From assembly GCA_041650835.1 (NCBI GenBank), contig JBAZKL010000002.1, positions 14,477-78,476 of the forward strand: a stretch of DNA of 64,000 nucleotides, written 5' to 3'. Each line of letters starts with the position of its first letter. Position 1 is the first letter of the stretch. The notes below the pieces were generated by a model that saw only the letters and a list, made by a program, of their open reading frames with translations, was not told the origin of the DNA and did not search any database. Positions 1 through 64,000 of this stretch are shown in pieces. Source of the stretch: Candidatus Omnitrophota bacterium. GTDB lineage: Bacteria; Omnitrophota; Gorgyraeia; Gygaellales; Profunditerraquicolaceae. The position numbers and the translations under genes are program-made.

Positions 1-41
1 ATAAGGCGATACCATTATATGAAACATTTATTTCGGAGTCA

Positions 42-1979
42 TTGTTTGATGATGTGTTGCGGGATTATTTAATTTGTCTCTACAAATCAAAAGAGCACAG
101 AAGCAAGAACCTCGAGAAATGTCTAACTATTTGCCAAAATCTTAGGAAATTAGGAAAATTTGTTCCTTTTACGTTCGAGTTGGAAGCGGCCATTTATGAG
201 GAAATGGATCGACTAGATGAAGCCATGTCTTTATACCTCGAACTGTCGAAGCGTGAGCCAAAGAATATTCGTCATAAACTAAATTATGCCAAAGTTATGA
301 TTGATATAGGAAGGGAAAAGGACGCGGGAATAAGACTGCTATATGAGGTTAAGGATGAGGTTGAAGACAAGGATTCCTTCCTTATTTTGGCGAGAGCATT
401 CTTAAAGATTCAAAACCATGACGAATCCATAAAGCAATTATTTAAAGCGTTGGAAATCGATTTCAATAATCCGGAGATCCAGCTGTTTTATATTTACACG
501 TTTACGAGCCGAAAAGATAAAAAGAGCGAAATGCTAGATTCCGAAACTGTGCGTGAAGATTTCTTTGTGAAGATTAAAAAGAATGGACACGATCAAGAAT
601 ACTTAGTTACTGCGAATCCTAAATCGTCGATTGCCAAATTCGAGTTATATAAGGAATCCGGTTTGGGTAAGGCACTTTACGGGAAAAGGGTTGCGGAAGA
701 AATAATAGTTAAAAATGAATACAGTGCAGATGATGTTATCAAAATAGTTGAGATTAAAAGTAAATACGTGAAGGCCTTCCAGAATATTTTAGATAATTTT
801 AATATTTCTTTTCCGGACAATAAGGCAATTTGGAAAGTTGAAGCGAGTCCGGAAAGGCTGAAAGATATGCTGAACAAATCGTCGGATAGATCAACCAAGA
901 TAATGGAGATGTATTTATCAAAGAATATTACTATCGGGGCGCTTTCTGCTTTTTCTGGAAGAAGTCTATTCGTTTGTTGGGGCGCGCTTATTGGACAGGG
1001 GTCTAAATTGTACTGTGCTACTGGCAGTGCTGTGGAGCAAAGAAAAGAACAGGAGATTATTCTTAATTCAAACAGGGTTATTATCGAGCCGATCGCTTTA
1101 TTTACTCTTGGTTTTTTAAATTTAGTGGATTTGCCATCAAAGATATTTTCGGAGGTCTATGTTCTTAAGGCTACCTTGGATGAGCTAGATATGGAAATCG
1201 TAGAGTTAAGCAAAAGCGAAGATGCGGGACTTACAACGCTTTTTTCTAAAGAAGGCAAAGCATTTCGACAAGAGATCTCTGCTGAAAATATTAAGATGAA
1301 AATAGATTTTCTTAAAAAGATGCGAGATTCGCAAGGGTTGATAACAACGGGATTAGAACACCCACTGGATGATAGTTTTAATGGCAAAGAAAAGATACTA
1401 GGTTTGCCATATATATATTCGATTCAAGCTTGTGTTGAAAAGCAAGCGCCGCTGTTTTGTGACGATGTTTTTTTTAGAGAATTAATTCGCAATGAGCATA
1501 AGATAGATTCTTTCGGTGTTCAAAATTTTCTTGTAGTTGCTCTTCAAAAGGGAATCATAGCCGAAAACGATTATTGCGATAAGATATTAGAATTAATAAA
1601 GATTGGATACTTCTATCTTTCTGTATCCGCAAAAATGCTTTTTTATTATGCGGAGAAAGACAGTTTTCAAATACAGCCGGGAAATGCGTTTGACATAGCC
1701 ACCGCAATTCTTGATTCAAGAGAAACATCTATTGAATCGCTGCTTGCAGTATTAACAGATTTTATGAAGCTAATGCTTATTGAATCCCTGCCCGATGAAA
1801 TCAAAGATAAATATTTACATTTAATCATAAGTCTTTTAGCAAAACGCGGATCGCCCCATAAAATGATTAAGATTTTCAGTCAAGTTCTCGCTAAGAAGCT
1901 TGGGTTAGCTGAGCATCTTATGGTACAGGTTAATAAGAAAATAGATCAGTGGATTAAAATTAATTACCCAATCGTGTGA
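42..1979 (+). CDS. Hypothetical TPR-like protein, AT-rich; possibly 5'-truncated by the window edge
   Basis: 645-aa ORF called from a TTG. The reading frame stays open upstream to position 1, so the true start may lie outside the window. Codon usage is strongly A/T-biased compared with every downstream gene. The N-terminus has TPR-like helical repeats. I recognise no catalytic motif with confidence. Confidence 0.6.
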   Translation: MFDDVLRDYLICLYKSKEHRSKNLEKCLTICQNLRKLGKFVPFTFELEAAIYEEMDRLDEAMSLYLELSKREPKNIRHKLNYAKVMIDIGREKDAGIRLLYEVKDEVEDKDSFLILARAFLKIQNHDESIKQLFKALEIDFNNPEIQLFYIYTFTSRKDKKSEMLDSETVREDFFVKIKKNGHDQEYLVTANPKSSIAKFELYKESGLGKALYGKRVAEEIIVKNEYSADDVIKIVEIKSKYVKAFQNILDNFNISFPDNKAIWKVEASPERLKDMLNKSSDRSTKIMEMYLSKNITIGALSAFSGRSLFVCWGALIGQGSKLYCATGSAVEQRKEQEIILNSNRVIIEPIALFTLGFLNLVDLPSKIFSEVYVLKATLDELDMEIVELSKSEDAGLTTLFSKEGKAFRQEISAENIKMKIDFLKKMRDSQGLITTGLEHPLDDSFNGKEKILGLPYIYSIQACVEKQAPLFCDDVFFRELIRNEHKIDSFGVQNFLVVALQKGIIAENDYCDKILELIKIGYFYLSVSAKMLFYYAEKDSFQIQPGNAFDIATAILDSRETSIESLLAVLTDFMKLMLIESLPDEIKDKYLHLIISLLAKRGSPHKMIKIFSQVLAKKLGLAEHLMVQVNKKIDQWIKINYPIV

Positions 1980-2201
1980 AAATAAATGCGAGAATAGTTT
2001 TCCGATATCAACCGCGCGGCGGTGATTGTGAATATTAGCAAGGCATTCGTTGATTGGCAGTAAATCTTTCAAAACCCCTGCATAAGCATCCCCCGAATTA
2101 TTACCAATTTGCGGTAACGACCCCATTGTCAAAATAATCCGTTGTTGTAAGATCAAGACAGACTCGCGGGACAGCTGATCACTGTTGCCGTTTTGCAGAA
2201 A

Positions 2202-2242
2202 GCCATTTCCAGTCGACTGGCCGGAGATGGCTTTTTCTTTTT
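2202..2242 (+). terminator. Rho-independent terminator
   Basis: GCCATTTCC...GGAGATGGC 9-bp stem with one T-G wobble. It encloses the perfect 12-nt palindrome CCAGTCGACTGG and is followed by TTTTTCTTTTT. Confidence 0.6.
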
Positions 2243-2244
2243 AG

Positions 2245-2650
2245 GGTTCGACACTTTGAAAAATATTGCGTGTTCATAGATGAGGGGGACATTTGAGCGA
2301 AAAAATCTGTATATACGCAGTAGGGTGCAACACTTTGGCAAAAAAGGGCGTATATACGCGGTAGGGGGTGTTACACTTTTCGATTTTTTGCGTGTTCATA
2401 GGTGAGGGGTGCGAAACTTTGAGCCTAAAAACGCAATAACTACTCTGAGGGGCAAAAAAGTTCCGACACTTTTCGGAAAAATCCGGAATATACGCTTAGG
2501 GAGTGAAACTGGTGAAGAAAGTGAAAATATTTCCGGCAGGTTTACCAAAAACATCGTATGTAGCTAGTAGAGGGGCTTGTGAAGTGAAAATAAATAAAAT
2601 ATTTCCGTCAGTTTTCCAGTTCTTTGCGTATGTAGCTAGTAGGAGGCAGT
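2245..2650. repeat. Iteron-like direct-repeat array (putative replication origin or regulatory region)
   Basis: Three families of direct repeats. (a) TTGCGTGTTCATAGRTGAGGGG at about 2266 and 2388. (b) ATATACGC-N-TAGGGRGTG at about 2310, 2352 and 2487, each followed by ACACTTT(T/G)-N-AAAAA; the ACACTTT motif occurs 4 times. (c) A ~50-bp unit ATATTTCCGnCAGnTTTnCCA...GTATGTAGCTAGTAGnAGG, present twice at about 2528 and 2601. Confidence 0.7.
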
Positions 2651-2656
2651 GAAACT

Positions 2657-2887
2657 ATGAAAGACAAGTGCTTTGAAGCGGGAAATCTCTATCTGGCTAC
2701 GTATTTGCTCTCTTGCGGGTTTGCTATGAGGGGCATTGAGGGATCGGGACGGCTCAAGAGGATCCTGTTTGACGACATCCCGGCCGTTCATAAGGCATGC
2801 GAAGAGTTTTTCGCCGATTCGGAGGCACGCAAGCTGTTTGACTGTTACCGGAGGGTTAAGGATTATTTATTTCAAAATGGAGTTTAA
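2657..2887 (+). CDS. Small hypothetical protein, translationally coupled to the primase
   Basis: 76-aa ORF with an AGGAGG Shine-Dalgarno 8 nt upstream. Its TAA stop lies 2 nt before the primase ATG. The overlapping ORF 2736..2954 is out of frame and rejected. Confidence 0.55.
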   Translation: MKDKCFEAGNLYLATYLLSCGFAMRGIEGSGRLKRILFDDIPAVHKACEEFFADSEARKLFDCYRRVKDYLFQNGV

Positions 2888-2889
2888 AA

Positions 2890-5256
2890 ATGGAAGACGA
2901 GAGAAGAAAAGAGAAGAGAAAAATGGAAGAGATCATACCGCAGGAATTGCTTAAGCTACCGAGCTGGGTTGGGTATCAGCTCAGGCGTAACAAAGGCCGC
3001 ATTGATAAAGTTCCCATGAACGTCCTGACCGGACGTCCTGCCAAAAGTAACGATCCCAGCACATGGACAGATTTCGAGACTGCAGTTGATTTGGTGAGCC
3101 AGCGCGGATATGCGGGTGTTGGTTTTATGTTTAGTCCGCCTTATGTGGGCGTGGATATAGACCATTGCGTCAAAGACGGAGCTATCGCGCCGTATGCGGT
3201 GGAAATCTTAAAGGCGCTCAATTCATATTCGGAATATTCGCCCAGCGGCACCGGCATTCATATTCTTTGTAAAGGCGAGATCGCCCGGGCATGCAAGATT
3301 TCAAAGATCGGGCTTGAGATTTATACCAAGGGCAGATTTTTTACCGTTACCGGCAATCGCCTTGAAAATTATCCGGCTGATCTTAACGAGTGCACTGATG
3401 CGCTAACCGCCATATTCAGCCGGGTTGTAGATAAAAGGCCCGCGGACGACATTTTTGCTTTAATCTCTAAAAGTAAAGACGCGGAGAGGTTTCAGCGGCT
3501 CTATTCCGGCCAGTGGCAAAACGATTATCCATCTCAGAGCGAAGCGGATTTGGCGTTAGGCAACAAGCTGGCCTTTTGGACTGGTAAAGACGCCGGGCGT
3601 ATGGATTCGCTTTTTCGCCAGTCCGGACTCATGCGGCCCAAGTGGGATGAGAAACATTTTGGTGACGGCCGGACCTATGGCCAATCGGTCATTGAAAAGG
3701 CAATCAGCGGGTGTAGTGAGGTTTATGGAGGAAACGGGGCTTCGGGGCCGGTTGCTAAGGCTAAGCTCACGCAGGGCGAGATCATTACCCGCGATTGCGA
3801 GGAGAGCATTAAGGACTTCTTTCGCGATCAGCATGGCAATGCTTTTGTGGTGCTTCCGGTGGAAAGCCATTTTGAGGTATGCCCGACAACGGGCGTGCGC
3901 TTTAGGAATTGGAAGGCGACTCGATTCCGTGATCGCTTTGGCGTACCGCCTAAGATTGAGGCACTTAATCAGGCACGGATTCAGGTTGAGGCGCGCTGTG
4001 GAAGTTCCCGGCAGGTTGAGCTCTTTAATCGAGTAGGCTGGCATAACGGGAAAGTTTATTACGACCTGACAACGCCGGACTATCGAGGTGTAGTTATCGA
4101 TGAAACCGGCTGGGACGTTGTGCCGTTGCCGCCGATATTCAGGCGTTATCAGCATCAAGCCGAGCAGGTGATTCCGGTTAAGGGCGGCGACCCTAAGGCG
4201 ATATTACGTTTCTGCAATGTTAATCCGGACGATCATTGTCTTTTCATGGTCGCCATCGCATCATTCTTCATTCCCAATATTCCGCATGTCATTTTAAGTC
4301 AGACCGGCGAGCAGGGCTCCGGTAAATCGAATAATTCCCGCAAGATTAAAGGCTTGGGCGATCCGTCCAAGGTCATGCTGATCTCAACTCCCAAAGAATT
4401 GGAGCAGGCGCAGATGACCGCGGAGAAGCACTGGATCAGCACCTTCGATAATATCTCCAAAATTTACGAGTGGTTTAGCGATTTCCTCTGCCGAGGCGTT
4501 ACCGGCGAAGGCGACATGAAACGCAGTCTTTATACCAATGACGACGAGTTCATTCGTTCATACAAACGGTGCTTTGTATTGAATGGTATTGGCACGTCTT
4601 TGTGGCGGGCGGATTTGCTCGACCGGGCCATTATCTTTGATATTCCGGTTTTAAAGAGGAGCCGAGCAGAAAAAACTATGGAAGACGAATGGCAACGGGA
4701 GCTTCCCGGGATTCTGGGTGGATTCTTTACTGCCATTTCAAAAGCAATGAATACTTTCTCGCAAGTTACCGGACATGAAAAGTTTCGCATGTCTGATTTT
4801 GCTCAATGGGGAGGCGCGCTGGCGGGGGCATTGGGTTATTCGCAGGATGAGTTTTTCAAAAAGTATCAGGAGTCAGTGGATCGTAAATGGCAGGACACCG
4901 CGGATGACAGCTCGTTTGCCAAGAGACTGATCGAACTCATGGATAAGCACGCAGGCTATTGGGAAGGCTCGGCCGCGGAGCTTTTGCACGAGGTAACCCA
5001 CGATGACGACGATGAGAAAGGCATGCCCAAGACCGCCAAGTGGCTTTCAACAGAGCTACTGCGTATTGCGCCGGTCATGCGTAATGTCGGAGTGGATATC
5101 GTAAAGAAAGACAAGCGCGAGCCAGGTACCGGCCGCAGGCTTTTTGTTCTTAGGCGAACCGAGTCAAAGTCGTGTGAGTACGGGTGTGAGGAAGGTGTGA
5201 GCAGAGGCGTGCTTTGTGAGGATCGTGCGGAGGTGGACAGTGACCGGCCGTTCTAA
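2890..5256 (+). CDS. Primase-polymerase (AEP prim-pol) / SF3 helicase fusion replication protein
   Basis: The N-terminus carries prim-pol motifs: VGVDIDH (hhDhD) and SPSGTGIHILCKG (SxSGxGxH). The middle region carries a Walker A motif, GEQGSGKS, typical of D5/P4-type helicases. The last ~30 codons are encoded by GTGTGAGG heptamer repeats. An alternative start at M12 (position 2923) is possible. Confidence 0.85.
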   Translation: MEDERRKEKRKMEEIIPQELLKLPSWVGYQLRRNKGRIDKVPMNVLTGRPAKSNDPSTWTDFETAVDLVSQRGYAGVGFMFSPPYVGVDIDHCVKDGAIAPYAVEILKALNSYSEYSPSGTGIHILCKGEIARACKISKIGLEIYTKGRFFTVTGNRLENYPADLNECTDALTAIFSRVVDKRPADDIFALISKSKDAERFQRLYSGQWQNDYPSQSEADLALGNKLAFWTGKDAGRMDSLFRQSGLMRPKWDEKHFGDGRTYGQSVIEKAISGCSEVYGGNGASGPVAKAKLTQGEIITRDCEESIKDFFRDQHGNAFVVLPVESHFEVCPTTGVRFRNWKATRFRDRFGVPPKIEALNQARIQVEARCGSSRQVELFNRVGWHNGKVYYDLTTPDYRGVVIDETGWDVVPLPPIFRRYQHQAEQVIPVKGGDPKAILRFCNVNPDDHCLFMVAIASFFIPNIPHVILSQTGEQGSGKSNNSRKIKGLGDPSKVMLISTPKELEQAQMTAEKHWISTFDNISKIYEWFSDFLCRGVTGEGDMKRSLYTNDDEFIRSYKRCFVLNGIGTSLWRADLLDRAIIFDIPVLKRSRAEKTMEDEWQRELPGILGGFFTAISKAMNTFSQVTGHEKFRMSDFAQWGGALAGALGYSQDEFFKKYQESVDRKWQDTADDSSFAKRLIELMDKHAGYWEGSAAELLHEVTHDDDDEKGMPKTAKWLSTELLRIAPVMRNVGVDIVKKDKREPGTGRRLFVLRRTESKSCEYGCEEGVSRGVLCEDRAEVDSDRPF

Positions 5257-5470
5257 ATGTGTGAGTTTGCTCACGTGTGCTCACGCTTGCTCACAGGCGT
5301 GCTCACAAGGTCAAGGCTACAGCCATCAAGGGGTTATGTATTGTTGTGAGGTTTGTGAGGCTAAATTCCTTCTCTTTTTAGAAATCAATAAATATATAGG
5401 AAGAGGCGTATACATCGCCTATGGATGGGCAGGTGTGAGGATAGCGATTTTAGCCTCACATTGCTCACAC
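5165..5470. repeat. Dense cluster of GTGAG(G/C) / (G)CTCAC heptamers (putative second iteron set or origin)
   Basis: At least 12 copies of GTGTGAGG, TGCTCAC or CCTCACA in both orientations within ~300 bp. One stretch has four tandem TGCTCAC copies at about 5267-5310. The cluster spans the primase stop codon. ORF 5216..5536 from the track is most likely an artefact of this repeat. Confidence 0.7.
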
Positions 5471-5663
5471 ATATGCTTACGGGTCCTTCGGAGGGGGTGT
5501 GGGCCGCGGGTCGGGCGAGGCGAAGTCTGTGAGTGATGTCGGATTTTCAAAATGTCGTGTCGTGGTCGTATGGGCGTATTTCGGGGTGTCCGGTTGACAA
5601 GGGATAAAAAAGGCGTTTTCCGTCGTGAAACCGGCTTAAATTTGGCTCAAAATCGCCTCAAAA

Positions 5664-5714
5664 GCGATGTCCTAAAATACGACAAAACCGGACATTTGCG
5701 ATGTCCGAATGTCC
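5664..5714. promoter_or_regulatory. Operator-like repeats: GCGATGTCC x2 including the palindrome GGACAT-N5-ATGTCC
   Basis: GCGATGTCC occurs at 5664-5672 and 5697-5705. GGACATTTGCGATGTCC (5690-5706) is an inverted repeat, and a third ATGTCC follows at 5709-5714. The site lies just upstream of the small ORF and the HTH gene. Confidence 0.4.
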
Positions 5715-5731
5715 TACTGTAGAAGAGAATT

Positions 5732-5929
5732 ATGATCAGGGAAGCGAGCACAATTAATGTGAAGGCGGTAACGCCGCGAGGCTGGGACGCTTTAGAGATA
5801 AAGCTAAAAGGAAGGGGTCTGTCCAGCGTGGAAATTCAAGAAGCTCGTAAATCATTCTTTGAGGGGATTGAGACATTATCAAAGATGTTTTTGGCAATGT
5901 ATTCGGCAGAGAAGAAACCGCTTGTATAA
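5732..5929 (+). CDS. Small hypothetical protein
   Basis: 65-aa ORF between the repeat region and the HTH gene. It has only a weak RBS and no recognisable motif. Confidence 0.3.
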   Translation: MIREASTINVKAVTPRGWDALEIKLKGRGLSSVEIQEARKSFFEGIETLSKMFLAMYSAEKKPLV

Positions 5930-5962
5930 GGTTGTATATTACGGTATACTGGGCACCATTAG

Positions 5963-6154
5963 ATGAGGGTGTCAAATATGAAAACATACTCCATGACAGA
6001 GACGGCAAAATTACTGGGCGTGCACCGGCAGACCATGATCAATTGGATCCGCAGGGGATGGGTTAAGCCCAAGCGTGATTATAAGGATTGGCCGGTGTTT
6101 ACGGACGAGTGTATCGCCAAGATTAAGGCATGGCGAGAGACGTTAAAAGGATAA
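5963..6154 (+). CDS. Excisionase-family / AlpA-like helix-turn-helix DNA-binding protein
   Basis: 63-aa protein containing TETAKLLGVHRQTMINWIRRGWV, the classic excisionase-family HTH signature. It sits immediately upstream of the recombinase; its stop is 1 nt before the recombinase ATG. Confidence 0.7.
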   Translation: MRVSNMKTYSMTETAKLLGVHRQTMINWIRRGWVKPKRDYKDWPVFTDECIAKIKAWRETLKG

Positions 6155-6155
6155 G

Positions 6156-7835
6156 ATGAGAGTAGCGTTATATACAAGGGTAAGTACAGAAGATCAGGCG
6201 CGCGAAGGTTTTTCGCTGGAGGTGCAGAGGACATATCTTTTGCAATACGCGAAAAATTTCGGCTGGGATGTTTTTTGCAGTATGTCGGGCCGGGATATTT
6301 ATATGGATGATGGTTATTCCGGCGGCAATATGGACAGACCGGCGTTGCAGAGACTTTTGTTTGACGCGCGCAATAAGCAGTTTGATCTGATCATGGTGTA
6401 TAAGCAAGATCGCCTAAGCCGTCGGCTTAAGGACCTGTTAGGACTACTTGAGGAGATTGATTCGCTGGGCATCGGGTACAAATCAGCGACCGAGCCATTC
6501 GATACCACGTCCAGCGCCGGGAAGATGGCGATTCAGATGTTAGGCAGTTGCGCGGAGTTTGAACGCAATCGCTTAGTCGAGAGGGTATTCCCGGGCATGG
6601 TGGTTGGTGTTAAAAGAGGTCACTGGCAGGGAGCGCGCTACGCGCCGTATGGTTACCGTTACAATAAAGAAGTCAAGAAACTCGAAGTCCATCCGGAAGA
6701 GGCAAAGATCGTTAAAGAGATTTACGCGATGTACATAAGCGGCACGAGCACTTCGCGGATCGCAGGACATTATTACAATCTTGGGATCCCTTCAAGACAA
6801 GGCGGACGATTTTATAATAAATTCATTTCCAATATTCTGCAGAGCAAGGTCTATTTAGGGATGCTGGTGTGGAATAGACGTCGCTATAACACAAAAGAAA
6901 AGACAAAGAACGGCGAAGGCAAAGGTTACAAGTATGTGAATAATGATCCGTCCAAGATTATTGAAGTACCGAATACTCACGAGCCGATAATTACGCAAAG
7001 AGATTTTGATGAGGCCAGAACGCTTCTCAAACGTAACCGCACCAATGGTGTGGTTAGATTCAGGAATAATGTTTATCAGCTTTCCGGTATTCTGAAATGC
7101 AATGAGTGCGGAGGCAATTACCGCGGAATCACCGCGACAGTTAATCATCGCACCAAAATGCGGCGGCCATGGTATCGTTGTTCTTCCAAAGGCATACCTC
7201 ATATTAAGTGTAGCAATAAATCTGTTACGGCTGACGCGATCAATAAGCAGGTTTGGGATATTGTAGAAGTCATCCGTCAGAATCTTCATGTGCTTGAGGA
7301 ACTGGGTGACATGATCAAACTTAACGCATCCGAGCCGGAGCAGTTGTATGTCGAGCAATTAGAGGATAAGGACGCGCTTCTTAAGAAGAATATCGAGAAG
7401 CAAAAGGGGATCTACGAGTTGTTTTCAGAGGATAAAATTAATCTCGCGCTCTATAAGGATAGGGCCGAGCTTTTGAGTAATGAGGAGAAAAAACTAAAGC
7501 AGGATATCAAGGCGATTCAGCTTAAGATTCTGGATAAGCGTAATTCCGTTAACCTTGTAAAGGCGACGCAGGATTTCCTTTTGAGGTTACGGAGCACGCC
7601 GGATGACCGCCAGTTGGATTATCTGGTCAAAACCTTTATGCGGATCATCTTTAAATCGATCCACATCCAGAATCAGGAGATCGTGAAGTTCGATCTAAAC
7701 GAGCCTTGGAAGACTTGCTATGAAGAGGGGATGAAATGGTTGAAAACGAGCGAAAAGACGACAATACAGGCGATTCCGGAGGCAAAAGCCCGAAGAAGTT
7801 ACGTGTGCTTTTGCGCACCTTCGGATGTCAAATGA
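6156..7835 (+). CDS. Large serine recombinase (integrase)
   Basis: N-terminal resolvase catalytic motif RVALYTRVSTEDQ. It also has a recombinase domain and a zinc ribbon (CNECGGNYRG...WYRCSS), followed by a long coiled-coil C-terminus. Total length is 559 aa. Confidence 0.85.
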   Translation: MRVALYTRVSTEDQAREGFSLEVQRTYLLQYAKNFGWDVFCSMSGRDIYMDDGYSGGNMDRPALQRLLFDARNKQFDLIMVYKQDRLSRRLKDLLGLLEEIDSLGIGYKSATEPFDTTSSAGKMAIQMLGSCAEFERNRLVERVFPGMVVGVKRGHWQGARYAPYGYRYNKEVKKLEVHPEEAKIVKEIYAMYISGTSTSRIAGHYYNLGIPSRQGGRFYNKFISNILQSKVYLGMLVWNRRRYNTKEKTKNGEGKGYKYVNNDPSKIIEVPNTHEPIITQRDFDEARTLLKRNRTNGVVRFRNNVYQLSGILKCNECGGNYRGITATVNHRTKMRRPWYRCSSKGIPHIKCSNKSVTADAINKQVWDIVEVIRQNLHVLEELGDMIKLNASEPEQLYVEQLEDKDALLKKNIEKQKGIYELFSEDKINLALYKDRAELLSNEEKKLKQDIKAIQLKILDKRNSVNLVKATQDFLLRLRSTPDDRQLDYLVKTFMRIIFKSIHIQNQEIVKFDLNEPWKTCYEEGMKWLKTSEKTTIQAIPEAKARRSYVCFCAPSDVK

Positions 7836-8983
7836 ACGTGCGGGATTCGGAGGTGATCTGCGGACTTTTAAAGAATGCCGGTTTCCAGATCGTCCAGGAA
7901 GAAGATGAAGCAGATGTAGTTATCTTTAATACCTGTTCTGTCCGTCAGCATGCCGAAGATAAGGTTTGGAGCGAAATAGGAAGAATAGCTAAATCGAGAA
8001 AAAAAGATTGCTTCGGCGCAAAAAACGCGCCTCGCAATGACACTCGTTGCGGTTATCCGATTATTGGATTGGTTGGATGCATGGCGCAGAATTATAAAGA
8101 AGCAGCCTTTGACCGCTCTGAATACCTCAATTTTGTCGTGGGGCCGTCAGATATAGATAAGATTCCCGGAATTGTTGCTAAAGTCGCCAGTCGCCAGCCG
8201 TCTGTCACCAGTTCAAATTTATTTGAAACGAAAATCTGGGAGACAGATGGAACTATCAGGCCGGAAGATGTATATCATAGCGGTTTTTATGAAGAAAAAG
8301 ACCACGCCTTTGTCGTTATATCCGAAGGCTGTTCCAATTATTGTTCTTATTGCGTGGTCCCTTTTGTGCGGGGAGAAATACACCATCGTCCGCATAAAGA
8401 GATCATGAATGAAATAAAACAGGCCCTCGATAGGGGGATCAGCCGTATTACGCTCCTGGGGCAGAATGTGAATGCGTATGGATATGAAGATGTTAGTTTC
8501 GTTAAGCTTGTTGAGTTCGTTAATGCCGTGAAAGGATTAAAAGAGTTCAGTTTTATTACGTCGCACCCGAAGGATACTTCGCTTGAGTTATTCAAAGCGA
8601 TGGCTGACCTGGAAAAACTGAAAAAATACCTGCATTTGCCTGTTCAGGCCGGCTCAGACAGGATCCTGAAATTAATGAATCGCGGGTATACTCAGAAATT
8701 TTATCTGGACTTGGCGGATAATTATCGTAGAATTGTAAAGGGTGGCGTATTGACATCTGATATCATTGTCGGCTTCCCTACGGAAACCCGGGAAGAGTTC
8801 CAGGATACCTATGACCTGGTTAAACGCGTAGAATTTAACGCGGCTTATATTTTTAAGTATTCTCCCCGTCCGCATACGCATGCGCAGCACCTGGTTGATG
8901 ATGTCGATAAACAGGAAAAGGCGCGCCGGCATAAGCTGGTTTTAGAGCTGCAGAAGGCGATCTCTAAGAAGGTCAAAAAGTAA
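7736..8983 (+). CDS. miaB: tRNA-i6A37 methylthiotransferase MiaB
   Basis: N-terminal KKLRVLLRTFGCQMN motif, comparable to E. coli KKLHIKTWGCQMN. Radical-SAM motif CSNYCSYC and a TRAM C-terminus are present. The first 100 nt overlap the recombinase 3' end in another frame, so the start codon is uncertain (ATG 7736 or GTG 7805). Confidence 0.85.
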   Translation: MVENERKDDNTGDSGGKSPKKLRVLLRTFGCQMNVRDSEVICGLLKNAGFQIVQEEDEADVVIFNTCSVRQHAEDKVWSEIGRIAKSRKKDCFGAKNAPRNDTRCGYPIIGLVGCMAQNYKEAAFDRSEYLNFVVGPSDIDKIPGIVAKVASRQPSVTSSNLFETKIWETDGTIRPEDVYHSGFYEEKDHAFVVISEGCSNYCSYCVVPFVRGEIHHRPHKEIMNEIKQALDRGISRITLLGQNVNAYGYEDVSFVKLVEFVNAVKGLKEFSFITSHPKDTSLELFKAMADLEKLKKYLHLPVQAGSDRILKLMNRGYTQKFYLDLADNYRRIVKGGVLTSDIIVGFPTETREEFQDTYDLVKRVEFNAAYIFKYSPRPHTHAQHLVDDVDKQEKARRHKLVLELQKAISKKVKK

Positions 8984-8997
8984 GGAGCAGGCTTAAC

Positions 8998-9810
8998 GTG
9001 AATAATGTTTTTTTCAATATGCGCGTAAATTTTATGAGTAATTCAAAAACAGCCTTGTTTGTTTTATTCTTTCTGCTTTTGACAAGGGATCTTTCTTTCG
9101 CGCTCAATCTTGAAAAGGTCAAGGTTGATTTTCTAAGCGGGGATTATAAAGCTGCCATTAAAGAGGGTGAAAAGATCCTTGCTGCCGCGGGACACGCCCC
9201 TGATATCGACCAGCTTTATTGCCTGCTTGGGCTTTCTTATTTAAAAGACGGCAATTATCTGCGTTCATCGGATATCTTTGAGATAATCTTAAAGGAATTC
9301 AAGAATAGCCCAACGAGGGAAGAGGCCGGCCTCGGCTTGGGGGATGCTTATTTCTTACAGAAAAATTTCGAAAAAGCGGATGCCTGTTATAGGGATATGC
9401 TCACCATAAAGCCGCAGACCAAGTATAAGGCGGCACTTTTCAGCCGTTTGAGTGAGACAGCATATAAACGCGGCGATGTCGAGAGCGGAAAAAAATTTGC
9501 CGATAAATTAAAGGAAGAATTTCCCCTTAACCTGGAATCGAGCATTGAAAAAGATATTTGCTCATTAGGGGAATTCTCCAGCGGCGCTTTTTACACGGTG
9601 CAGGTCGGCTGTTTTAGCAGCCTGACCAACGCCAATAACCTGCGTAATAAATTAAGCAAAAGCGGCTATGATGCTTTTTCAGAGGTGTCGAGCGTAAAGG
9701 GAAAGCCGCTCTATCGCGTGCGTGTCGGCAAGTTCAGCAAGCGTGATGACGCTGCCGCGTTAGAAAACAAATTGTCTCAAGAAGGATATCCCACTAAGAT
9801 TTCCCCCTAA
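8998..9810 (+). CDS. TPR / SPOR-domain protein (peptidoglycan-binding)
   Basis: Contains a signal-peptide-like hydrophobic segment, TPR-like repeats and a C-terminal SPOR repeat (YTVQVGCFSS...YRVRVGKF). An alternative start at M13 (position 9034) is possible. Confidence 0.6.
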   Translation: MNNVFFNMRVNFMSNSKTALFVLFFLLLTRDLSFALNLEKVKVDFLSGDYKAAIKEGEKILAAAGHAPDIDQLYCLLGLSYLKDGNYLRSSDIFEIILKEFKNSPTREEAGLGLGDAYFLQKNFEKADACYRDMLTIKPQTKYKAALFSRLSETAYKRGDVESGKKFADKLKEEFPLNLESSIEKDICSLGEFSSGAFYTVQVGCFSSLTNANNLRNKLSKSGYDAFSEVSSVKGKPLYRVRVGKFSKRDDAAALENKLSQEGYPTKISP

Positions 9811-9818
9811 AAACATAC

Positions 9819-10766
9819 ATGCCTCATTCGGATCAGCGGCTTCTTATGAAACAAAAGGTGATTTTTATAGTCGGGCCGACCGCTGTTGGGAAGACCGACG
9901 TGGCAGCGCGCATCGCGCTGAAGCTCGGCGGAGAAATAATATCCTGCGATTCAATGCAGGTTTATAAGGGTATGGATATTATTTCTTCCAAGGCAAGTAG
10001 CGTTCTGCGTAAAAAGGTCCCTCATCATCTGCTTGATGTTGTTTCACCGGAAAAAGAATACAACGTTTCTGAATACCGGACAGCCGCGCTCAAGGCGCTC
10101 AGGAGCATCCTTAAGCGTGATAAGGTCCCGATATTCGCCGGAGGGACGGGGCTGTATATGACAATATTGATCGATGGTATTTTTAAGGAGAAGGCGCAAG
10201 ATCAGGGGATCCGTTCCCGCTTATATGCCGACGCTTTGAAACTGGGAAGCGCGGCTTTACACGAAAGGTTAGCGCTCGTTGATCCGGAGGCGGCGGGCAG
10301 GATCCATCCGAATGATACCAAGAGGGTCGTCCGCGCGTTGGAAGTGTTCGAGTCAACGGGTAAGCCGATCTCATTGCTGCAGAAAAAACGCCGCGGGCTC
10401 TGCGATACCTATGATGTAAGGATCTTTTGCCTGAATATGGGGCGCAAGGAGCTATATCGAAGGATCGATGAACGGGTAGAGAGAATGTTTAAAAAAGGGT
10501 TGATGGACGAAGTCATCTCGCTTTTGCGATTAAAATTGAGTAAGACCGCAGTTTACGCTATCGGGATAAATGAGCTGAAAGATCATCTCGCGGGCTTGTC
10601 TTCATTAGATGAGGCAGTAGCCTTGATGCAGAAAAACAGCCGTAATTACGCCAAAAGGCAGTTGACCTGGTTTCGTAAGGACAGGCGTATCCGGTGGGTT
10701 GAGGTTGGAGATGAAGAACGACCGGAGCGGGTAGCTCAGAGGATATTGAAGGAGTTGAAGAGTTAA
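9819..10766 (+). CDS. miaA: tRNA dimethylallyltransferase MiaA
   Basis: P-loop motif GPTAVGKT and SCDSMQVYKGMDI. A start at M10 (position 9846) is also possible. Confidence 0.85.
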   Translation: MPHSDQRLLMKQKVIFIVGPTAVGKTDVAARIALKLGGEIISCDSMQVYKGMDIISSKASSVLRKKVPHHLLDVVSPEKEYNVSEYRTAALKALRSILKRDKVPIFAGGTGLYMTILIDGIFKEKAQDQGIRSRLYADALKLGSAALHERLALVDPEAAGRIHPNDTKRVVRALEVFESTGKPISLLQKKRRGLCDTYDVRIFCLNMGRKELYRRIDERVERMFKKGLMDEVISLLRLKLSKTAVYAIGINELKDHLAGLSSLDEAVALMQKNSRNYAKRQLTWFRKDRRIRWVEVGDEERPERVAQRILKELKS

Positions 10767-10819
10767 ACAGGTTATCCGGTTTTCGGGTATCCGAGAGTGT
10801 TGATAACGAAAGAGAGACT

Positions 10820-12079
10820 ATGGAAAAAGTATTGCTGGTGACCATAAAGTTGAAATCGGATAGAAGCAATTGGGGCGTTGACGATATTATCGAGGAAATG
10901 GAAGAGTTGACCTTGACCTGCGGCGCTGAAATAATCGATAATGTGACCGCGGTCATTGAAAAGCCGACGCCTAATCTTTTTGTCGGCAAGGGTAAGACGG
11001 ATGAAATTGCCATGCTTTGCGCTGAATTAGGGATAGACACCGTGGTTTTCAGCTGCGACCTCTCGGGAACGCAGCAGCGTAACCTGGAAGAGGTGCTGGG
11101 CAGGAAAACAATCGACCGCACGCAGCTGATCCTGCATATATTTGCCAAGCACGCGCACAGCCCTGAAGGGAAGATGCAGGTCGAGCTGGCTCAACTGCAG
11201 TATATGCTTCCCCGGCTCATCGGTAAAGGCATTATCCTTTCCCGTATGGGCGGCGGTATCGGCACAAGCGGGCCCGGCGAACAGAAGCTTGAGGTCGACC
11301 GCAGGCGTATCAGGAAGAAGATCGATAAACTCAAGAATGATTTGAGCGGCTTTTCTCAGCACCGCCAGACGATCAGAAAAAAAAGAAAAGATAATGCTGT
11401 CCCGACAATCGCGCTGGTCGGATACACCAACGCCGGGAAATCCACGCTTTTAAACGCGCTGACCGGCGCGAGCCAGGTTGTCGCCAACAGCTTGTTCACG
11501 ACCCTGGATACATTGTCGAAAAAACTGGTTTTGCCCAATGGCGAGCAGGTTATTCTTTCCGATACGGTCGGATTCCTGCAGCATCTGCCGCATCATCTTA
11601 TTGAAGCTTTTAAGGCAACGCTTGAAGAAGTTGTCGACGCCGACCTGTTGATCCATGTTCTGGATGTAAGCCATCCGCGCGTTTATGAACACCATGAGTC
11701 CGTGGTCGAAGTTTTAAAGGAGTTGAAAGCCGATAGCAGGCCACTGATAACCGCTTTAAATAAAATTGACCTGCTTGACGATAAGGCGTGGCTGGAAAAA
11801 CTCAAAAATGATTTTGTTAACGCGATCGCGATATCCGCGACTTCCAAGGCAAACTTTGAGCTTTTATTCCTTGAGATCGAGAAGAATTTTGCTTCCAAGA
11901 TGGTTTGTGCCGATTTAAAGATCCCGAATAGCAGGATGGACCTGGTCAATCTTTTTTATAAGGAAGCGCGAGTTGAAAAGATCAAATATTCAGCTGATTC
12001 TATTTTGGTATCGTTAACAATATCAAAGATCCTTTATCATAAACTGCTTCAAGATAATGATGTTACGTTAATCAGTTAG
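10820..12079 (+). CDS. hflX: GTPase HflX
   Basis: HflX N-domain plus G-domain motifs LVGYTNAGKSTLLNALTG and DTVGF. Confidence 0.85.
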   Translation: MEKVLLVTIKLKSDRSNWGVDDIIEEMEELTLTCGAEIIDNVTAVIEKPTPNLFVGKGKTDEIAMLCAELGIDTVVFSCDLSGTQQRNLEEVLGRKTIDRTQLILHIFAKHAHSPEGKMQVELAQLQYMLPRLIGKGIILSRMGGGIGTSGPGEQKLEVDRRRIRKKIDKLKNDLSGFSQHRQTIRKKRKDNAVPTIALVGYTNAGKSTLLNALTGASQVVANSLFTTLDTLSKKLVLPNGEQVILSDTVGFLQHLPHHLIEAFKATLEEVVDADLLIHVLDVSHPRVYEHHESVVEVLKELKADSRPLITALNKIDLLDDKAWLEKLKNDFVNAIAISATSKANFELLFLEIEKNFASKMVCADLKIPNSRMDLVNLFYKEARVEKIKYSADSILVSLTISKILYHKLLQDNDVTLIS

Positions 12080-12140
12080 AATATCTAATTATTTCTATTA
12101 AAAATGCTTGACAAGATATTAGTTTTATGTTAGATATATA

Positions 12141-12431
12141 TTGAGGATAGAAAAGAGGAGGGTCACGATGGGAACCTTTGATATTTACATCAGCCCTGAT
12201 GAACCGGTATATGTGATCAGCGTGGTGAGCAAACTGGTGAGCTTACCGGTGTGGACACTGCGCCAGCTTGATAAGGTGGGAGTGGTGAGGCCGCATCGTA
12301 TCGGCAAGAAAAGCCGGCTTTATTCATTGAAAGATGTTAAGAGGCTTGAATATATACATTATCTAATGGAAGAAAAACACGTGAATATAAGCGGGATCAA
12401 GTTGATACTTGAATTGGAAATAAAAGAATAG
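12141..12431 (+). CDS. MerR-family heat-shock regulator, HspR-like
   Basis: 96-aa MerR-type HTH (VYVISVVSKLVSLPVWTLRQLDKVGVVRP). It lies directly upstream of clpB, the usual HspR context. A possible TTGACA promoter sits at about 12108. Confidence 0.55.
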   Translation: MRIEKRRVTMGTFDIYISPDEPVYVISVVSKLVSLPVWTLRQLDKVGVVRPHRIGKKSRLYSLKDVKRLEYIHYLMEEKHVNISGIKLILELEIKE

Positions 12432-12448
12432 ATTTTTTTTGTTTTGTT

Positions 12449-12475
12449 ATTAGCACTCATGCATGTTGAGTGCTA
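12449..12475. promoter_or_regulatory. CIRCE operator (HrcA binding site), perfect consensus
   Basis: TTAGCACTC-atgcatgtt-GAGTGCTAA, with an exact 9-bp inverted repeat and a 9-nt spacer. It lies between hspR-like and clpB. Confidence 0.85.
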
Positions 12476-12523
12476 ATTAACGGATGAATTTAAAGGGGCG
12501 CTTTATAAAAAGAGAGGCAATAC

Positions 12524-15139
12524 ATGAGATCAGATAAGTTTACTGCTAAGTTACAGGAAGCGTTTCAGGACGCGGTAAGCCTGGCTACGGAATCGAACCA
12601 TCAACAGGTGGAGCCGGAGCATTTGTTCCTGATCCTATTGAAACAGGAGGACAGTATTATCGCCTCTGTTTTGAACGCGTTGGGCATACAGGCAGGCTCT
12701 TTTGTTAAATTGATCGAGGAGGAGCTGCAAAAGAAGCCTACGGTCAGCGGCGGGAACGCGCAGATCTATTTTTCTCCCCGGACTAACAAGTTGTTTAACG
12801 CGGCGAACAAGGAAGCGAATTTCCTGAAGGATGAATACATTTCCGCGGAGCATTTATTGCTGGCGGTTTTATCCGACCAGGAGGCGGTAGTGGCCAGGGA
12901 ACTTAAAAAAGCAGGCATTAATAAAGAAAAGATATTGGCCGCGTTGACGGATATACGCGGAAGCCATCGTATTACCGATGACACTCCGGAAGAGAAGTTT
13001 AAGGCCCTGGAAAAGTACGGGCAGGACCTTACCCTGCTTGCCGAGCAGATGAAGCTTGACCCGGTGATCGGCAGGGACAAAGAGATCAGGCGTTTGATGC
13101 AGGTTTTATCCCGGCGCACCAAGAATAACCCGGTTTTGATAGGGGATGCCGGAGTGGGGAAGACCGCTATTGTTGAAGGTTTGGCGCAGCGTATTACTTC
13201 TAAAGATGTTCCGGAGGGATTGAAGAATAAGCGCATTGTAGCCCTCGATCTCGGAAGCCTTGTCGCCGGCACTAAATTCAGAGGCGAGTTTGAGAACCGG
13301 CTTAAGGCTGTGTTGCGCGAGATACAAAGCAAGAACGGCCAGATAATCCTTTTTATTGACGAGATCCATACCATTGTCGGCGCGGGCGCCGCGGAAGGGG
13401 CTATTGATGCTTCGAATATGCTCAAGCCGCTCCTGGCGCGCGGACAGCTGCGTTGCATAGGCGCGACAACGCTTGATGAATACAGGAAATATGTTGAAAA
13501 AGACAAGGCTTTGGAGAGAAGGTTCCAGAGTATTTTTGTAGGTGAGCCCTCTGTCCAGGATACGGTGGCGATCCTGCGCGGTTTGAAAGAAAAGTACGAG
13601 GTGCATCACGGGGTGCGGATACTGGATTCCGCGTTGATCGCGGCGGCAACGCTTTCCGACCGCTATATTACCGACAGGAACCTTCCCGATAAGGCGGTGG
13701 ACCTGATTGATGAGGCTGCTTCCCGGCTGCGTATTGAAATAGACAGTATGCCGGTAGAGATCGATGTGGTCCAGAGAAAGATCATTCAGCTTGAGATCGA
13801 ACGCCAGGCTTTAAAAAAGGAAAAAGATAAACTGTCCCTGGCGCGTTTGAAGAAGATCGAACAGGAACTGGATGATCTGAATAAGGAGATAAATATTAAG
13901 AAGCAGCATTGGGAAAAAGAAAAAGCGATCATACTTAAGATCAAGGATGTCCAGTCTAAAACAGAAGAGCTTAAGAATGAAGCCGCCGCCGCGGAGAAGG
14001 TCGGCGATCTGGATAAGGTCGCTGAGATCAAATACGGCAGGCTGGTGGCGCTGGATAATGAATTGAAGAGGCATAATGAACAGCTTAAGGAGACGCAGAA
14101 AACCGTCAGCATGCTGCGCCAGGAGATAGGCGATGATGATATCGCTGAAGTGGTCGCGGAATGGACCGGTATCCCTTTGACCAGGCTTAAGGAAGCCGAG
14201 ACCGCGAAATTAGTGAAAATGGAAGAGCGCTTAAAGACAAAGGTTATCGGACAGGACCAGGCGATCGAGTCTATCGCTCATTGCGTCAGGCGGTCCCGTT
14301 CGGGTTTGTCCGACGAATCGCATCCTATGGGGTCATTTATTTTTATGGGCCCGACCGGTGTCGGCAAGACAAAGCTGGCAAAGACGCTTGCCTGGTTCTT
14401 GTTTGACGACGAAGAGGCGATGGTGCGCATCGACATGTCGGAATATATGGAGAAATTCAGTGTTTCCCGGCTGGTGGGAGCGCCTCCCGGCTATGTCGGT
14501 TACGAGGAAGGAGGGCAGTTAACGGAAAAAGTAAGGAGAAGGCCCTATTCGGTCGTGCTTTTTGATGAGATCGAAAAGGCGCATCCGGAAGTCTTTAATC
14601 TTATGCTTCAGATATTGGACGAAGGTAAGATCACTGACAGCCAGGGCAGGGTGGTTAATTTCCGCAATACCGTTATTATTATGACGTCGAATATCGGAGC
14701 GGAGATCATCCATCAGCATAATTTGATCGGGTTCAACGGCAAGAAGCAGGCATTGAATTTTGAAGATATGAAGTCCGGCCTTCTTGCCGAAGTCAAGAAA
14801 TTCTTCCGTCCTGAATTCCTGAACCGGATAGATGAGATAATCGTTTTTAATCCGTTAAGGAAAGAGGAAATGGGGAAAATCGTCGATATCGAATTGGAAC
14901 CGGTGATCAGGCGTTTAGCGAACCAGGGGATACGTTTGGAAGTGACTTCCAAGGCAAAGGAATTTCTGGTGCAGAATGGTTTTGATATCAATTTCGGCGC
15001 CAGGCCTTTGAAACGCACGATCCAGAAGTACATCCAGAACCCTCTTTCGCTTAAAATACTTGATGGAACGCTCAAGGAGGGAGAGGTAGTAATAGCTGAT
15101 TTTGACACGGCTAAAACCATCATTTTCCGAAAGGGTTAG
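12524..15139 (+). CDS. clpB: Chaperone ClpB (AAA+ disaggregase)
   Basis: 871 aa. Clp N-domain, two AAA modules (GDAGVGKT and GPTGVGKT) and a long middle coiled coil. Confidence 0.9.
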
Positions 15140-15166
15140 TGGGTAAGAAATAATTGCGTGTAAGAG

Positions 15167-15227
15167 TTGACATATAAATAAAATATGTTAAAATTATGGT
15201 TTAGCATTCTAGGGTAGAGAGTGCTAA
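15167..15227 (+). promoter_or_regulatory. Sigma-70-type promoter (TTGACA-16-TAAAAT) followed by a CIRCE operator upstream of hrcA
   Basis: TTGACA at 15167-15172 and TAAAAT at 15189-15194. CIRCE TTAGCATTC-tagggtaga-GAGTGCTAA lies at 15201-15227, with one mismatch to consensus. Confidence 0.7.
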
Positions 15228-15240
15228 AACGAGGTGAAAA

Positions 15241-15978
15241 ATGGTAAAAGTCGTTGATTATGAATCACGCAGAAGGGCGATCTTATCGGCAACGATAAAC
15301 AAGTATATCAGCGCGGGTATTCCCGTTGCCTCTGATGAGATTGCCTGTGATTTTGACTTGAGTTCGGCTACGGTCCGCAATATTTTCGGCGAATTGGAGA
15401 AAGCCGGCTACCTGACTCATCCGCATACTTCGGGAGGAAGGGTTCCGACCAATAAAGGGTATCGGTATTACGTGGATTTCCTGGTCTCTCAGATAGACCT
15501 GCTTGATGAGGAAAAAGAACGCGTTATCAAAGGGTATAAAATAGAGGTCAGGCAGTTAGCGGATGTTTTAGAGAAGACCTCTGAAGTGATATCCGTGATC
15601 ACGCATCATGCCGGTATCGTATCGTTCCTTGAATGGCAGGATAAGCTCTTCTATAAAGGAATAAGCTATGTTTTAAGCCAGCCGGAATTCCAGAATCTCG
15701 AGCGGATACGCTTTTTGATCAAGATCATAGAAGATAAACAGCGGTTACTGGATATCATCAACCAGAGCTTCAGCGATAAGGTCAAGATATATATAGGAGA
15801 AGAGCTTGGGTGCGAGGAGATCGACGGCTGTTCGTTAGTCGTCGCTACCTACCAGGTGCGCAGGAAACCAGTGGGAAGGCTCGCGGTCCTCGGGCCCAAA
15901 CGGATGGAATATAACCATATAATTCCCGCGCTGGAATATATAGCGGGAGTTTTAACCGATGTTTTAGATGATTTTTAG
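15241..15978 (+). CDS. hrcA: Heat-inducible transcription repressor HrcA
   Basis: Standard position ahead of grpE-dnaK-dnaJ; protein 245 aa; a CIRCE operator lies upstream. Confidence 0.8.
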   Translation: MVKVVDYESRRRAILSATINKYISAGIPVASDEIACDFDLSSATVRNIFGELEKAGYLTHPHTSGGRVPTNKGYRYYVDFLVSQIDLLDEEKERVIKGYKIEVRQLADVLEKTSEVISVITHHAGIVSFLEWQDKLFYKGISYVLSQPEFQNLERIRFLIKIIEDKQRLLDIINQSFSDKVKIYIGEELGCEEIDGCSLVVATYQVRRKPVGRLAVLGPKRMEYNHIIPALEYIAGVLTDVLDDF

Positions 15979-16597
15979 AAAGAAAGATATGGATAATAAC
16001 AAGCATAGTCATAAAGAAGCCGATAAGGCGCCTGAAAAACCGAAAGAAGATCATGATGGCGGAAAAGAAAGGTCCGTCATTATTCCCGAAGCAGAGTACG
16101 CCTTGCTTAAGGAGGATGCCGCTAAAGGACAGGAGGCCTGGGATAAGATGGTCAGGGTGCAGGCGGATTTTGATAATGTCCGTAAGCGCCTGGAACGTGA
16201 AAAACAGGAGTTCGTTAAATTCGCCAATGAAGGCATCATCGCCGAGTTATTAAATACCCTTGATGACCTTGAACGGGCGGTAGATCTCGCGGAATCCAAG
16301 CATCAGGATATGCCCGCGTTCTTAAAAGGCATTGAGATGGTTTTGGCGCATTTGTACGAGTTGTTGAAAAAACACGGAATTAAGCCGATGGATGCTTTAG
16401 GCAAGGCCTTCGACCCGAATTGTCATGAAGCATTGATGCAGGTCGAAGATAAAAATATGCCGGAGCATACCGTTGTGGAAGAATTGCAAAAAGGGTATTA
16501 TTTGAACGAACGGGTCATACGAACGGCTAAAGTGAAGGTCAGTAAGCAGAAAGCGGAAGAAAAGACCGAAGATAAAGAGGAAAAGAAAGAAAAATAG
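15968..16597 (+). CDS. grpE: Nucleotide exchange factor GrpE
   Basis: 209 aa with a GrpE coiled-coil and C-terminal domain. Overlaps the hrcA stop. Confidence 0.8.
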
Positions 16598-16640
16598 GGT
16601 TTCTCTAAACAAAGATTTAAGGAGCTCAAGGAGGTGTGTC

Positions 16641-18527
16641 ATGGCTAAAGTAATAGGAATAGACTTAGGGACTTCAAATTCAGCCGCGGCTGTCATGGAA
16701 GGCGGCAGGCCGGTGATTATACCGTCTGCTGAAGGAGCCGGTGTTGCTTCCGGTAAAGCGTTCCCTTCATATGTCGCTTTTACCAAGGATAACCAGCGGT
16801 TAGTCGGTGAGCCGGCGCGGCGCCAGGCGGCAATTAATGCCGAAGGCACCATTCAGGCCGCCAAGCGCAAAATGGGCAGTGATTATAAATTCAAGGTATA
16901 TGGAAAAGAGTATACCCCCCAGCAGATCTCCGCGTTTATTTTGCAGAAGATCAAACAGGACGCGGAAAACTATCTGGGAGATAAAGTTGAAGAAGTTGTT
17001 ATTACCTGTCCTGCTTATTTTGACGATAACCAGCGGACCGCGACAAAAGACGCCGGAGAGATAGCCGGCCTTAAAGTACTGCGTATCATTAACGAGCCGA
17101 CCGCGGCTTGTTTGGCCTATGGCTTGGAAAAATCGCAGAAAGAGCAGAAGATCATGGTCTTTGACTTAGGCGGCGGGACCCTGGATGTTACGGTCATGGA
17201 AATGGCGCAGGGAGTTTTTGAAGTGAAGACCACGCACGGCGATACCCAGTTGGGCGGTACCGATATGGATAATACCATGATCGAATATATCACCGGCCAA
17301 TTCAAAAAGGAAACAGGCATCGATTTAAAGAACGATAAAATGGCGGTACAGCGCGTGCGTGAAGCAGCCGAGAAGGCAAAGATCGAATTGTCTTCCACGG
17401 TGACAACGGACCTTAATTTGCCGTTTATCACCGCGGATGCTACCGGCCCGAAGCATCTGACCATGTCTATTACCCGCGCGAAGCTGGAAGAATTGGTCAG
17501 CCCGATTATCGACCGTTGCCGTAAGCCCATGGAAGAAGCGTTGAAAGACGCTAAACTTACCGCCCGCGATATCGACAGGATCATTATGGTCGGCGGACCG
17601 ACCAGAATGCCGGTCGTCCAGAAGTTTGTGGAAGAATATGTCGGTAAAAAGATCGAACGCGGCGTAGACCCTATGGAATGCGTCGCATTAGGGGCTGCTA
17701 TACAGGCGGCGATCATTAAAGGCGATATGAAAGACGTGCTTTTGCTTGATGTTACGCCGTTATCGCTGGGTATTGAGACTTTAGGCGGGGTCAGCACGAA
17801 GCTTATTGAAAGAAATACGACCATTCCGACCAAAAAGAGCCAGGTTTTCTCGACGGCCGCCGATAACCAGACCGCGGTGACTATCCGCGTGCTGCAGGGC
17901 GAGCGCCAGATGGCTAACGATAACGTGGAGCTGGGAAGCTTCGACCTGGTCGGTATTCCCGCGGCGCCGCGCGGCATTCCGCAGATCGAAGTCGGCTTCG
18001 ATATCGACGCCAACGGTATCGTCCATGTTTCGGCAAAGGACCGGGGCACCGGGAAAGAGCAGTCGATACGGATAACCGCCCCGAAAAAGCTTTCGAAAGA
18101 AGAGATCGATAAGATGGTCAAAGACGCTGAGAAATTCGCCGCGGAAGATACCAAGAAGAAAGAAGAGATCGAAATCGTCAATCAGGCGGATACCATGGTT
18201 TATTCCACTGAAAAATCCCTGAAGGAATACGGGGATAAGGTAAGCCAGGCGGAGCGCGTTGAAATTGAAGCAAAGCTTAATGACCTGAAAACGGCCATTA
18301 AAGATAAACATGTTGAACGGATCAAAAAGTCAATGGAGGATCTGACAAAATCAGCTCATAAATTGGCTGAAGAGATATATAAACAGGCTGCGGCCAAGCA
18401 ACAGCAGTCCCAGCAGGAACAGCCCGGGAAAGCGGATCCTCAAGCCGGCCCTTCGGAAGAAGAACCTAAAAAGAAGGAAGAGGATATAATCGACGCTGAT
18501 TTTAAAGAGGAAGACGATAAGAAATAA
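16641..18527 (+). CDS. dnaK: Chaperone DnaK (Hsp70)
   Basis: Motifs [18 protein letters not shown] and the Hsp70 signature sequences; 628 aa. Confidence 0.95.
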
Positions 18528-18622
18528 TTTTGGAGGACAACGGGCCGGTGGTCTATAGTCGATAGTCTATGAGCAGAGCTTTAGACTATTGACCATCGAC
18601 TATTGACCCGGAGTCATTTAAC

Positions 18623-19783
18623 GTGTCTACTAAACGCGATTACTATGAAATATTAGGGGTTAAGAAAAGCGCTACCCTTGATGAGATCAAAAAAGCCTAT
18701 CGGGAGCTGGCGCTTCGCTTCCATCCGGACCGTGTTGCTCATGAGCAAAAAAAAGAAGCCGAAGAGAAATTCAAGGAGATCTCGGAGGCGTACGCTGTTT
18801 TATCCGATTCTCAAAAGCGCGCGCTCTACGACCAATACGGCCATTCGGGTATTGACCAGAAATATGCTTATGAAGATATCTTTAAAGGCGCTGATTTCGG
18901 AAGCATTTTTAAGGATATGGGCGATTACGGGTTCGGGGGAGGATTATTTGACGAGATATTCGGGGACATGGGATTTGATGTCTTCGGGTCCAGGGGAGGC
19001 AGGCAGCGGGGAGCCCGCGGCCGTAAGGGCAGAGACCTGGAGATCGCCATCGATTTGACCCTGGAAGAAGTTTCCGAGGGAGTTGAAAAGACTATTACGG
19101 TGCCGCGCTATGAAGTATGCGCTACCTGCTCCGGAAGCGGGGCTAAACCGGGCTCTAAGAAAGTCACCTGCGCGCAATGTAAAGGCTCGGGCCGAATGGT
19201 CGTCTCTAACGGGTTTTTCCAAATGGCGCAGACCTGTAACCGCTGCCATGGGGAAGGCGCGTTAGTGCAAACTCCCTGTTCCGATTGTACCGGCGAAGGC
19301 CGCGTTAAGGTCACGCGTAATATAAAGGTAAAGATCCCCGCGGGTGTGGATACCGGCTCGCATTTACGGGTCAGGGGAGAAGGAGAATCCGGTACAGCCG
19401 GAAGAGGGGACCTCTATGTTGTTATTGAGGTCAGGCAGCATCCTGTTTTTGAACGGCACAATAATGATATCCTGACCGAAGTTACCGTAAGTATAACCAA
19501 GGCGATCCTGGGTGCCGAAGTCGAAATACCCACCCTGAACGGCAAGGTCATGATGAAAATACCTCCCGGGACTCAAAGCGGCAGGATATTCCGATTGAAA
19601 GAAAAAGGCGTGCCTGATGTCCATGACAGAGGAGTGGGTGATGAATTAGTTAAGGTTAATGTGCAGATACCGGTTAATATTTCTTCGGAACAACGCAGAT
19701 TGATCGAAGAATTTTCCCGGTTATCAGGTGAGAACTCAGGTAAAGAAAGCCTTTCCGAGAAGATAAAGAAGGCTTTTAAATAA
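18623..19783 (+). CDS. dnaJ: Chaperone DnaJ
   Basis: J-domain (YYEILGV...HPD), G/F-rich region and four CxxCxGxG zinc-finger repeats. GTG start. Confidence 0.9.
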
Positions 19784-19815
19784 ATTAGTAACTAGTAACG
19801 AGTAAGGGGGAAGTT

Positions 19816-20067
19816 ATGCCGACATACGAATATGAGTGTGCTCAGTGCGGGAAGTTTGACCAATTCCAAACTATGAGCGCTGAAGCGTTAAAGAAATGCC
19901 CGAAATGCGGCAAAAAAGTCAAGAAACTCATCAGCAGCGGCGCGGGAATAATATTCAAAGGCAGCGGGTTTTATGCCACTGATTACCGTAAGCCTGCGAA
20001 ATCAAGCAGCGCTCCATCGGGCGGCTGCCCTAACGCTTCCAAAGGATGCAATGGCTGCAGCCATTAA
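19816..20067 (+). CDS. FmdB-family zinc-ribbon protein
   Basis: N-terminal MPTYEYECAQCG...CPKCG, a CxxC...CxxC zinc ribbon. Confidence 0.6.
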   Translation: MPTYEYECAQCGKFDQFQTMSAEALKKCPKCGKKVKKLISSGAGIIFKGSGFYATDYRKPAKSSSAPSGGCPNASKGCNGCSH

Positions 20068-20476
20068 GCCGGACCAACTGATGCGCTTCATTAAATACTG
20101 GATACCGGTAATAATTTATGCTATAATCATTTTTCAAGTTTCAGCGACCCCCGGGGAAGAGATCCTGACCCTGTTCCCGAAACAGGATATTGTAGCGCAT
20201 GTGCTGGAATATTTTATCTTCGCGTTGCTGATAAACCGCGCGTTAAAAGCGTATTTCCCCGGGATCTCTTTCGGCGCGAGGTTCCTCGCGGTGAGTTTAA
20301 TAGGTATCGTATACGGCGCAAGCGATGAGTTCCATCAGATGTTTGTGCCGAACCGGTATTGTTCTTCGGCCGACCTGTGGTGCGATTCGCTGGGGGTTTT
20401 TGCCGCCAATATCGTGTATGGGTTGGATGTGAGAAGATTTTCCTTGAAACATCTTCCTGTCCTTAAGAATAATTAA
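20051..20476 (+). CDS. VanZ-like membrane protein
   Basis: Multi-TM protein with GASDEFHQMF and SSADLWCDSLG, matching VanZ-family conserved residues. The start is probably ATG 20051 or 20081; the track's 19973 start overlaps the fmdB-like gene and is unlikely. Confidence 0.55.
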   Translation: MAAAIKPDQLMRFIKYWIPVIIYAIIIFQVSATPGEEILTLFPKQDIVAHVLEYFIFALLINRALKAYFPGISFGARFLAVSLIGIVYGASDEFHQMFVPNRYCSSADLWCDSLGVFAANIVYGLDVRRFSLKHLPVLKNN

Positions 20477-20480
20477 AATT

Positions 20481-21773
20481 ATGATGACTAAGATTAAACC
20501 CTTTAAAGCATTGATCTACAACCAGGAAAAGTTCCCTGATCTTTCCAAGGTGGTTTGCCCTCCTTATGATATTATTTCTCCCGCTCAACAGCAGTATTAT
20601 CATGATCTGGACGAACATAATCTTTTACACGTACTGCTTTCGAAAGACTCCCCTGATAAAGATAAGTATCAGGTTGCCGGGTCTTATTTCAGGGATTGGT
20701 TAAAAAATAAGATATTGGTCCAGGATAAGGGCCCCGCGGTGTATTTTTACAGCCATCAATATAACATCAAAGGAGAAAAGCGCATCCGTCACGGCTTTTT
20801 GGCATTGATGCGCTTAGGCGATTCAAGCGCGCCCGTATTCGCCCATGAACATACCCGGCTTGAAGCAAAAGAGGACCGCGCGCGGCTTATCCGCCAGGTT
20901 AAGGCGAATTTAAGCCCTATCTTCGTGCTTTTTCCCGATAAGAAGCGAGTGGTAGCGTATTTACACCAACAATACCTTAAAGATAAGAAACCGTTCATGG
21001 ATATCACGGATGATGAGAGGAATAATCATAAGGTCTGGAGGATAGATGCACCTGAGGTATTAGAGGCGATCCAGCAGAAGATGCAGGATGAGAATTTTTT
21101 TATAGCTGACGGGCATCACCGTTATGAAGTTGCCTGCGGGTACCGGGACGAAGTGAAAAGAAAGCAGGGGAATTTAAGCGAAGAGGATGAGTGTAATTAT
21201 ATCCTGACTTATTTTACCAATACGGATTCTTTAGGCTTGACCATATTGCCGATACACCGCCTGGTTAAGCTTGAGAAGAATTTTGATATTGAAGGCTTCA
21301 TAACAAGCCTTAAAGAATTTTTCTACGTGGAAGAGGTAAAAGATAAAGTTAAATTCTTCTTCCTGCTTGAAAAAGCCGGCAGGACCGAGCACATCATCGG
21401 AATGTATAAGAATAAAAAATATTGGCTGGTGCGTTTACGTAACATCAAGATCGTTGATAAGATGATCACCGATAGGCCGCCTGAATACCGCAGATTAGAC
21501 GTTTCTATCCTGAATTATATCATTTTGCAGCATATCCTGCGCCTGGATGTCGATAATAAGGATGTGGTGACGTTTAATCCGGAAGCTGAAGAATTGATCG
21601 ATCAGGTGGATGCGGATCCGGCGTATATTTCCTTTTTCTTGAATCCCACCAAAGTGGGGCAGATCATGTCGGTAGCCATAAACGGAAATAAAATGCCTCC
21701 TAAATCGACCTATTTTTATCCAAAAGTCCTTTCCGGCCTGGTAATAAATAAATTCAACGAGGATAAAGTATAA
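20481..21773 (+). CDS. DUF1015-family protein
   Basis: 430 aa with an N-terminus MTKIKPFKALIYN... typical of the DUF1015 family. Confidence 0.55.
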   Translation: MMTKIKPFKALIYNQEKFPDLSKVVCPPYDIISPAQQQYYHDLDEHNLLHVLLSKDSPDKDKYQVAGSYFRDWLKNKILVQDKGPAVYFYSHQYNIKGEKRIRHGFLALMRLGDSSAPVFAHEHTRLEAKEDRARLIRQVKANLSPIFVLFPDKKRVVAYLHQQYLKDKKPFMDITDDERNNHKVWRIDAPEVLEAIQQKMQDENFFIADGHHRYEVACGYRDEVKRKQGNLSEEDECNYILTYFTNTDSLGLTILPIHRLVKLEKNFDIEGFITSLKEFFYVEEVKDKVKFFFLLEKAGRTEHIIGMYKNKKYWLVRLRNIKIVDKMITDRPPEYRRLDVSILNYIILQHILRLDVDNKDVVTFNPEAEELIDQVDADPAYISFFLNPTKVGQIMSVAINGNKMPPKSTYFYPKVLSGLVINKFNEDKV

Positions 21774-21777
21774 TCCT

Positions 21778-22617
21778 ATGCCGCTTTTCGGAAAACCAAA
21801 ATATACCATTGTCCGCATCAAGAAAAAAGAGATGCCTGACGGGCTTTGGACCAAATGCGAAGAGTGCGGCGAAGTCTTGTATAATAAGACCCTGGAAGAG
21901 AATTTCCGGGTGTGCCCGAAATGCAATTATCATTTTGTTTTGGGGGCGCATGAGCGGGTGAATGTGCTTATTGACGCGGGCACCTTTGAAGAATTCGACA
22001 CCGAACTAAAGACCGCGGACCCGCTTGATTTCAAAGGCCCGAAAACATATAAAGATAAGCTCGCGGCTGACCAGGCCGCCACAGGGCTCAAAGAAGCGGT
22101 AGTGACGGGTTCAGGGCTCTTAGACGGCAAAAAGGTCGTTGTCGCGGTCACCGATTCGCGTTTTATCATGGGGTCGATGGGGTCGGTCGTGGGGGAGAAG
22201 ATCACGCATGCTATCGAGACGGCGACAAAAAATAAGCTTCCCGTTATCATCGTTTCCGGCTCCGGCGGAGGTGCCCGCATGTATGAAGGGATGTTCAGCC
22301 TGATGCAGATGGCAAAGACCTGCGCGGCGCTCTCGTATCATCACCGGGAAAAATTGCCGTACCTGTCTATTTTGACGAATCCGACTATGGCGGGGATCAT
22401 GGCGTCATTCGCCGGTATCGGGGACTTGATAATCGCGGAACCGAAAGCCTTGATCGGGTTTACCGGCCCGCGTGTTATCGAACAGACGATCCGCCAGAAA
22501 TTGCCGCCGGGTTTTCAGCGCTCCGAGTTCCTGCTGGAGCACGGGCTTATAGATATGATCGTGCATCGTAAGGATATGAAGCCGACGTTGCGCCAGATAC
22601 TGGAATATCTCGATTGA
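21778..22617 (+). CDS. accD: Acetyl-CoA carboxylase carboxyltransferase beta subunit AccD
   Basis: N-terminal zinc finger CEECG...CPKCNYH and the carboxyltransferase domain. Confidence 0.85.
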   Translation: MPLFGKPKYTIVRIKKKEMPDGLWTKCEECGEVLYNKTLEENFRVCPKCNYHFVLGAHERVNVLIDAGTFEEFDTELKTADPLDFKGPKTYKDKLAADQAATGLKEAVVTGSGLLDGKKVVVAVTDSRFIMGSMGSVVGEKITHAIETATKNKLPVIIVSGSGGGARMYEGMFSLMQMAKTCAALSYHHREKLPYLSILTNPTMAGIMASFAGIGDLIIAEPKALIGFTGPRVIEQTIRQKLPPGFQRSEFLLEHGLIDMIVHRKDMKPTLRQILEYLD

Positions 22618-22627
22618 TGAGAAAAAG

Positions 22628-22656
22628 TTGATTTTTTCCGGAATTATTGCTATACT
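22628..22656 (+). promoter_or_regulatory. Sigma-70-type promoter TTGATT-17-TATACT
   Basis: Hexamers at 22628-22633 and 22651-22656, about 95 nt upstream of the ABC ATPase start. Confidence 0.5.
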
Positions 22657-22751
22657 TGATGTCTTGTTGTTGCGGTAAAAAGATTACAGAGATCCATGAG
22701 AACTACAAGCGTATTGATTCTTAAGCCAGACCAAGAGTGTGGAGGCATGAT

Positions 22752-23855
22752 ATGGCTCAGGTAAGTTTAAAGAATGTTTCAAAAGTATATCCGAACGGAG
22801 TAAAAGTCGTCAATAATCTGAATCTTGGCGTCGAGAATAAGGAATTCCTTGTTTTGGTCGGGCCTTCCGGCTGCGGTAAATCGACAACCTTGAGAATGAT
22901 CGCCGGGCTGGAAGAGATAACAGAAGGCGAGATCTTTATCGGTAATAAGAAGGTCAATGACGTCCCCGCGAAAGACCGCGATATCGCGATGGTCTTTCAG
23001 AATTACGCGTTATATCCTCATATGACCGTTTTTGAGAATATGGCGTTCGGCTTGAAGCTGCGCCATTATCCCAAGCATGAGATCGTTCAGCGCGTCAGCG
23101 AGGCGGCAGAGATCCTGGGTATCAAGCATTTACTTAACCGCAAACCAAAGGAATTATCGGGCGGGGAGCGCCAGCGCGTAGCGGTAGGCAGGGCGATCGT
23201 CCGGAAGCCGTTGGTATTCTTGTTCGACGAGCCTTTAAGCAATCTCGACGCGAAGCTGCGCGTGCAGATGCGCACTGAGATCCATAAACTGCATATCAGG
23301 CTCCAGACCACGATCATTTACGTTACGCATGACCAGATAGAAGCTATGACGATGGGAGACCGTATCGTGGTCATGAAAGGGGGGGTCATTCAACAGGTCG
23401 CCGACCCTATCTCCATCTATGACCATCCTAAGAATAAATTTGTCGCCGGCTTTATCGGATCGCCGCCGATGAACTTTATGAACGGCAAGATCATAAAGAA
23501 AAGCTCCAAGATCTATTTCACCGAAGGTAAGATCTCGGTCAAGGTCGTCGAGGATATGTATAGTAAAATGACCCCCTATATCGGCAGGGACATCATTATG
23601 GGGGTGCGTTCGGAAGATATTTATGATAAATTATTCGTGTCAGAGGCTCCTCCGGAGAATGTGGTCCGGGTCAATTGTGAAGTTGTTGAACCGATGGGCT
23701 CGGAAGTGTATTTGTATTTGAATACGGGCAAGCATACCTTTATCGCCCGAGTAGGCGCTCATAATAAGCCGCAGGTGAATCAGGATATGGACTTGGTTTT
23801 TGATATGAGCAAAGTCCATTTTTTTGATAAAGAAACCGAAGAAACAATAGTATAG
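22752..23855 (+). CDS. ABC transporter ATP-binding protein, MalK/UgpC-like, with a C-terminal TOBE domain
   Basis: Walker A GPSGCGKST, LSGGERQRVAVGRA signature and Walker B LFDEPLSNLD. GGAGG Shine-Dalgarno 6 nt before ATG 22752. No permease gene is adjacent. Confidence 0.8.
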   Translation: MAQVSLKNVSKVYPNGVKVVNNLNLGVENKEFLVLVGPSGCGKSTTLRMIAGLEEITEGEIFIGNKKVNDVPAKDRDIAMVFQNYALYPHMTVFENMAFGLKLRHYPKHEIVQRVSEAAEILGIKHLLNRKPKELSGGERQRVAVGRAIVRKPLVFLFDEPLSNLDAKLRVQMRTEIHKLHIRLQTTIIYVTHDQIEAMTMGDRIVVMKGGVIQQVADPISIYDHPKNKFVAGFIGSPPMNFMNGKIIKKSSKIYFTEGKISVKVVEDMYSKMTPYIGRDIIMGVRSEDIYDKLFVSEAPPENVVRVNCEVVEPMGSEVYLYLNTGKHTFIARVGAHNKPQVNQDMDLVFDMSKVHFFDKETEETIV

Positions 23856-23876
23856 CCTTTCTAAGCCATTACACGA

Positions 23877-25145
23877 GTGGCAAAAAAACCTTCGCATATT
23901 ATTTATTTTCTTGTTTTGTGCTTGTGCCTTCCTCTTTTTCTCTCGTTTTTCACGAAATTCTTTTCTTTCCTTTCTCTTTTCCTGTTTTATTGCGCGAACG
24001 GTTTACTGACGCTGGTGCTTTTTAAACAAAATTCAAAACGCCTCAATCTTTGCGGCCACTTCAAGGAAGACCTCCAGGAAAAAGTCAATATCGTTAAGAA
24101 TGAACACGCGCGGGAGCAAGAAAGTAAGATCTCCCTGCAAGAGAAGATCAAACGGTATAACAGCCTGAAAGAGATCATCGAGGATATTAATCGTAATCTT
24201 TCTTTGGTCTCAATAGCCGATAACCTGGCGGCGATCGCCTTTTCAATAATCGCGGACAATAAGGGGGCTTGTATCCTGTACCTTATCGATCCCCAGACCC
24301 AGAAATTAAGCCTCTTCAAGACTAAAAAAGAAGACCGAAAGCTTGTTGTCAAAGAAAAGCAGGGAGACCTCTTTGATTGGTGGGTCCTGCGCCATTCCAG
24401 CCCCTTGCTGGTTGAGGATATGCATAATGATTTCCGCTTCGATCTTGAAAAGGTCAAGATGAAAGACGCGCGCGAAGTTTCCTCCCTGGTCAGCGCTCCG
24501 TTTGTCAGCGAGCATAAATTCCTCGGGATCTTGCGGTTGGATAATTCCCGGAGCAATTATTATTCCCAGGATGACCTGCGGTTTTTGGTAGCGATCTGCG
24601 ATTTAGGCGCGGTCGCCCTGGAAAACGGCGAGCTGTATCTCAAGACCGAAGACCTGGCTATCCATGACGGTTTGACCGGTTTGTACCGCAAAGGATATTT
24701 TATGGAGCGGCTCAATGAGGAAGTCAAGCGCTGCCTGCGCCAGAACAGCACTTTTTCACTGCTGATGCTCGATGTCGATTATTTCAAGCAGTATAATGAT
24801 ACCTTCGGGCATGCCTCCGGAGACCTGGTATTAACAAAGATGAGCGAGGTGATGAAGGATTTCTTTAAAGAAAAGAGCTCGGTGGCGGGCCGTTTTGGCG
24901 GGGAAGAATTCTGCGTCATCATATCGGGAGCCGATAAGCAGAAGGCTTTCTCGCTCGCGGAAGAATTACGAAAGAAAATTGAAAGCACGCAGGTTGATCT
25001 GCGCCAGCAAAAGACCAGCGTTACGGTTTCCGTGGGAGTGGCGAATTTTCCCAATGACGCGCGTGACGAGACCGAGCTGGTCCTTAAAGTGGACAAGGCC
25101 CTGTACGAGGCAAAGCGGCTGGGAAGGAACCGGGTGAACGGATAA
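23877..25145 (+). CDS. Membrane-anchored diguanylate cyclase (GAF-like region plus GGDEF domain)
   Basis: N-terminal TM helices. GGDEF domain with RFGGEEF active site and the upstream RxxD-type region. Confidence 0.75.
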   Translation: MAKKPSHIIYFLVLCLCLPLFLSFFTKFFSFLSLFLFYCANGLLTLVLFKQNSKRLNLCGHFKEDLQEKVNIVKNEHAREQESKISLQEKIKRYNSLKEIIEDINRNLSLVSIADNLAAIAFSIIADNKGACILYLIDPQTQKLSLFKTKKEDRKLVVKEKQGDLFDWWVLRHSSPLLVEDMHNDFRFDLEKVKMKDAREVSSLVSAPFVSEHKFLGILRLDNSRSNYYSQDDLRFLVAICDLGAVALENGELYLKTEDLAIHDGLTGLYRKGYFMERLNEEVKRCLRQNSTFSLLMLDVDYFKQYNDTFGHASGDLVLTKMSEVMKDFFKEKSSVAGRFGGEEFCVIISGADKQKAFSLAEELRKKIESTQVDLRQQKTSVTVSVGVANFPNDARDETELVLKVDKALYEAKRLGRNRVNG

Positions 25146-25146
25146 T

Positions 25147-26148
25147 ATGTGGGCGAATATCTTTTTAATGGTTATGACGGTGCTGGCGTATTTTTTGCTT
25201 AATAAGCTTTTCAGCCGTTATTATTCCGGCGCCCGGAATGAATGCGAAAACGTGCAGGCGCAATACGCACAGCTATGCGCGGAACTTGAGCGGGTCAAGA
25301 GTGAGAACGCGGGCTTGAAAAAGAGCCTTGAGAATACGCTGGTCCTTTATGAGATCACCCGTGATATCTGTAAATCGATCGATGAAGAAGCGGTTTTTAA
25401 TAATTTTCTCGCCCAGATCAATAAATTCATGGAGTTGAAAGATTGTAAATTCTTAAAAGGCCAGGAGGATATTTCGGGGTATAAGGATTATACGGTTTTA
25501 CCGCTCTACCTGCACCGCAGCTTAGCGGGTTATCTGGTAGCTGACGGTGTCCCGGATGCCGATAAAGAGAAATTCCATATTCTTGCCCAGCAGTTCCTCC
25601 TGGGTATGAAGCGGGCGATCCTTTACAAGCGGGTCCAGGACCTGGCTATTACTGACACGCTCACTAACGTTTTTACGCGCCGGCATTATTTGGAAAGGCT
25701 CCAGGGAGAGATCGATTATTCGTCGAAATTAAACTATTTGTTCGCGTTCCTGATGCTTGATGTCGACCATTTTAAGGGGTTTAATGACCATTACGGCCAT
25801 TTGGTGGGGGACGCGATCCTCAAAGAAGTCGCAAAGGTGATCAAAGACAACCTGCGCCAGATCGATATGGTGGGCCGTTACGGAGGAGAAGAGTTTTCCG
25901 TTATTTTGACGCAGACCGACCGTGAAGGTGCGATCCTCGCGGCTGAACGTATCAGGCAGTCTTTAGAGGCGTCATCCACCATGATCTATGACGAAGAGAT
26001 CAAGGTTACCATCAGTATCGGGATATCGGTTTTTCCCGATGATTCCCGCGATATGGAATCATTGATAGAAAAAGCCGATGCCGCTTTGTATAAAGCCAAA
26101 GAGGCGGGGCGTAACTGCGTGCGTGTATGGAGTGCGAACAGCGATTAG
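25147..26148 (+). CDS. Diguanylate cyclase (GGDEF)
   Basis: N-terminal TM helix, coiled coil, and GGDEF domain with RYGGEEF. Confidence 0.75.
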   Translation: MWANIFLMVMTVLAYFLLNKLFSRYYSGARNECENVQAQYAQLCAELERVKSENAGLKKSLENTLVLYEITRDICKSIDEEAVFNNFLAQINKFMELKDCKFLKGQEDISGYKDYTVLPLYLHRSLAGYLVADGVPDADKEKFHILAQQFLLGMKRAILYKRVQDLAITDTLTNVFTRRHYLERLQGEIDYSSKLNYLFAFLMLDVDHFKGFNDHYGHLVGDAILKEVAKVIKDNLRQIDMVGRYGGEEFSVILTQTDREGAILAAERIRQSLEASSTMIYDEEIKVTISIGISVFPDDSRDMESLIEKADAALYKAKEAGRNCVRVWSANSD

Positions 26149-26334
26149 GAGCCGAGAAACGATACACCCGGCGCTAATCGCACCCCGCCTTATTGGAATG
26201 GCGGGGTATGCCGCCTTCTGCGGCAGAATTGCGCCGGTGCGCGCTTTCTGCGCAGCCGATAACCGAGAACCGAACACCGAAAACCCTGTAATATTCCTTG
26301 CAATTAAAACCACTTTAATATAGAATACTTACAC

Positions 26335-27270
26335 ATGAAAAGTAAATACATCATTGGGATTGATCTCGGGGGGACCAACCTGAAGATCGCGTTATTCAAC
26401 GGGCGCTGCCGGTTACAGAGTAAAGAGATCATAAGTACCCGTCAATTCAGGGAAAAAGAAGAATTGATCTCAGGGATCGTAGATTCGATCGGTTTTCTGA
26501 CCGGTAAGAACAATATCGTGAAGTCTCAGGTGCTCGGCTTGGGCCTCGGGCTGCCCGGCCCGATCGACGTGGATAAGGGGATGGTGCATTTTTTCCCGAA
26601 TATCCCCGGATGGAAAGAAGTCCATCTGAGCAGCATACTTAAAAAGCGTTTAGGCGTTCCCGTTTTTATCGATAATGATGCTAATCTTATGGCATTAGCC
26701 GAGTATCGATTAGGCGCGGCAGTAGGATATAAGAACGTCGTTTGCCTTACGTTAGGGACCGGGGTCGGCGGTGGGCTTATCCTTGAAGGAAAGCTCTATC
26801 ATGGCTCGACCTACGCGGCAGGCGAGATCGGGCATATGCCTCTTAATGAAAGCGGCCCGAAATGCAATTGCGGGGGGAAAGCCTGCCTGGAGGCGTATAT
26901 CGGCAATAACAGGATCGCCGCGGAAGTAAAAAGGTTATTCAAAAAAGATATTTCTTTGGAAAAGGTAAGTTTACTCGCGAGATCGGGGAACCGCACGGCA
27001 TTGCGGGTATGGGTGAATATGGGAAAGCGTTTGGGCCTGGCGCTTTCGAGCATCGTTAATCTTCTGAATCCCGATTGTATTGTTATCGGCGGCGGGGTCG
27101 CCGGCGCCGGGAAAGTACTTTTTGACACGGTGCGGGAAACTATCCGCGAACGCGCGATGTGCGTGCAGGCGAAAAATGTGAAAATAGTTAAGGCTTCCCT
27201 GGGATATGACGCGGGCATGATCGGTGCCGCGCTTTTTGTCCGGGAGCACTTGTCGCAGAGGCTACGATAA
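26335..27270 (+). CDS. ROK-family glucokinase
   Basis: [16 protein letters not shown]-terminus and ROK cysteine motif CNCGGKAC. Confidence 0.75.
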
Positions 27271-27274
27271 TATA

Positions 27275-27922
27275 ATGAAGATATTTCTCGATACGGCTAA
27301 TGTTAAAGAAATTAAGGAAGTGGCTGCTTTGGGGTTGGTGGACGGGGTGACAACTAACCCGTCGCTGCTGGCGAAGGAAAAACGTCCCGCCAAAGATGTC
27401 CTTAAGGAGATCTGTTCGGCGGTGGATGTTCCGGTAAGCGCTGAAGTGATCAGTTTAAATGCAGACGGCATGCTGGATGAGGCCTTTGAGCTTTCCAAGA
27501 TCGCTAAAAATATCGTGATCAAGATCCCGTTGATCAAAGAAGGATTGAAAGCGGTCAAGGTTTTGTCGGAGAAAAAGATCCCGACGAACGTAACGTTGTG
27601 TTTTTCTCCGACTCAGGCGCTCTTGGTCGCTAAGCTGGGCGCTGATTATGTTTCGCCATTTATCGGCAGGTTCGACGATATCAGCCAGGCGGGGATCGAG
27701 CTGGTAGGCCAGATAAAACAAATATATGAGAATTATGGGTTCCAGACGCAGATCATTGTCGCCTCCGTGCGTAATCCGCTTCATGTGGTCGACGCGGCTT
27801 TGATCGGCGCGGATATCGTTACCGCGCCCTTTTCCGTTATAGAACAGCTGATCAAGCATCCTTTGACCGATATAGGAATACAGAGGTTTTTAGAGGACTA
27901 TAAGAAAATCCCGAAAAATTAA
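27275..27922 (+). CDS. Transaldolase / fructose-6-phosphate aldolase family (short form)
   Basis: [15 protein letters not shown]...GVTTNPSL and the catalytic Lys region IKIP. About 215 aa. Confidence 0.75.
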
Positions 27923-30090
27923 TGATACGCGCGCCTAAATTCATAATTATTGCCTTGTCTTTATGTTCATGGGGGCTTTCGGGGGCTGTCTCACCCCGCG
28001 CTCTTTACGCGCAAACGAGCGAGGATAAAAACGTTCTCGAACAGCCGATCATCGTCAATGGCGATACGGTGGAATATTCGACCGATAATAAGGAGATCTC
28101 CGCGAGCGGCAATGTCCTTATTATGTATAAAGGCACGAAGCTTACCTGCGATAAGATCACCGTTAACACCCAGACTAAAGACGCGAAAGCCGCGGGGGGT
28201 GTGCGTATCGAAGATGATAAAGGCGTGATCGAAGGCCAGGAGATCGCCTATAATTTTAATACCAAGACCGGGGTTATCCTTGACGGGCAATTCAGGTCCG
28301 CCCCTTATTTCGGCAGCGCTTCGAGTATCGAACGCCTGAATGATTCCGCTTTTGAAGCGATCGACGGGTATGCCTCTACCTGCAGCTTCAGTAAACCGCA
28401 TTACCGCTTCCAGGCAAAGAAAATAAAAGTTTATCCCGGTGATAAACTCCAGAGTAAATCAGATATGTTCTATGTGGGGAAATTGCCGTTTTTGTACCTG
28501 CCGTTCTATTCCCACAGCCTCAAAGACCCTATTTATCATGTTGAATTCTCTCCCGGCAAGAGCGGCGCGTGGGGGCCGTACCTTTTAAGCGCCTGGAGAG
28601 CTGATGTGACTGATTCTATTAAGGGAAGGGTTTACCTGGATTACCGCAATAAACTGGGGACAGCTACCGGTTTCGGAGCTAATTATAAAACCGCTCAGTT
28701 CGGTAAGGGCGATTTCAAGTTTTATTATACGGATGAGAAGCCAAAAAACCTTTCAACAGAGCCGAATGAATTCCAACGTTACCTGGTGCGCTTGAGGCAT
28801 AAATGGGACATTGACCCGCGTACTAAAGCTACGCTGGAGTATTATAAGATACGGGACGCTAAACGTTCCATTGACCCGGGCGCGAATTTTCTTAAAGATT
28901 ATTTTTTCCGGGAATATGAACAGGATGCCCAGCCGTTGACGTACGCTTTAGTCACGCACGCTTTTGATTATTCAAACCTTAACCTTCTGGTCCAGAAGCG
29001 GACTAACCGCTGGTTTAATCAGATCGATAAACTTCCGGAGTTGACCTATAATCTGCCTGATTACCAGATAGGGGAAAGCCCGTTTTATTTCAGGAATATT
29101 TCTTCATTCTCCAACCTGGAAAAAAAGAGCGAGGCATTGTCCGATCTGGACGACCTTGTTAGCCGATTCGACACCTATAATCAATTCTCTTTGCCTTTTA
29201 AGGCTTCGGTTTTCGCGCTGACGCCTTTTGTGGGGCTGCGTGAAACCTATTATTCTCAAAATAAGGAAGGTAATACCGTTGACCCGCGGACTGTTTTTTA
29301 CAGCGGGTTGGATATGAGTACTAAATTCTACCGTGTCTTTGATGTTAATTCCGATTTTTTAGGCATGGATCTTAACGGCCTCAGGCATATTGTCACTCCG
29401 AGCGTTAAGTACGCGTTTAACCATGAACCTACGGTTGCCGCGTCTAAATTACAGGCTTTTGACGAAATAGATACCATAACCAGAAGCAATAGGGTGACCT
29501 TGGAATTGGTCAACAAGTTCCAGACGAAGCGCCCGGATTCGCAAAAAAGGCTGCAAAACGTTGATCTGGCCACATTAACGGCCTCAACCGCCTATGATTT
29601 TAAACCAAAGGGGATCGGGGGTTCCCGTTTTTCCGATTACTTGTTTGATATAGAGTTACTTCCTTATTCGTGGCTGCGTATTGATTCCGATTCAATCCTT
29701 GATTCAAGAGAAAATTATTTTAAGCAGATCAATGTGGACTTGAACACGAGTTTAGGCAAAGAACGCTCTTTCGGCATCGGGCATCGTTATGAAAGAAAAG
29801 GCGGAAAAGAATTAACTTCTCAATTCAGCTGGCGCCTGTCGCCGAAATGGAGGTTTAGGATCTACGAGCGTTATCAATTCGCGGAAGCCCGCGATAAAGG
29901 CTTTAAAGAACAGGAATACACCTTTTCCCGCGACCTTCACTGCTGGGAATCAGACTTCACTTACAATAGAAGCAAGGAGAACGGCCACACCTTTTGGCTG
30001 GTTTTCAGGCTTAAGGCATTTCCTGAAACGGAATTTAAACTCGATCAGACATATCATCCTCCCCGCCCCGGTTCCCAGTCAAATAATTAA
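27922..30090 (+). CDS. lptD: LPS-assembly outer-membrane protein LptD (OstA)
   Basis: Signal peptide, OstA-like N-domain and a large C-terminal beta-barrel rich in aromatic residues. 722 aa. Confidence 0.75.
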   Translation: MIRAPKFIIIALSLCSWGLSGAVSPRALYAQTSEDKNVLEQPIIVNGDTVEYSTDNKEISASGNVLIMYKGTKLTCDKITVNTQTKDAKAAGGVRIEDDKGVIEGQEIAYNFNTKTGVILDGQFRSAPYFGSASSIERLNDSAFEAIDGYASTCSFSKPHYRFQAKKIKVYPGDKLQSKSDMFYVGKLPFLYLPFYSHSLKDPIYHVEFSPGKSGAWGPYLLSAWRADVTDSIKGRVYLDYRNKLGTATGFGANYKTAQFGKGDFKFYYTDEKPKNLSTEPNEFQRYLVRLRHKWDIDPRTKATLEYYKIRDAKRSIDPGANFLKDYFFREYEQDAQPLTYALVTHAFDYSNLNLLVQKRTNRWFNQIDKLPELTYNLPDYQIGESPFYFRNISSFSNLEKKSEALSDLDDLVSRFDTYNQFSLPFKASVFALTPFVGLRETYYSQNKEGNTVDPRTVFYSGLDMSTKFYRVFDVNSDFLGMDLNGLRHIVTPSVKYAFNHEPTVAASKLQAFDEIDTITRSNRVTLELVNKFQTKRPDSQKRLQNVDLATLTASTAYDFKPKGIGGSRFSDYLFDIELLPYSWLRIDSDSILDSRENYFKQINVDLNTSLGKERSFGIGHRYERKGGKELTSQFSWRLSPKWRFRIYERYQFAEARDKGFKEQEYTFSRDLHCWESDFTYNRSKENGHTFWLVFRLKAFPETEFKLDQTYHPPRPGSQSNN

Positions 30091-30333
30091 TTATTTTGAG
30101 TCAAGGTTAATTTGACGCTTCTTCCTTTTAGTCTTTATCCTTTAACCGTGATCTTCGAATTAGGTTCAATTAAGTGGAAATATTACCGCTTGTGTGGCAT
30201 ACTTATAATAAGAAACATATGGAAAACAGGGGGAAGGGATAGGAAGTACAAAACGTTTTTATTAATTATTTTATAAAATATTAAATAACAGCCTTTAATC
30301 CGCCTATTCCAACACCCTGCTGCGCAAGGAAAT

Positions 30334-30362
30334 GCAAGCGTTTGTTACTGCTTGCTTTTTTA
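30334..30362 (+). terminator. Rho-independent terminator
   Basis: GCAAGC-gtttgttact-GCTTGC hairpin followed by TTTTTT. Confidence 0.5.
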
Positions 30363-30404
30363 CAGGGAAAAAGAATAGGTTTTTTTATGCCTTTTAAATT
30401 TATC

Positions 30405-30433
30405 TTGACAAATAAGGGAGGAGGTGATATAAA
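30405..30433 (+). promoter_or_regulatory. Sigma-70-type promoter TTGACA-17-TATAAA upstream of pilA
   Basis: Consensus -35 hexamer at 30405-30410, a 17-nt spacer and TATAAA at 30428-30433. Lies 145 nt upstream of the pilA ATG. Confidence 0.55.
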
Positions 30434-30575
30434 GAAAAATAGTTAAATCAGGTGACGGGATGTTGTTGTGGGCCTTTAAGTAAGACTAGTAGCAGTTCTC
30501 TTAATTAAGTAGTAAGGATAAAAAGGCAACAAGAGCATCCAAGTGTCAATCATACCTAAGAGAGGAGGGTTTGAC

Positions 30576-31007
30576 ATGAATAAGAAAGGGTTCACGTTAG
30601 TCGAAATCATGATCGTAGTTGCTATCGTAGCGTTACTTGCAGCTATCGCAATTCCTGGCCTTTTACGTGCTCGTGTTAATGCCAACGAATCAGCGGCACA
30701 AGCGACTTTAAAGACAATCGCTACTGCTTGCGAATCGTACGCATCTGCTAACAATGGTAATTATCCTACTGATTTCGCGGTTGATTTAGTCGCGGCAGTT
30801 CCTCCGTTTGCAAGCGAGGATTATATTGCAGCCGGCGCCAACACTAGACAAGGGTATACTTTTGCCTGCGGAACATTCGCGGCAACCGGTTATTCTTGTA
30901 CCGCGACTCCTATCGGTTGTATCGCAGGAGCTGTTACATCAGGTACAGGTACCAGAACGTTTACGATCACGACAGGCGGATTATTGTCCGCGGCTGCTTG
31001 CACCTAA
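30576..31007 (+). CDS. pilA: Type IV major pilin (PilA-like)
   Basis: Class III signal MNKKGFTLVEIMIVVAIVALLAAIAIPGL, with G|F cleavage site and Glu5. C-terminal Cys pair. GAGGAGGG Shine-Dalgarno. Confidence 0.85.
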   Translation: MNKKGFTLVEIMIVVAIVALLAAIAIPGLLRARVNANESAAQATLKTIATACESYASANNGNYPTDFAVDLVAAVPPFASEDYIAAGANTRQGYTFACGTFAATGYSCTATPIGCIAGAVTSGTGTRTFTITTGGLLSAAACT

Positions 31008-31038
31008 GCAAGTAGTACCGTTTTGATCGTTTTTTTTC

Positions 31039-31075
31039 AGAAGCCCGGCTTTCGAAAGAAGGCCGGGCTTCTTAG
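31039..31075 (+). terminator. Putative terminator after pilA
   Basis: 11-bp stem AGAAGCCCGGC / GCCGGGCTTCT with a 12-nt loop. The downstream U-tract is weak. Confidence 0.4.
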
Positions 31076-31216
31076 TTCCAGTCCGCCAAGATCCTCTTTT
31101 TGTATATTTTCTTAAACATGTTTAATTTTTCCCTCGGATTTTCAAATATCTCTTGCAGAAAAACATTTTTATGTTAAAATAATTTTGTACCTTAACCGAT
31201 TGGAATAAATATAATA

Positions 31217-31639
31217 ATGAATAATACGAAGGCGAGAAGTTTTGTAACTATAACGATTACAATTGCAATTGTCGCGCTTTTGTTGCGGTTTGGTATAGAG
31301 AATCTTATCAAGTTCAATATTATCCAGAATGAGGAGAACGCTTTAGATACTTTAAAGTCTGTTTCAACGGCTTTGGAAAATTATGCCAAGAATAATGTGG
31401 GTATCTACCCTGTATCTTTGGCTATCCTGACCCAAACGAATCCTCAGTATCTTACAGTCGATTACACCGCTCAACCCCCCGTTAAAGGATATCAATATAC
31501 TTTTTCACGGCTTGATCCCTATGGCTATAGCTGCCGGGCTACCCCGGTGAGCTGCAGTTTAACGGGAAAATCTATCTTTACGATCACGACAGGCGGGATC
31601 ATAATGACGGAAAGCTGCGTTAAGAAAGAGGAGAGTTGA
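31217..31639 (+). CDS. Pilin-like protein lacking the canonical prepilin cleavage motif
   Basis: C-terminal region is similar to PilA (YxYSCxATP...FTITTGG...C). The N-terminus is MNNTKARSFVTITITIAIVALLL, with no Gly at position -1 and no Glu at +5. Confidence 0.55.
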   Translation: MNNTKARSFVTITITIAIVALLLRFGIENLIKFNIIQNEENALDTLKSVSTALENYAKNNVGIYPVSLAILTQTNPQYLTVDYTAQPPVKGYQYTFSRLDPYGYSCRATPVSCSLTGKSIFTITTGGIIMTESCVKKEES

Positions 31640-31646
31640 TCTTTTT

Positions 31647-32147
31647 TTGCCTAAAGGAAATACGATGCGTATCCATATGTTTTGCCGAAGAGAAAAAAGT
31701 TTAAGGCCGGCTCGCGGGTTTACTTTAATAGAGCTCCTGGTGACTGTCGGGATATTGGCGTTTGGCCTCTGCGGCCTGCTCTTGACCTATGTCAATATGC
31801 TCGTGCTTTCAGATTTGTCGCGCAGTTATACCATGGCGACCAGCGCTCTCCAGGATAAAATGGAGGATATTAAGAAAGTAGCTTTTGACAGCCTGTCTGC
31901 GCTTCATGATACGGCTTTTGATGTCGATGGGTTTGCTGCGGGCGCCGCTAAAGGGCGTATTGAAGTATATGATACCGGTTACGCGGATTTAAAACGGGTG
32001 AGGCTGGTCGTTTGCCTTACGAGCCGCCGGAGGGTGATCGGAGAGGACAGTAATTTCAGCGGAACCCTTGATGCCGGCGAAGATACGATGATCGCTAATA
32101 CCCGTCTTGATTCACCGATAGAACTTATTACGTTGATAGTGAGATAG
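31647..32147 (+). CDS. Type IV minor pilin / pseudopilin (prepilin-type N-terminal domain)
   Basis: RGFTLIELLVTVGILAFG class III signal. The start is likely at an internal Met around 31677. Confidence 0.7.
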   Translation: MPKGNTMRIHMFCRREKSLRPARGFTLIELLVTVGILAFGLCGLLLTYVNMLVLSDLSRSYTMATSALQDKMEDIKKVAFDSLSALHDTAFDVDGFAAGAAKGRIEVYDTGYADLKRVRLVVCLTSRRRVIGEDSNFSGTLDAGEDTMIANTRLDSPIELITLIVR

Positions 32148-32153
32148 GAGAGT

Positions 32154-32780
32154 ATGGCTCGTTTTCAGGAAAACAATATTTTTAAGAATAAAGGCGTTAC
32201 TCTTCTCGAGATGATGGTGGTATTGGGTATTTTTGTCGGTTTATTTGCCGCTATCGTAACAATATTGACGAGCTCCGACCGCAGTTGGCGCATCGGGCAG
32301 AGTAAACTCCAAGAGCAGCGTTCCGCCCGGCTTGCCCTGGATACGATCAGCCGTTATCTTCGGCAATCAAATCCCGATTGGGTCATCTCGGGCAATCATT
32401 ATCCCGTAACGATAACATCGTCTTCGAGGATCGACTTCTATCAACCCGTCTTTGATACCAACGGGAATATCACGACATTGCAGAAAGTAACTTTTAAGCT
32501 CAATACCTTGGACGCGACCCAGTTGTTGATGAAAGTAGGTACGTCCGCTTCGGTTTTAGTAGCCGACCATATTCAATCGATCAGTTTTAGCGGCGGCTGC
32601 GTCGCTTGCGCGGCGTATAATTGTACTTCTGTGGCTGCTGATTGTCCTATTGTTTTAGTTTCGATCACGACCAGGCAGGATAATGATTTTACTTTGACAT
32701 CAAAGATACATATTAGGAATTATGCTGTCCCGCTAGATAGTACAACGGAAATCGAGGAGCCTGTTGCGGGTGAGTTTTAG
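32154..32780 (+). CDS. PilW-like minor pilin
   Basis: KGVTLLEMMVVLGIF prepilin signal and a PilW/GspJ-like helix (QEQRSARLALDTISRYLRQ). Confidence 0.65.
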   Translation: MARFQENNIFKNKGVTLLEMMVVLGIFVGLFAAIVTILTSSDRSWRIGQSKLQEQRSARLALDTISRYLRQSNPDWVISGNHYPVTITSSSRIDFYQPVFDTNGNITTLQKVTFKLNTLDATQLLMKVGTSASVLVADHIQSISFSGGCVACAAYNCTSVAADCPIVLVSITTRQDNDFTLTSKIHIRNYAVPLDSTTEIEEPVAGEF

Positions 32781-32817
32781 GGGAAGAAACAGCGTAAGAA
32801 AACGGGGGGTTATCGTT

Positions 32818-34509
32818 ATGAATAAAAAAGGGGTAGTTTTGATCATATCCATGGTGGTCATGGCGGTGTTATTAGTTTTGACCGGCGTTTATTTTACCGG
32901 GCTTATGACCGAAAAAAGAGCTACTGACCGGCAGGAATTTGTTTTGCAGGCTTTAAATCTCGCTGAAGCGGGCGCAAACCACGCGCTCGCGGAATTACGC
33001 GAAAGGATCAGGACGGATTTAAGGGATAAAGTCTCGGAAGTCCACCTGTCGAGCGTGTTCACCGGATATGTCGGAGCGGCTGATTCTTTAGGGTTATTGC
33101 GTGATTACGCGTACGCAAGCGGTGATACGCAGTTCGCTGTTTCCGGCGGCAAGGCTACGTTGACGCTCAATTCTCCTGTCTTAGATACCGCGATCCAGGG
33201 TAGTTATACGGCGACGATCACTATTGAAGCTAACGGCTCACCGACTAATCCGTCAGGAGAAGTCTATGTGTTCCCTTATAAATTCAGTATTGAGTCGAGC
33301 GGCCTGGTTTCCCGGACAACCCCTAATACGAGTAAGACAACGCGTTTAGTTCAGGGGACATTTTCGATCACTACCCGGCGGGATACTTTTGCCAAATTCG
33401 CGCTTTTTACCTCGCATCATTCTACGCCTTCGGGCACAACAGTCTGGTTTACCGCCAATACGAATTTTACCGGCCCGGTGCATACCAATGAACGCTTCAG
33501 CTTCGCCAATAATCCTTCCGCTCATTTCACTGAAGATGTGGCGCAGCACCAGAATTCAGCCCGTTATTATAACAACGGATGGTCAACGTTGATAAATGAC
33601 GACCATAACGGGACTATCGATGTCCCTGTTTTCGAAAAAACATTTGAAAGAGGATACGATATTATCACTCTTACGTCCTCAATCACGCAAACGGACCTTA
33701 AGACCCAGGCGTTGGGCGGGACCGCGGAGCCCGGGTCGAACGGGATCTATGTTCCTAATGACGGGACGAGTGTAACCGGCGGTATTTATATACGGGGTAA
33801 TCAGGGTAACCATGCGGATGATCCGCAAATTACCATGGGAACCGCCGCTGCCGGGCCGGTCTATACTATCGAGAGAAGCGGCGTTACAAAGATCGTTACC
33901 GTGAATTATACCTCGAACCAAACCACGGTTGAGACCGTAGCCGGGAGCACTGTTACCTACCAGGGGATCCCCGATGGTATGGGGAATGAAGGTATTCTTA
34001 TTTATACGAATGACGATGTGGGCGGCCTCGAAGGCGTTGTTCAGCAGGCTTCCACTGTTACTGTTTCAGCGGAACGCGATATTGTCGTTGACGGTAATTT
34101 GACGTATGAGCAGTATAATGCCAGCCCTTTGAATGCCGACGGCTTTACCAATGTGCTGGGCATCTTATCCTGGGGAGGGGATGTTCGTATCGGTACTTCA
34201 GCTCCGGATGATGTCCAGATCCATGGTGTTGTTATGGCGCCTCACGGAGTGTTCCGCGTGGATGATTATAATGAAGATGCGCCGCGCGGTGTGGCTACGC
34301 TCTTGGGCGGGGCAATTACCGATTTCTACGGGGCTTTCGGGACTTTCTCCGGCTCAACGCCGACTCATGGATACGGCAGGAATTTTGTGTACGATGACAG
34401 GATGTTACAAGGGACAACGCCCCCGTATTTTCCTTACTTGTCAAATTTTGTGGCTTTTGACGACGGGAAACTTGACCAGAAATTAGTGTGGCAGGATAAA
34501 GGAGTTTAA
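32818..34509 (+). CDS. PilX N-terminal-domain protein with a large C-terminal extension (putative pilus-associated adhesin or tip protein)
   Basis: TM segment followed by the PilX-like motif QALNLAEAGANHALAELRE. The rest is about 500 aa of beta-rich sequence. Confidence 0.55.
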   Translation: MNKKGVVLIISMVVMAVLLVLTGVYFTGLMTEKRATDRQEFVLQALNLAEAGANHALAELRERIRTDLRDKVSEVHLSSVFTGYVGAADSLGLLRDYAYASGDTQFAVSGGKATLTLNSPVLDTAIQGSYTATITIEANGSPTNPSGEVYVFPYKFSIESSGLVSRTTPNTSKTTRLVQGTFSITTRRDTFAKFALFTSHHSTPSGTTVWFTANTNFTGPVHTNERFSFANNPSAHFTEDVAQHQNSARYYNNGWSTLINDDHNGTIDVPVFEKTFERGYDIITLTSSITQTDLKTQALGGTAEPGSNGIYVPNDGTSVTGGIYIRGNQGNHADDPQITMGTAAAGPVYTIERSGVTKIVTVNYTSNQTTVETVAGSTVTYQGIPDGMGNEGILIYTNDDVGGLEGVVQQASTVTVSAERDIVVDGNLTYEQYNASPLNADGFTNVLGILSWGGDVRIGTSAPDDVQIHGVVMAPHGVFRVDDYNEDAPRGVATLLGGAITDFYGAFGTFSGSTPTHGYGRNFVYDDRMLQGTTPPYFPYLSNFVAFDDGKLDQKLVWQDKGV

Positions 34510-34511
34510 CG

Positions 34512-34760
34512 ATGGATAAGAAGATCGGCATTTTGGTCGGTATCGCGATCGTCGTGTTCTTGGCGGCGATCACGGCGATTAATATCGCCATTAAGCAATT
34601 TGAGTCCGCACCAATGGTCGCTCAGCAGCAGATCCTTATAAAGAAGCAAGCGGTAGCCGAGAATAAAATCGTCCCGGTTCAAAAAGAGCAAAAACGCCTT
34701 GAGGAGTCCCGGCCTGAGATCGAAGCACCACTGCCTCCCGGAGAGCAGCTTTTACAATAA
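34512..34760 (+). CDS. Small single-pass membrane protein
   Basis: 82 aa with an N-terminal TM helix. Sits between the PilX-like gene and pilM. Confidence 0.4.
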   Translation: MDKKIGILVGIAIVVFLAAITAINIAIKQFESAPMVAQQQILIKKQAVAENKIVPVQKEQKRLEESRPEIEAPLPPGEQLLQ

Positions 34761-34775
34761 TGGTATGGAGCCGTC

Positions 34776-35798
34776 ATGAATTTTCTTGAGCAGATCAAAG
34801 AACGATTAGTGAAAGAAAAGGTTTCTGTGGGGTTGGATATCGGGACGTCTTTCGTAAAGATCGCCAAGGTCAAGATGCTCAAAGACACTGTCGAGCTTGC
34901 CGGTTTCCATATTGAGCCGATGCAGCTTGACCTGGAAGGCCTGCTTAAGAACATGGCAAAGGCGCAGGATACTCCTCGGGTCAATATTGCGTTTTCCGGG
35001 CCTTCGACGATCATCCGGTACGCCCAGTTCATGAAAATGAATGTGTCTGAGCTTAAACAAGCTTTGAAATTCGAGGCGCAGAAACATATCCCGTTTTCTG
35101 TGGCGGAGGTCAATGTCGACGGATTTATCGTGAAGCCTGATTTGCCGGATAACAAGATGCTGGTGTTATTAGCCGCGGTAAAAAAAGAATATTTGAATCA
35201 GCGGTTAAAGATCATCGAGTCGGCCGGGTTTCGCGGCCAATGCATTGACCTGGATTCGATAGCTTTAATAAACGCGTTTAATTTTAATTACACTGAAAAG
35301 AATCACTCGCCTGATAAGGCTGCCGCGCTTTTAAATATAGGCGCGGCGCAAAGCAACCTGAGCATTATAGAGGACGGTATCCCCCGCTTGAGCCGCGATA
35401 TTCCTATAGCGGGAAATAGTTTTAATCAGAAGATCAGGGAAGCCATGAGCCTGGAGCTTAAAGCCGCTGAAGAGCAGAAATGTTCTCAGGATCCTGTGAA
35501 ATCGGCGAAAGTGATCTCGGTCATTGAGCCGGTTGTCTCAAATCTTGCCGCGGAGGTCAGGATATCTTTTGATTATTTTGAAAGCCAGAGCGCTTCTTCT
35601 GTCGAGAAGATCTACTTGAGCGGCGGCAGCAGCTTGTTGAAAGGTTTAAAGGACCTGCTTCATACTTTGGTCGGCATTGAGGTTGAATATTGGGACCCTT
35701 TCAAGAAGGTGACCCTGGCTACAAATATTGATTCGGGAAAGTTAAACGCCGTAAAAAGCCAGCTGGCAGTTGCCTTGGGCCTGGCGCTGCGCGGATAA
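34776..35798 (+). CDS. pilM: Type IV pilus assembly ATPase-like protein PilM
   Basis: Actin-like fold (VGLDIGTSFVKIAK); first gene of a pilMNOPQ-like run. Confidence 0.8.
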   Translation: MNFLEQIKERLVKEKVSVGLDIGTSFVKIAKVKMLKDTVELAGFHIEPMQLDLEGLLKNMAKAQDTPRVNIAFSGPSTIIRYAQFMKMNVSELKQALKFEAQKHIPFSVAEVNVDGFIVKPDLPDNKMLVLLAAVKKEYLNQRLKIIESAGFRGQCIDLDSIALINAFNFNYTEKNHSPDKAAALLNIGAAQSNLSIIEDGIPRLSRDIPIAGNSFNQKIREAMSLELKAAEEQKCSQDPVKSAKVISVIEPVVSNLAAEVRISFDYFESQSASSVEKIYLSGGSSLLKGLKDLLHTLVGIEVEYWDPFKKVTLATNIDSGKLNAVKSQLAVALGLALRG

Positions 35799-35809
35799 TA
35801 CACGCTATT

Positions 35810-36412
35810 ATGATCGAAATAAACCTGTTACCGGAAGAATTAAAGCAAAAAGCGAAATCCACGGGTTCAACGTTCGAGTTGAAATATCTGTTGCTTTTGA
35901 TCCCGCTTTTCGTTGTTATCCTGGTCCTGCTCCATTTGTATCTGGGGATCACCATGCTGGTTAAGGCGGGCCAGGTCAATGCCCTGACGGCTAAATTTAA
36001 GCAGTTCCAGCCGCAGCTGCAGGAATTGGAGAAATTTAATAAAGGCTCTGCAGCGAAATCGAGCGATGACCAGATGGTACAGCAGTACCTCACCCAGCGC
36101 ATATACTGGTCGTTGAAATTAAATAAATTAAGCGAGCATGTACCCGACGGAATTTGGTTCCATAATCTTTCGATAGCTTCAAAGGAGTTCTTGTTGGCTG
36201 CTTCTGTCGTCTCCCTGCAAAAAGAAGAGATGAGCTTGATCAATAAGTTTATCAGTAACCTGAACGCGGATAAGGATTTCATGAAAGATTTCAGCGCCTT
36301 AGAATTGAGTTCCGTGCAGAAGAGAACTAAGGGCAGTTACGAGATCACTGATTTTGTCTTACGCGGCCTGGCGCGCGTCCAGCCGAAGGCCCAGCAAGGG
36401 AAGAAAAAATGA
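35810..36412 (+). CDS. pilN: PilN
   Basis: N-terminus MIEINLLPEELK, a single TM helix and a coiled coil. Confidence 0.75.
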   Translation: MIEINLLPEELKQKAKSTGSTFELKYLLLLIPLFVVILVLLHLYLGITMLVKAGQVNALTAKFKQFQPQLQELEKFNKGSAAKSSDDQMVQQYLTQRIYWSLKLNKLSEHVPDGIWFHNLSIASKEFLLAASVVSLQKEEMSLINKFISNLNADKDFMKDFSALELSSVQKRTKGSYEITDFVLRGLARVQPKAQQGKKK

Positions 36413-36984
36413 AGCTACTGACTTTTTTTGATAATCTCGTGATCGATATCCAGAAATTGATCCTGATCGGGATAATATTTGTTACCGTTATTTTTATCGA
36501 TTGTTCTTTTATTATGAAAGCGCAGCTTTTAGGTATCAAAAAATCAGCGGAAACTGCCGTTAAATTGAAAAAAGATATCGCGGCGATATCTGCCGGCCTG
36601 GTTAAAATGAAGGCTTCGCCCGTTAAGCCTGTTTCAGCGGTAAAAAAGAAGCGGCTTTTGACGGACGCGGAAGTGCCTTCTTTGTTGCAGGAAATTTATT
36701 CTCTTGCCGGTAAGAACAAGGTCAATATCATTCAAGTAAAGCCGGTTAAAGAGCTCTCGACGCAGGCTCTTGACCCTAAAAAAGCGGCTCAGGCGCCTAA
36801 GGCTGTGCCGGTGAATATCAGCCTTGACATTGCCGGAAATTATCATTATTTCGGGGCTTTCATCAATGACCTCGAGAATAGCGAATCGTTTATATCGGTA
36901 GAAGAGGTAAAGCTAACGCAATCCACCGATAATTATTTACTGCAAAAGGCTTCACTGATATTAAGGACATATGTTAAATTGTAA
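36409..36984 (+). CDS. pilO: PilO
   Basis: Bitopic membrane protein in the expected position. Its start overlaps the pilN stop. Confidence 0.65.
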   Translation: MKLLTFFDNLVIDIQKLILIGIIFVTVIFIDCSFIMKAQLLGIKKSAETAVKLKKDIAAISAGLVKMKASPVKPVSAVKKKRLLTDAEVPSLLQEIYSLAGKNKVNIIQVKPVKELSTQALDPKKAAQAPKAVPVNISLDIAGNYHYFGAFINDLENSESFISVEEVKLTQSTDNYLLQKASLILRTYVKL

Positions 36985-37384
36985 GAAGACTATTTATCCG
37001 GGGAAAAGAATAAGTAAAAGATCCTGGGCGCTTGTTATCGCCGTCGCCGGCTCCTGCGTGCTTACCCTCGGCAGGAATATGCTGTTTTGCCAGGCGCAGG
37101 GGGAGTTCATCTACGATGCCGCAGGCAGGCGCAACCCTTTTGTGGCATTGGTTACTCCTGACGGCAGGTACGTCCAGCTTGAGAAAAAAGAGATCAGCGG
37201 CGATATTAAATTAGAAGGTATTATTTATGATAATTACGGGGTGTCTTATGCTATTGTAAACGGTTTAGTAGTTAAGATCGGAGATTTTATCGGCGATAAA
37301 CAGGTCCTAAAAATAGAAAAAAACAGGGTATTTTTTGTTAAAGAGGGTCAGGTCTCTGAAACAAGATTAAAGAAGGAGGAATGA
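36971..37384 (+). CDS. pilP: PilP-like lipoprotein
   Basis: Small protein with a lipobox-like AGSC. Overlaps pilO and the pilQ start. Confidence 0.5.
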   Translation: MLNCKKTIYPGKRISKRSWALVIAVAGSCVLTLGRNMLFCQAQGEFIYDAAGRRNPFVALVTPDGRYVQLEKKEISGDIKLEGIIYDNYGVSYAIVNGLVVKIGDFIGDKQVLKIEKNRVFFVKEGQVSETRLKKEE

Positions 37385-39156
37385 TGAAGTATTTCATGCG
37401 GGGCGCCTATGTTTCTGGTTTTTTTCTGTTGGTTTTAACTTGTTTTCTTTTTGTCCGGTGCGCGCACGCGCAAACTAATAGCGAACAGGCGGTGAAATCA
37501 TCGGAAACCATGCTGGCCGCGATCGAGCAGCCGGCTGCCGCCGCTCCCGAAGCTGAGGAAGCCCCTGAAGCGAAGATGAGTGAGCCGATCACCGACAGCT
37601 TGAACGCTTCAGAAAATGTAACGCTTGATTTTAAAGAAGCGGATATTAATAATGTTTTAAAGATCATTTCATATAAGGCCGGCGTTAATATCGTCGCGAC
37701 CCCTGATGTCCTCGGCAATGTAACTATTAAATTGGTTGATGTCCCCTGGGAACAGGCTTTGGACATTATCCTGAAAACGTACGGGTTTGGCTATCAGAAG
37801 CAGGGCAATGTGATCCTGGTCACGAAACTTGAGAATATGGCTAAGATCCAGGCGGAAGAAGCGTTGAAGACGGAAATTGTCACGCTTAAATTCCTTGATG
37901 CCCAGGATGCCCAAAGGATACTTATTCCGATGCTGTCTCAACGGGGTAAGATCTCTGTTTTGTATACTAAGGGGCAAAAAGGGTGGAAGTTCGGGTCTTT
38001 TAAGATCGGAAAAGAAGAAGTGGCGGCCCGTGAATTGACCAGGGAGGCAGAAACCGAGAAAACAATTGAGACGATCGCGATAGAAAGGACTGCTACCGGC
38101 TTATCCGCGATAAAGGCAGAGTTTGAGCCGTCGGTCAAATCCAAAACCCTCGTTATAACCGATACTTCATCGACATTGGACAGGATCAAGAACGTTATAC
38201 TGCCCCAGGTTGACAGGAAGCCAAAGCAGGTGCTGATTGAAACGAAGATGATGGAAGTGACCCTGGATAAACTTAAAGACGTCGGCTTTGATTGGGGGAC
38301 CGGCTCCACAGGCGCCGAATCAAGCGCTCTTACGTCCATAGACCTTAATAAAACCGGCGCCGGGACATTGGGCGCTCACGCGCTCGGGTCGGAGGTTTTA
38401 CCTTCGATATTCTCACCCAAGTCTAACAGCGCTACGCAGGGCATCGTCGGTGTTGAGCCGTATAACGCGGGTTTAGAGATCTTGTTCAAGAAGCTGACCG
38501 GTACTCAATTTGAAGCGATCCTGCACGCGCTGCAGGAGGATGTTGATACCAATACACTTTCTTCTCCTCGAATTTTAACTATTGACAATCAGGAAGCATC
38601 TATTTTGGTTGGCTTTCATACTCCGATCCTGGTTTCTGAAGTGACCGCGGGCAGTACCTCCGGCGAAGGAGCTACCGTTACTCAGACGTTGGATTATTAC
38701 CAGGAGATCGGTATCCGGCTCAATGTTGTGCCGCAGGTCAATGAAGATAATTATATTAATATGATCCTGCATCCGAGTGTGACTTCATCATCCTCAAACG
38801 TGACCGCTACATCGACGGCAGGCACGACAACGACCAATACGAATTATCCTATAATCGACGTGCGGGAGGCTCAGACTCAGGTTTTAATGAAAGACGGCGA
38901 GACGGTTGTTATCGGCGGGCTTCTCAAAGACGTAAAAAGTAAAAGTGTGATCGGTATCCCTATAATCAGTAAGATCCCGTATATCGGTACCTTCTTCAGA
39001 AGGGAAACAATTAAGACGGCAAAAGTAGACCTGCTCATATTCATTACGGCGCGCGTCGTTAACGATGATGAAACATCGGCTGAAGATATCGCGAAACTCG
39101 AAGAGCGCTTAAGCGGGTTATCGTCAAAGGCGCCGGCAAAAAAAAAGAAGCAATAA
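37381..39156 (+). CDS. pilQ: Type IV pilus secretin PilQ
   Basis: Signal peptide, N0/secretin-N domains and the C-terminal secretin motif VIGGLLKD...GIPIISKIPYIGTFF. Confidence 0.85.
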   Translation: MMKYFMRGAYVSGFFLLVLTCFLFVRCAHAQTNSEQAVKSSETMLAAIEQPAAAAPEAEEAPEAKMSEPITDSLNASENVTLDFKEADINNVLKIISYKAGVNIVATPDVLGNVTIKLVDVPWEQALDIILKTYGFGYQKQGNVILVTKLENMAKIQAEEALKTEIVTLKFLDAQDAQRILIPMLSQRGKISVLYTKGQKGWKFGSFKIGKEEVAARELTREAETEKTIETIAIERTATGLSAIKAEFEPSVKSKTLVITDTSSTLDRIKNVILPQVDRKPKQVLIETKMMEVTLDKLKDVGFDWGTGSTGAESSALTSIDLNKTGAGTLGAHALGSEVLPSIFSPKSNSATQGIVGVEPYNAGLEILFKKLTGTQFEAILHALQEDVDTNTLSSPRILTIDNQEASILVGFHTPILVSEVTAGSTSGEGATVTQTLDYYQEIGIRLNVVPQVNEDNYINMILHPSVTSSSSNVTATSTAGTTTTNTNYPIIDVREAQTQVLMKDGETVVIGGLLKDVKSKSVIGIPIISKIPYIGTFFRRETIKTAKVDLLIFITARVVNDDETSAEDIAKLEERLSGLSSKAPAKKKKQ

Positions 39157-39356
39157 AATAACAGGCATGCTTGGGTGAGCACGCACAGAAGGCGGCTTGT
39201 CCCAATCTGGATTTTAAAAATACGTTAAAAAATGCGAGTACGTAAAAGCGCAAAAAGATATAATTTTTTAAAGGATTCAGGGCTTATTTTTAAGTTAAAA
39301 CAGCCAGGCGCCCCTTGTCTTTTTGCGGTATAACGCATTCTTTTTTAAAATCAGAT

Positions 39357-39400
39357 GGGACACCCCAAAGTGCCTTAAACGCGGGTGTCCTTTTATTTTT
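39357..39400 (+). terminator. Rho-independent terminator after the pilMNOPQ run
   Basis: GGGACACCC / GGGTGTCC 8-bp stem with a 17-nt loop, followed by TTTTATTTTT. Confidence 0.55.
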
Positions 39401-39411
39401 AAAAAGAAAAC

Positions 39412-39732
39412 ATGGTTAAATTCAACTTCAGTTTTTCCAAAACAGGGTACATGAAGTATATTTCACATTTGGACCTGATGCGTTTGTTTACCCGCGCGTT
39501 TCGCCGCGCCGGATTCGCGATAAAGATGACCCAGGGGTTTAGTCCGCATCCCAAATTCAGCATCAATCGCGCGTTAAAATTAGGATTAGAGAGCCAGGAT
39601 GAACTTGCCGCTGTCAGTTTACGGGAGAGCCTGGATACACAGGATTTTCAGGAACGTTTGCAAAAGCAAATGCCTGAAGGCATAACTATTAAACAGGTAT
39701 ATGAGGAGGAAAAGTCAAAGCCCAGAGATTGA
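39412..39732 (+). CDS. TIGR03936 (DUF2344)-like radical-SAM-linked protein, short form
   Basis: N-terminus MVKFNFSFSKTGYMKYISHLDLMRLFTRAFRRAG...GFSPHPK matches the family's conserved N-terminal region. It is adjacent to an RNase E/G gene, the usual context. Confidence 0.5.
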   Translation: MVKFNFSFSKTGYMKYISHLDLMRLFTRAFRRAGFAIKMTQGFSPHPKFSINRALKLGLESQDELAAVSLRESLDTQDFQERLQKQMPEGITIKQVYEEEKSKPRD

Positions 39733-39816
39733 TCCGTTGATCCGCTTTTGGCGGTTATGAGCGTCGGGGAGATTGCCGGCGGCAATGGATAACACTGGTT
39801 TTGACCGAAAAAGAAA

Positions 39817-41307
39817 ATGGCTAAAGAAATTTTAGTTAATGTTGAACCGCAGGAAAAGAGGGTGGCTATCCTTAAGGACGGCCAGTTGGAAGAATTTTAT
39901 ATTGAACGGTCTCAGGATAAGACGATAGTAGGGAATATCTATAAAGGCAAGATCGAAGCGGTGATACCTTCTATCGCGGGAGCTTTTGTCGATATAGGGT
40001 TGGTTAAAAAAGGATTTCTTTATTTGTCGGAAATAGAAGAAACATTTGAACCCTTTTCCCGTGAGCCTGAGACGACGGCGCAGGGAGGCAGTGAGTCGCG
40101 CGCCAGCGTTGTTAAGAAAGAGATCAAGAAAGAGATCAAAAAGGGGCATGAGGTCCTGGTACAGGTCGTTAAGGAATCTTTCGGCACGAAAGGCCCCCGG
40201 CTTTCTTGTCAGCTTGGTTTGGCAGGAAGATATTTAGTGCTTATGCCGATGGATAATCAGCTGGGCGTTTCTAAACGGATCGAAGATGATGTCGAGCGCA
40301 GGCGCCTGCGTACCATACTCGCTGAATTGAAGCTCCCTAAAGATCTCGGTTACATTGTCAGGACCGCGGCCTGCGGAAAATCAAAGCAGGACCTTTCTCG
40401 CGACGCGCGTTTCCTGTTTAAATTATGGAAGCGGCTTGAGAAGATCGGCAGTAAGAAGCAATCTCCGGCTTTGATCTATGAAGAGTACGACCTGGTCCTG
40501 CGTATTATCAGAGACTCGTTTTCAGAGGATGTTTCCAAGCTTATCGTTGATTCCAAACCTGAATTTTACCGCCTGCAGCGCTTTATGCGCGCTTTCCTGG
40601 GTAACGCAGCCAGAAAGCTTGAGTTTTTCCGCGGCGACGATTTGTTCGGGGAAAAGAACATCGAAAAACAGATCAACGAAATATTTGAAAGTAAGGTTTA
40701 TTTGAGATCAAAGGCGTATTTGATCATTGAGCCGACTGAAGGATTGGTTGTGATCGACGTTAACAGCGGCGGTTTCAGGGAGAGGATCAGGCAAGAAGAA
40801 GCGGCGTTCAAGATCAACTGTGAAGCCGCTATCGAAGTGGCGCATCAGCTGCGGTTGCGGGACCTCGGCGGCATTATTGTCGTCGATTTTATCGATATGG
40901 AGAAGGAATTTCACCGGCGCGAGCTTTTAAACGTATTGAAGAAGGCGCTCTCAACAGATAAGGCAAAATACGATATCATCGGGATCTCGAAGTTCGGCTT
41001 GGTTGAAATAACCCGCGAGCGTATACATAACACCGTTCAGACGATCTCTTTTCAGACCTGCCCGTACTGCAGCGGCAAAGGAAAGATCCGTTCTGCGGTC
41101 ACCATGGCAATTTACGCGTTTAAAGAATTAAAGAAATTTATGAAGGGAAAAGAGCTAAAACAGGTTGATATCTCTTTAAATCCGATGGTCATAGATGAAA
41201 TCCAGAGGGATAAGACGAATTTACTCTTTTTTGAGCGGAAATACAAGATGAGGATCAATTTGATCCCCAATCCTACCCTTCATATAGAAGAAGTAAGGAT
41301 CGCGTGA
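39817..41307 (+). CDS. rng: Ribonuclease G (RNase E/G family)
   Basis: S1 domain (VGNIYKGKIEAVIPSIAGAFVDIG), a DNase-I-like catalytic region and a zinc link CPYCSGKG. Confidence 0.85.
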   Translation: MAKEILVNVEPQEKRVAILKDGQLEEFYIERSQDKTIVGNIYKGKIEAVIPSIAGAFVDIGLVKKGFLYLSEIEETFEPFSREPETTAQGGSESRASVVKKEIKKEIKKGHEVLVQVVKESFGTKGPRLSCQLGLAGRYLVLMPMDNQLGVSKRIEDDVERRRLRTILAELKLPKDLGYIVRTAACGKSKQDLSRDARFLFKLWKRLEKIGSKKQSPALIYEEYDLVLRIIRDSFSEDVSKLIVDSKPEFYRLQRFMRAFLGNAARKLEFFRGDDLFGEKNIEKQINEIFESKVYLRSKAYLIIEPTEGLVVIDVNSGGFRERIRQEEAAFKINCEAAIEVAHQLRLRDLGGIIVVDFIDMEKEFHRRELLNVLKKALSTDKAKYDIIGISKFGLVEITRERIHNTVQTISFQTCPYCSGKGKIRSAVTMAIYAFKELKKFMKGKELKQVDISLNPMVIDEIQRDKTNLLFFERKYKMRINLIPNPTLHIEEVRIA

Positions 41308-41405
41308 TCTGTCCGTAATTTTCTTCCTGGGCTTTTGCATTGCTAACTTGTTGGAGACAGGTCGTTTATGGCCCTGCCGGAAGCTTTCATTTTTTTAATT
41401 ATTAC

Positions 41406-41433
41406 TTGATTTTTCTGATTTTTAAGGTATACT
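41406..41433 (+). promoter_or_regulatory. Sigma-70-type promoter TTGATT-16-TATACT upstream of rplU
   Basis: Hexamers at 41406-41411 and 41428-41433. A second TATAAT follows immediately. Confidence 0.5.
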
Positions 41434-41604
41434 ATAATTTTACTAATTATGCCTTAAAGAGTTATTCTTTAGACTGCAAAGAGCGATTCTCACCGAGCAG
41501 AATTTTGCAGATAATTTGTTTTATCCCAGGCTTTAGCTTAATAACAATGCCGGGATCAATGTGTCCGGTATTAAGGCGCACGGACGTATTACAGGAGGCA
41601 CTAC

Positions 41605-41919
41605 ATGTATGCAGTAGTTGAAGTTGGAGGCAAACAGTACAAAGTTGAAAAAGGGGATGTTATTCGCGTTGAAAAATTAATTGCCGAAGAAGGCGCTGAA
41701 ATCGCGTTGGATAAGGTGCTTTTGACCGTCAAAGACGATGATATTTCAGTCGGCACTCCGTACCTCAAGGGCGCCCAGGTCACCGCGGTGTTGTTAAAGC
41801 ATGTTAAAGGTGAAAAAGTTATTTCATATAAATATCGCCGCAGAAAGTCTTCTCATTGGAAAAAGGGCCACCGCCAGAAGTTATGCGAATTGGAGATCAA
41901 ATCCATAAAAGCCGGTTAA
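41605..41919 (+). CDS. rplU: 50S ribosomal protein L21
   Basis: MYAVVEVGGKQYKVEKGDVIRVEKL. Confidence 0.9.
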   Translation: MYAVVEVGGKQYKVEKGDVIRVEKLIAEEGAEIALDKVLLTVKDDDISVGTPYLKGAQVTAVLLKHVKGEKVISYKYRRRKSSHWKKGHRQKLCELEIKSIKAG

Positions 41920-41949
41920 CTATAGTATAGCTTCAGTTTTCGTTAATAT

Positions 41950-42050
41950 CGTTTAGTTGTTTATTATCGTTAATGCCGTTTGAAGATCTAATCGGAACGA
42001 ACGATAATAACGGCATTAACGAAACTAACGAAACTAACGATAATAACGAT
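41950..42050. repeat. Tandem AACGAWAMT 9-mer repeats and an inverted repeat in the rplU-obg spacer
   Basis: aacgaaact aacgaaact aacgataat aacgataat, plus inverted copies ttattatcgttaatgccgtt / aacggcattaacg. Confidence 0.6.
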
Positions 42051-42051
42051 A

Positions 42052-43005
42052 ATGTTCATTGATAACGCTAAAATATTAGTCAAAGGCGGCAATGGCGGTA
42101 AAGGGTGTTTCAGCTTTTACCGCGATAAATATGAACGTAGAGGTGTCCCCGACGGAGGCAGGGGTGGCAGCGGGGCTGATATCATATTGCGCGCTGACCG
42201 TAACCTTCGGACACTGCTTGATTTTTCCTATAACAGGCATTTTTACGGGCACAAGGGCGGCAATGGCTCCAGCAAGAATTTGAAAGGCAAGAACGCTGCG
42301 TCTATGATAATTCGCGTTCCCTGCGGAGTTATTGTCAAAGAAATCGCGACAGATTGCGTGTTAGGGACGCTTGATGCCGACCAGGAAGAGCTCGTTGTTG
42401 CCCGGGGTGGTGAAGGCGGCCACGGCAACAAGCTTCATGATGAGGCCACCGAAGGGTTTCCCGGCGAAGAACGCGAGTTGATGCTTGATCTAAAGCTCAT
42501 CGCCGATGCCGGGCTTATCGGATTTCCGAACGCGGGAAAATCCACGCTTATTACCGATATATCTCACGCTCAATCCAAGATAGCCGCGTATCCGTTTACC
42601 ACAAAATACCCGGTGTTAGGCGTTGTCGGGGAAGATGACGAGTCTTTTGTTATCGCTGATATTCCCGGTTTGATCGAAGGTTCTCATCAAGGACGCGGCC
42701 TGGGGGACAGGTTTTTGCGGCATGTAGAACGCACAAAGATACTTATTCATATTATTGATATGGCGGGCACTGAGGGGAGAGACCCGCTTGACGATTACCG
42801 CACGATCAATGAAGAGTTAAAGGGCTATAGCCCTGAAGTTTATAAAAAACCGCAGATTTTAGTGGCAAATAAGATGGACCTGGATAACAGCCGGGAAAAT
42901 TTCCTGCGTTTTAAACAGGCCGTAAGAAAGAAGATCTATCCGATCTCCGCCTTGAAACAGGAAGGTTTGGATGAGCTCATTAAAGCCATACGAAAAAAGC
43001 TGTAA
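42052..43005 (+). CDS. obg: GTPase Obg
   Basis: Obg fold (MFIDNAKILVKGGNGGKGCFSF...) and G motifs GFPNAGKST and DIPGLIEGS. Confidence 0.9.
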   Translation: MFIDNAKILVKGGNGGKGCFSFYRDKYERRGVPDGGRGGSGADIILRADRNLRTLLDFSYNRHFYGHKGGNGSSKNLKGKNAASMIIRVPCGVIVKEIATDCVLGTLDADQEELVVARGGEGGHGNKLHDEATEGFPGEERELMLDLKLIADAGLIGFPNAGKSTLITDISHAQSKIAAYPFTTKYPVLGVVGEDDESFVIADIPGLIEGSHQGRGLGDRFLRHVERTKILIHIIDMAGTEGRDPLDDYRTINEELKGYSPEVYKKPQILVANKMDLDNSRENFLRFKQAVRKKIYPISALKQEGLDELIKAIRKKL

Positions 43006-44095
43006 AAGAATTGTTATCAAGATCGGCAGCAGCCTTTTTTGCTCCGCTCTGCAGGCGCTGGATCTGCGTATTTTTGACCGTATTGCCCGGCAATTGATCC
43101 AGTTGGTTGAAGGCGGCGCTGAGGTTGTTGTTGTTTCTTCGGGAGCGATCGCCCTGGGAATGAGTATCCTGGGGTTAAAACAACGCCCAAAAGCTTTAAG
43201 TTTGCTTCAGGCCGCCGCCGCTTTAGGGCAGAACGAATTGATGAATGCCTATAGCAAGTTTTTACGGAAAAGAGGCTTTCATGCCGCCCAAATACTTTTG
43301 ACATGGGAAGATTTTACCGAGCGCACGCGTTATTTAAACGCGAAAAATACGCTTCAAGCTCTTTTGGAATATCATAAGCATAGCGGCAGTCGACAGCCGG
43401 GTATCCCGGGTGAGCGCGTCCATAGGATCGTCCCGGTAATTAATGAAAATGATACGGTTTCTACCGATGAGATCAAGTTCGGCGATAACGACCGGCTTTC
43501 GGCGTTAGTGGCAAGCTTGATCTCCGCCGATCAATTGATAATCCTTTCTGATGTTGACGGCCTGCTTGATCGGGATAAGGCGGTCATCCCTGTCGTTGAA
43601 GAGATCACCGCTAAAATAAAAGGGCTTGCCTGCCCGACGCAAAAGAAGACCTGTGTCGGCGGCATGGTCACCAAGATAGATGCGGCAAAGATCGCGGTTG
43701 AATCGGGGATCCCCTGTGTTATTGCCAACGGGCGCAGGAAGAATATAATTGAATTAGCGGTAAAGGACCCCGGTGCCTACGGAACACTTTTTTTGCCTAA
43801 AAAAGGATTGGCTGCCCGGCAGCGCTGGATCGCTTTCGGCAGTAAGCCAAAGGGGAGCATCATGGTCGACCCCGGCGCCCAGAAAGCGTTATTGAACAAT
43901 AAAAGCCTGTTGTCTGTCGGCATTACCGGGATCGAGGGTGATTTTCAGGCGGGGGAGATCGTGCGTATCCTCGGTATCGGGGGTGAAGAATTTGCCCGCG
44001 GAAAAACCTGTATGTCAAGCAGCACCCTGGAAAAGATCAAGGGCGGCCGTTTTCATAAAGAGATCATTCATTGCGATGATATTGTTGTTATATAA
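42971..44095 (+). CDS. proB: Glutamate 5-kinase ProB (with PUA domain)
   Basis: Amino-acid kinase fold (RIVIKIGSS) and a C-terminal PUA domain. Confidence 0.85.
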   Translation: MSSLKPYEKSCKRIVIKIGSSLFCSALQALDLRIFDRIARQLIQLVEGGAEVVVVSSGAIALGMSILGLKQRPKALSLLQAAAALGQNELMNAYSKFLRKRGFHAAQILLTWEDFTERTRYLNAKNTLQALLEYHKHSGSRQPGIPGERVHRIVPVINENDTVSTDEIKFGDNDRLSALVASLISADQLIILSDVDGLLDRDKAVIPVVEEITAKIKGLACPTQKKTCVGGMVTKIDAAKIAVESGIPCVIANGRRKNIIELAVKDPGAYGTLFLPKKGLAARQRWIAFGSKPKGSIMVDPGAQKALLNNKSLLSVGITGIEGDFQAGEIVRILGIGGEEFARGKTCMSSSTLEKIKGGRFHKEIIHCDDIVVI

Positions 44096-44117
44096 TTTAG
44101 CTGTTTAGGAGCCGGTT

Positions 44118-45374
44118 ATGAAGCTTAAAGAAGAATTATTGAGGGCCGCGCGGGGAGCCAAGGATGCGTATCGCCATAGCTGTAGTATTTCTTCCGGTGT
44201 AAAGGACCAGGCGCTTAAAGATATGGCTGCGGCGTTACTGGTAAATCAAGACCGCCTTATAAATGCGAATCGATTGGACCTTAAGGCCGCAGCGGAGAAG
44301 GGGGTCCGGGGAGCGCTCATTGACCGCCTTACGCTTACCGGGCAGCGTATAAAACAGATGTCCGATTCTCTCCTTGAGATCGCCGCGCTGGCAGACCCGG
44401 TCGGAGAGGTCATTAAAGCCTGGCGCAGGCCGAACGGTCTGTGGATACATAAAGTAAGGGTTGCCATCGGGGTGATCGCTATCATTTATGAATCCCGCCC
44501 AAATGTTACCTCTGATTGTATCGGATTGTGTTTTAAATCGGGAAATAGCGTGATCTTGCGGGGTGGAAGCGAAGCCCTTCATTCTAATATTTGTATTTTT
44601 AACCTGTTGCGCGATTGCCTGCTCAAGCACGGCGTTGACGCCGGCATGATCAATATGGTTACGACCGCCAATAGGCGCGCGGTCACGGAATTACTCCAGC
44701 TTGACCGATATATCGACCTGGTGATGCCCCGGGGAGGAGAGGCTTTGATCAGGAAAGTTGCGGAAGTTTCCCGTATTCCGGTGATCAAGCATTATAAGGG
44801 GATATGCCATGTTTTCGTCGACGAGCACGCGGACAGGCAGATGGCTGAAAAGATAAGCTTTAACGCCAAGGTCCAAAGGCCCGGCGTTTGTAACGCGATG
44901 GAGTGCCTTTTAGTCCATAAGAATATCGCGGCGAAATTCCTCCCGTCAATGATCAGGAAGTTTATTGATGCGGGAGTTGAAATCCGCGGATGCCCGCTCA
45001 CAGCGAAGCTGGTTAAAGGCGTTGTTCCCGCGAAAGAAAAAGATTATTATACCGAATACCTTGATTTGAAGCTTTCGGTCAAGGTCGTCTCGAGCCTGGC
45101 GGAAGCTATAGAACATATTAACCGCTACGGTTCAGGGCACTCCGACTCCATTGTTACCGAGCGGTATGAGAACGCGATGGATTTTTTGCGGCAGGTTGAT
45201 TCCGCGTGCGTATACGTTAACGCGTCAACGCGTTTTACCGACGGACACCAGTTCGGCATGGGCGCGGAGATAGGGATCTCTACCGATAAATTGCACGCGC
45301 GCGGCCCCATGGGGCTTGAAGAATTAACTACGTATAAGTACCTTGTTTTCGGGAATGGCCAGGTCAGGAAATAA
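44118..45374 (+). CDS. proA: Gamma-glutamyl phosphate reductase ProA
   Basis: Aldehyde dehydrogenase fold with active-site Cys (GICHVFVDE...CNAMEC). Confidence 0.85.
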   Translation: MKLKEELLRAARGAKDAYRHSCSISSGVKDQALKDMAAALLVNQDRLINANRLDLKAAAEKGVRGALIDRLTLTGQRIKQMSDSLLEIAALADPVGEVIKAWRRPNGLWIHKVRVAIGVIAIIYESRPNVTSDCIGLCFKSGNSVILRGGSEALHSNICIFNLLRDCLLKHGVDAGMINMVTTANRRAVTELLQLDRYIDLVMPRGGEALIRKVAEVSRIPVIKHYKGICHVFVDEHADRQMAEKISFNAKVQRPGVCNAMECLLVHKNIAAKFLPSMIRKFIDAGVEIRGCPLTAKLVKGVVPAKEKDYYTEYLDLKLSVKVVSSLAEAIEHINRYGSGHSDSIVTERYENAMDFLRQVDSACVYVNASTRFTDGHQFGMGAEIGISTDKLHARGPMGLEELTTYKYLVFGNGQVRK

Positions 45375-45383
45375 AGGAGCCTT

Positions 45384-45950
45384 GTGAAGATCGGGATACT
45401 CGGCGGGACGTTCAATCCTATTCATGTGGGGCATTTGATCCTGGCTGAAGAGGTGCGGGAAAAGCTGTTCCTGGATAAGATCATTTTCATGCCGGCGTAT
45501 TTGCCGCCGCATAAGAATAATTCTCATATCATTGAAGCCCGGTACCGTTTTGAGATGATCCAGGCGGCGATCAGGGAAAATCCGTATTTGAGCGTTTCCG
45601 ATATCGAGATCAACCGGCAGGGCCGCTCGTATACGATCGATACGATCGTCGAGTTAAAAAAGCTTTACCCCGCCGATGAGCTTTATTTTATTACCGGCTC
45701 CGACCTGCTGAAGTACCTTGATGACTGGAAAGACTTAAGCCAGATCATCAGTATGGTGAAGTTTGTGGTGGCAACCAGGCCCGGTTACGCGCTGGAAAAA
45801 ATACCCGCGTATATCGCGACGGTGGCGATACGCGCGGTTGACATCTCGGCTTTCGAGGTCAGGGACGCGATCAAGGACAATAAATCGTTTAGGTACCTGG
45901 TGCCGGAATCGGTTTATAAATACATTACCAAGAACAATTTGTACCGATGA
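45384..45950 (+). CDS. nadD: Nicotinate-nucleotide adenylyltransferase NadD
   Basis: GILGGTFNPIHVGHL (HxGH motif). Confidence 0.85.
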   Translation: MKIGILGGTFNPIHVGHLILAEEVREKLFLDKIIFMPAYLPPHKNNSHIIEARYRFEMIQAAIRENPYLSVSDIEINRQGRSYTIDTIVELKKLYPADELYFITGSDLLKYLDDWKDLSQIISMVKFVVATRPGYALEKIPAYIATVAIRAVDISAFEVRDAIKDNKSFRYLVPESVYKYITKNNLYR

Positions 45951-46591
45951 GAATAAAGGTTTCACCTTCAATATTGTCGGCTGATTTCAGCTGTTTGGCG
46001 CAGGAAATAAAGAGAGTTGAGCGAGCCGGCGCCGATATGCTCCATGTCGATGTAATGGACGGCCATTTTGTCCCGAATATTACCATCGGGCCGGCCGTGG
46101 TGAAAGATATCCGTAAGGTCACGTCTCTTCCTTTGGATGTGCATTTGATGATCGAGCATCCCGAGGATTACGTGGAAAGTTTCTTGAAAGCCGGAAGCGA
46201 TATGATCACGTTTCATATTGAGACGATCACGAGCGGTGAATTGCGTAAACAATCTTTAGCGCTTAAGGCAAAAGGCATTCAGGTGGGTGTATCGTTAAAT
46301 CCGAAGACTCCGCTTGAGCGGATCGCCGGGGTCCTTGACTGCGTTGATTTTGTGCTGGTGATGACGGTCAATCCCGGCTTTGGCGGGCAGGAATTCATGC
46401 CGGAAGTCCTCGCCAAGATTAAAGAGCTAAAGGGTATCTTCGGCGGAGATATCGCGGTTGACGGCGGGATAAACGAGTTAACGGCTCAAGATGCGGTGCG
46501 TGCGGGGGCAAATGTTTTAGCCGCGGGCTCTTACATTTTTTCGGCAAAAGATACTTTACAGGCAATCGAAAGGATCAGAAATGCACGGTAA
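45947..46591 (+). CDS. rpe: Ribulose-phosphate 3-epimerase
   Basis: SILSADF...HVDVMDGHFVPN. Confidence 0.9.
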   Translation: MRIKVSPSILSADFSCLAQEIKRVERAGADMLHVDVMDGHFVPNITIGPAVVKDIRKVTSLPLDVHLMIEHPEDYVESFLKAGSDMITFHIETITSGELRKQSLALKAKGIQVGVSLNPKTPLERIAGVLDCVDFVLVMTVNPGFGGQEFMPEVLAKIKELKGIFGGDIAVDGGINELTAQDAVRAGANVLAAGSYIFSAKDTLQAIERIRNAR

Positions 46592-47963
46592 TGGTGAAAT
46601 AAAGTTCGGGACTGACGGTTGGAGAGGGGTGATCGCGGAAACGTATACGTTTAAGAACGTGAAAATCGTCTCGCAGGCGGTCGCGGATTATTTGGGTAAA
46701 GGAAAGAAAGTAGTCGTCGGTTACGATACCCGCTTCATGTCCGGCCGCTTCGCGCGCACTGCAGCGGAGGTCTTGAACAATAACGGTATCTCGGTGGTCC
46801 TTTCTGATAAGGCCGTCCCGACGCCGACATTGAGCTTTGCGGTAAAAGCAAGAAAATTCGACCTGGGAGTTATGATCACGGCATCACATAATCCCGCGGA
46901 GTATAACGGCTTTAAGATAAAAAACGCTTCAGGAGGCGCGGCGGGCCCTGAAGTAACTCAAGCGGTAGAAAAGCTATTAGGGAAAACTCACCCAAAGACC
47001 GCAGGTGGCCCTTCGAGGATCGTTGTCGATGATATTATGTCCGAACAAGTCGCATTTATACGCTCCTATGTCGATTTTAATAAGATAAAGAACAAGAAGT
47101 TCAAAGTTTTAGTCGACGCGATGTATGGTTCAGGCTATGAATTTCTCGCCTACGTCCTTAAGGGCACGAACATTAAACTTGAATTTATGCGTAATACGGT
47201 CAACCCGTCTTTTGGCGGCAGGCATCCTGAGCCGCTTGAAGAGCTTGTTGAGGAATTAAAATCAAGGGTAAAGAAAGAAAAATTCGACCTGGGGATCGCC
47301 CTCGACGGCGATGCCGACCGGATCGCGGCTGTTGCCGCGGGCGGTGTCTATATTAATCCGCAGAAGATCCTGGGATTGCTCGCGCTCCATTTGAACCAGG
47401 ATAAAAAATACAGCGGCGGCATAGTCAAGACGATCGCCGGTTCGACCATGATCGATAAGATCGCCGGCTTCCTGGGGGTTGAATTGTTTGAGACTCCCGT
47501 TGGCTTTAAATATATTTCTAATCTTATGGAGACCGAGAATATCCTTACCGGCGGCGAGGAAGCAGGCGGTATGGGGGTCAAAGGTTACATCCCTGAGCGC
47601 GACGGTTCGGTAGCGGGCCTATTACTTTTGGAAATGATGGTATACCGGAATAAGGATATCCTGAAGATCTTAAATGAGGCGGAGAAGCAATTTGGAAGGT
47701 ATTATTACCTGCGTGACGACCTGAAAATAAAGAACCCCGTCGTGTTAAAAAAAGAGACGCTCCCGGGAAAATTACTGGGTAAAAAAGTAGTGGAAGTTAA
47801 GGATTATGACGGGATAAAAATGATCTGTGAGGACGAAAGCTGGCTCATGTTCCGCGCCTCAGGCACCGAGCCTATCGTGCGTATTTATACTGAATCGAAA
47901 AGTTTAGAGAGGTCCCGGCTGTTGATAGCCCTGGGCCGAAAGCTTATCGGGGGTAATCCGTAA
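46581..47963 (+). CDS. Phosphoglucomutase/phosphomannomutase family protein
   Basis: Active-site TASHNPAEYNGFK and GGEEAGG. Confidence 0.85.
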   Translation: MHGNGEIKFGTDGWRGVIAETYTFKNVKIVSQAVADYLGKGKKVVVGYDTRFMSGRFARTAAEVLNNNGISVVLSDKAVPTPTLSFAVKARKFDLGVMITASHNPAEYNGFKIKNASGGAAGPEVTQAVEKLLGKTHPKTAGGPSRIVVDDIMSEQVAFIRSYVDFNKIKNKKFKVLVDAMYGSGYEFLAYVLKGTNIKLEFMRNTVNPSFGGRHPEPLEELVEELKSRVKKEKFDLGIALDGDADRIAAVAAGGVYINPQKILGLLALHLNQDKKYSGGIVKTIAGSTMIDKIAGFLGVELFETPVGFKYISNLMETENILTGGEEAGGMGVKGYIPERDGSVAGLLLLEMMVYRNKDILKILNEAEKQFGRYYYLRDDLKIKNPVVLKKETLPGKLLGKKVVEVKDYDGIKMICEDESWLMFRASGTEPIVRIYTESKSLERSRLLIALGRKLIGGNP

Positions 47964-48562
47964 TGATATATGCGTGCTTACGCTTTCTTTCCTTCCTGGT
48001 CTTAAGGGTGTTTTTCGGGCTGCGGGTGACCGGAGTTGAGAATATACCGAAAACCGGCGGGTTTATTGTGGCGGGCAACCACGTGAGTTATTTTGACCCG
48101 GTTACTTTCGGCGTCGCTTGTTCCCGCATGAAGCTTAATTATATGGCCAAAGAGGAGCTTTTTACCAGGCCGCTTTTAGGCTGGCTCCTGCCGAGACTGC
48201 ATGTTTTTTCCGTGAGAAGGAATTCCGCCGATTTAGGCGCGATAAAAGAATCTATGCGAAGAGTAAAAAAAGGAGAAGGATTATTGTTGTTTCCTGAAGG
48301 CAGGCGTGTCAGTGAAGGTACTCCGGGTGAGCCTCTCCCCGGAGTCGGCTTCCTGGCTTCTAAACTCGGGGTCCCGGTTGTCCCTGCTTTTATTGAAGGT
48401 TCCGATAAAGTTTTACCCGTACACGCAAAGCGCATACATTTTGCGCGTATCCAGGTACGGTTTGGCAAGCAAATTTCCGTGGAAAGGAGGTTGCCGTATC
48501 AAGATGCTGCGCGAAATATCATGGATCAGATCAGGCAACTTTCATGTCAATTCCCCTGTTAG
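47963..48562 (+). CDS. plsC: 1-acyl-sn-glycerol-3-phosphate acyltransferase
   Basis: HxxxxD motif NHVSYFD and FPEGRR. Confidence 0.8.
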   Translation: MIYACLRFLSFLVLRVFFGLRVTGVENIPKTGGFIVAGNHVSYFDPVTFGVACSRMKLNYMAKEELFTRPLLGWLLPRLHVFSVRRNSADLGAIKESMRRVKKGEGLLLFPEGRRVSEGTPGEPLPGVGFLASKLGVPVVPAFIEGSDKVLPVHAKRIHFARIQVRFGKQISVERRLPYQDAARNIMDQIRQLSCQFPC

Positions 48563-48941
48563 CTCTCTTGTCGCCGCTTATTCCGCGTTGTTTTTTCTTT
48601 ACAGGGCTTTTAGCCGGAGTATCAGTTTTTTTGTCCCGGTATACCTCGAGAAAAAACTTCCGGTTTCGCAGACTCTTTAGACGGCAAACGCTTCAATTGT
48701 TTTTGTTCGAAGTATATTGTAGAAATGTTGTTTTTCATGAGTGTTTTGGCTTTAACTCATGAACTTTGCGTTAAAATCTCTCGTGAAGGAGGTGTTGTGA
48801 GCGGTAGTGAATATTCATAAAAGTATCGATCGCTTATTATACGGATAAGCTTTATATTTGCTTTTAATTACACAAATTAAAAAGCCGGGGGCGATTAGAG
48901 AAGCAAAGCTTCGTTGCGAACCGGTCAATAGGGAGGAACCA

Positions 48942-50486
48942 ATGTTGTCAGAAAAAGAAACACTTGATCAGTTATATAATGAAAGTATTAAGATAGTCCG
49001 GGAAGGCCAGATCGTAAAAGGTAAGGTCGTTTCCGTTAAGCCTAAGGGAGTTTTAATCGATGTCGGTTTTAAGTCCGAGGGCGTAGTCCCGCTTCTTGAA
49101 TTCAGCAAAGAGGAGCTGGAGATCGGCAACGAACTTGATTTCTTCGTTGAGTCCATTGAAGATGAATCGGGGATGATCGTCCTGTCGCGTGAAAAATCCC
49201 GGCGTATCCAGGGTTGGGACCGCGTCGTCAAATATTCCCAGGATGGAACGCTGGTCGAAGGCTATATCAGTAAAAAAGTGAAAGGCGGCTTTTTGGTCGA
49301 TGTTATGGGTATCGAAGGCTTCTTGCCGGCTTCACTTTCCGCGTTTAAAGGGCAGACTGACAAAGAGATCCTGAACAAAACCTTTAAATTCAAGATCATT
49401 AAGATCAATAAGCTGCGTTACAGCATCATTTTGTCCAGACGGGAAGCAGTGCAAAAAGAACGCGATGAGATGAAAGATAAGCTGTGGCGTGAATTAAAGC
49501 CGAAGTCGATTTACACGGGCACCGTTAAAGCTATTACCGATTTCGGGGCTTTTATCGATTTAGGCGGGGTTGACGGCCTGCTGCATATAACCGATATGTC
49601 ATGGTCGAAAGTCGCGCATCCGTCAGAGATCGTTGCCGTGGGAGACAGGATCGAGGTCATGGTCTTAGGGCTCGATCAGGCGGCAAACAAGATATCTCTT
49701 GGTTTAAAACAGCGCCTGCCGGATCCCTGGCAGGATATTGAAACTAAATACAGCATTGGCACCCAGGTAAAAGGTAAAATAGTCAATATTCTCCCCTACG
49801 GTGTCTTTGTCGAACTTGAAAAAGGCATTGAAGGCCTGGTCCATATTTCCGAGATCTCATGGACGAAAAAAGTCAATAATCCTAACGAAGTTTTTGCTAT
49901 CGGCGATACGGTCGAAGCGCAAGTCTTGAGTTTGGATAAAGATTCGCGCAAGATCGCTTTGAGCTTAAAGCAGCTTGAGCAAAACCCCTGGATCGACGCG
50001 GAATCGAAATTCCCCCAGGGCACTAAAGTTCAGGGTAAAGTTAAAGGATTTACCAAGTATGGCGTGTTTATCGAACTGGACAGTAATTTGGAAGGCATGG
50101 TCCATATATCCGATATGTCCTGGACGAAGCGCATCTCTCATCCGCAGGATGTCCTGAAAAAAGGCCAAAAGATAGAAGCGATCGTGCTTTCTATCGACAG
50201 CCAGAATCAAAGGATCGCCCTGGGATTAAAACAGCTGCAGCCTAATCCTTGGTCGGAAATAGCTTTAAAATACCCGCTTGAATCGTACCTGGAAGAAGTG
50301 GAAGTCGCCAGCATCACCGACTTTGGCGTATTTGTAAAGATCGAAGAGGATTTAGAGGGCTTGATCTATGCCAGCGAGATCGATAAAGATGTCGTCTCCG
50401 GCCTTAAAGTCGGCGATAAAATCAGAGTTAAAGTCATTAAGATCGATATCGAGCAGGGAAAGATCGGGTTGTCTGCTAAAATCTAA
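48942..50486 (+). CDS. rpsA: 30S ribosomal protein S1
   Basis: Six S1 domains. GGGAGG Shine-Dalgarno before ATG 48942; the track start 48858 is less likely. Confidence 0.85.
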
Positions 50487-50503
50487 GAAGGATATCCCTA
50501 TTC

Positions 50504-50535
50504 AAAGTACGGGCTCCTTTTCGGGCCCGTACTTT
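50504..50535. other. 11-bp-stem hairpin between rpsA and tyrS (no U-tract)
   Basis: AAAGTACGGGC-tccttttcgg-GCCCGTACTTT. Confidence 0.4.
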
Positions 50536-50557
50536 GACCACGGGTTGTTTATTCGAA

Positions 50558-51739
50558 ATGACCGAGATAAAAAAGCAATTAGAGATAATCAAACGCGGCG
50601 CCGTAAATATCATTTCTGAAGAGGAATTGATCAAGAAACTCCAGGTATCCGCGAGTGAGAACCGGCCGCTCATTATTAAAGCCGGGTTTGATCCTACTGC
50701 CCCCGATATCCACCTCGGGCATACCGTACTTTTGAGAAAGCTGCGCCAGTTTCAGGATTTGGGGCATTTGGTTTATTTTCTCATCGGAGATTTTACGGCC
50801 CGTATCGGGGATCCTACCGGAAGGTCAGTGACGCGTAAAACCCTCAATAAGACAGAAGTGCTGGAAAACGCCCAAACCTATAAACAACAGGTGAGTAAGA
50901 TCCTGGATATGGAAAGGGCAAAAATAGTCTTTAACAGTTCATGGTTTGACGCTATGACCGTCGTTGAGCTGCTGCAATTGACCATGCACGCGACGGTAAG
51001 CCAGATGCTCGCCCGTGCTGACTTTAAAAAGCGCCTTGAACAGAAGCAGGACGTTTGCCTCCTTGAATTTATGTATCCTATCCTCCAGGGGTATGATTCC
51101 GTCATGCTTAAAAGCGATGTCGAGATCGGGGGGACCGACCAGATATTCAACCTGCTTATGGGGCGCGACCTTCAAAGAGACTATAACCAGGAGCAGCAAG
51201 TCGTCATTACCATGCCGCTTTTGGAAGGTACCGACGGCGTGCAGAAGATGAGTAAGTCATTTGATAATTATATCGGTATCAATGAAACCCCAAAAAACAA
51301 GTTCGGAAAGATCATGTCGATCTCAGATGAGCTCATGTATAAATATTTTACCCTGTTGACCGATGAAGACCTCGACGCGGTTAAAAACATGCATCCGAAA
51401 GCGGCGAAAGAAAGGCTGGCAGAGCTGATCATCAGTTGTTATGATTCAACTGAAGCCGCGCAAGCGGCACTGGGAGAGTTTAAACGCGTTTTTAGCGATA
51501 AAGAATTGCCTGAGGATATTCCGGTTTTAGAGCTCACTGCGGCCCGCGGAGTCCTGGATATTATCATCTGCGCAGGCATCGCCAAAAGCCGCAATGAAGT
51601 TAGGCGACTGGTCCAGCAGGGCGCGGTAACCTTTGACGGCGCCAAGGTAAGCGACGAAAATCTTCAAGTCATTAAAACAGGTATTTTAAAAGTCGGCAGC
51701 CGCCGTTTCCTTAAAATAATCGTATCTCCATCGCGTTAG
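50558..51739 (+). CDS. tyrS: Tyrosyl-tRNA synthetase
   Basis: HIGH motif (PDIHLGH), KMSKS and a C-terminal S4 domain. ATG 50558 is preferred over the TTG at 50534. Confidence 0.9.
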
Positions 51740-51752
51740 AGGAGGCTTTCCT

Positions 51753-53048
51753 ATGCAGAAGGTCGCGGTAATCGGGGCAGGGTATGTAGGGCTAGTGACG
51801 GCGGTATGTTTTGCCGAATTAGGCAACCGTGTCGTCTGCGTCGATAATGACCCGGGCAAGATCGCTCTTTTGAAAAAAGGCCATGTTCCGATATATGAAC
51901 CGGGACTGGAAGCGCTGCTTAAGAAAAACGTTGCTTCGAAGCGGTTGGTTTTTTCCGGAAGCATAAAAGACGCGACCCTGCAATCGCAGGTGATCTTTAT
52001 CTGCGTTGGTACTCCGCCGCGCGATGACGGGAGCGCCGACCTGTCGGCTATTGAGAAAGTCGCCGAAACCATCGCCCGCGCGATGACCGAATATAAGGTC
52101 ATTATTGAAAAAAGCACGGTGCCGGCTGAAACGGGAGAGAAGATCAAGCGTACCATAGCAATGAACCGTGCCGGCGGTGTCGGCTTTGATGTTGTTTCAA
52201 ATCCCGAATTCCTGCGGGAAGGCCAGGCAATAGAAGATACGATGCACCCGGAGCGTATTGTGATCGGCTTGGAAAGCAAAAAAGCTGAAAAGATCATGCG
52301 CGATCTGTTTAAGCCGATCAAAGCGCCGATAATCGTGACTGATATTGAAAGCGCGGAGATCATAAAGCACGCTTCGAATTCATTCCTGGCAACAAAGATA
52401 TCGTTTATAAACGCGGTGGCCTGCGTCTGCGAGAAGGTCGGAGCCGATGTTGAAAAGGTCGCCCTCGGCATGGGGTATGATAAGCGTATAGGCAAGGCGT
52501 TTTTGCGGGCGGGCGCCGGATTCGGCGGTTTTTGTTTCCCTAAAGACCTGGACGCGTTCATTCATCTGGCCCATCATAAAGGATACGAGTTTGAGCTGCT
52601 CAAACTCGTGCGTAAAATAAACGACGGGCAGAAAAAACTGCTGATTAAGAAGATCGAAGACGCGCTTTGGATAATCAAAGATAAGACTATCGCTGTTTTA
52701 GGCTTAAGCTTTAAGCCTGATACCGATGATACGCGCTGTTCGGTAGCCATCGATGTGATCAGGATGCTTCAGGCCGCAGGCGCGGTGATCCGCGCGTACG
52801 ACCCCCAGGCTATGGCGAAAGCGCGCCTCCTCCTGGAAAACGTTACTTTCTGCAAGAGCCCTTATGAAGCGGTAAAAATGAGCAATTGCCTTTTGATCAT
52901 GACAGAGTGGGATGAGTTCCGCGCCCTGGATTTTGCCCGTATCAAGAAGCTCCTGCGACAGCCGGTCATTGTCGACGGACGCAATATGTTCGAGTGCGCA
53001 GAGATGAAAAGGCGGGGGTTTGTCTATAAATCTTTCGGGCGCGAGTAA
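51753..53048 (+). CDS. ugd: UDP-glucose 6-dehydrogenase
   Basis: GAGYVGLVTAVCFAELG Rossmann fold and catalytic Cys (GGFCFPKD). Confidence 0.85.
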   Translation: MQKVAVIGAGYVGLVTAVCFAELGNRVVCVDNDPGKIALLKKGHVPIYEPGLEALLKKNVASKRLVFSGSIKDATLQSQVIFICVGTPPRDDGSADLSAIEKVAETIARAMTEYKVIIEKSTVPAETGEKIKRTIAMNRAGGVGFDVVSNPEFLREGQAIEDTMHPERIVIGLESKKAEKIMRDLFKPIKAPIIVTDIESAEIIKHASNSFLATKISFINAVACVCEKVGADVEKVALGMGYDKRIGKAFLRAGAGFGGFCFPKDLDAFIHLAHHKGYEFELLKLVRKINDGQKKLLIKKIEDALWIIKDKTIAVLGLSFKPDTDDTRCSVAIDVIRMLQAAGAVIRAYDPQAMAKARLLLENVTFCKSPYEAVKMSNCLLIMTEWDEFRALDFARIKKLLRQPVIVDGRNMFECAEMKRRGFVYKSFGRE

Positions 53049-53084
53049 GTCAACGGTTTACAACCTAAACGTAAAGGCTAAAAA

Positions 53085-54026
53085 ATGAACATACTTGTTA
53101 CCGGCGGCGCCGGATTCATCGGGTCTCACTTATGTTCGCGGCTCTTGTCAAAAGGCTGCCGCGTTATCTGCGTCGATAATTTTATCACCAGTTCCCCGGA
53201 TAATATCCGCAAGCTGCGTAAGGACAAAAAATTCCAATTCATCCGCCATGATATTTCACAGCCGCTTAAGGTCTCCTGTTCATTGGACTGGGTGATGCAT
53301 TTTGCTTCTCTCGCTTCTCCGAAAGACTACCTGCGGTATCCGATCAAGACTTTAAAAGCCGGGACATTAGGCACGTATAACTGTTTAGGGATAGCGAAAG
53401 CTAAATCTGCAAGATTCTTCCTGGCTTCAACTTCAGAGGTTTACGGCGACCCCCAGATTTCCCCGCAGCCGGAGAAATACTGGGGCAATGTTAATCCCGT
53501 GGGGGTGCGCTCATGCTATGACGAATCCAAGCGTGCCGCTGAAGCTTTGAGCTTTGCTTATATGCGAGAACACGCGCTTTCGATCAAAGTGATCAGGATC
53601 TTTAATACGTACGGTCCGCTCATGCGTATTGATGATGGCAGGGTAGTTTCTAATTTTATTCATCAGGCTTTGACGGGGGAACCCTTGACGGTCTACGGCA
53701 AAGGCGATCAGACGCGCTCGTTCTGTTATGTGGATGACTTGATCGACGGGATCACTGCCTTTATGAAAGTCGCCGATCCGGGACCTTTAAACCTGGGGAC
53801 GCCGTTTGAATTTACTGTCCTGGAACTGGCGAAAAAGGTTTTGTCGCTGACTCACTCGAAATCAAAGGTGCGTTTCCTTCGCCTGCCTGAGGATGACCCG
53901 AAGCAGCGCAAGCCCGAGCTGACGAAAGCAAAAAAACTTATTGCCTGGAAGCCTCGCGTTACTTTGGATGAAGGACTGGCACGCACCATAGCCTATTTTC
54001 AATCGCAAATAAAAAAGAAACGATGA
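53085..54026 (+). CDS. UDP-glucuronate decarboxylase (UDP-xylose synthase-like SDR)
   Basis: [15 protein letters not shown] and YDESKR catalytic motif. It is short (313 aa), typical of UXS, and lies directly after ugd. Confidence 0.7.
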   Translation: MNILVTGGAGFIGSHLCSRLLSKGCRVICVDNFITSSPDNIRKLRKDKKFQFIRHDISQPLKVSCSLDWVMHFASLASPKDYLRYPIKTLKAGTLGTYNCLGIAKAKSARFFLASTSEVYGDPQISPQPEKYWGNVNPVGVRSCYDESKRAAEALSFAYMREHALSIKVIRIFNTYGPLMRIDDGRVVSNFIHQALTGEPLTVYGKGDQTRSFCYVDDLIDGITAFMKVADPGPLNLGTPFEFTVLELAKKVLSLTHSKSKVRFLRLPEDDPKQRKPELTKAKKLIAWKPRVTLDEGLARTIAYFQSQIKKKR

Positions 54027-55048
54027 CGCTCTCTTTAACGGAGAAAGCGCGGTTTAGTATCGACCGGAATAACCGCTTGCGCATTACCGACGGCAGTAAC
54101 AGTATCGCTCCTGCCGGCAGCTTCTCAATCGGTGCCGCGCAACGCCTTATCTATACGCTGCACGAAAGCCCCTCCTGGAGAAAAGCTAACGGCGCAATTC
54201 CCTCAAAATTAACCTTTGACGGCGCATGGCGACTGACCCCTGATTACAACCTGGAATTGATCCGTACCCCTTTCGGCGGCTCCGCGCGGAAAGAACTGCT
54301 TGTTTTGAGATGCAATTCATTGATCAATAAATCCGATTCACTTGTCTTTGAGCTTATCGGTTCTCACGGTCAACAGCGGGATTCCCTTCAATCAATATCG
54401 TTAAAAGGAAAATGGCAGGCTGACGAGCAAAACAGGCTCGTCTTTTATGCAACGGGTAAGCCGGCTGCCTCCAAGATTGTATTGGGGGGCGCCTGGGAAC
54501 TTAACAAAAACCAGCAGGTAGTATATAGTTTTGAGAAGGCCGACCTTAAGACTAAAACAAAAAAGACGCATGAGCTTTTATTCGAAGGCTTCTGGAAGAT
54601 AGATTCCCGTAACCGCTTAAGCTATAGCCTCTCAGGGAGCACTCGCTCGAGCTTTTCCTTTCGCGCGCAGCTTGAAAGTCCAAACTTGTATCCTGCCGAC
54701 AATATGATAAAATACCGTATAGGCATCGGTTTAGCGCGGCAGGCGGGTGAAAAACAAAAGACCATTTCTCTCTACGGGGTATGGAAGATCGGCCGCAGGT
54801 ATTCACCTGTCTTTGAAATGCAATACGCTCACGGCCGTATCCGGAGAATGGAGTTCGGCTCAAGGGTATCGGTCAACAGAAATAATGAAGTCATGCTGGC
54901 GCTTGTTAGCCGCGAGCATGAGCCGCTCGGTATTACCTTAACCTATACGCGTAATTTTTCCAAGAAGCTTGATGCCCGGGCTTTTGTGCGCTTGCGCAAG
55001 TCTTCGCGTGAAAATGCCGTGGAAGCGGGGATCAGTTTCCCGTTTTAA
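54023..55048 (+). CDS. Internally repetitive hypothetical protein
   Basis: 341 aa with at least 5 degenerate repeats of a G-x-W-[+/E]...L.[FY] strand motif (GAWRLTPDYNLELI, GKWQADEQNRLVFYAT, GAWELNKNQQVVYSF, GFWKIDSRNRLSYSL, GVWKIGRRYSPVFEM). No signal peptide. Its start overlaps the UXS stop by 4 nt. Confidence 0.5.
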   Translation: MTLSLTEKARFSIDRNNRLRITDGSNSIAPAGSFSIGAAQRLIYTLHESPSWRKANGAIPSKLTFDGAWRLTPDYNLELIRTPFGGSARKELLVLRCNSLINKSDSLVFELIGSHGQQRDSLQSISLKGKWQADEQNRLVFYATGKPAASKIVLGGAWELNKNQQVVYSFEKADLKTKTKKTHELLFEGFWKIDSRNRLSYSLSGSTRSSFSFRAQLESPNLYPADNMIKYRIGIGLARQAGEKQKTISLYGVWKIGRRYSPVFEMQYAHGRIRRMEFGSRVSVNRNNEVMLALVSREHEPLGITLTYTRNFSKKLDARAFVRLRKSSRENAVEAGISFPF

Positions 55049-55083
55049 CGCCTTCGCGGTGATTTTAAAATAAGGGGTGAGTT

Positions 55084-55956
55084 ATGAAAGGGATCATTTT
55101 AGCAGGAGGCAGGGCGACGAGGCTCTATCCGGTCACGCGCGCGGTATGTAAACAATTACTGCCCGTCTATGATAAACCGATGATTTATTACCCATTGTCG
55201 ACATTGTTGATGACGGGTAAGATCAGGGATATTCTTATTATTTCGACTTCTGAGGCCCTTCCCGCGTTTAAGGACCTTCTGGGTAACGGATTTTCCTTAG
55301 GTATAAATATTTCGTACGCCGTCCAGGAGGAGCCCACCGGTATTGCTTCCAGTTTTCTGATCGGCGAGAAATTTATCGGAAGGGACAGGGTCTGTTTGAT
55401 CCTGGGAGATAATATTTTTTACGGGGACCATTTTTCACGGATCCTCAAATCAGGTTCTGATAAGCGGGGAGGGACGGTCATTTTCGGCTACCAGGTCAAA
55501 GATCCCGGGCGTTACGGAGTGATCAAATTCAATAAAGATTACAAAGTGCTTTCCATTCAAGAAAAGCCCAAGAAGCCGGAGTCCCACTGGGTGGTAACGG
55601 GCCTCTATTTCTATGATAATGATGTTGTGCGTATCGCTAAAAATCTTAAGCCTTCTTTGAGGGGGGAGCTTGAGATCACCGATGTTAATAACGAATATTT
55701 GAGGAAGGGCCGGTTGAAAGTACAGCTGCTCAACAGAGGGTGCGCCTGGCTTGATACCGGGACGCATGATTCCCTGATCAGCGCTTCCAGCTTTGTCCAG
55801 ACGATCGAAGACCGGCAGGGCTTAAAGATAGGCTGTATCGAAGAAGTGGCATACCGGATGGGTTATATTAATGCTGAACAGCTTTTGCGGCTGGCAAATT
55901 CAAGTTTAACCGGATATGGTGATTATCTTAAGGGGATCGTGAAAGATGAAAAATAA
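55084..55956 (+). CDS. rfbA: Glucose-1-phosphate thymidylyltransferase RmlA
   Basis: MKGIILAGGRATRLYPVT...KQLLPVYDKPMIYYPL. Confidence 0.9.
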   Translation: MKGIILAGGRATRLYPVTRAVCKQLLPVYDKPMIYYPLSTLLMTGKIRDILIISTSEALPAFKDLLGNGFSLGINISYAVQEEPTGIASSFLIGEKFIGRDRVCLILGDNIFYGDHFSRILKSGSDKRGGTVIFGYQVKDPGRYGVIKFNKDYKVLSIQEKPKKPESHWVVTGLYFYDNDVVRIAKNLKPSLRGELEITDVNNEYLRKGRLKVQLLNRGCAWLDTGTHDSLISASSFVQTIEDRQGLKIGCIEEVAYRMGYINAEQLLRLANSSLTGYGDYLKGIVKDEK

Positions 55957-56800
55957 AATCCTTGTCCTGGGAGAAGGTTTTATCGGCACCCGTATCAAAG
56001 AAGCATTGTCGGCTGAGAGCTCCGGCAGCAGGATCTCGAGCTTTGACGACGCGCGGAAGCTCGTGCGCAGGCATAAGCCTGAGATCATCATTAATTGCAT
56101 CGGCCATATAGGCGAAAATGTCGACCAATGCGAGATGGATAAAGATAAAACATTGCTTGCCAATACGTTTGTGCCGTTCATGCTCGCGGAGATAGCGCTG
56201 CGTAATAACATAAAGCTGGTGCATATTTCCAGCGGTTGTATTTATCATTACGATTACGCGGGCGACCGGCCTTTGACGGAGGAAGCCCGGCCCGATTTCT
56301 TCGACCTTTTCTACAGCCGCACTAAGATCTATTCTGAAGAGGGCCTGCGTGTTTTGTCAGCCGCGTACCCGGTTTTGATCTTGCGCATACGCATTCCGCT
56401 CGATAACCGCCCGTATAAGAGGAATTTATTGACCAAGCTGATCGGTTTTCCCGGTGTCATCGACGTGCCGAATTCAATCACCTACGTCCCTGATTTTCTC
56501 CTCGCGCTCAAACACCTGCTTTTCTCCGGTGCCAGAGGCATATATAATGTCGTTAATAAGGGAGGGTTACGTTACCCCGAGCTCCTGGATGTGTATAAAA
56601 AATATGTCCCTGATTTTTCCTACCGGGTGATCGATTACAAGAAATTAAAACTCATCAGGACTAACCTGCTTTTGTCTGTCCGTAAACTGGAAAAAAGCGG
56701 CTTTACCGTGCGTTCTATCCGCGACTGCCTTGATGAATGCGTCAGTCAGTATTGCGGGGGAGCCCTCGCTTCCGCGCGCCGTAAAGGAGGAATCGTATGA
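55946..56800 (+). CDS. rfbD: dTDP-4-dehydrorhamnose reductase RmlD
   Basis: KILVLGEGFIGTRI Rossmann fold. RmlD-like length (284 aa) and context. Confidence 0.75.
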   Translation: MKNKILVLGEGFIGTRIKEALSAESSGSRISSFDDARKLVRRHKPEIIINCIGHIGENVDQCEMDKDKTLLANTFVPFMLAEIALRNNIKLVHISSGCIYHYDYAGDRPLTEEARPDFFDLFYSRTKIYSEEGLRVLSAAYPVLILRIRIPLDNRPYKRNLLTKLIGFPGVIDVPNSITYVPDFLLALKHLLFSGARGIYNVVNKGGLRYPELLDVYKKYVPDFSYRVIDYKKLKLIRTNLLLSVRKLEKSGFTVRSIRDCLDECVSQYCGGALASARRKGGIV

Positions 56801-57777
56801 AGCTTTTAGTTACCGGAGGAGCCGGGTTTATCGGGAGTGAATTTGTCAGGCAGTCGCTCGGGAAGAAGCATAAGGTCATTGTCCTTGACGCATTGACCTA
56901 TGCCGGCGACCTGAAGCGCTTGGATGAGGTAAAGGGGAGATTCGCCTTATATAAAGCGGATATTTGCGACCGCAGGGCGCTGGCAGGGATATTCAAGAAA
57001 GAAAAACCCGACATGGTGGTCAATTTTGCCGCGGAGTCGCATGTGGACCGTAGTATCCGGGACGCGGCTCCTTTTATTAAAACGAATGTTTCCGGAACAG
57101 AGGCCCTTTTAGCTGTTTCGCGGCTTTATGGAATAAAGCGTTTCGTGCATATTTCGACGGATGAAGTTTACGGCGATATTAAACGAGGTAGGTTCGTAGA
57201 AGGCGACCCGCTCAATCCGAGCAGCCCCTACGCGGCCTCCAAGGCGGCCGCCGACCTGTTGATAAAGTCTTATGTGCGCACGTATTCGTTGCCCGCGGTC
57301 ATCATCCGCCCCAGTAATAATTACGGGCCGTGGCAGTATCCTGAAAAATTTATCCCCCTTTCGATCATGAAGCTGTTACACGGAGAAAAGATCCCGCTTT
57401 ACGCAGACGGAAGAAATGTCCGCGAATGGCTTTTTGTCGAAGACTGCGCCAGGGGTATCCTTAAAATAATGAGCAGCGCAAAAAACGGTGAGATCTATAA
57501 CCTCGGCAGTGATATTGAAAAACAAAATATAGACGTGGCAAAAATGATCTTGTCGGCTTTAAAGCTTTCTGCCGGAAGGATAGAATTCGTCAAAGACAGG
57601 CCCGGCCACGATATCCGTTACCGCCTTGATTCATCGAAATTAAAGCGCCAGGCCTCCTGGAAGGCGCAGGTAAGCCTGCCTGCCGGATTGCTTAAGACTA
57701 TAACCTGGTGCCGCCGCAACGAAGCGTGGTTATCGAGCAAACGCAAGGACATTTCAGATTTTTATAAGAGCCGTTGA
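56797..57777 (+). CDS. rfbB: dTDP-glucose 4,6-dehydratase RmlB
   Basis: [24 protein letters not shown] (YxxxK) and STDEVYG. Confidence 0.85.
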   Translation: MKLLVTGGAGFIGSEFVRQSLGKKHKVIVLDALTYAGDLKRLDEVKGRFALYKADICDRRALAGIFKKEKPDMVVNFAAESHVDRSIRDAAPFIKTNVSGTEALLAVSRLYGIKRFVHISTDEVYGDIKRGRFVEGDPLNPSSPYAASKAAADLLIKSYVRTYSLPAVIIRPSNNYGPWQYPEKFIPLSIMKLLHGEKIPLYADGRNVREWLFVEDCARGILKIMSSAKNGEIYNLGSDIEKQNIDVAKMILSALKLSAGRIEFVKDRPGHDIRYRLDSSKLKRQASWKAQVSLPAGLLKTITWCRRNEAWLSSKRKDISDFYKSR

Positions 57778-57796
57778 AGTTCAGTCCCATCAAATA

Positions 57797-58888
57797 GTGA
57801 GGAGTTTTGAAGCCGTGTCAATCGTGATCGTTACCGGTTCTTGCGGGCTTATCGGTTCTCAGACAGCGGGTTTTTTTTGCGAAAAAGGCTTTGATGTCGT
57901 CGGGATCGATAATAATATGCGACAGGCTTTTTTCGGCAGGGACGCTAGTATCCTCAAGAACAGATATATGCTCCAGAAAGCCCATCCCCGGTACCGCCAC
58001 CTTTGGATCGATGTCCGCGACCAGGAAAAGACCGAGTCAGCCTTTAAGAAATTCAGGAATTCTATACGGTTAGTCGTGCATACGGCAGCTCAACCATCCC
58101 ATGATTGGGCTTCCTCGGCGCCGCTGGTTGATTTCGACATAAATGCCCGCTCGACTATCGCCATACTGGAAGCGTTGAGAAAGAATTGCCCTCGCGCCGT
58201 ATTTATCCTTACCTCTACCAATAAAGTTTACGGCGACAGGCCGAACCAGCTGCCTCTCGTCGAAAGAGCGACACGCTACGATCTGCCGAAAACCCATGCC
58301 TGTTATAAGGGGATCAATGAAACAATGCCTGTTGATCAATGCACGCATAGTTTAATGGGGGCTTCTAAGCTTTCAGCCGATATTATCACCCAGGAATACG
58401 GCAAATACTTCGGCTTTAAAACCGGGATTTTCAGGCTTGGGTGCGTGAGCGGGCCTGCGCATACGGGAGTTAAGATCCACGGATTCCTGTCATATTTAAT
58501 CCAATGTTGTGTCCTGAAGCGCCCCTACGTGATCTATGGTTACCGGGGAAAACAGCTGCGTGACGTGATCCATTCCTATGATGTATCCAGCGCCTTTTAC
58601 CGGTTTTACAAAAAACCGTCATCCGGTGAAGTTTATAATCTGGGAGGAGGGCGCCGGGCTTGTCTTTCAGTGCTTGAGGCAATTTCCCTCTGTGAGAAGA
58701 TTTCAGGTGAAAAAATGATTTGCCGCTACGATCCTTTGCCTCGCCGGGGGGACCATAAGTGGTGGATCAGTGATACCTCTAAATTTCAAGCGCAGTATCC
58801 TGAATGGAAATATAAGTATGTTTTGGAAGAAGCGGTGCGGCAGATCTTCGCCGCGCGAAGAGGCTGTATGAAAATAAGATCATCTTGA
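57797..58888 (+). CDS. NAD-dependent sugar epimerase, CDP-paratose/tyvelose 2-epimerase-like
   Basis: VTGSCGLIGSQ Rossmann fold, STNKVYGD and YGASKLSAD. The start may be GTG 57815 after the GAGGAG Shine-Dalgarno. Confidence 0.6.
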   Translation: MRSFEAVSIVIVTGSCGLIGSQTAGFFCEKGFDVVGIDNNMRQAFFGRDASILKNRYMLQKAHPRYRHLWIDVRDQEKTESAFKKFRNSIRLVVHTAAQPSHDWASSAPLVDFDINARSTIAILEALRKNCPRAVFILTSTNKVYGDRPNQLPLVERATRYDLPKTHACYKGINETMPVDQCTHSLMGASKLSADIITQEYGKYFGFKTGIFRLGCVSGPAHTGVKIHGFLSYLIQCCVLKRPYVIYGYRGKQLRDVIHSYDVSSAFYRFYKKPSSGEVYNLGGGRRACLSVLEAISLCEKISGEKMICRYDPLPRRGDHKWWISDTSKFQAQYPEWKYKYVLEEAVRQIFAARRGCMKIRSS

Positions 58889-59109
58889 CGTTGGATCCTT
58901 GAGCATATCCTCCCGTAATTACTCCGAATAATTATATCTTTTTCTTTTAAAAAACCTTGATTTGTATTATAATATAGTACCGTTTGAAGGAAAAAATAAA
59001 CCGGTACTGAATAAAATAAGCTTTTGTCCTTCAGGATAAATTAAGTTGTATTAAATATATCTTTTAGTCTTGACTGATGGATGTTTTATTCTTAATCTTA
59101 TATAACACA

Positions 59110-59141
59110 GAGAGTTGTATTTAATGATCTAAACAACTCTC
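59110..59141. promoter_or_regulatory. Inverted repeat GAGAGTTGT-N14-ACAACTCTC in the AT-rich leader of the ddhA operon
   Basis: Perfect 9-bp arms in the 300-bp AT-rich gap that starts a new transcription unit. Confidence 0.4.
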
Positions 59142-59188
59142 GCTCTTACGGTAAGTTTTTACGGGCGGGTTTTCATAAGGAGAACAAA

Positions 59189-59962
59189 ATGAAAGTGGTC
59201 ATTTTAGCCGGAGGGATCGGCTCACGCTTAAGCGAAGAAACTGATCTAAAGCCCAAGCCTATGGTAGAGATCGGCGAGAAGCCTATCCTCTGGCATATTA
59301 TGAAGATCTTTTCAAGCTATGGCTATAACGATTTTATTATATGCCTTGGATATAAGGGGTATATGATAAAAGAATATTTCGCGAATATATTCCTGCATTC
59401 CAGCGACGTGACTATCGATTTAGAGAAAAATAAGATCACCTACCTGGCGTCAAAGGCAGAGCCCTGGAAAGTCACGCTTATCGATACCGGATTAAACACG
59501 ATGACCGGGGGAAGGATCCATCGTATCCGGAAGTATATCGAAGGTACTTTCATGCTGACGTACGGTGACGGCGTCAGCGACGTTAATATAAAGGACCTTG
59601 TTGAGTTCCATAAAAAGAAGGGTAAACTCGCTACGGTTACCGCCGTTCAGCCGTATGCCCGTTTTGGGGCGTTGGCATTGGATGATCTGCATAATGTCCT
59701 TTCGTTTCGTGAAAAGCCGCAAGGAGAGGGAAATTGGGTCAACGGTGGATTTTTTGTTCTGGAGCCGGGCGTATTTGATTGTGTTTTGGACGATCGCAGC
59801 ATTTGGGAAAAAGATTCTTTGGAACAATTATCGGCGCGCAAGCAGCTCAGTGCTTATAAACACGCGGGGTTCTGGAAATGCATGGATACCTTGCGTGATA
59901 AGGTTGAGCTTGACAGGCTCTGGAGGTCGGATGAGGCGCCTTGGAAGATCTGGAAACAATAA
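59189..59962 (+). CDS. Glucose-1-phosphate cytidylyltransferase (DdhA/RfbF)
   Basis: MKVVILAGGIGSRLSEETDLKPKPMVEIGEKPILWHIM. Confidence 0.85.
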   Translation: MKVVILAGGIGSRLSEETDLKPKPMVEIGEKPILWHIMKIFSSYGYNDFIICLGYKGYMIKEYFANIFLHSSDVTIDLEKNKITYLASKAEPWKVTLIDTGLNTMTGGRIHRIRKYIEGTFMLTYGDGVSDVNIKDLVEFHKKKGKLATVTAVQPYARFGALALDDLHNVLSFREKPQGEGNWVNGGFFVLEPGVFDCVLDDRSIWEKDSLEQLSARKQLSAYKHAGFWKCMDTLRDKVELDRLWRSDEAPWKIWKQ

Positions 59963-59980
59963 TTTAAACTATATATACCT

Positions 59981-61228
59981 ATGCAGTGCAGGTTTTGTAA
60001 CAGCAGATTAGAAGACCTTTTTGTGTCTCTGGGAGAGTCTCCTTTATCAAATGCCTATTTGCGTAAGGCAGATCTACGGCGTACAGAGCATCGTTTCCCG
60101 TTGGATGTTTATGTCTGCAAGGATTGCTTTCTGGTGCAACTGCCTGAATATGAAAGCCCCGAGAATATCTTCAGCGATTACGCTTATTTTTCATCTTATT
60201 CCGATACCTGGTTGAAACATGTTCTGGCTTACGCTTTAGAAATGGCAAAAAAGTTTTCCCTCGGCGGCAGCTCGAAAGTCGTTGAAATTGCCAGCAATGA
60301 CGGATGCCTGCTGAAAAATTTTATCGCTCAAGGCATACCCGTCCTGGGGATCGAGCCTGCGCTCAATGTCGCGGAAGTTGCTGTCCGTAACGGCGTCCCC
60401 ACGCAAGCGGTATTTTTCAGCGAAGCCACAGCCAAGCGCTTACGTGATGAAGGAAACGCCGCCGACCTTTTGGTAGGCAATAATGTCCTGGCGCACGTCC
60501 CTGATATTAATGATTTCGTGCGGGGCCTTAAGATACTCCTGAAGCCTTCAGGGGTTATTACCCTGGAATTCCCTCATTTAAAGCGCCTGATCGAAGAAAA
60601 TCAATTTGACACTATCTACCATGAGCATTTTTCTTACTTTTCTTTTTTAACCGTGGAAAAAATATTTTTAAAGCATGGTTTAACGATATTTGATGTTGAG
60701 GAGCTCAAGACTCACGGAGGGTCGCTGCGGATCTACGGCAAACATTCAACGGACAAGACAAAAACAACTTCTCCCCGCGTGCTTGAGATGAGGGAAAACG
60801 AAGCGCTCGCCGGTTTCGGCAGTATCATGGCGTACACGGCATTCCAAAATAACGTGCGAAGGATCAAGGAGGATACCCGGGATCTTCTCGCGCGGCTTAA
60901 ACGCCGGGGAAAGACTATTGCCGGATACGGAGCGCCCGCGAAAGGAAATACCTTCCTGAATTATTGCGGTATCACTGTCGCCGATATCCCTTACACGGTC
61001 GATAGAAATCCGCATAAACAGGGCCGTTTCCTGCCCGGCAGCCATATCCGAATAGAAAATCCCGATAAAATAAAAGAAACCAGGCCTGATTACGTCTTGA
61101 TCTTGCCCTGGAACATTAAAGAAGAGGTCATGGAGCAAATTTCATTTATCCGCGACTGGGGCGGAGAATTTATCACCGCTATCCCTAAATTGGAGATCCA
61201 TTCAAATAAACTGATGGAGTATGTATGA
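59981..61228 (+). CDS. NDP-sugar C-methyltransferase (N-terminal zinc-binding domain plus SAM MTase)
   Basis: CRFCNS...CKDCFLVQL zinc ribbon, a class I SAM-binding region ([12 protein letters not shown]) and a C-terminal domain typical of TylC3/EryBIII-type sugar C-methyltransferases. Confidence 0.65.
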
Positions 61229-62223
61229 AAAATGCTCTTGTTACCGGCGGCGCCGGCTTTATCGGCAGCCATGTGACGGAATCATTGCTCGCAGAAGGGT
61301 ACCGGGTTTGTGTGATCGATAACTTCTCGACGGGCAGGCCTGATAACCTCGATTTCTTAAAGGGAAATCCGGCATTGTCCGTTGTGGAGTCGGATGTGTG
61401 TGATACCCGGAAAATCAAGCCGTACTTTAAAAATGTTTCTTTTGTTTTTCATTTAGCCGCTTTGGCGGATATTGTGCCTTCGATAGTGAATCCGCTCGCG
61501 TATCATCGCGCTAATGTAGACGGGACGGTAAGCGTGCTGGAGGCTGTCCGTGAAGTATGCCCCGGCCTTACAAAATTCGTATATACGGCTTCTTCGTCGT
61601 GCTACGGCATCCCCGACACATTCCCGACCCCTGAAAGCTCGGAAATCCTTCCTCAGTATCCCTACGCGCTTACGAAGTATTTGGGAGAATCTATCGCGTT
61701 GCATTGGGGGCAGGTGTATAAATTACCGGTCGTATCTTTACGATTATTTAATGTCTATGGCCCGCGATCACGCACCTCAGGCACCTATGGCGCGGTCTTC
61801 GGCGTATTTCTCGCGCAGAAGTTAGCGGGTGAGCCTTTTACCGTTGTCGGGGATGGTTCGCAAACCCGCGATTTTACTTATGTTTCCGATGTGGCGGCCG
61901 CGTTCCTTGCCGCGGCTCATTCGGAATGCAGAAATGAAATATTCAATGTGGGCAGCGGCAATACCTATAGCGTAAACCGGCTCGTCGAGTTGTTGGACGG
62001 CCCGGTCACGTATATCCCTAAGAGGCCGGGCGAGCCTGACTGCACATTCGCGGATACCGCCAGGATCAGGGCAAAGCTTAAATGGAAGCCCGGGGTTTCT
62101 TTGGAAAAAGGAGTCGGGATCTTACTGAAAAATATCGATTATTGGAAAAAAGCGCCGGTATGGACGCCTGAATCCATTAATGAAGCCACAAAAGAATGGT
62201 TTCAATTCTTAGCTAAGGAATAA
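61225..62223 (+). CDS. NAD-dependent epimerase/dehydratase (UDP-sugar 4-epimerase-like)
   Basis: [13 protein letters not shown] and YALTKYLGE (YxxxK). Confidence 0.7.
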
Positions 62224-62227
62224 GGGG

Positions 62228-63754
62228 ATGGAAAAGATCTACAAGAAGATCAAGAAGTTACACGAACTCAAAGGCATTATTGCCGATTTAAAGAAACAAA
62301 ATAAGACGGTTGTCCATTGCCACGGCGTTTTTGACCTGATACATCCGGGCCATATCCGTCATCTTGCTTCCGCTAAAAAGGAAGGCGATGTTTTGATCGT
62401 TACCGTTACCTCTGACCCGTTTGTCAGAAAAGGGCCGGGAAGGCCTATTTTTAATGAGAACCTGCGAGCCGAGACGCTGGCGGCGTTCAGTACTGTCGAC
62501 TATGTCGCGATCAATCCCGCTGCGACCGCGACGGAATGCATTAAGTTGCTTAAACCCCATGTCTATGTCAAAGGCCAGGATTATATCAATAAGAGCAAGG
62601 ATGTTACCGGTAAGATCTCCGAAGAGGAAGAGGCGATCCATTCTGTCGGAGGCAGGATCGCTTTTACCCATGATATAACATTCAGTTCATCCAAACTGAT
62701 CAATGAGCATATGCAGGTCTTCCCTGAAGCAACCCGGGAATATTTAAAGGGCATATCGGTAAAATATCCGCTTGATTATATATTTGAAGCGTTGGAAAAG
62801 ATCAAGAAATTGAAGGTGCTGGTTATAGGCGAGGCTATTATCGACCAATATCATTATTGCGACGGCCTTGATAAGTCGCGTAAGAGCAATGTCGTCGTTT
62901 ATAAGTACGTTTCGGAAGAGTCGTTCGCGGGCGGATCATTGGCTGTTTCCAACCATATCGCGGGACTGGCAAAAGACGTAACGCTTGTTACTCTCTCAGG
63001 TAACGATTATAAAATGTTTTCCGGGTTTTTGTGCGAGAAGATGAGGCCGGGCGTTAAACTGGTCAATTTTGAGCGTCCGGACAGCAGGACTATTATCAAA
63101 CGCCGCTTCGTTAACTCCAACAATAAGCTTTTTGAAATATGCTATTTAAATGATTCTCCGCTTCCTGAAGGCGTTGAGAAAAAGATCCAGGTGAAATTAA
63201 AGCAAATGGTTTCTGATTACGATCTGGTTGTTGTTTCCGATTTCGGGCACGGCTTTTTATCCGACAACCTGGCGAGGACGATCTGTAAACAGGCAAAATT
63301 CCTGGCGGTTAACACTCAGACAAACGGCGCCAATATGGGCTTTAATTTCATTACCCGTTATTCAAATGTCGATTACGCGGCGCTCGATGAACTTGAGATC
63401 CGTTACGCCGCCCATGACAAAGCAAGTGAACTCGACGGGATCATGAAAAAGGTCACCCGTAAGATCCATTGCGATAATTTGATCATTACCAGGGGCAGTT
63501 TCGGCGCTTTAAGCCTGAATAATAAAAAAGAGTTGTTAAGCGCCCCGGCCCTGGCTACCAGCGTTGTAGACCCGGTAGGGGCGGGGGACGCGTTTTTTGC
63601 TTTTACCGCGCCACTGGTAGCGTTGGGGGTGCCCCAGGACCTCGTCGTCTTTATCGGCAACGCGGTGGGGGCGCTTGCGGTGCAGATCATCTGTAACCGT
63701 GACCCGGTTGACCCGGTAGATCTAAAAAAATTCATCACAACCATTTTAAAGTAA
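62228..63754 (+). CDS. Bifunctional heptose-activating enzyme with reversed domain order (N-terminal nucleotidyltransferase, C-terminal PfkB kinase)
   Basis: N-terminus HCHGVFDLIHPGHIRHL (HxGH nucleotidyltransferase, RfaE domain II-like). C-terminus LVIGEAIIDQY...DPVGAGDAF (PfkB sugar kinase). Confidence 0.7.
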   Translation: MEKIYKKIKKLHELKGIIADLKKQNKTVVHCHGVFDLIHPGHIRHLASAKKEGDVLIVTVTSDPFVRKGPGRPIFNENLRAETLAAFSTVDYVAINPAATATECIKLLKPHVYVKGQDYINKSKDVTGKISEEEEAIHSVGGRIAFTHDITFSSSKLINEHMQVFPEATREYLKGISVKYPLDYIFEALEKIKKLKVLVIGEAIIDQYHYCDGLDKSRKSNVVVYKYVSEESFAGGSLAVSNHIAGLAKDVTLVTLSGNDYKMFSGFLCEKMRPGVKLVNFERPDSRTIIKRRFVNSNNKLFEICYLNDSPLPEGVEKKIQVKLKQMVSDYDLVVVSDFGHGFLSDNLARTICKQAKFLAVNTQTNGANMGFNFITRYSNVDYAALDELEIRYAAHDKASELDGIMKKVTRKIHCDNLIITRGSFGALSLNNKKELLSAPALATSVVDPVGAGDAFFAFTAPLVALGVPQDLVVFIGNAVGALAVQIICNRDPVDPVDLKKFITTILK

Positions 63755-63759
63755 ATCAT

Positions 63760-64000
63760 ATGAATAAGAAAATCGAGTCTTACTATGAAGTCTTGCGTGA
63801 AATGACGCAAAGGATCTCTGTTACGGACAGGTCCGGTAAGAAGTTTCCGCTCCAAAAAGGGTTTGAGAAGATATGTTCTTTGTTCATGGATTGCGCCAAA
63901 AAGAATAAGAAGCTTATCTTTATCGGCAACGGGGCCAGCGCGGCTATCTCCAGCCATATGGCGGTTGATTTTTCCAAGCACGCTGGTATCCGCGGCATTG
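63760..64000 (+). CDS. gmhA: Phosphoheptose isomerase GmhA (SIS domain), 3'-truncated by the window edge
   Basis: MNKKIESYYEVL...LIFIGNGASAAISSHMAVDFSKHAGIRGI. The frame is open to the end of the window. Confidence 0.7.
   Translation, partial: MNKKIESYYEVLREMTQRISVTDRSGKKFPLQKGFEKICSLFMDCAKKNKKLIFIGNGASAAISSHMAVDFSKHAGIRGI

Follow-up and report, generated by a model that had tools for sequence, protein, structure and literature searches.

Integrating elements that repair their target genes are already known, with tyrosine-recombinase elements as the analogues; the form described here is uncommon. Among large serine recombinase elements, the CcrAB/CcrC elements of SCCmec insert at the 3′ end of rlmH (orfX) and preserve the 3′ end of their target, the SPbeta and skin elements disrupt their target genes, and phage A118 likewise disrupts its target. 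The A118 insertion lies in comK (PMC3556126). The dusA-specific integrases direct islands and prophages into the 5′ end of a tRNA-modification gene, and these islands replace the target's 5′ end with sequence of their own while carrying cargo that includes restriction-modification and accessory genes (Farrugia et al. 2015, PMC4482086). In Mx8, attP is located inside the ORF of the integrase IntP, and integration gives the enzyme an altered C-terminus (Tojo et al. 1996, as cited in PMC4383910). The "suicidal" integrases of the SSV type also contain attP within their ORF, and integration splits the gene (PMC7253208). In mycobacteriophage BPs and its relatives, attP is situated inside the repressor gene, and integration changes the C-terminus of the protein and, with it, the protein's properties (PMC4557955, PMC3694055).

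We compared these systems with a locus in a 64,000-nucleotide stretch of Omnitrophota DNA (hereafter, the window). Positions 7798–7835 probably represent the attR junction of an integrative element in the first codons of a MiaB/RimO-family methylthiotransferase gene, a reading based on sequence comparison to which we assign a probability of roughly 85%. Like the dusA islands, the element would strike the 5′ end of a tRNA-modification gene, rebuild it from its own sequence, and carry restriction-modification and accessory cargo. However, the dusA integrases are tyrosine recombinases of Proteobacteria whose genes do not overlap the rebuilt target ORF, whereas the target here is a methylthiotransferase gene of the MiaB/RimO family in Omnitrophota. 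As with Mx8 IntP and the SSV integrases, attP falls within the integrase ORF and the gene product changes upon integration. Those enzymes are tyrosine recombinases that target tRNA genes, while the loss here, in a large serine recombinase, is confined to a disordered tail, and the same stretch also encodes the new N-terminus of the target. BPs also has attP within one of its own genes and a C-terminus altered by integration, but there the altered product is the repressor and not the integrase, and integration depends on a tyrosine recombinase. SCCmec, A118, SPbeta, and skin share the enzyme family, the domain architecture, site-specific insertion into a housekeeping gene, and adjoining accessory cargo. 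Where SCC keeps the 3′ end of its target and the other three disrupt theirs, the start of the target would here be rebuilt by the element. To our knowledge, in none of these four does the recombinase ORF contain a start codon and leader for the target.

Both genes lie on the forward strand. The ORF list and the sequence give a recombinase ORF of 559 residues (6156..7835) and a MiaB-like ORF of 415 residues (7736..8983), which share exactly 100 nt (7736..7835) in different frames. The overlap reported in an earlier note on this DNA is therefore real; it encodes recombinase residues 527–559 and, in the other frame, MiaB residues 1–33, and the arrangement recurs in 75 related junctions, which speaks against a one-off accident of ORF calling. 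The recombinase represents a large, previously undescribed serine integrase family of Omnitrophota, an uncultivated phylum, for which the best 80 loci of 520 hits among species-representative genomes were examined. In 68 of the 75 junctions the recombinase-frame ORF is longer than 400 codons, and in all 75 its stop is a TGA within the miaB codons for Q-M-N, CA(A/G)-ATG-AA. The last two codons and the stop of the window's recombinase gene (7828–7835, forward strand) are host-derived. The same note had placed the FGCQMN motif after the overlap; its codons (7820–7837) instead take up the last 16 nt of the overlap, with the recombinase stop inside them. We regard the locus as a compact natural case of overprinting driven by site-specific recombination.

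The recombinase belongs to the serine type and not to the tyrosine recombinases in fold or chemistry, as judged from Pfam (Resolvase, Recombinase, and Zn_ribbon_recom) and from the PHROG integrase family phrog_95. The catalytic domain (PF00239) spans residues 3–157 with an E value of 5e-33, followed by PF07508 (180–294) and the zinc ribbon PF13408 (309–368), the composition of a large serine recombinase. In an alignment of 37 family sequences, Ser10 of the YTRVS motif is invariant, as are Y6, R8, V9, T11, and Q14 and the zinc-ribbon residues Cys315, Cys318, Cys342, and Cys352. The AF2 model contains long helices at residues 395–424 and 430–478, then a β-hairpin at 499–514; the predicted helices are compatible with the coiled-coil motif found in the zinc-ribbon domain of large serine recombinases. 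Residues 534–559, the tail into which the overlap falls, are predicted to be disordered (pLDDT <50). Against NCBIfam, the enzyme matches CcrB, CcrC, and XisF best, all far below the family cut-offs (CcrB 194.6 bits and CcrC 147 bits, against 900 for each), which places the enzyme outside the SCC cassette recombinases CcrA/B/C.

The junction was located by aligning attB, attP, attL, and attR forms together. The element side ends at 7827 (…CACCTTCGGATG), and the first host-derived miaB base is 7828. The P arm of the attachment site, GTTAC-N17-TTCGG-ATG (7798..7827, forward strand), is identical in two contigs in the attP form (L010 and L102). Both depart from the window sequence exactly after GGATG; the L010 DNA is 95% identical over window positions 4908–7827. 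Past this point both contigs read ACGA(A/T)TGG…, dyad-symmetric to the P arm, giving attP the symmetry GCACC-TTCG-GATGA-CGAA-TGGGTGC. The alignment of the window with an unoccupied miaB gene (L106; N-terminus MNSKVYLRT, MiaB 75% identical) covers only sequence to the right of the junction. L005, which shares its source sample with the window's genome, has the same element end, with 3 mismatches in ~270 nt, fused to a MiaB that is 67% identical, and identity falls to ~70% past 7830. Among 99%-identical elements, host-dependent variation begins at 7828 and 7831. These comparisons demonstrate the chimeric structure and the position of the junction, and they bear out the proposals that the element integrated in the miaB 5′ coding region and that the recombination core lies inside the overlap. 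The core is TTCGGATG at 7820–7827, with host sequence from 7828, and on this alignment the crossover is within these eight bases or at their right edge. One 30-bp stretch would thereby combine a predicted binding half-site for the recombinase, the recombinase C-terminus, and the translation start and first β-strand of the target. The natural target of the family, the TFGCQMN-coding start of MiaB/RimO methylthiotransferase genes, is very well conserved, and ready-made attP/attB pairs are available for trying new integrases.

Among more distant relatives, the native MKNKEVTNKKVFLRTFG* of L061 and the native MKVLLKTFG* of L068 are each fused to a P′ arm, the canonical form of attL, with the displaced native miaB start 10–11 kb upstream of attR. 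The alignments document attP, attB, attL, and attR forms among the relatives. Searches for circular contigs of the element found none, and neither the left-end motif nor attP turned up in scans of viral contigs. The attP forms are not necessarily free circles, because housekeeping-looking genes follow attP in the attP-form contig L103. L067 and L069 were considered as both junction states within one bin and rejected, as they are different elements, 83% identical.

To the left of the recombinase, we traced the backbone of the element. Directly upstream lies the gene for a small, 63-residue MerR/excisionase-like HTH protein (5963..6154, forward strand; Pfam HTH_17/MerR_1), which matches the TIGR01764 excisionase domain weakly and PHROG excisionase families, and which is a candidate directionality factor or regulator. 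It is preceded by a 788-residue replication protein of the primase-polymerase/helicase type (2890..5256, forward strand), identified by the NrS-1 polymerase HBD and by the PHROG DNA primase family phrog_1829 (E 2e-86), and by a DUF5659 protein (2657..2887, forward strand; Pfam), with the same gene order in L102. Upstream of the replication genes, a non-coding region (2244..2640) contains iteron-like direct repeats of families D1, D2, and D6. The conserved backbone begins at a left boundary, CGAATTATTACCAAT…GTAACGACC (2094..2243, forward strand), after which a terminator scan placed a terminator-like hairpin at 2219–2241. The same boundary is joined to unrelated flanks in L012, L036, L024, and 10 metagenome contigs. 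In the window, the flank (1..2093, forward strand) holds the 3′ part of a gene for a 951-residue PIN-TPR-GreABC protein (Pfam), which is probably cargo of the element, and type I restriction-modification genes appear further left on the gene map of L011. Window positions 1–2057 are shared with L032 at 86%, though the L032 miaB region is ~71% identical, and in the attP form L102 cargo is found downstream of attP. The element thus probably includes upstream defence-gene cargo, which would make miaB a hotspot for its build-up.

The earlier note had expected attL near the left end, at 1980–2250, but exact and degenerate searches turned up neither a P′ arm nor the displaced 5′ end of miaB there. 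Throughout the window, L011, and 7 kb further left, attL, a native miaB 5′ end, and P′ arms of the L010, L102, L061, and L068 types were absent, so the displaced target fragment seen in L061 and L068 has no counterpart in this range. Roughly 25 close relatives likewise showed no attL or displaced miaB 5′ end within 7–12.7 kb left of the backbone. The boundary at 2094 does mirror GTTAC-N17-TTCGG (CCGAATTATTACC…GTAACGACC). We rejected it as a P′ arm or attL, since its two adjoining bases never match those of attR, its flanks are unrelated cargo ends, and the true P′ arms of elements with an identical P arm read ACGA(A/T)TGG…; it is instead a backbone/cargo boundary. An inverted, decayed miaB copy in the left flank was without any support from MAFFT or BLASTP. 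Tandem accretion of older elements was set aside because the left flanks lack recombinase remnants and the cargo genes have no repeated sites between them. An integron-like cassette array was unsupported. A search of 1900–8100 against Rfam gave nothing credible.

The absence of attL from the window and the close relatives searched could also mean that a domesticated, immobile recombinase resides beside miaB, with an old, vertically inherited overlap (for example, one maintained by translational coupling) in place of an integration junction. This explanation would agree with how common the recombinase-miaB arrangement is in Omnitrophota and with the existence of relic leaders that lack a recombinase. 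We nevertheless consider it very improbable, since recombinases that are 99% identical (L012 and L022) are fused to methylthiotransferase cores that are 54% and 41% identical, and recombinase and target identities are uncorrelated over 65 adjacent pairs (Spearman −0.09, p 0.49). It is further opposed by the shared P arm of the attP forms, the canonical attL/attR pairs of L061 and L068, and the lack of a window-type leader in most Omnitrophota MiaB homologues. The sequence relationships demonstrate horizontal mobility across hosts and paralogues.

Integration appears to have given miaB a new translation start. A Shine-Dalgarno motif, GAGGGG (7725–7730), stands 5 nt before ATG 7736 (7725..7738, forward strand); both are embedded in the recombinase codons for Y-E-E-G-M-K-W, and the motif also precedes related leaders. 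The ATG opens a 28-codon N-terminal extension of MiaB encoded by the element, MVENERKDDNTGDSGGKSPKKLRVLLRT (7736..7819, forward strand), as judged from protein identity and DNA alignment. Where the earlier note described a 16-residue extension, the leader ahead of FGCQMN counts 28 residues, versus 7–15 in most Omnitrophota homologues. The suggestion that the element supplies the miaB start codon holds, and extends to the Shine-Dalgarno motif and the extension itself, because the whole leader-coding sequence is inside the attP forms L010 and L102. The element therefore brings its own substitute for the part of the target that it displaces. Were the leader instead native to the MiaB lineage, the element would end upstream of ATG 7736 and only the recombinase 3′ end would enter host DNA. 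Related leaders without a recombinase in L002–L004 and L006 lend this some plausibility, yet L010 and L102 contain the leader-coding sequence through GGATG and part from the window no earlier than 7828, P0008 has a 100% identical extension on a MiaB core of 65% identity, and a recombinase-tail fragment is retained upstream of the L006 leader. A native origin is thus extremely improbable.

Those same four loci bear on a check proposed in the earlier note, namely whether element-free relatives carry the same extension and upstream sequence. The outcome goes partly against the insertion: a homologous extension does occur there without a recombinase, but the sequence further upstream differs, and the nearest relatives of the MiaB core (P0002–P0005) have unrelated N-termini without the extension. 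For these reasons, together with the recombinase 3′-end fragment in L006, we read the four leaders as relics of old insertions; alternatively, the leader could be ancestral in some lineages.

In the mechanism we propose, the element combines a replication module with the HTH protein and a large serine recombinase and probably has defence-gene cargo on the left, and its attP would form part of the recombinase gene, inside the 3′ end. The P arm (…GTTACGTGTGCTTTTGCGCACCTTCGGATG) would serve as a recombinase half-site, encode the last residues of the recombinase, distal to its folded domains, and provide in the other frame a Shine-Dalgarno motif, the start codon ATG, and a leader of 28 residues, the last of them …KKLRVLLRTFG. 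Strand exchange within the core would rebuild miaB from element leader and host body, the leader replacing the native MiaB N-terminus while the first cluster-binding Cys stays in frame. The same exchange would leave the recombinase without its natural C-terminal tail and terminator, ending in two host-encoded residues at the TGA within Q-M-N.

The host part of the MiaB-like gene begins with the B′ arm (7828..8983, forward strand). Its product contains PF00919 UPF0004 (23–136) and PF04055 Radical_SAM (193–362), and it scores 370 bits against TIGR00089, the MiaB/RimO family model, with a cut-off of 251. The score for MiaB proper (TIGR01574) is 347.6 bits, just under the cut-off of 355.3, and covers model positions 3–374 of 437; the ORF has no TRAM domain and ends 15 nt ahead of the next gene. 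Synteny is kept downstream, with SPOR/TPR, miaA, and hflX genes, and the miaA neighborhood favors a MiaB role for what we name, from sequence, a MiaB-like gene.

An insertion that inactivated miaB would make the upstream ATG fortuitous and leave a pseudogene or a truncated protein from ATG 7832. The public annotation (P0001, 383 residues) does start at 7832, and a consensus scan of 7400–7736 found no sigma-70-like promoter, with matches no more numerous than in shuffled sequence. A start at 7832 avoids the overlap but deletes the first conserved Cys of the UPF0004 domain, a residue important in methylthiotransferases. Moreover, the leader frame is open with an in-frame ATG in 65 of the 75 junctions, 56 of which have an SD-like motif, and the remainder offer GTG-type start candidates. 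In every case the P arm brings …(R/K)T-F/Y-G-C back into frame, and the miaB body is full length with every Cys motif intact (FGC, NTC, GC(M), and CSNYCSYC in the translation). Inactivation consequently seems very improbable. The chimeric MiaB may well be active, and the element may supply its promoter, as the earlier note suggested, by read-through. GTG 7804 or TTG 7810 could serve as the start instead of ATG 7736. Because the element junction falls in the miaB start, annotation pipelines mis-start these genes.

For the same reason, assemblies break at the miaB start. Metagenome assemblies often break near the junction, and in the ENA assembly of this genome a break falls within the element, at 6007–6147, so that a chimera of a mobile-element contig and a miaB contig deserves mention. 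Its likelihood is close to nil, as the window and the independent ENA assembly (L009) have an identical junction, and the architecture recurs across many studies, in 75 loci, some of them on contigs several hundred kb long.

The recombinase product itself differs between the two states. Past GGATG, the attP forms L010 and L102 extend the ORF by 44 or 23 codons, giving proteins of 580–601 residues versus 559 in the integrated form, with divergence at codon 558. With attP inside its ORF, the integrase is thus altered by integration, which in these close relatives swaps a tail of 23–44 residues for two host-encoded residues and removes the terminator of the gene. Nearly all of 120 homologues end in …PS(D/A)(V/A)(K/R), and the swap may have a regulatory effect. 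We tentatively raise, as a doubtful possibility, that the arrangement is a built-in integration-state switch and host-addiction device, including segment flipping in a related subfamily. If so, the free form would make a recombinase with its natural tail and own terminator, while integration would yield an isoform lacking the tail, with transcription continuing into miaB. The host would then need element promoters to express a tRNA-modification enzyme, and cells in which the element is excised or lost would pay a cost once the displaced native miaB 5′ end has decayed. In that related subfamily, perfect inverted copies (156–208 nt) of the recombinase 3′ end are joined to an alternative tail, and such copies could let the segment invert, giving the recombinase one or the other of two 3′ ends.

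The recombinase is part of a serine-integrase element; its target is the beginning of MiaB-family genes, which it reconstructs from inside its own integrase ORF, and we regard the finding as real. In this Candidatus Omnitrophota MAG, two ORFs on the + strand overlap by 100 nt in different frames. The first (6156–7835, 559 aa) has the three Pfam domains that characterise large serine recombinases; the second (7736–8983, 415 aa) combines UPF0004 and radical SAM domains, as MiaB/RimO methylthiotransferases do. NCBIfam places the latter in the MiaB/RimO family (370 bits versus a cut-off of 251), with a score slightly under the MiaB equivalog cut-off owing to the absence of a TRAM domain. This C-terminal domain is also missing from essentially all Omnitrophota homologues (P0001–P0120), for which PF00919 and PF04055 alone are listed. 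Downstream are a SPOR/TPR gene, beginning 15 nt past the end of miaB (8983–8998 region), miaA, and hflX.

The miaB codons CAA-ATG-AAC provide the recombinase stop TGA (7833–7835), which puts the conserved FGCQMN motif of MiaB within the overlap, not after it as the earlier note had placed it. The public annotation (P0001, 383 aa) starts miaB at ATG 7832, which eliminates the overlap but also the first conserved Cys of FGCQMN. Several homologues are likewise annotated from MNVRDSE…, without this Cys, and such starts look like systematic mis-starts arising from overlap avoidance.

Most of 120 MiaB homologues have 7–15 residues before FGCQMN, compared with 28 in the window protein (MVENERKDDNTGDSGGKSPKKLRVLLRT). 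One homologue, P0008, carries the identical 28-residue leader (100%) on a core just 65% identical, and related leaders occur in several further distant homologues, whereas the nearest core relatives (P0002–P0005, 73–81%) have unrelated N-termini. L005, the P0008 contig, comes from the sample that also yielded an independent assembly of the window's genome; its DNA matches the window near-perfectly from the recombinase 3′ end to …TTCGGATGTCA, after which identity drops to ~70%. Three other leader-bearing contigs stop 0–27 nt before the leader ATG, a break that an adjacent repeated or variable element would be expected to cause. These comparisons show that the leader belongs to the element.

The junction was mapped using loci with and without the element. 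The recombinase homologue P0121 (601 aa) is encoded on a contig (L010) that is 95% identical in DNA to window 4908–7827 and departs exactly after CACCTTCGGATG, reading on as ACGAATGGGTGCAG… for 44 additional recombinase codons followed by a terminator hairpin. In a second unintegrated form (L102, encoding P0130), a left arm identical to that of the window is followed by ACGATTGGTTGTGC…, 23 extra codons, and then cargo genes. Both right arms show dyad symmetry with the left arm (GCACC-TTCG-GATGA-CGAA-TGGGTGC), the pattern expected of a serine-integrase attP. Among the loci retrieved, the nearest relative without the element is L106 (MiaB 75% identical, N-terminus MNSKVYLRT), which can be aligned to the window solely on the right-hand side of the junction. 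Complete, canonical insertions are present in two members of the family that are more distant: in L061, attL lies 11.3 kb upstream of attR and has the native start MKNKEVTNKKVFLRTFG, truncated by a TGA that the junction creates; in L068, MKVLLKTFG* lies 10.35 kb upstream of attR. Because the attP forms diverge after it, L106 aligns only rightwards of it, and L061 and L068 are canonical, we assign window 7798–7827 as the P arm and 7828 onward as host. The crossover lies within, or at the right edge of, TTCGGATG (7820–7827), a placement backed by positions 7828 and 7831, which are host-dependent among elements with 99%-identical recombinases. The earlier proposal of an insertion at the miaB start, with the core inside the overlap, was essentially right.

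Other sites resemble attP in different surroundings. L103–L105 (P0136, 80% identical) contain an attP-type junction, TTCGGATG-CCAGATGGTTGCG, followed by 10 kb of housekeeping-looking genes (Fur, FeMo-cofactor-binding, MinD-like Fe-S ATPases, thioredoxin, DnaJ), reflecting either a very large element or plasmid, or an attP within the chromosome. The complete genome of the cultivated Ca. Velamenicoccus archaeovorus LiM (L057, 10001–11701) encodes a homologue (43% identical) whose tail is long (…PSVGRCLPYRHSMADLAEALIGAD) and which has no adjoining miaB-like gene; the site resembles an intact attP-type site located in a chromosome.

In the most likely mechanism, integration swaps DNA within TTCGGATG. 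On the right side, miaB is rebuilt, with the element contributing GAGGGG (7725–7730), a 5-nt spacer, ATG 7736, and a low-complexity leader whose end, KKLRVLLRTFG, mimics the native first β-strand and thereby keeps the first Cys in frame. The Shine-Dalgarno motif, situated inside the conserved recombinase codons C-Y-E-E-G, and the ATG both lie in element sequence left of 7828, bearing out the suggestion that the element supplies the start codon. On the left side, the recombinase retains residues 1–557 and acquires V-K-stop from the host, losing its natural tail and terminator. In an AlphaFold model built with the family alignment, the last folded elements span ~499–536 and pLDDT is <50 for 534–559. 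The overprinted stretch is thus a disordered tail, which explains how it can accommodate two reading frames together with a binding site. Since the terminator ends up at the attL side, transcripts of the HTH–recombinase operon should run into miaB. We infer this read-through transcription, as well as chimeric MiaB activity and a possible regulatory role of the exchanged tail. A consensus promoter scan found no sigma-70-like site in 7400–7736, its hits being no more numerous than in shuffled sequence.

When species-representative genomes were scanned, 520 loci with recombinase relatives emerged, and the best 80 of the 520 were almost all from Omnitrophota. Among fetched loci, 75 junctions were of the type T(T/A)YGGNTGYCARATGAA. 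The recombinase-frame stop was the Q-M-N TGA in all 75, the ORF in that frame exceeded 400 codons in 68, and an in-frame methylthiotransferase ATG was present in 65, with an SD-like motif in 56 of these. Of 120 recombinase homologues, spanning 99% to 43% identity, nearly all terminate in …PS(D/A)(V/A)(K/R), the +1-frame reading of the target DNA; roughly one-eighth have a longer tail and represent attP forms. Recombinases 99% identical to that of the window are fused to targets only 54% (L012) and 41% (L022) identical to the window MiaB core, and across 65 pairs the identity of the recombinase shows no correlation with that of the target (Spearman −0.09, p 0.49). The element therefore moves between hosts and between methylthiotransferase paralogues of the NVRDSE and NEYDSEL types.

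In function, the nearest known counterpart is the dusA-specific integrase family: its islands enter a tRNA-modification gene at the 5′ end and substitute sequence of their own for that end (PMC4482086). As cited in PMC4383910, the Mx8 integrase extends across attP and its C-terminus is altered on integration (Tojo 1996). SSV-type virus integrases also span attP (PMC7253208), and an attP inside a repressor gene is the basis of integration-dependent immunity (PMC4557955). All of these precedents involve tyrosine recombinases, whereas the miaB element encodes a serine recombinase, for which the best serine-integrase model matches (CcrB, CcrC, and XisF) score far under their cut-offs. Our literature search, of incomplete coverage, found no paper linking Omnitrophota with serine recombinases and no description of a serine integrase with an ORF crossing attP. 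Integrating elements that replace target-gene ends are known; the variant here is a serine integrase doing so from inside its own ORF, at MiaB-family starts.

The attL that the earlier note expected at 1980–2250 is absent there, and searches of the window and of 7 kb further left (L011, a contig of an independent ENA assembly of this genome) found no miaB 5′ motif and no known P′ arm. The conserved backbone begins sharply at 2094 (CGAATTATTACCAAT…GTAACGACC), and the same boundary joins unrelated sequences in L012, L036, L024, and ten metagenome contigs, where + strand accessory genes (restriction-modification, helicases, and others) end 15–45 nt away. We considered and rejected this boundary as a P′ arm; an inverted miaB relic at the left flank, accretion of older elements, and a cassette array were each tested and rejected. 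In the attP form L102, cargo lies directly downstream of attP and the backbone upstream, a layout that upon integration would give attL-cargo-backbone-recombinase-attR. By this layout, the PIN-TPR-GreABC gene (42–1979, the 3′ part of a 951-aa gene in the L011 gene map) and the type I restriction-modification genes further left are probably cargo, making the element >14.9 kb and placing attL beyond the sequence examined. The PIN-TPR region, 86% shared with L032, whose miaB region is only ~71% identical, fits this reading.

The island left of the backbone (window 42–1979 and L011 1–9090) is defence-type, encoding HsdS, HsdR with an S24 peptidase domain, a trypsin-like protease, and the 951-aa PIN-TPR-GreABC protein, at ~36% GC versus 45–50% nearby. 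The first ~72 nt of the backbone (2094–2165; GAATTATTACC…GTAACGACC…GTAAGAT) occur once in the window and in 2–3 tandem copies in some relatives (L024 4845–4990, L032 5934–6080, L093, L101). Sets of 31–44 nt direct repeats (GTATATACGC- and GCGTGTTCATAG-containing; 2244–2640), upstream of the DUF5659 and primase genes, resemble iterons or operator arrays. Between the primase gene and the ORF at 5732–5929, a non-coding or weakly coding stretch (5345–5469) holds a 24-nt inverted repeat (83% complementary, 77 nt between arms), where the sole Rfam match was a chance-level miRNA. The ENA assembly breaks inside the element at 6007–6147, where two contig ends (L009/L011) overlap by 141 nt in the HTH gene, suggesting that several element variants coexist in that sample.

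Some loci look like relics of the element. L006, with AbiEi/AbiEii genes upstream, has a related leader, ~35 nt of recombinase tail (…WKMCYEEG…), and a small palindromic insertion, while in L002–L004 a homologous leader of 25 residues immediately follows an unrelated radical SAM gene. We read these as probable old insertions: the element has since disappeared, but its leader could not be dispensed with. The palindromic insertion (GGATTCCCGC…GCGGGAATGAC; translated …MDxRFRG(N/D)D…; L006 7560–7650) also occurs in recombinase homologues P0128, P0139–P0141, P0146, P0147, P0150, and P0154. Its repeated landing in the disordered recombinase tail/miaB leader region shows that this region is little constrained.

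L010 (2920–3530), L085 (5557–6390), and L059 (3046–3101) share a near-identical P′ arm and ~600 nt beyond, including a small membrane-protein gene. Their recombinases are mutually only ~43% identical, and the common arm indicates module exchange between elements. In a distant subfamily with ~42% identical recombinases (L065, L072, L076, L077, L078, L080, L081, L083, L084, L086, L091), the last 156–208 nt of the recombinase ORF, ending exactly …TTCGGNTG, have an inverted copy (94–100% identical) 2–8.6 kb upstream (e.g., L083, 6761–6936 and 11479–11654). The outer end of this copy is joined to a conserved P′-type arm coding for an alternative recombinase tail, an arrangement that may allow the recombinase segment to invert. 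The two ends of L077 bear different P′ arms, and in L087, two divergent miaB-like genes are each joined to the same arm.

Follow-up and report, generated by a model that had tools for sequence, protein, structure and literature searches.

A family of predicted all-β hairpin-repeat proteins encoded in Omnitrophota surface-glycan gene clusters

Gene and upstream coupling

The window (the whole 64,000-nucleotide stretch of Candidatus Omnitrophota DNA analysed here) contains, between a UXS-like gene and rmlA, a genuine open reading frame that starts with ATG and encodes a 341-residue protein followed by a stop codon (Table 1). The surrounding rml set lacks rmlC. The cluster forms an operon longer than 30 kb whose genes share one direction; no terminator signal in it rises above chance, and promoter and terminator scans around the 341-residue gene returned counts equal to chance expectation.

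The start codon (54023–54025) overlaps the TGA stop codon of UXS (54024–54026) in the context ...aaacgATGAcg..., and both this overlap and the location between UXS and rmlA, as given by the first-pass annotation, can be read directly from the DNA. A longer N terminus is ruled out because an in-frame stop codon lies at 53969–53971, 51 nt upstream of the start, with no ATG, GTG or TTG between the two. No Shine–Dalgarno-like purine run comparable to that of rmlA (aaggggtgag) precedes the start. Tight spacing to the preceding gene is found across the family: the gap has a median of about 2 nt; in 20 of 27 loci it does not exceed 16 nt, and five have a 4-nt overlap, tyrS being one of the partners. 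As far as can be judged from sequence, translational coupling of the gene to UXS, inside the nucleotide-sugar operon, is supported.

Table 1 Features of the gene, its product and its neighbours
Feature	Residues	Positions	Strand	Evidence
ugd, preceding UXS		51753–53048		Upstream context
UXS-like SDR decarboxylase, 313 aa (SDR/GDP_Man_Dehyd family)		53085..54026	+	Upstream context
ATGA start/stop overlap with UXS		54023..54026	+	Sequence read; tight spacing family-wide
ORF, member of unnamed family, Omnitrophota-only among named matches		54023..55048	+	ORF call, sequence read, homologue searches
Hairpin unit 1, degenerate, without G-x-W, contains ARFSIDRNNRLRIT	3–25	54029..54097	+	hhalign u1–u2 94.5%, u1–u5 93.3%; strands 10–13/19–23
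Hairpin unit 2, G32-x-F34 replacing G-x-W	24–50	54092..54172	+	hhalign u2–u5 96.8%, u2–u7 96.7%
Hairpin unit 3, G67-A-W69	57–86	54191..54280	+	hhalign u3–u6 97.5%; motif positions, AF2 strands
Hairpin unit 4, degenerate, without G-x-W	87–116	54281..54370	+	hhalign u4–u5 93.8%
Hairpin unit 5, G129-K-W131-Q-A-D-E-x-N-R, conserved turn	119–147	54377..54463	+	Motif positions, conservation, hhalign
Hairpin unit 6, G156-A-W158, conserved N-K-N-Q-Q turn, then basic loop L-K-T-K-T-K	146–176	54458..54550	+	hhalign u6–u7 97.6%, E 4e-12; conservation
Hairpin unit 7, G189-F-W191, G189 invariant in family	177–207	54551..54643	+	Conservation, hhalign
Non-repeat segment, most conserved, candidate functional loop	206–238	54638..54736	+	Conservation, covariation; no hhalign similarity to other units
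Hairpin unit 9, G252-V-W254, G252 invariant	242–271	54746..54835	+	hhalign u3–u9 96.4%, u7–u9 96.0%
Hairpin unit 10, degenerate	270–299	54830..54919	+	hhalign u3–u10 83%, u4–u10 78%
Conserved C-terminal strand E-x-x-[VI]-E-A-G-Φ-[RK]-Φ-P-[FW]-COOH		55010..55045	+	Family alignment
rmlA, glucose-1-phosphate thymidylyltransferase family		55084..55956	+	Downstream context; then rmlD-like gene, rmlB

Hairpin repeats and the conserved loop

The basic repeat of the protein is a β-hairpin of about 29 residues, nine copies of which are detectable. It follows the pattern Φ-x-Φ-x-G-x-W-x-Φ, a turn rich in Asp and Asn, and then Φ-x-[FY]-x-Φ. Tandem repeats, proposed by the first-pass annotation with their statistical support left to be checked, are genuine: the best local self-alignment scores 61 (100 shuffles: 31.7 ± 5.0, maximum 44), and hhalign comparison of family sub-profiles gives probabilities of up to 94% for blocks of about 57 residues and up to 97.6% (E = 4e-12) for the units of about 29 residues. 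The proposed repeat length of about 45 residues is replaced by this shorter unit, the G-x-W motifs (residues 67, 129, 156, 189 and 252) being separated by 62, 27, 33 and 63 residues. Similarly, the count of at least five repeats centred on G-x-W stands for the five copies that carry the motif, but there are nine hairpins, and four of them have lost it.

Conservation across the family is strongest in the hairpin turns (W-Q-A-D-E-x-N-R, W-Q-x-N-K-N-Q-Q and L-K-T-K-T-K) and in the loop formed by residues 206–238, which reads S-x-F-x-F-R-x-Q-L-E-S-P-N-L-Y-P...I-K-Y-R-I-G-I-G. Four polar residues are invariant (N137, Q164, Y201 and Y268), and D134, E218, K230 and R232 complete the set of invariant or near-invariant ones. 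Of 143 members, 142 end in an aromatic residue (F in 105, W in 36 and Y in 1), and a Gly is found at position −5 from the C terminus in 240 of 253 sequences. Y223/P224 co-vary with the C-terminal residue: P accompanies a terminal F, and G or a gap accompanies a terminal W. This covariation suggests a docking contact, either internal or between subunits. Mean-field DCA (253 sequences, Meff 219) picked up the hairpins, a 187–211 contact and the 223/224–341 coupling, and is too noisy for overall strand topology or ring closure.

Predicted structure and localization

The AF2 model, obtained with 143 sequences, is all-β, with 30 strands, a pLDDT of 87.9 and a pTM of 0.83; it supersedes an earlier run with 61 sequences (pLDDT 71.8, poor over the C-terminal 40%). 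Many strands are just 4 to 6 residues long, and DSSP analysis places each G-x-W in a strand that is broken or narrowed at the Gly. By sequence, each strand has one hydrophobic face, which implies that the core is packed and that the sheet is not a single layer. Foldseek comparison of the model with the PDB revealed nothing similar (TM ≤ 0.15 for the 50 best matches). The top matches are β-propellers, but with TM values of 0.10–0.15 and r.m.s.d. above 17 Å a closed ring of four-stranded blades is unsupported, and this fold was rejected. By the same Foldseek comparison, the confident model matches no closed transmembrane barrel.

[quoted passage not shown] The first 45 residues are of low hydropathy across 143 members; four of these exceed the hydropathy cut-offs, none with a signal-peptide-like N terminus. 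A cytoplasmic location is thus predicted, and supported by these profiles. The protein is strongly basic (pI 10.2; family median 9.96, 5–95% range 8.9–11.0) and contains 37 Ser among its 341 residues.

Comparison with known proteins

Searches of family databases and PDB sequences gave no significant match, whether the query was the single protein, a 61-sequence profile or a profile of the 29-residue unit. For the window protein, the best Pfam match is YoeB_toxin, at 13.4 bits against a cut-off of 27 (E = 0.08), there is no NCBIfam match, and PDB sequences give a best E of 0.19; over the 61 members, Pfam yields nothing better than E = 0.0013. PHROGs and PADLOC HMMs gave no phage or defence-system match. 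The dTDP- and UDP-sugar enzymes (RmlA–D, Ugd, UXS and the cupin epimerases/isomerases) show no similarity in sequence or fold, so the protein stays outside the known pathways, where the first-pass annotation had placed it; nor did any glycosyltransferase accessory domain, which that annotation had flagged as a possible identity, match by sequence or fold.

One of the closest likenesses is to calycins. Strand A of lipocalins and FABPs carries the motif Φ-x-G-x-W-K-Φ-D/N, in which a Gly bulge is followed by a Trp, as in strand 1 of the hairpin unit. Lipocalin_4 (PF13648; like DUF5004, a calycin/bacterial lipocalin-like domain) matches 8 of 61 members below threshold, starting at G-x-W, with a best score of 13.3 bits against a gathering cut-off of 22.4, and the best PDB match of the 29-residue-unit profile is a non-significant one to an FABP N terminus. 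However, calycins have one such motif per 8- to 10-stranded barrel, whereas here it recurs every 29–60 residues or so, and no calycin is found among the 50 best Foldseek matches. The five G-x-W motifs lie on kinked first strands as in lipocalins, but the resemblance does not extend to HMM scores or fold.

MORN and choline/cell-wall-binding repeats are likewise short reiterated hairpins with a Gly-x-aromatic in the first strand, and both are families of binders or scaffolds, not enzymes. Their periods are shorter (23 residues for MORN and about 20 for cell-wall-binding repeats, against about 29 here). Very weak BFVD matches include MORN proteins, but MORN (PF02493) and the cell-wall-binding repeat families of Pfam match neither the window protein (for MORN, at E ≤ 10) nor the 61 members. 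A ricin-type β-trefoil lectin with (QxW)3 repeats was rejected, with no Pfam match and no trefoil among the Foldseek matches. A precedent of another kind is the C-terminal domain of Wzt, a non-catalytic, cytoplasmic, all-β glycan-binding module whose gene lies in an O-antigen cluster. That domain is fused to an ABC transporter subunit and recognizes a specific chain-end modification, whereas the protein described here is stand-alone and belongs to Wzx-type clusters; no sequence or fold similarity between the two was detected.

Family and genomic context

Homologue searches gave 197 matches at 90% clustering and about 470 clusters at 50% identity (473 representatives, E ≤ 1e-3). The best 150 of the 473 representatives are mostly 310–366 residues long and match end to end, shorter ones being fragments or a short form; members are single-domain proteins of uniform length, about 330 residues. 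All named matches are from Candidatus Omnitrophota, the exceptions being two MAG records under the label Planctomycetales and a third that reads only 'bacterium'. This unnamed family thus appears, among matches carrying organism names, to be confined to the Omnitrophota. We found no account in the literature of the family or of Omnitrophota O-antigen clusters.

Most of about 35 loci have the gene inside a Wzx-type glycan cluster and in the same direction as its neighbours, usually 3 to 8 genes into the cassette; related loci carry Wzx/Wzy genes for lipid-linked glycans, with glycosyltransferase genes around the family gene. The commonest upstream neighbour is a B12-binding radical SAM gene, itself located after wzx-GT2-GT2, and elsewhere UXS, RmlB, an epimerase, Wzx or tyrS takes this place. 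Because the preceding gene differs among loci, the association is with the cluster and not with ugd–UXS: the co-occurrence that the first-pass annotation suggested checking is not specific, as the pair precedes the gene only in close relatives of the window. A specific partnership with the B12-radical-SAM gene was also rejected, there being no ortholog within 21 kb in the window cluster. Family members remain about 40% identical across loci despite differing sugar genes nearby (UXS/rml in the window; NeuB, GFO/hexapeptide, DegT, carbamoyltransferase and radical SAM sets elsewhere). Three divergent members (L030, L032 and L040) lie outside glycan clusters, amid transporters, signalling genes, a glucoamylase and a PC4-like gene, and therefore the function need not concern glycans. 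The small ORFs that precede the gene in L032 and L040 proved unrelated on comparison.

Possible functions

Our best guess, with low confidence, is a non-catalytic role: basic and cytoplasmic, the protein would serve as a binder or scaffold in a glycan-assembly step that does not depend on the sugar. The family is constant while the nearby sugar chemistry varies, which favours such a generic role over that of a pathway-specific enzyme. Some nine hairpins and the conserved loop would form a soluble all-β protein, with the C-terminal aromatic residue docking back onto the loop. In most genomes it is a constant component of an otherwise variable Wzx-type surface-glycan cluster, tightly coupled to whichever gene precedes it. 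It may act on the cytoplasmic side of the inner membrane, where it would, for instance, hold anionic intermediates, whether lipid-linked or nucleotide-linked, or else the enzymes producing them. The candidate surface for binding runs along successive turns, in which Trp, Asn, Gln, Asp and Arg are conserved in a row, and includes conserved Lys/Arg patches.

The four invariant polar residues could equally well belong to an active site, which counts against this guess. The protein might then be a new all-β enzyme catalysing a generic step, such as modification of a lipid-linked glycan, chain termination or trimming, or a missing rml step, for example the 3,5-epimerase. Such an enzyme would account for the whole set of invariant or nearly invariant polar residues, and the gene is coupled to and surrounded by enzyme genes in a cluster without rmlC. 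We consider it credible but unlikely, given that no enzyme similarity was found by sequence or fold, cupin RmlC included, that hairpin proteins with internal repeats are usually binders, and that the family also occurs in clusters without nearby rml genes (L003 and L007), the neighbouring chemistry being variable. By analogy with the bifunctional epimerase/reductases GDP-fucose synthase and plant NRS/ER, the rmlD-like SDR could itself perform both steps. Basic charge and conserved aromatics also fit nucleic-acid binding, and a housekeeping or regulatory protein specific to the phylum and unconnected with glycans, perhaps one aiding expression of long operons, would owe its place by rpsA–tyrS and the glycan cassette to inherited gene order. 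The pI of about 10, the location directly after tyrS in three loci (L013, L025 and L027, with overlap of the tyrS stop codon in L013), the three members outside glycan clusters and the length of the terminator-poor operon are in line with this role. It is nonetheless rather unlikely: in L001/L009 the gene lies deep in the glycan cluster, away from tyrS, its usual position is several genes into the cassette, and Pfam detects no known nucleic-acid-binding domain in the window protein or the 61 members.

The all-β composition, with about 30 strands in 341 residues, and the C-terminal E-A-G-x-[RK]-Φ-P-[FW]-COOH, which fits the polar-x-G-x-x-Φ-x-aromatic pattern of the β-signal, are shared with outer-membrane β-barrels, and sub-threshold Pfam matches to BBP2 (two members) and the PelB C-terminal barrel (one member) point the same way. 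A porin for glycan export or anchoring is still very unlikely. It would need an unconventional route to the outer membrane, as a signal peptide is absent family-wide and the start codon cannot shift upstream; moreover, many strands are short, no such barrel is among the 50 best Foldseek matches, the pI is about 10, and the covariation of the terminal residue with Y223/P224 suggests docking. That the Ser-rich, repetitive protein is an acceptor glycosylated by the glycosyltransferases encoded around it in related loci seems extremely improbable, as conservation falls on structural residues (G, W, F, Y and N) and not on Ser/Thr sequons, and there is no export signal, while the clusters have Wzx/Wzy for lipid-linked glycans.

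Returning to a binding or scaffold role, a bolder version of it, which we regard as distinctly unlikely, would combine a new fold with a phylum-specific, so far unrecognized core part of Wzx-type glycan assembly. As a carrier or adaptor in the cytoplasm, the protein would bind intermediates linked to polyprenyl-(pyro)phosphate, or it would anchor soluble nucleotide-sugar enzymes to the machinery in the membrane. We know of no protein dedicated to such a role in model bacteria.

At present, the finding amounts to a well-defined family and not to a demonstrated mechanism, and it should surprise specialists only moderately, because candidate phyla have many conserved hypothetical families. Omnitrophota are tiny, widespread and in many cases apparently host-dependent, which makes it likely that surface glycans influence their contact with other cells. 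The polysaccharide cassettes of the phylum have been reported to be hypervariable (bioRxiv 10.64898/2026.06.07.730766). Being constant in a variable cassette, coupled in translation and without a detected relative in sequence or fold, the family makes a good candidate for a generic, as yet undescribed step of glycan assembly, and it is a candidate for a new β-repeat architecture too.

Sequence and start of the family gene

The gene between UXS and rmlA opens with an ATG at 54023-25 that overlaps the TGA of UXS at 54024-26 (...aaacgATGAcg...). Its N-terminus is no longer than annotated, because an in-frame stop lies at 53969-71 and no ATG, GTG or TTG occurs between it and 54023. No Shine-Dalgarno-like run precedes the start, in contrast to that of the downstream rmlA (aaggggtgag), which is consistent with UXS-coupled translation. 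The first-pass annotation had placed the gene between UXS and rmlA, which we find again; the order is ugd, UXS-type SDR, family gene, rmlA, rmlD-like SDR, rmlB, with further SDR epimerases beyond. It had also seen no signal peptide or transmembrane segment; indeed, the N-terminus is polar and the Kyte-Doolittle mean reaches at most 0.9 in any 19-residue window.

Coordinates of the family gene, its neighbours and other features of family loci (L038, the window genome's own cluster; other L numbers, further loci carrying family members)
Feature	Locus	Position	Strand	Remark
plsC, rpsA, tyrS block	window	47963-51739
ugd	window	51753-53048		upstream of UXS
UXS-type SDR	window	53085-54026		directly upstream of family gene
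Family gene	window	54023-55048	+	341 aa, ATG start
rml set	window	55084-58888		rmlA, 284-aa rmlD-like SDR, rmlB, 363-aa SDR
C-methyltransferase and associated genes	window	59981-61228
C-methyltransferase and associated genes	L038	11533-21527		past window end
Short form	L008	8001-8750		~250 aa
Divergent member, non-glycan setting	L040	3816-8500
Epimerase/GDP_Man_Dehyd with LAGLIDADG_3	L001	9406-11415		669 aa
PQ-loop/SemiSWEET	L001	9149-9409
PQ-loop/SemiSWEET	L003	13936-14154
PQ-loop/SemiSWEET	L008	9637-9900
PQ-loop/SemiSWEET	L039	8014-8283

Repeat architecture and predicted structure

The repeats exceed chance: local self-alignment reaches a best score of 61, while 100 shuffles give 31.7 +/- 5.0 (maximum 44). 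The tandem repeats proposed in the first-pass annotation are thus statistically supported, but with a unit of about 29 residues instead of the proposed 45. When the family alignment was cut into pieces and these were compared pairwise with hhalign, blocks of ~57 residues matched one another at up to 94% probability, and pieces of ~29 residues at up to 97.6% (E 4e-12). Nine of the latter are related to one another (residues 3-25, 24-50, 57-86, 87-116, 119-147, 146-176, 177-207, 242-271 and 270-299). The unit consensus is Φ-x-Φ-x-G-x-W-x-Φ (Φ, hydrophobic), a D/N-rich turn (often N-R or N-Q) and Φ-x-[FY]-x-Φ, in the AF2 model, a long strand interrupted at the Gly leads through a tight turn into a return strand. 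The five G-x-W motifs lie at residues 67, 129, 156, 189 and 252; they are spaced 62, 27, 33 and 63 residues apart because four units have lost the motif. Residues 206-238, the best-conserved stretch (S-x-F-x-F-R-x-Q-L-E-S-P-N-L-Y-P...I-K-Y-R-I-G-I-G), are not a repeat, and neither are the last ~40 residues repeat-like.

With 61 sequences, AF2 was confident for residues 10-215 only (pLDDT 71.8); with 143 more diverse sequences, pLDDT rose to 87.9 and pTM was 0.83, all five models lying at 84-88. The latter model contains 30 beta strands and a pair of short helical turns, and only its last ~30 residues are uncertain. One face of the strands is hydrophobic (for example, L185, F187, W191 and I193), which implies a packed sheet and not a single layer. 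DCA of 253 sequences recovers the hairpins and, beyond them, a contact of 185/187 with 211, which pairs the front half of a long strand with the strand that follows the next hairpin, and a coupling of the C-terminal residue with Y223/P224; noise left the full topology out of reach.

Foldseek found no meaningful match for either model among 350,542 PDB chains, the top matches being beta-propellers and OspA (TM 0.10-0.15, rmsd 17-26 Å), and a BFVD structure search returned nothing. The closest resemblance is to calycins (lipocalins and FABPs), which share the G-x-W strand: 8 of the 61 members have a sub-threshold Lipocalin_4 match, and the unit profile has an FABP N-terminus as its best, though non-significant, PDB match. 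Sequence and fold comparisons place the family among neither calycins, MORN repeats, beta-trefoils, beta-propellers nor outer-membrane barrels, nor among any nucleotide-sugar enzymes. The protein is a basic, all-beta hairpin-repeat protein, cytoplasmic by sequence, with no detectable relative outside its family.

Distribution of the family

The gene is real, and the conserved family to which it belongs is known from Omnitrophota alone. A word-indexed search yielded 197 relatives, none with a Pfam domain; all those named are Candidatus Omnitrophota 'hypothetical protein', and one, on a 676-kb MAG contig, is identical to the window protein. An exhaustive profile search covering 1.84 billion representatives gave 473 clusters at E <= 1e-3 (303 at E <= 1e-30). 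Among the best 150 of the 473, most members have 310-366 residues and a single end-to-end match, none carries an added domain, and the shorter ones are fragments or a short form of ~250 residues. This form (L008, L029, L031, L034, L036 and L037) lacks the first ~100 residues, compatible with a modular repeat protein. A Peptidase_C1 (papain-like) gene follows it in L008 and L029, and does the same after the full-length gene in L019 and L024. Scanning the GTDB species genomes gave 29 family loci, 26 from Omnitrophota MAGs; the other labels are Planctomycetales (one MAG with two contigs, a second with one) and, for one MAG, only 'bacterium'. Named matches from the most divergent member were again Omnitrophota only.

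Genomic setting

The family gene is mostly embedded, translationally coupled, within the main surface-glycan cluster. It is co-directional with its neighbours in every case, and the upstream gap does not exceed 16 nt in 20 of 27 loci, five loci having a 4-nt overlap. A close relative (L006) has the identical order plsC, rpsA, tyrS, ugd, UXS, family gene, rmlA, rmlD-like, rmlB. More distant members most commonly follow tyrS, wzx, GT2, GT2 and B12-radical-SAM and precede a SemiSWEET gene, rmlA or GT2. The gene directly upstream is tyrS in L013, L025 and L027, wzx in L017 and L035, and rmlB or an epimerase in L012, L021, L029, L036 and L037.

Immediately upstream of the glycan cassette, the plsC, rpsA, tyrS block forms a conserved anchor throughout Omnitrophota (L003, L006, L007, L011, L013, L021, L027, L035 and L039), while the content of the cassette varies. 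A report of hypervariable polysaccharide cassettes in the phylum (bioRxiv 10.64898/2026.06.07.730766) is in line with this.

The window genome's cluster extends at least 10 kb beyond the window end and includes heptose genes there. It encodes a TylC3-type sugar C-methyltransferase, several methyltransferases, E1-dehydrogenase/transketolase-like subunits, a TPP enzyme and a B12-radical-SAM enzyme (not the ortholog of the family's usual upstream one), which suggests heavily modified or branched-chain sugars. Cupin-type rmlC is absent from the window and the next 10 kb (L038 1-21527), and the rmlA/rmlD-like/rmlB trio also occurs without it in L006, L008, L020 and L025; perhaps the rmlD-like SDR acts as a bifunctional 3,5-epimerase/4-reductase, or perhaps another part of the genome carries rmlC. 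Tiny PQ-loop/SemiSWEET genes (72-89 aa) recur, often straight after the family gene, and their products might import sugars or flip lipid-linked sugars. The LAGLIDADG_3 domain interrupting an L001 protein looks like an intein in a sugar epimerase/dehydratase from an Omnitrophota MAG.

Possible functions

The sugar genes around the family gene vary widely (NeuB, GFO/hexapeptide, DegT, carbamoyltransferase and several radical SAM enzymes) while the family stays constant, which makes a sugar-independent role likelier than that of an enzyme tied to one pathway; we consider a new enzyme unlikely. Slightly less probable still is a function outside glycan biology, perhaps the binding of nucleic acids; three divergent members do lie outside glycan biosynthesis clusters, beside genes for a HAMP-domain protein, glucoamylase, a PC4-like protein and a phosphate transporter (L032), a phosphoesterase, an EamA half-transporter and a CitMHS transporter (L030), or a PAS histidine kinase, an MshEN-PilZ protein and DUF748 (AsmA-like) (L040). 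That the protein is itself a glycosylation acceptor seems the most improbable reading.

The C-terminus raises the question of an outer-membrane barrel. The last residue of 143 members is F in 105, W in 36 and Y in one, preceded by E-A-G-Φ-[RK]-Φ-P, the same pattern as the beta-signal of such barrels. A barrel is nevertheless very improbable: no member has a signal peptide, many strands are just 4 to 6 residues long, the fold matches include no barrel, and co-variation links the terminal residue to residue 224 (F with P or A; W with G or a gap). Such pairing suggests that residue sizes compensate for each other at a docking contact, either intramolecular or at a subunit interface.

The most likely role, tentatively, is binding or scaffolding toward anionic partners at the membrane, because of the internal repeats, the pI of about 10 and the location of the strongest conservation, which falls on Trp, Asn, Gln, Asp and Arg of successive turns and on Lys/Arg patches. 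The partners would be lipid-linked sugars, nucleotide-linked sugars or the enzymes themselves. The family is a well-delimited 'domain of unknown function' with an interesting and consistent genomic setting.
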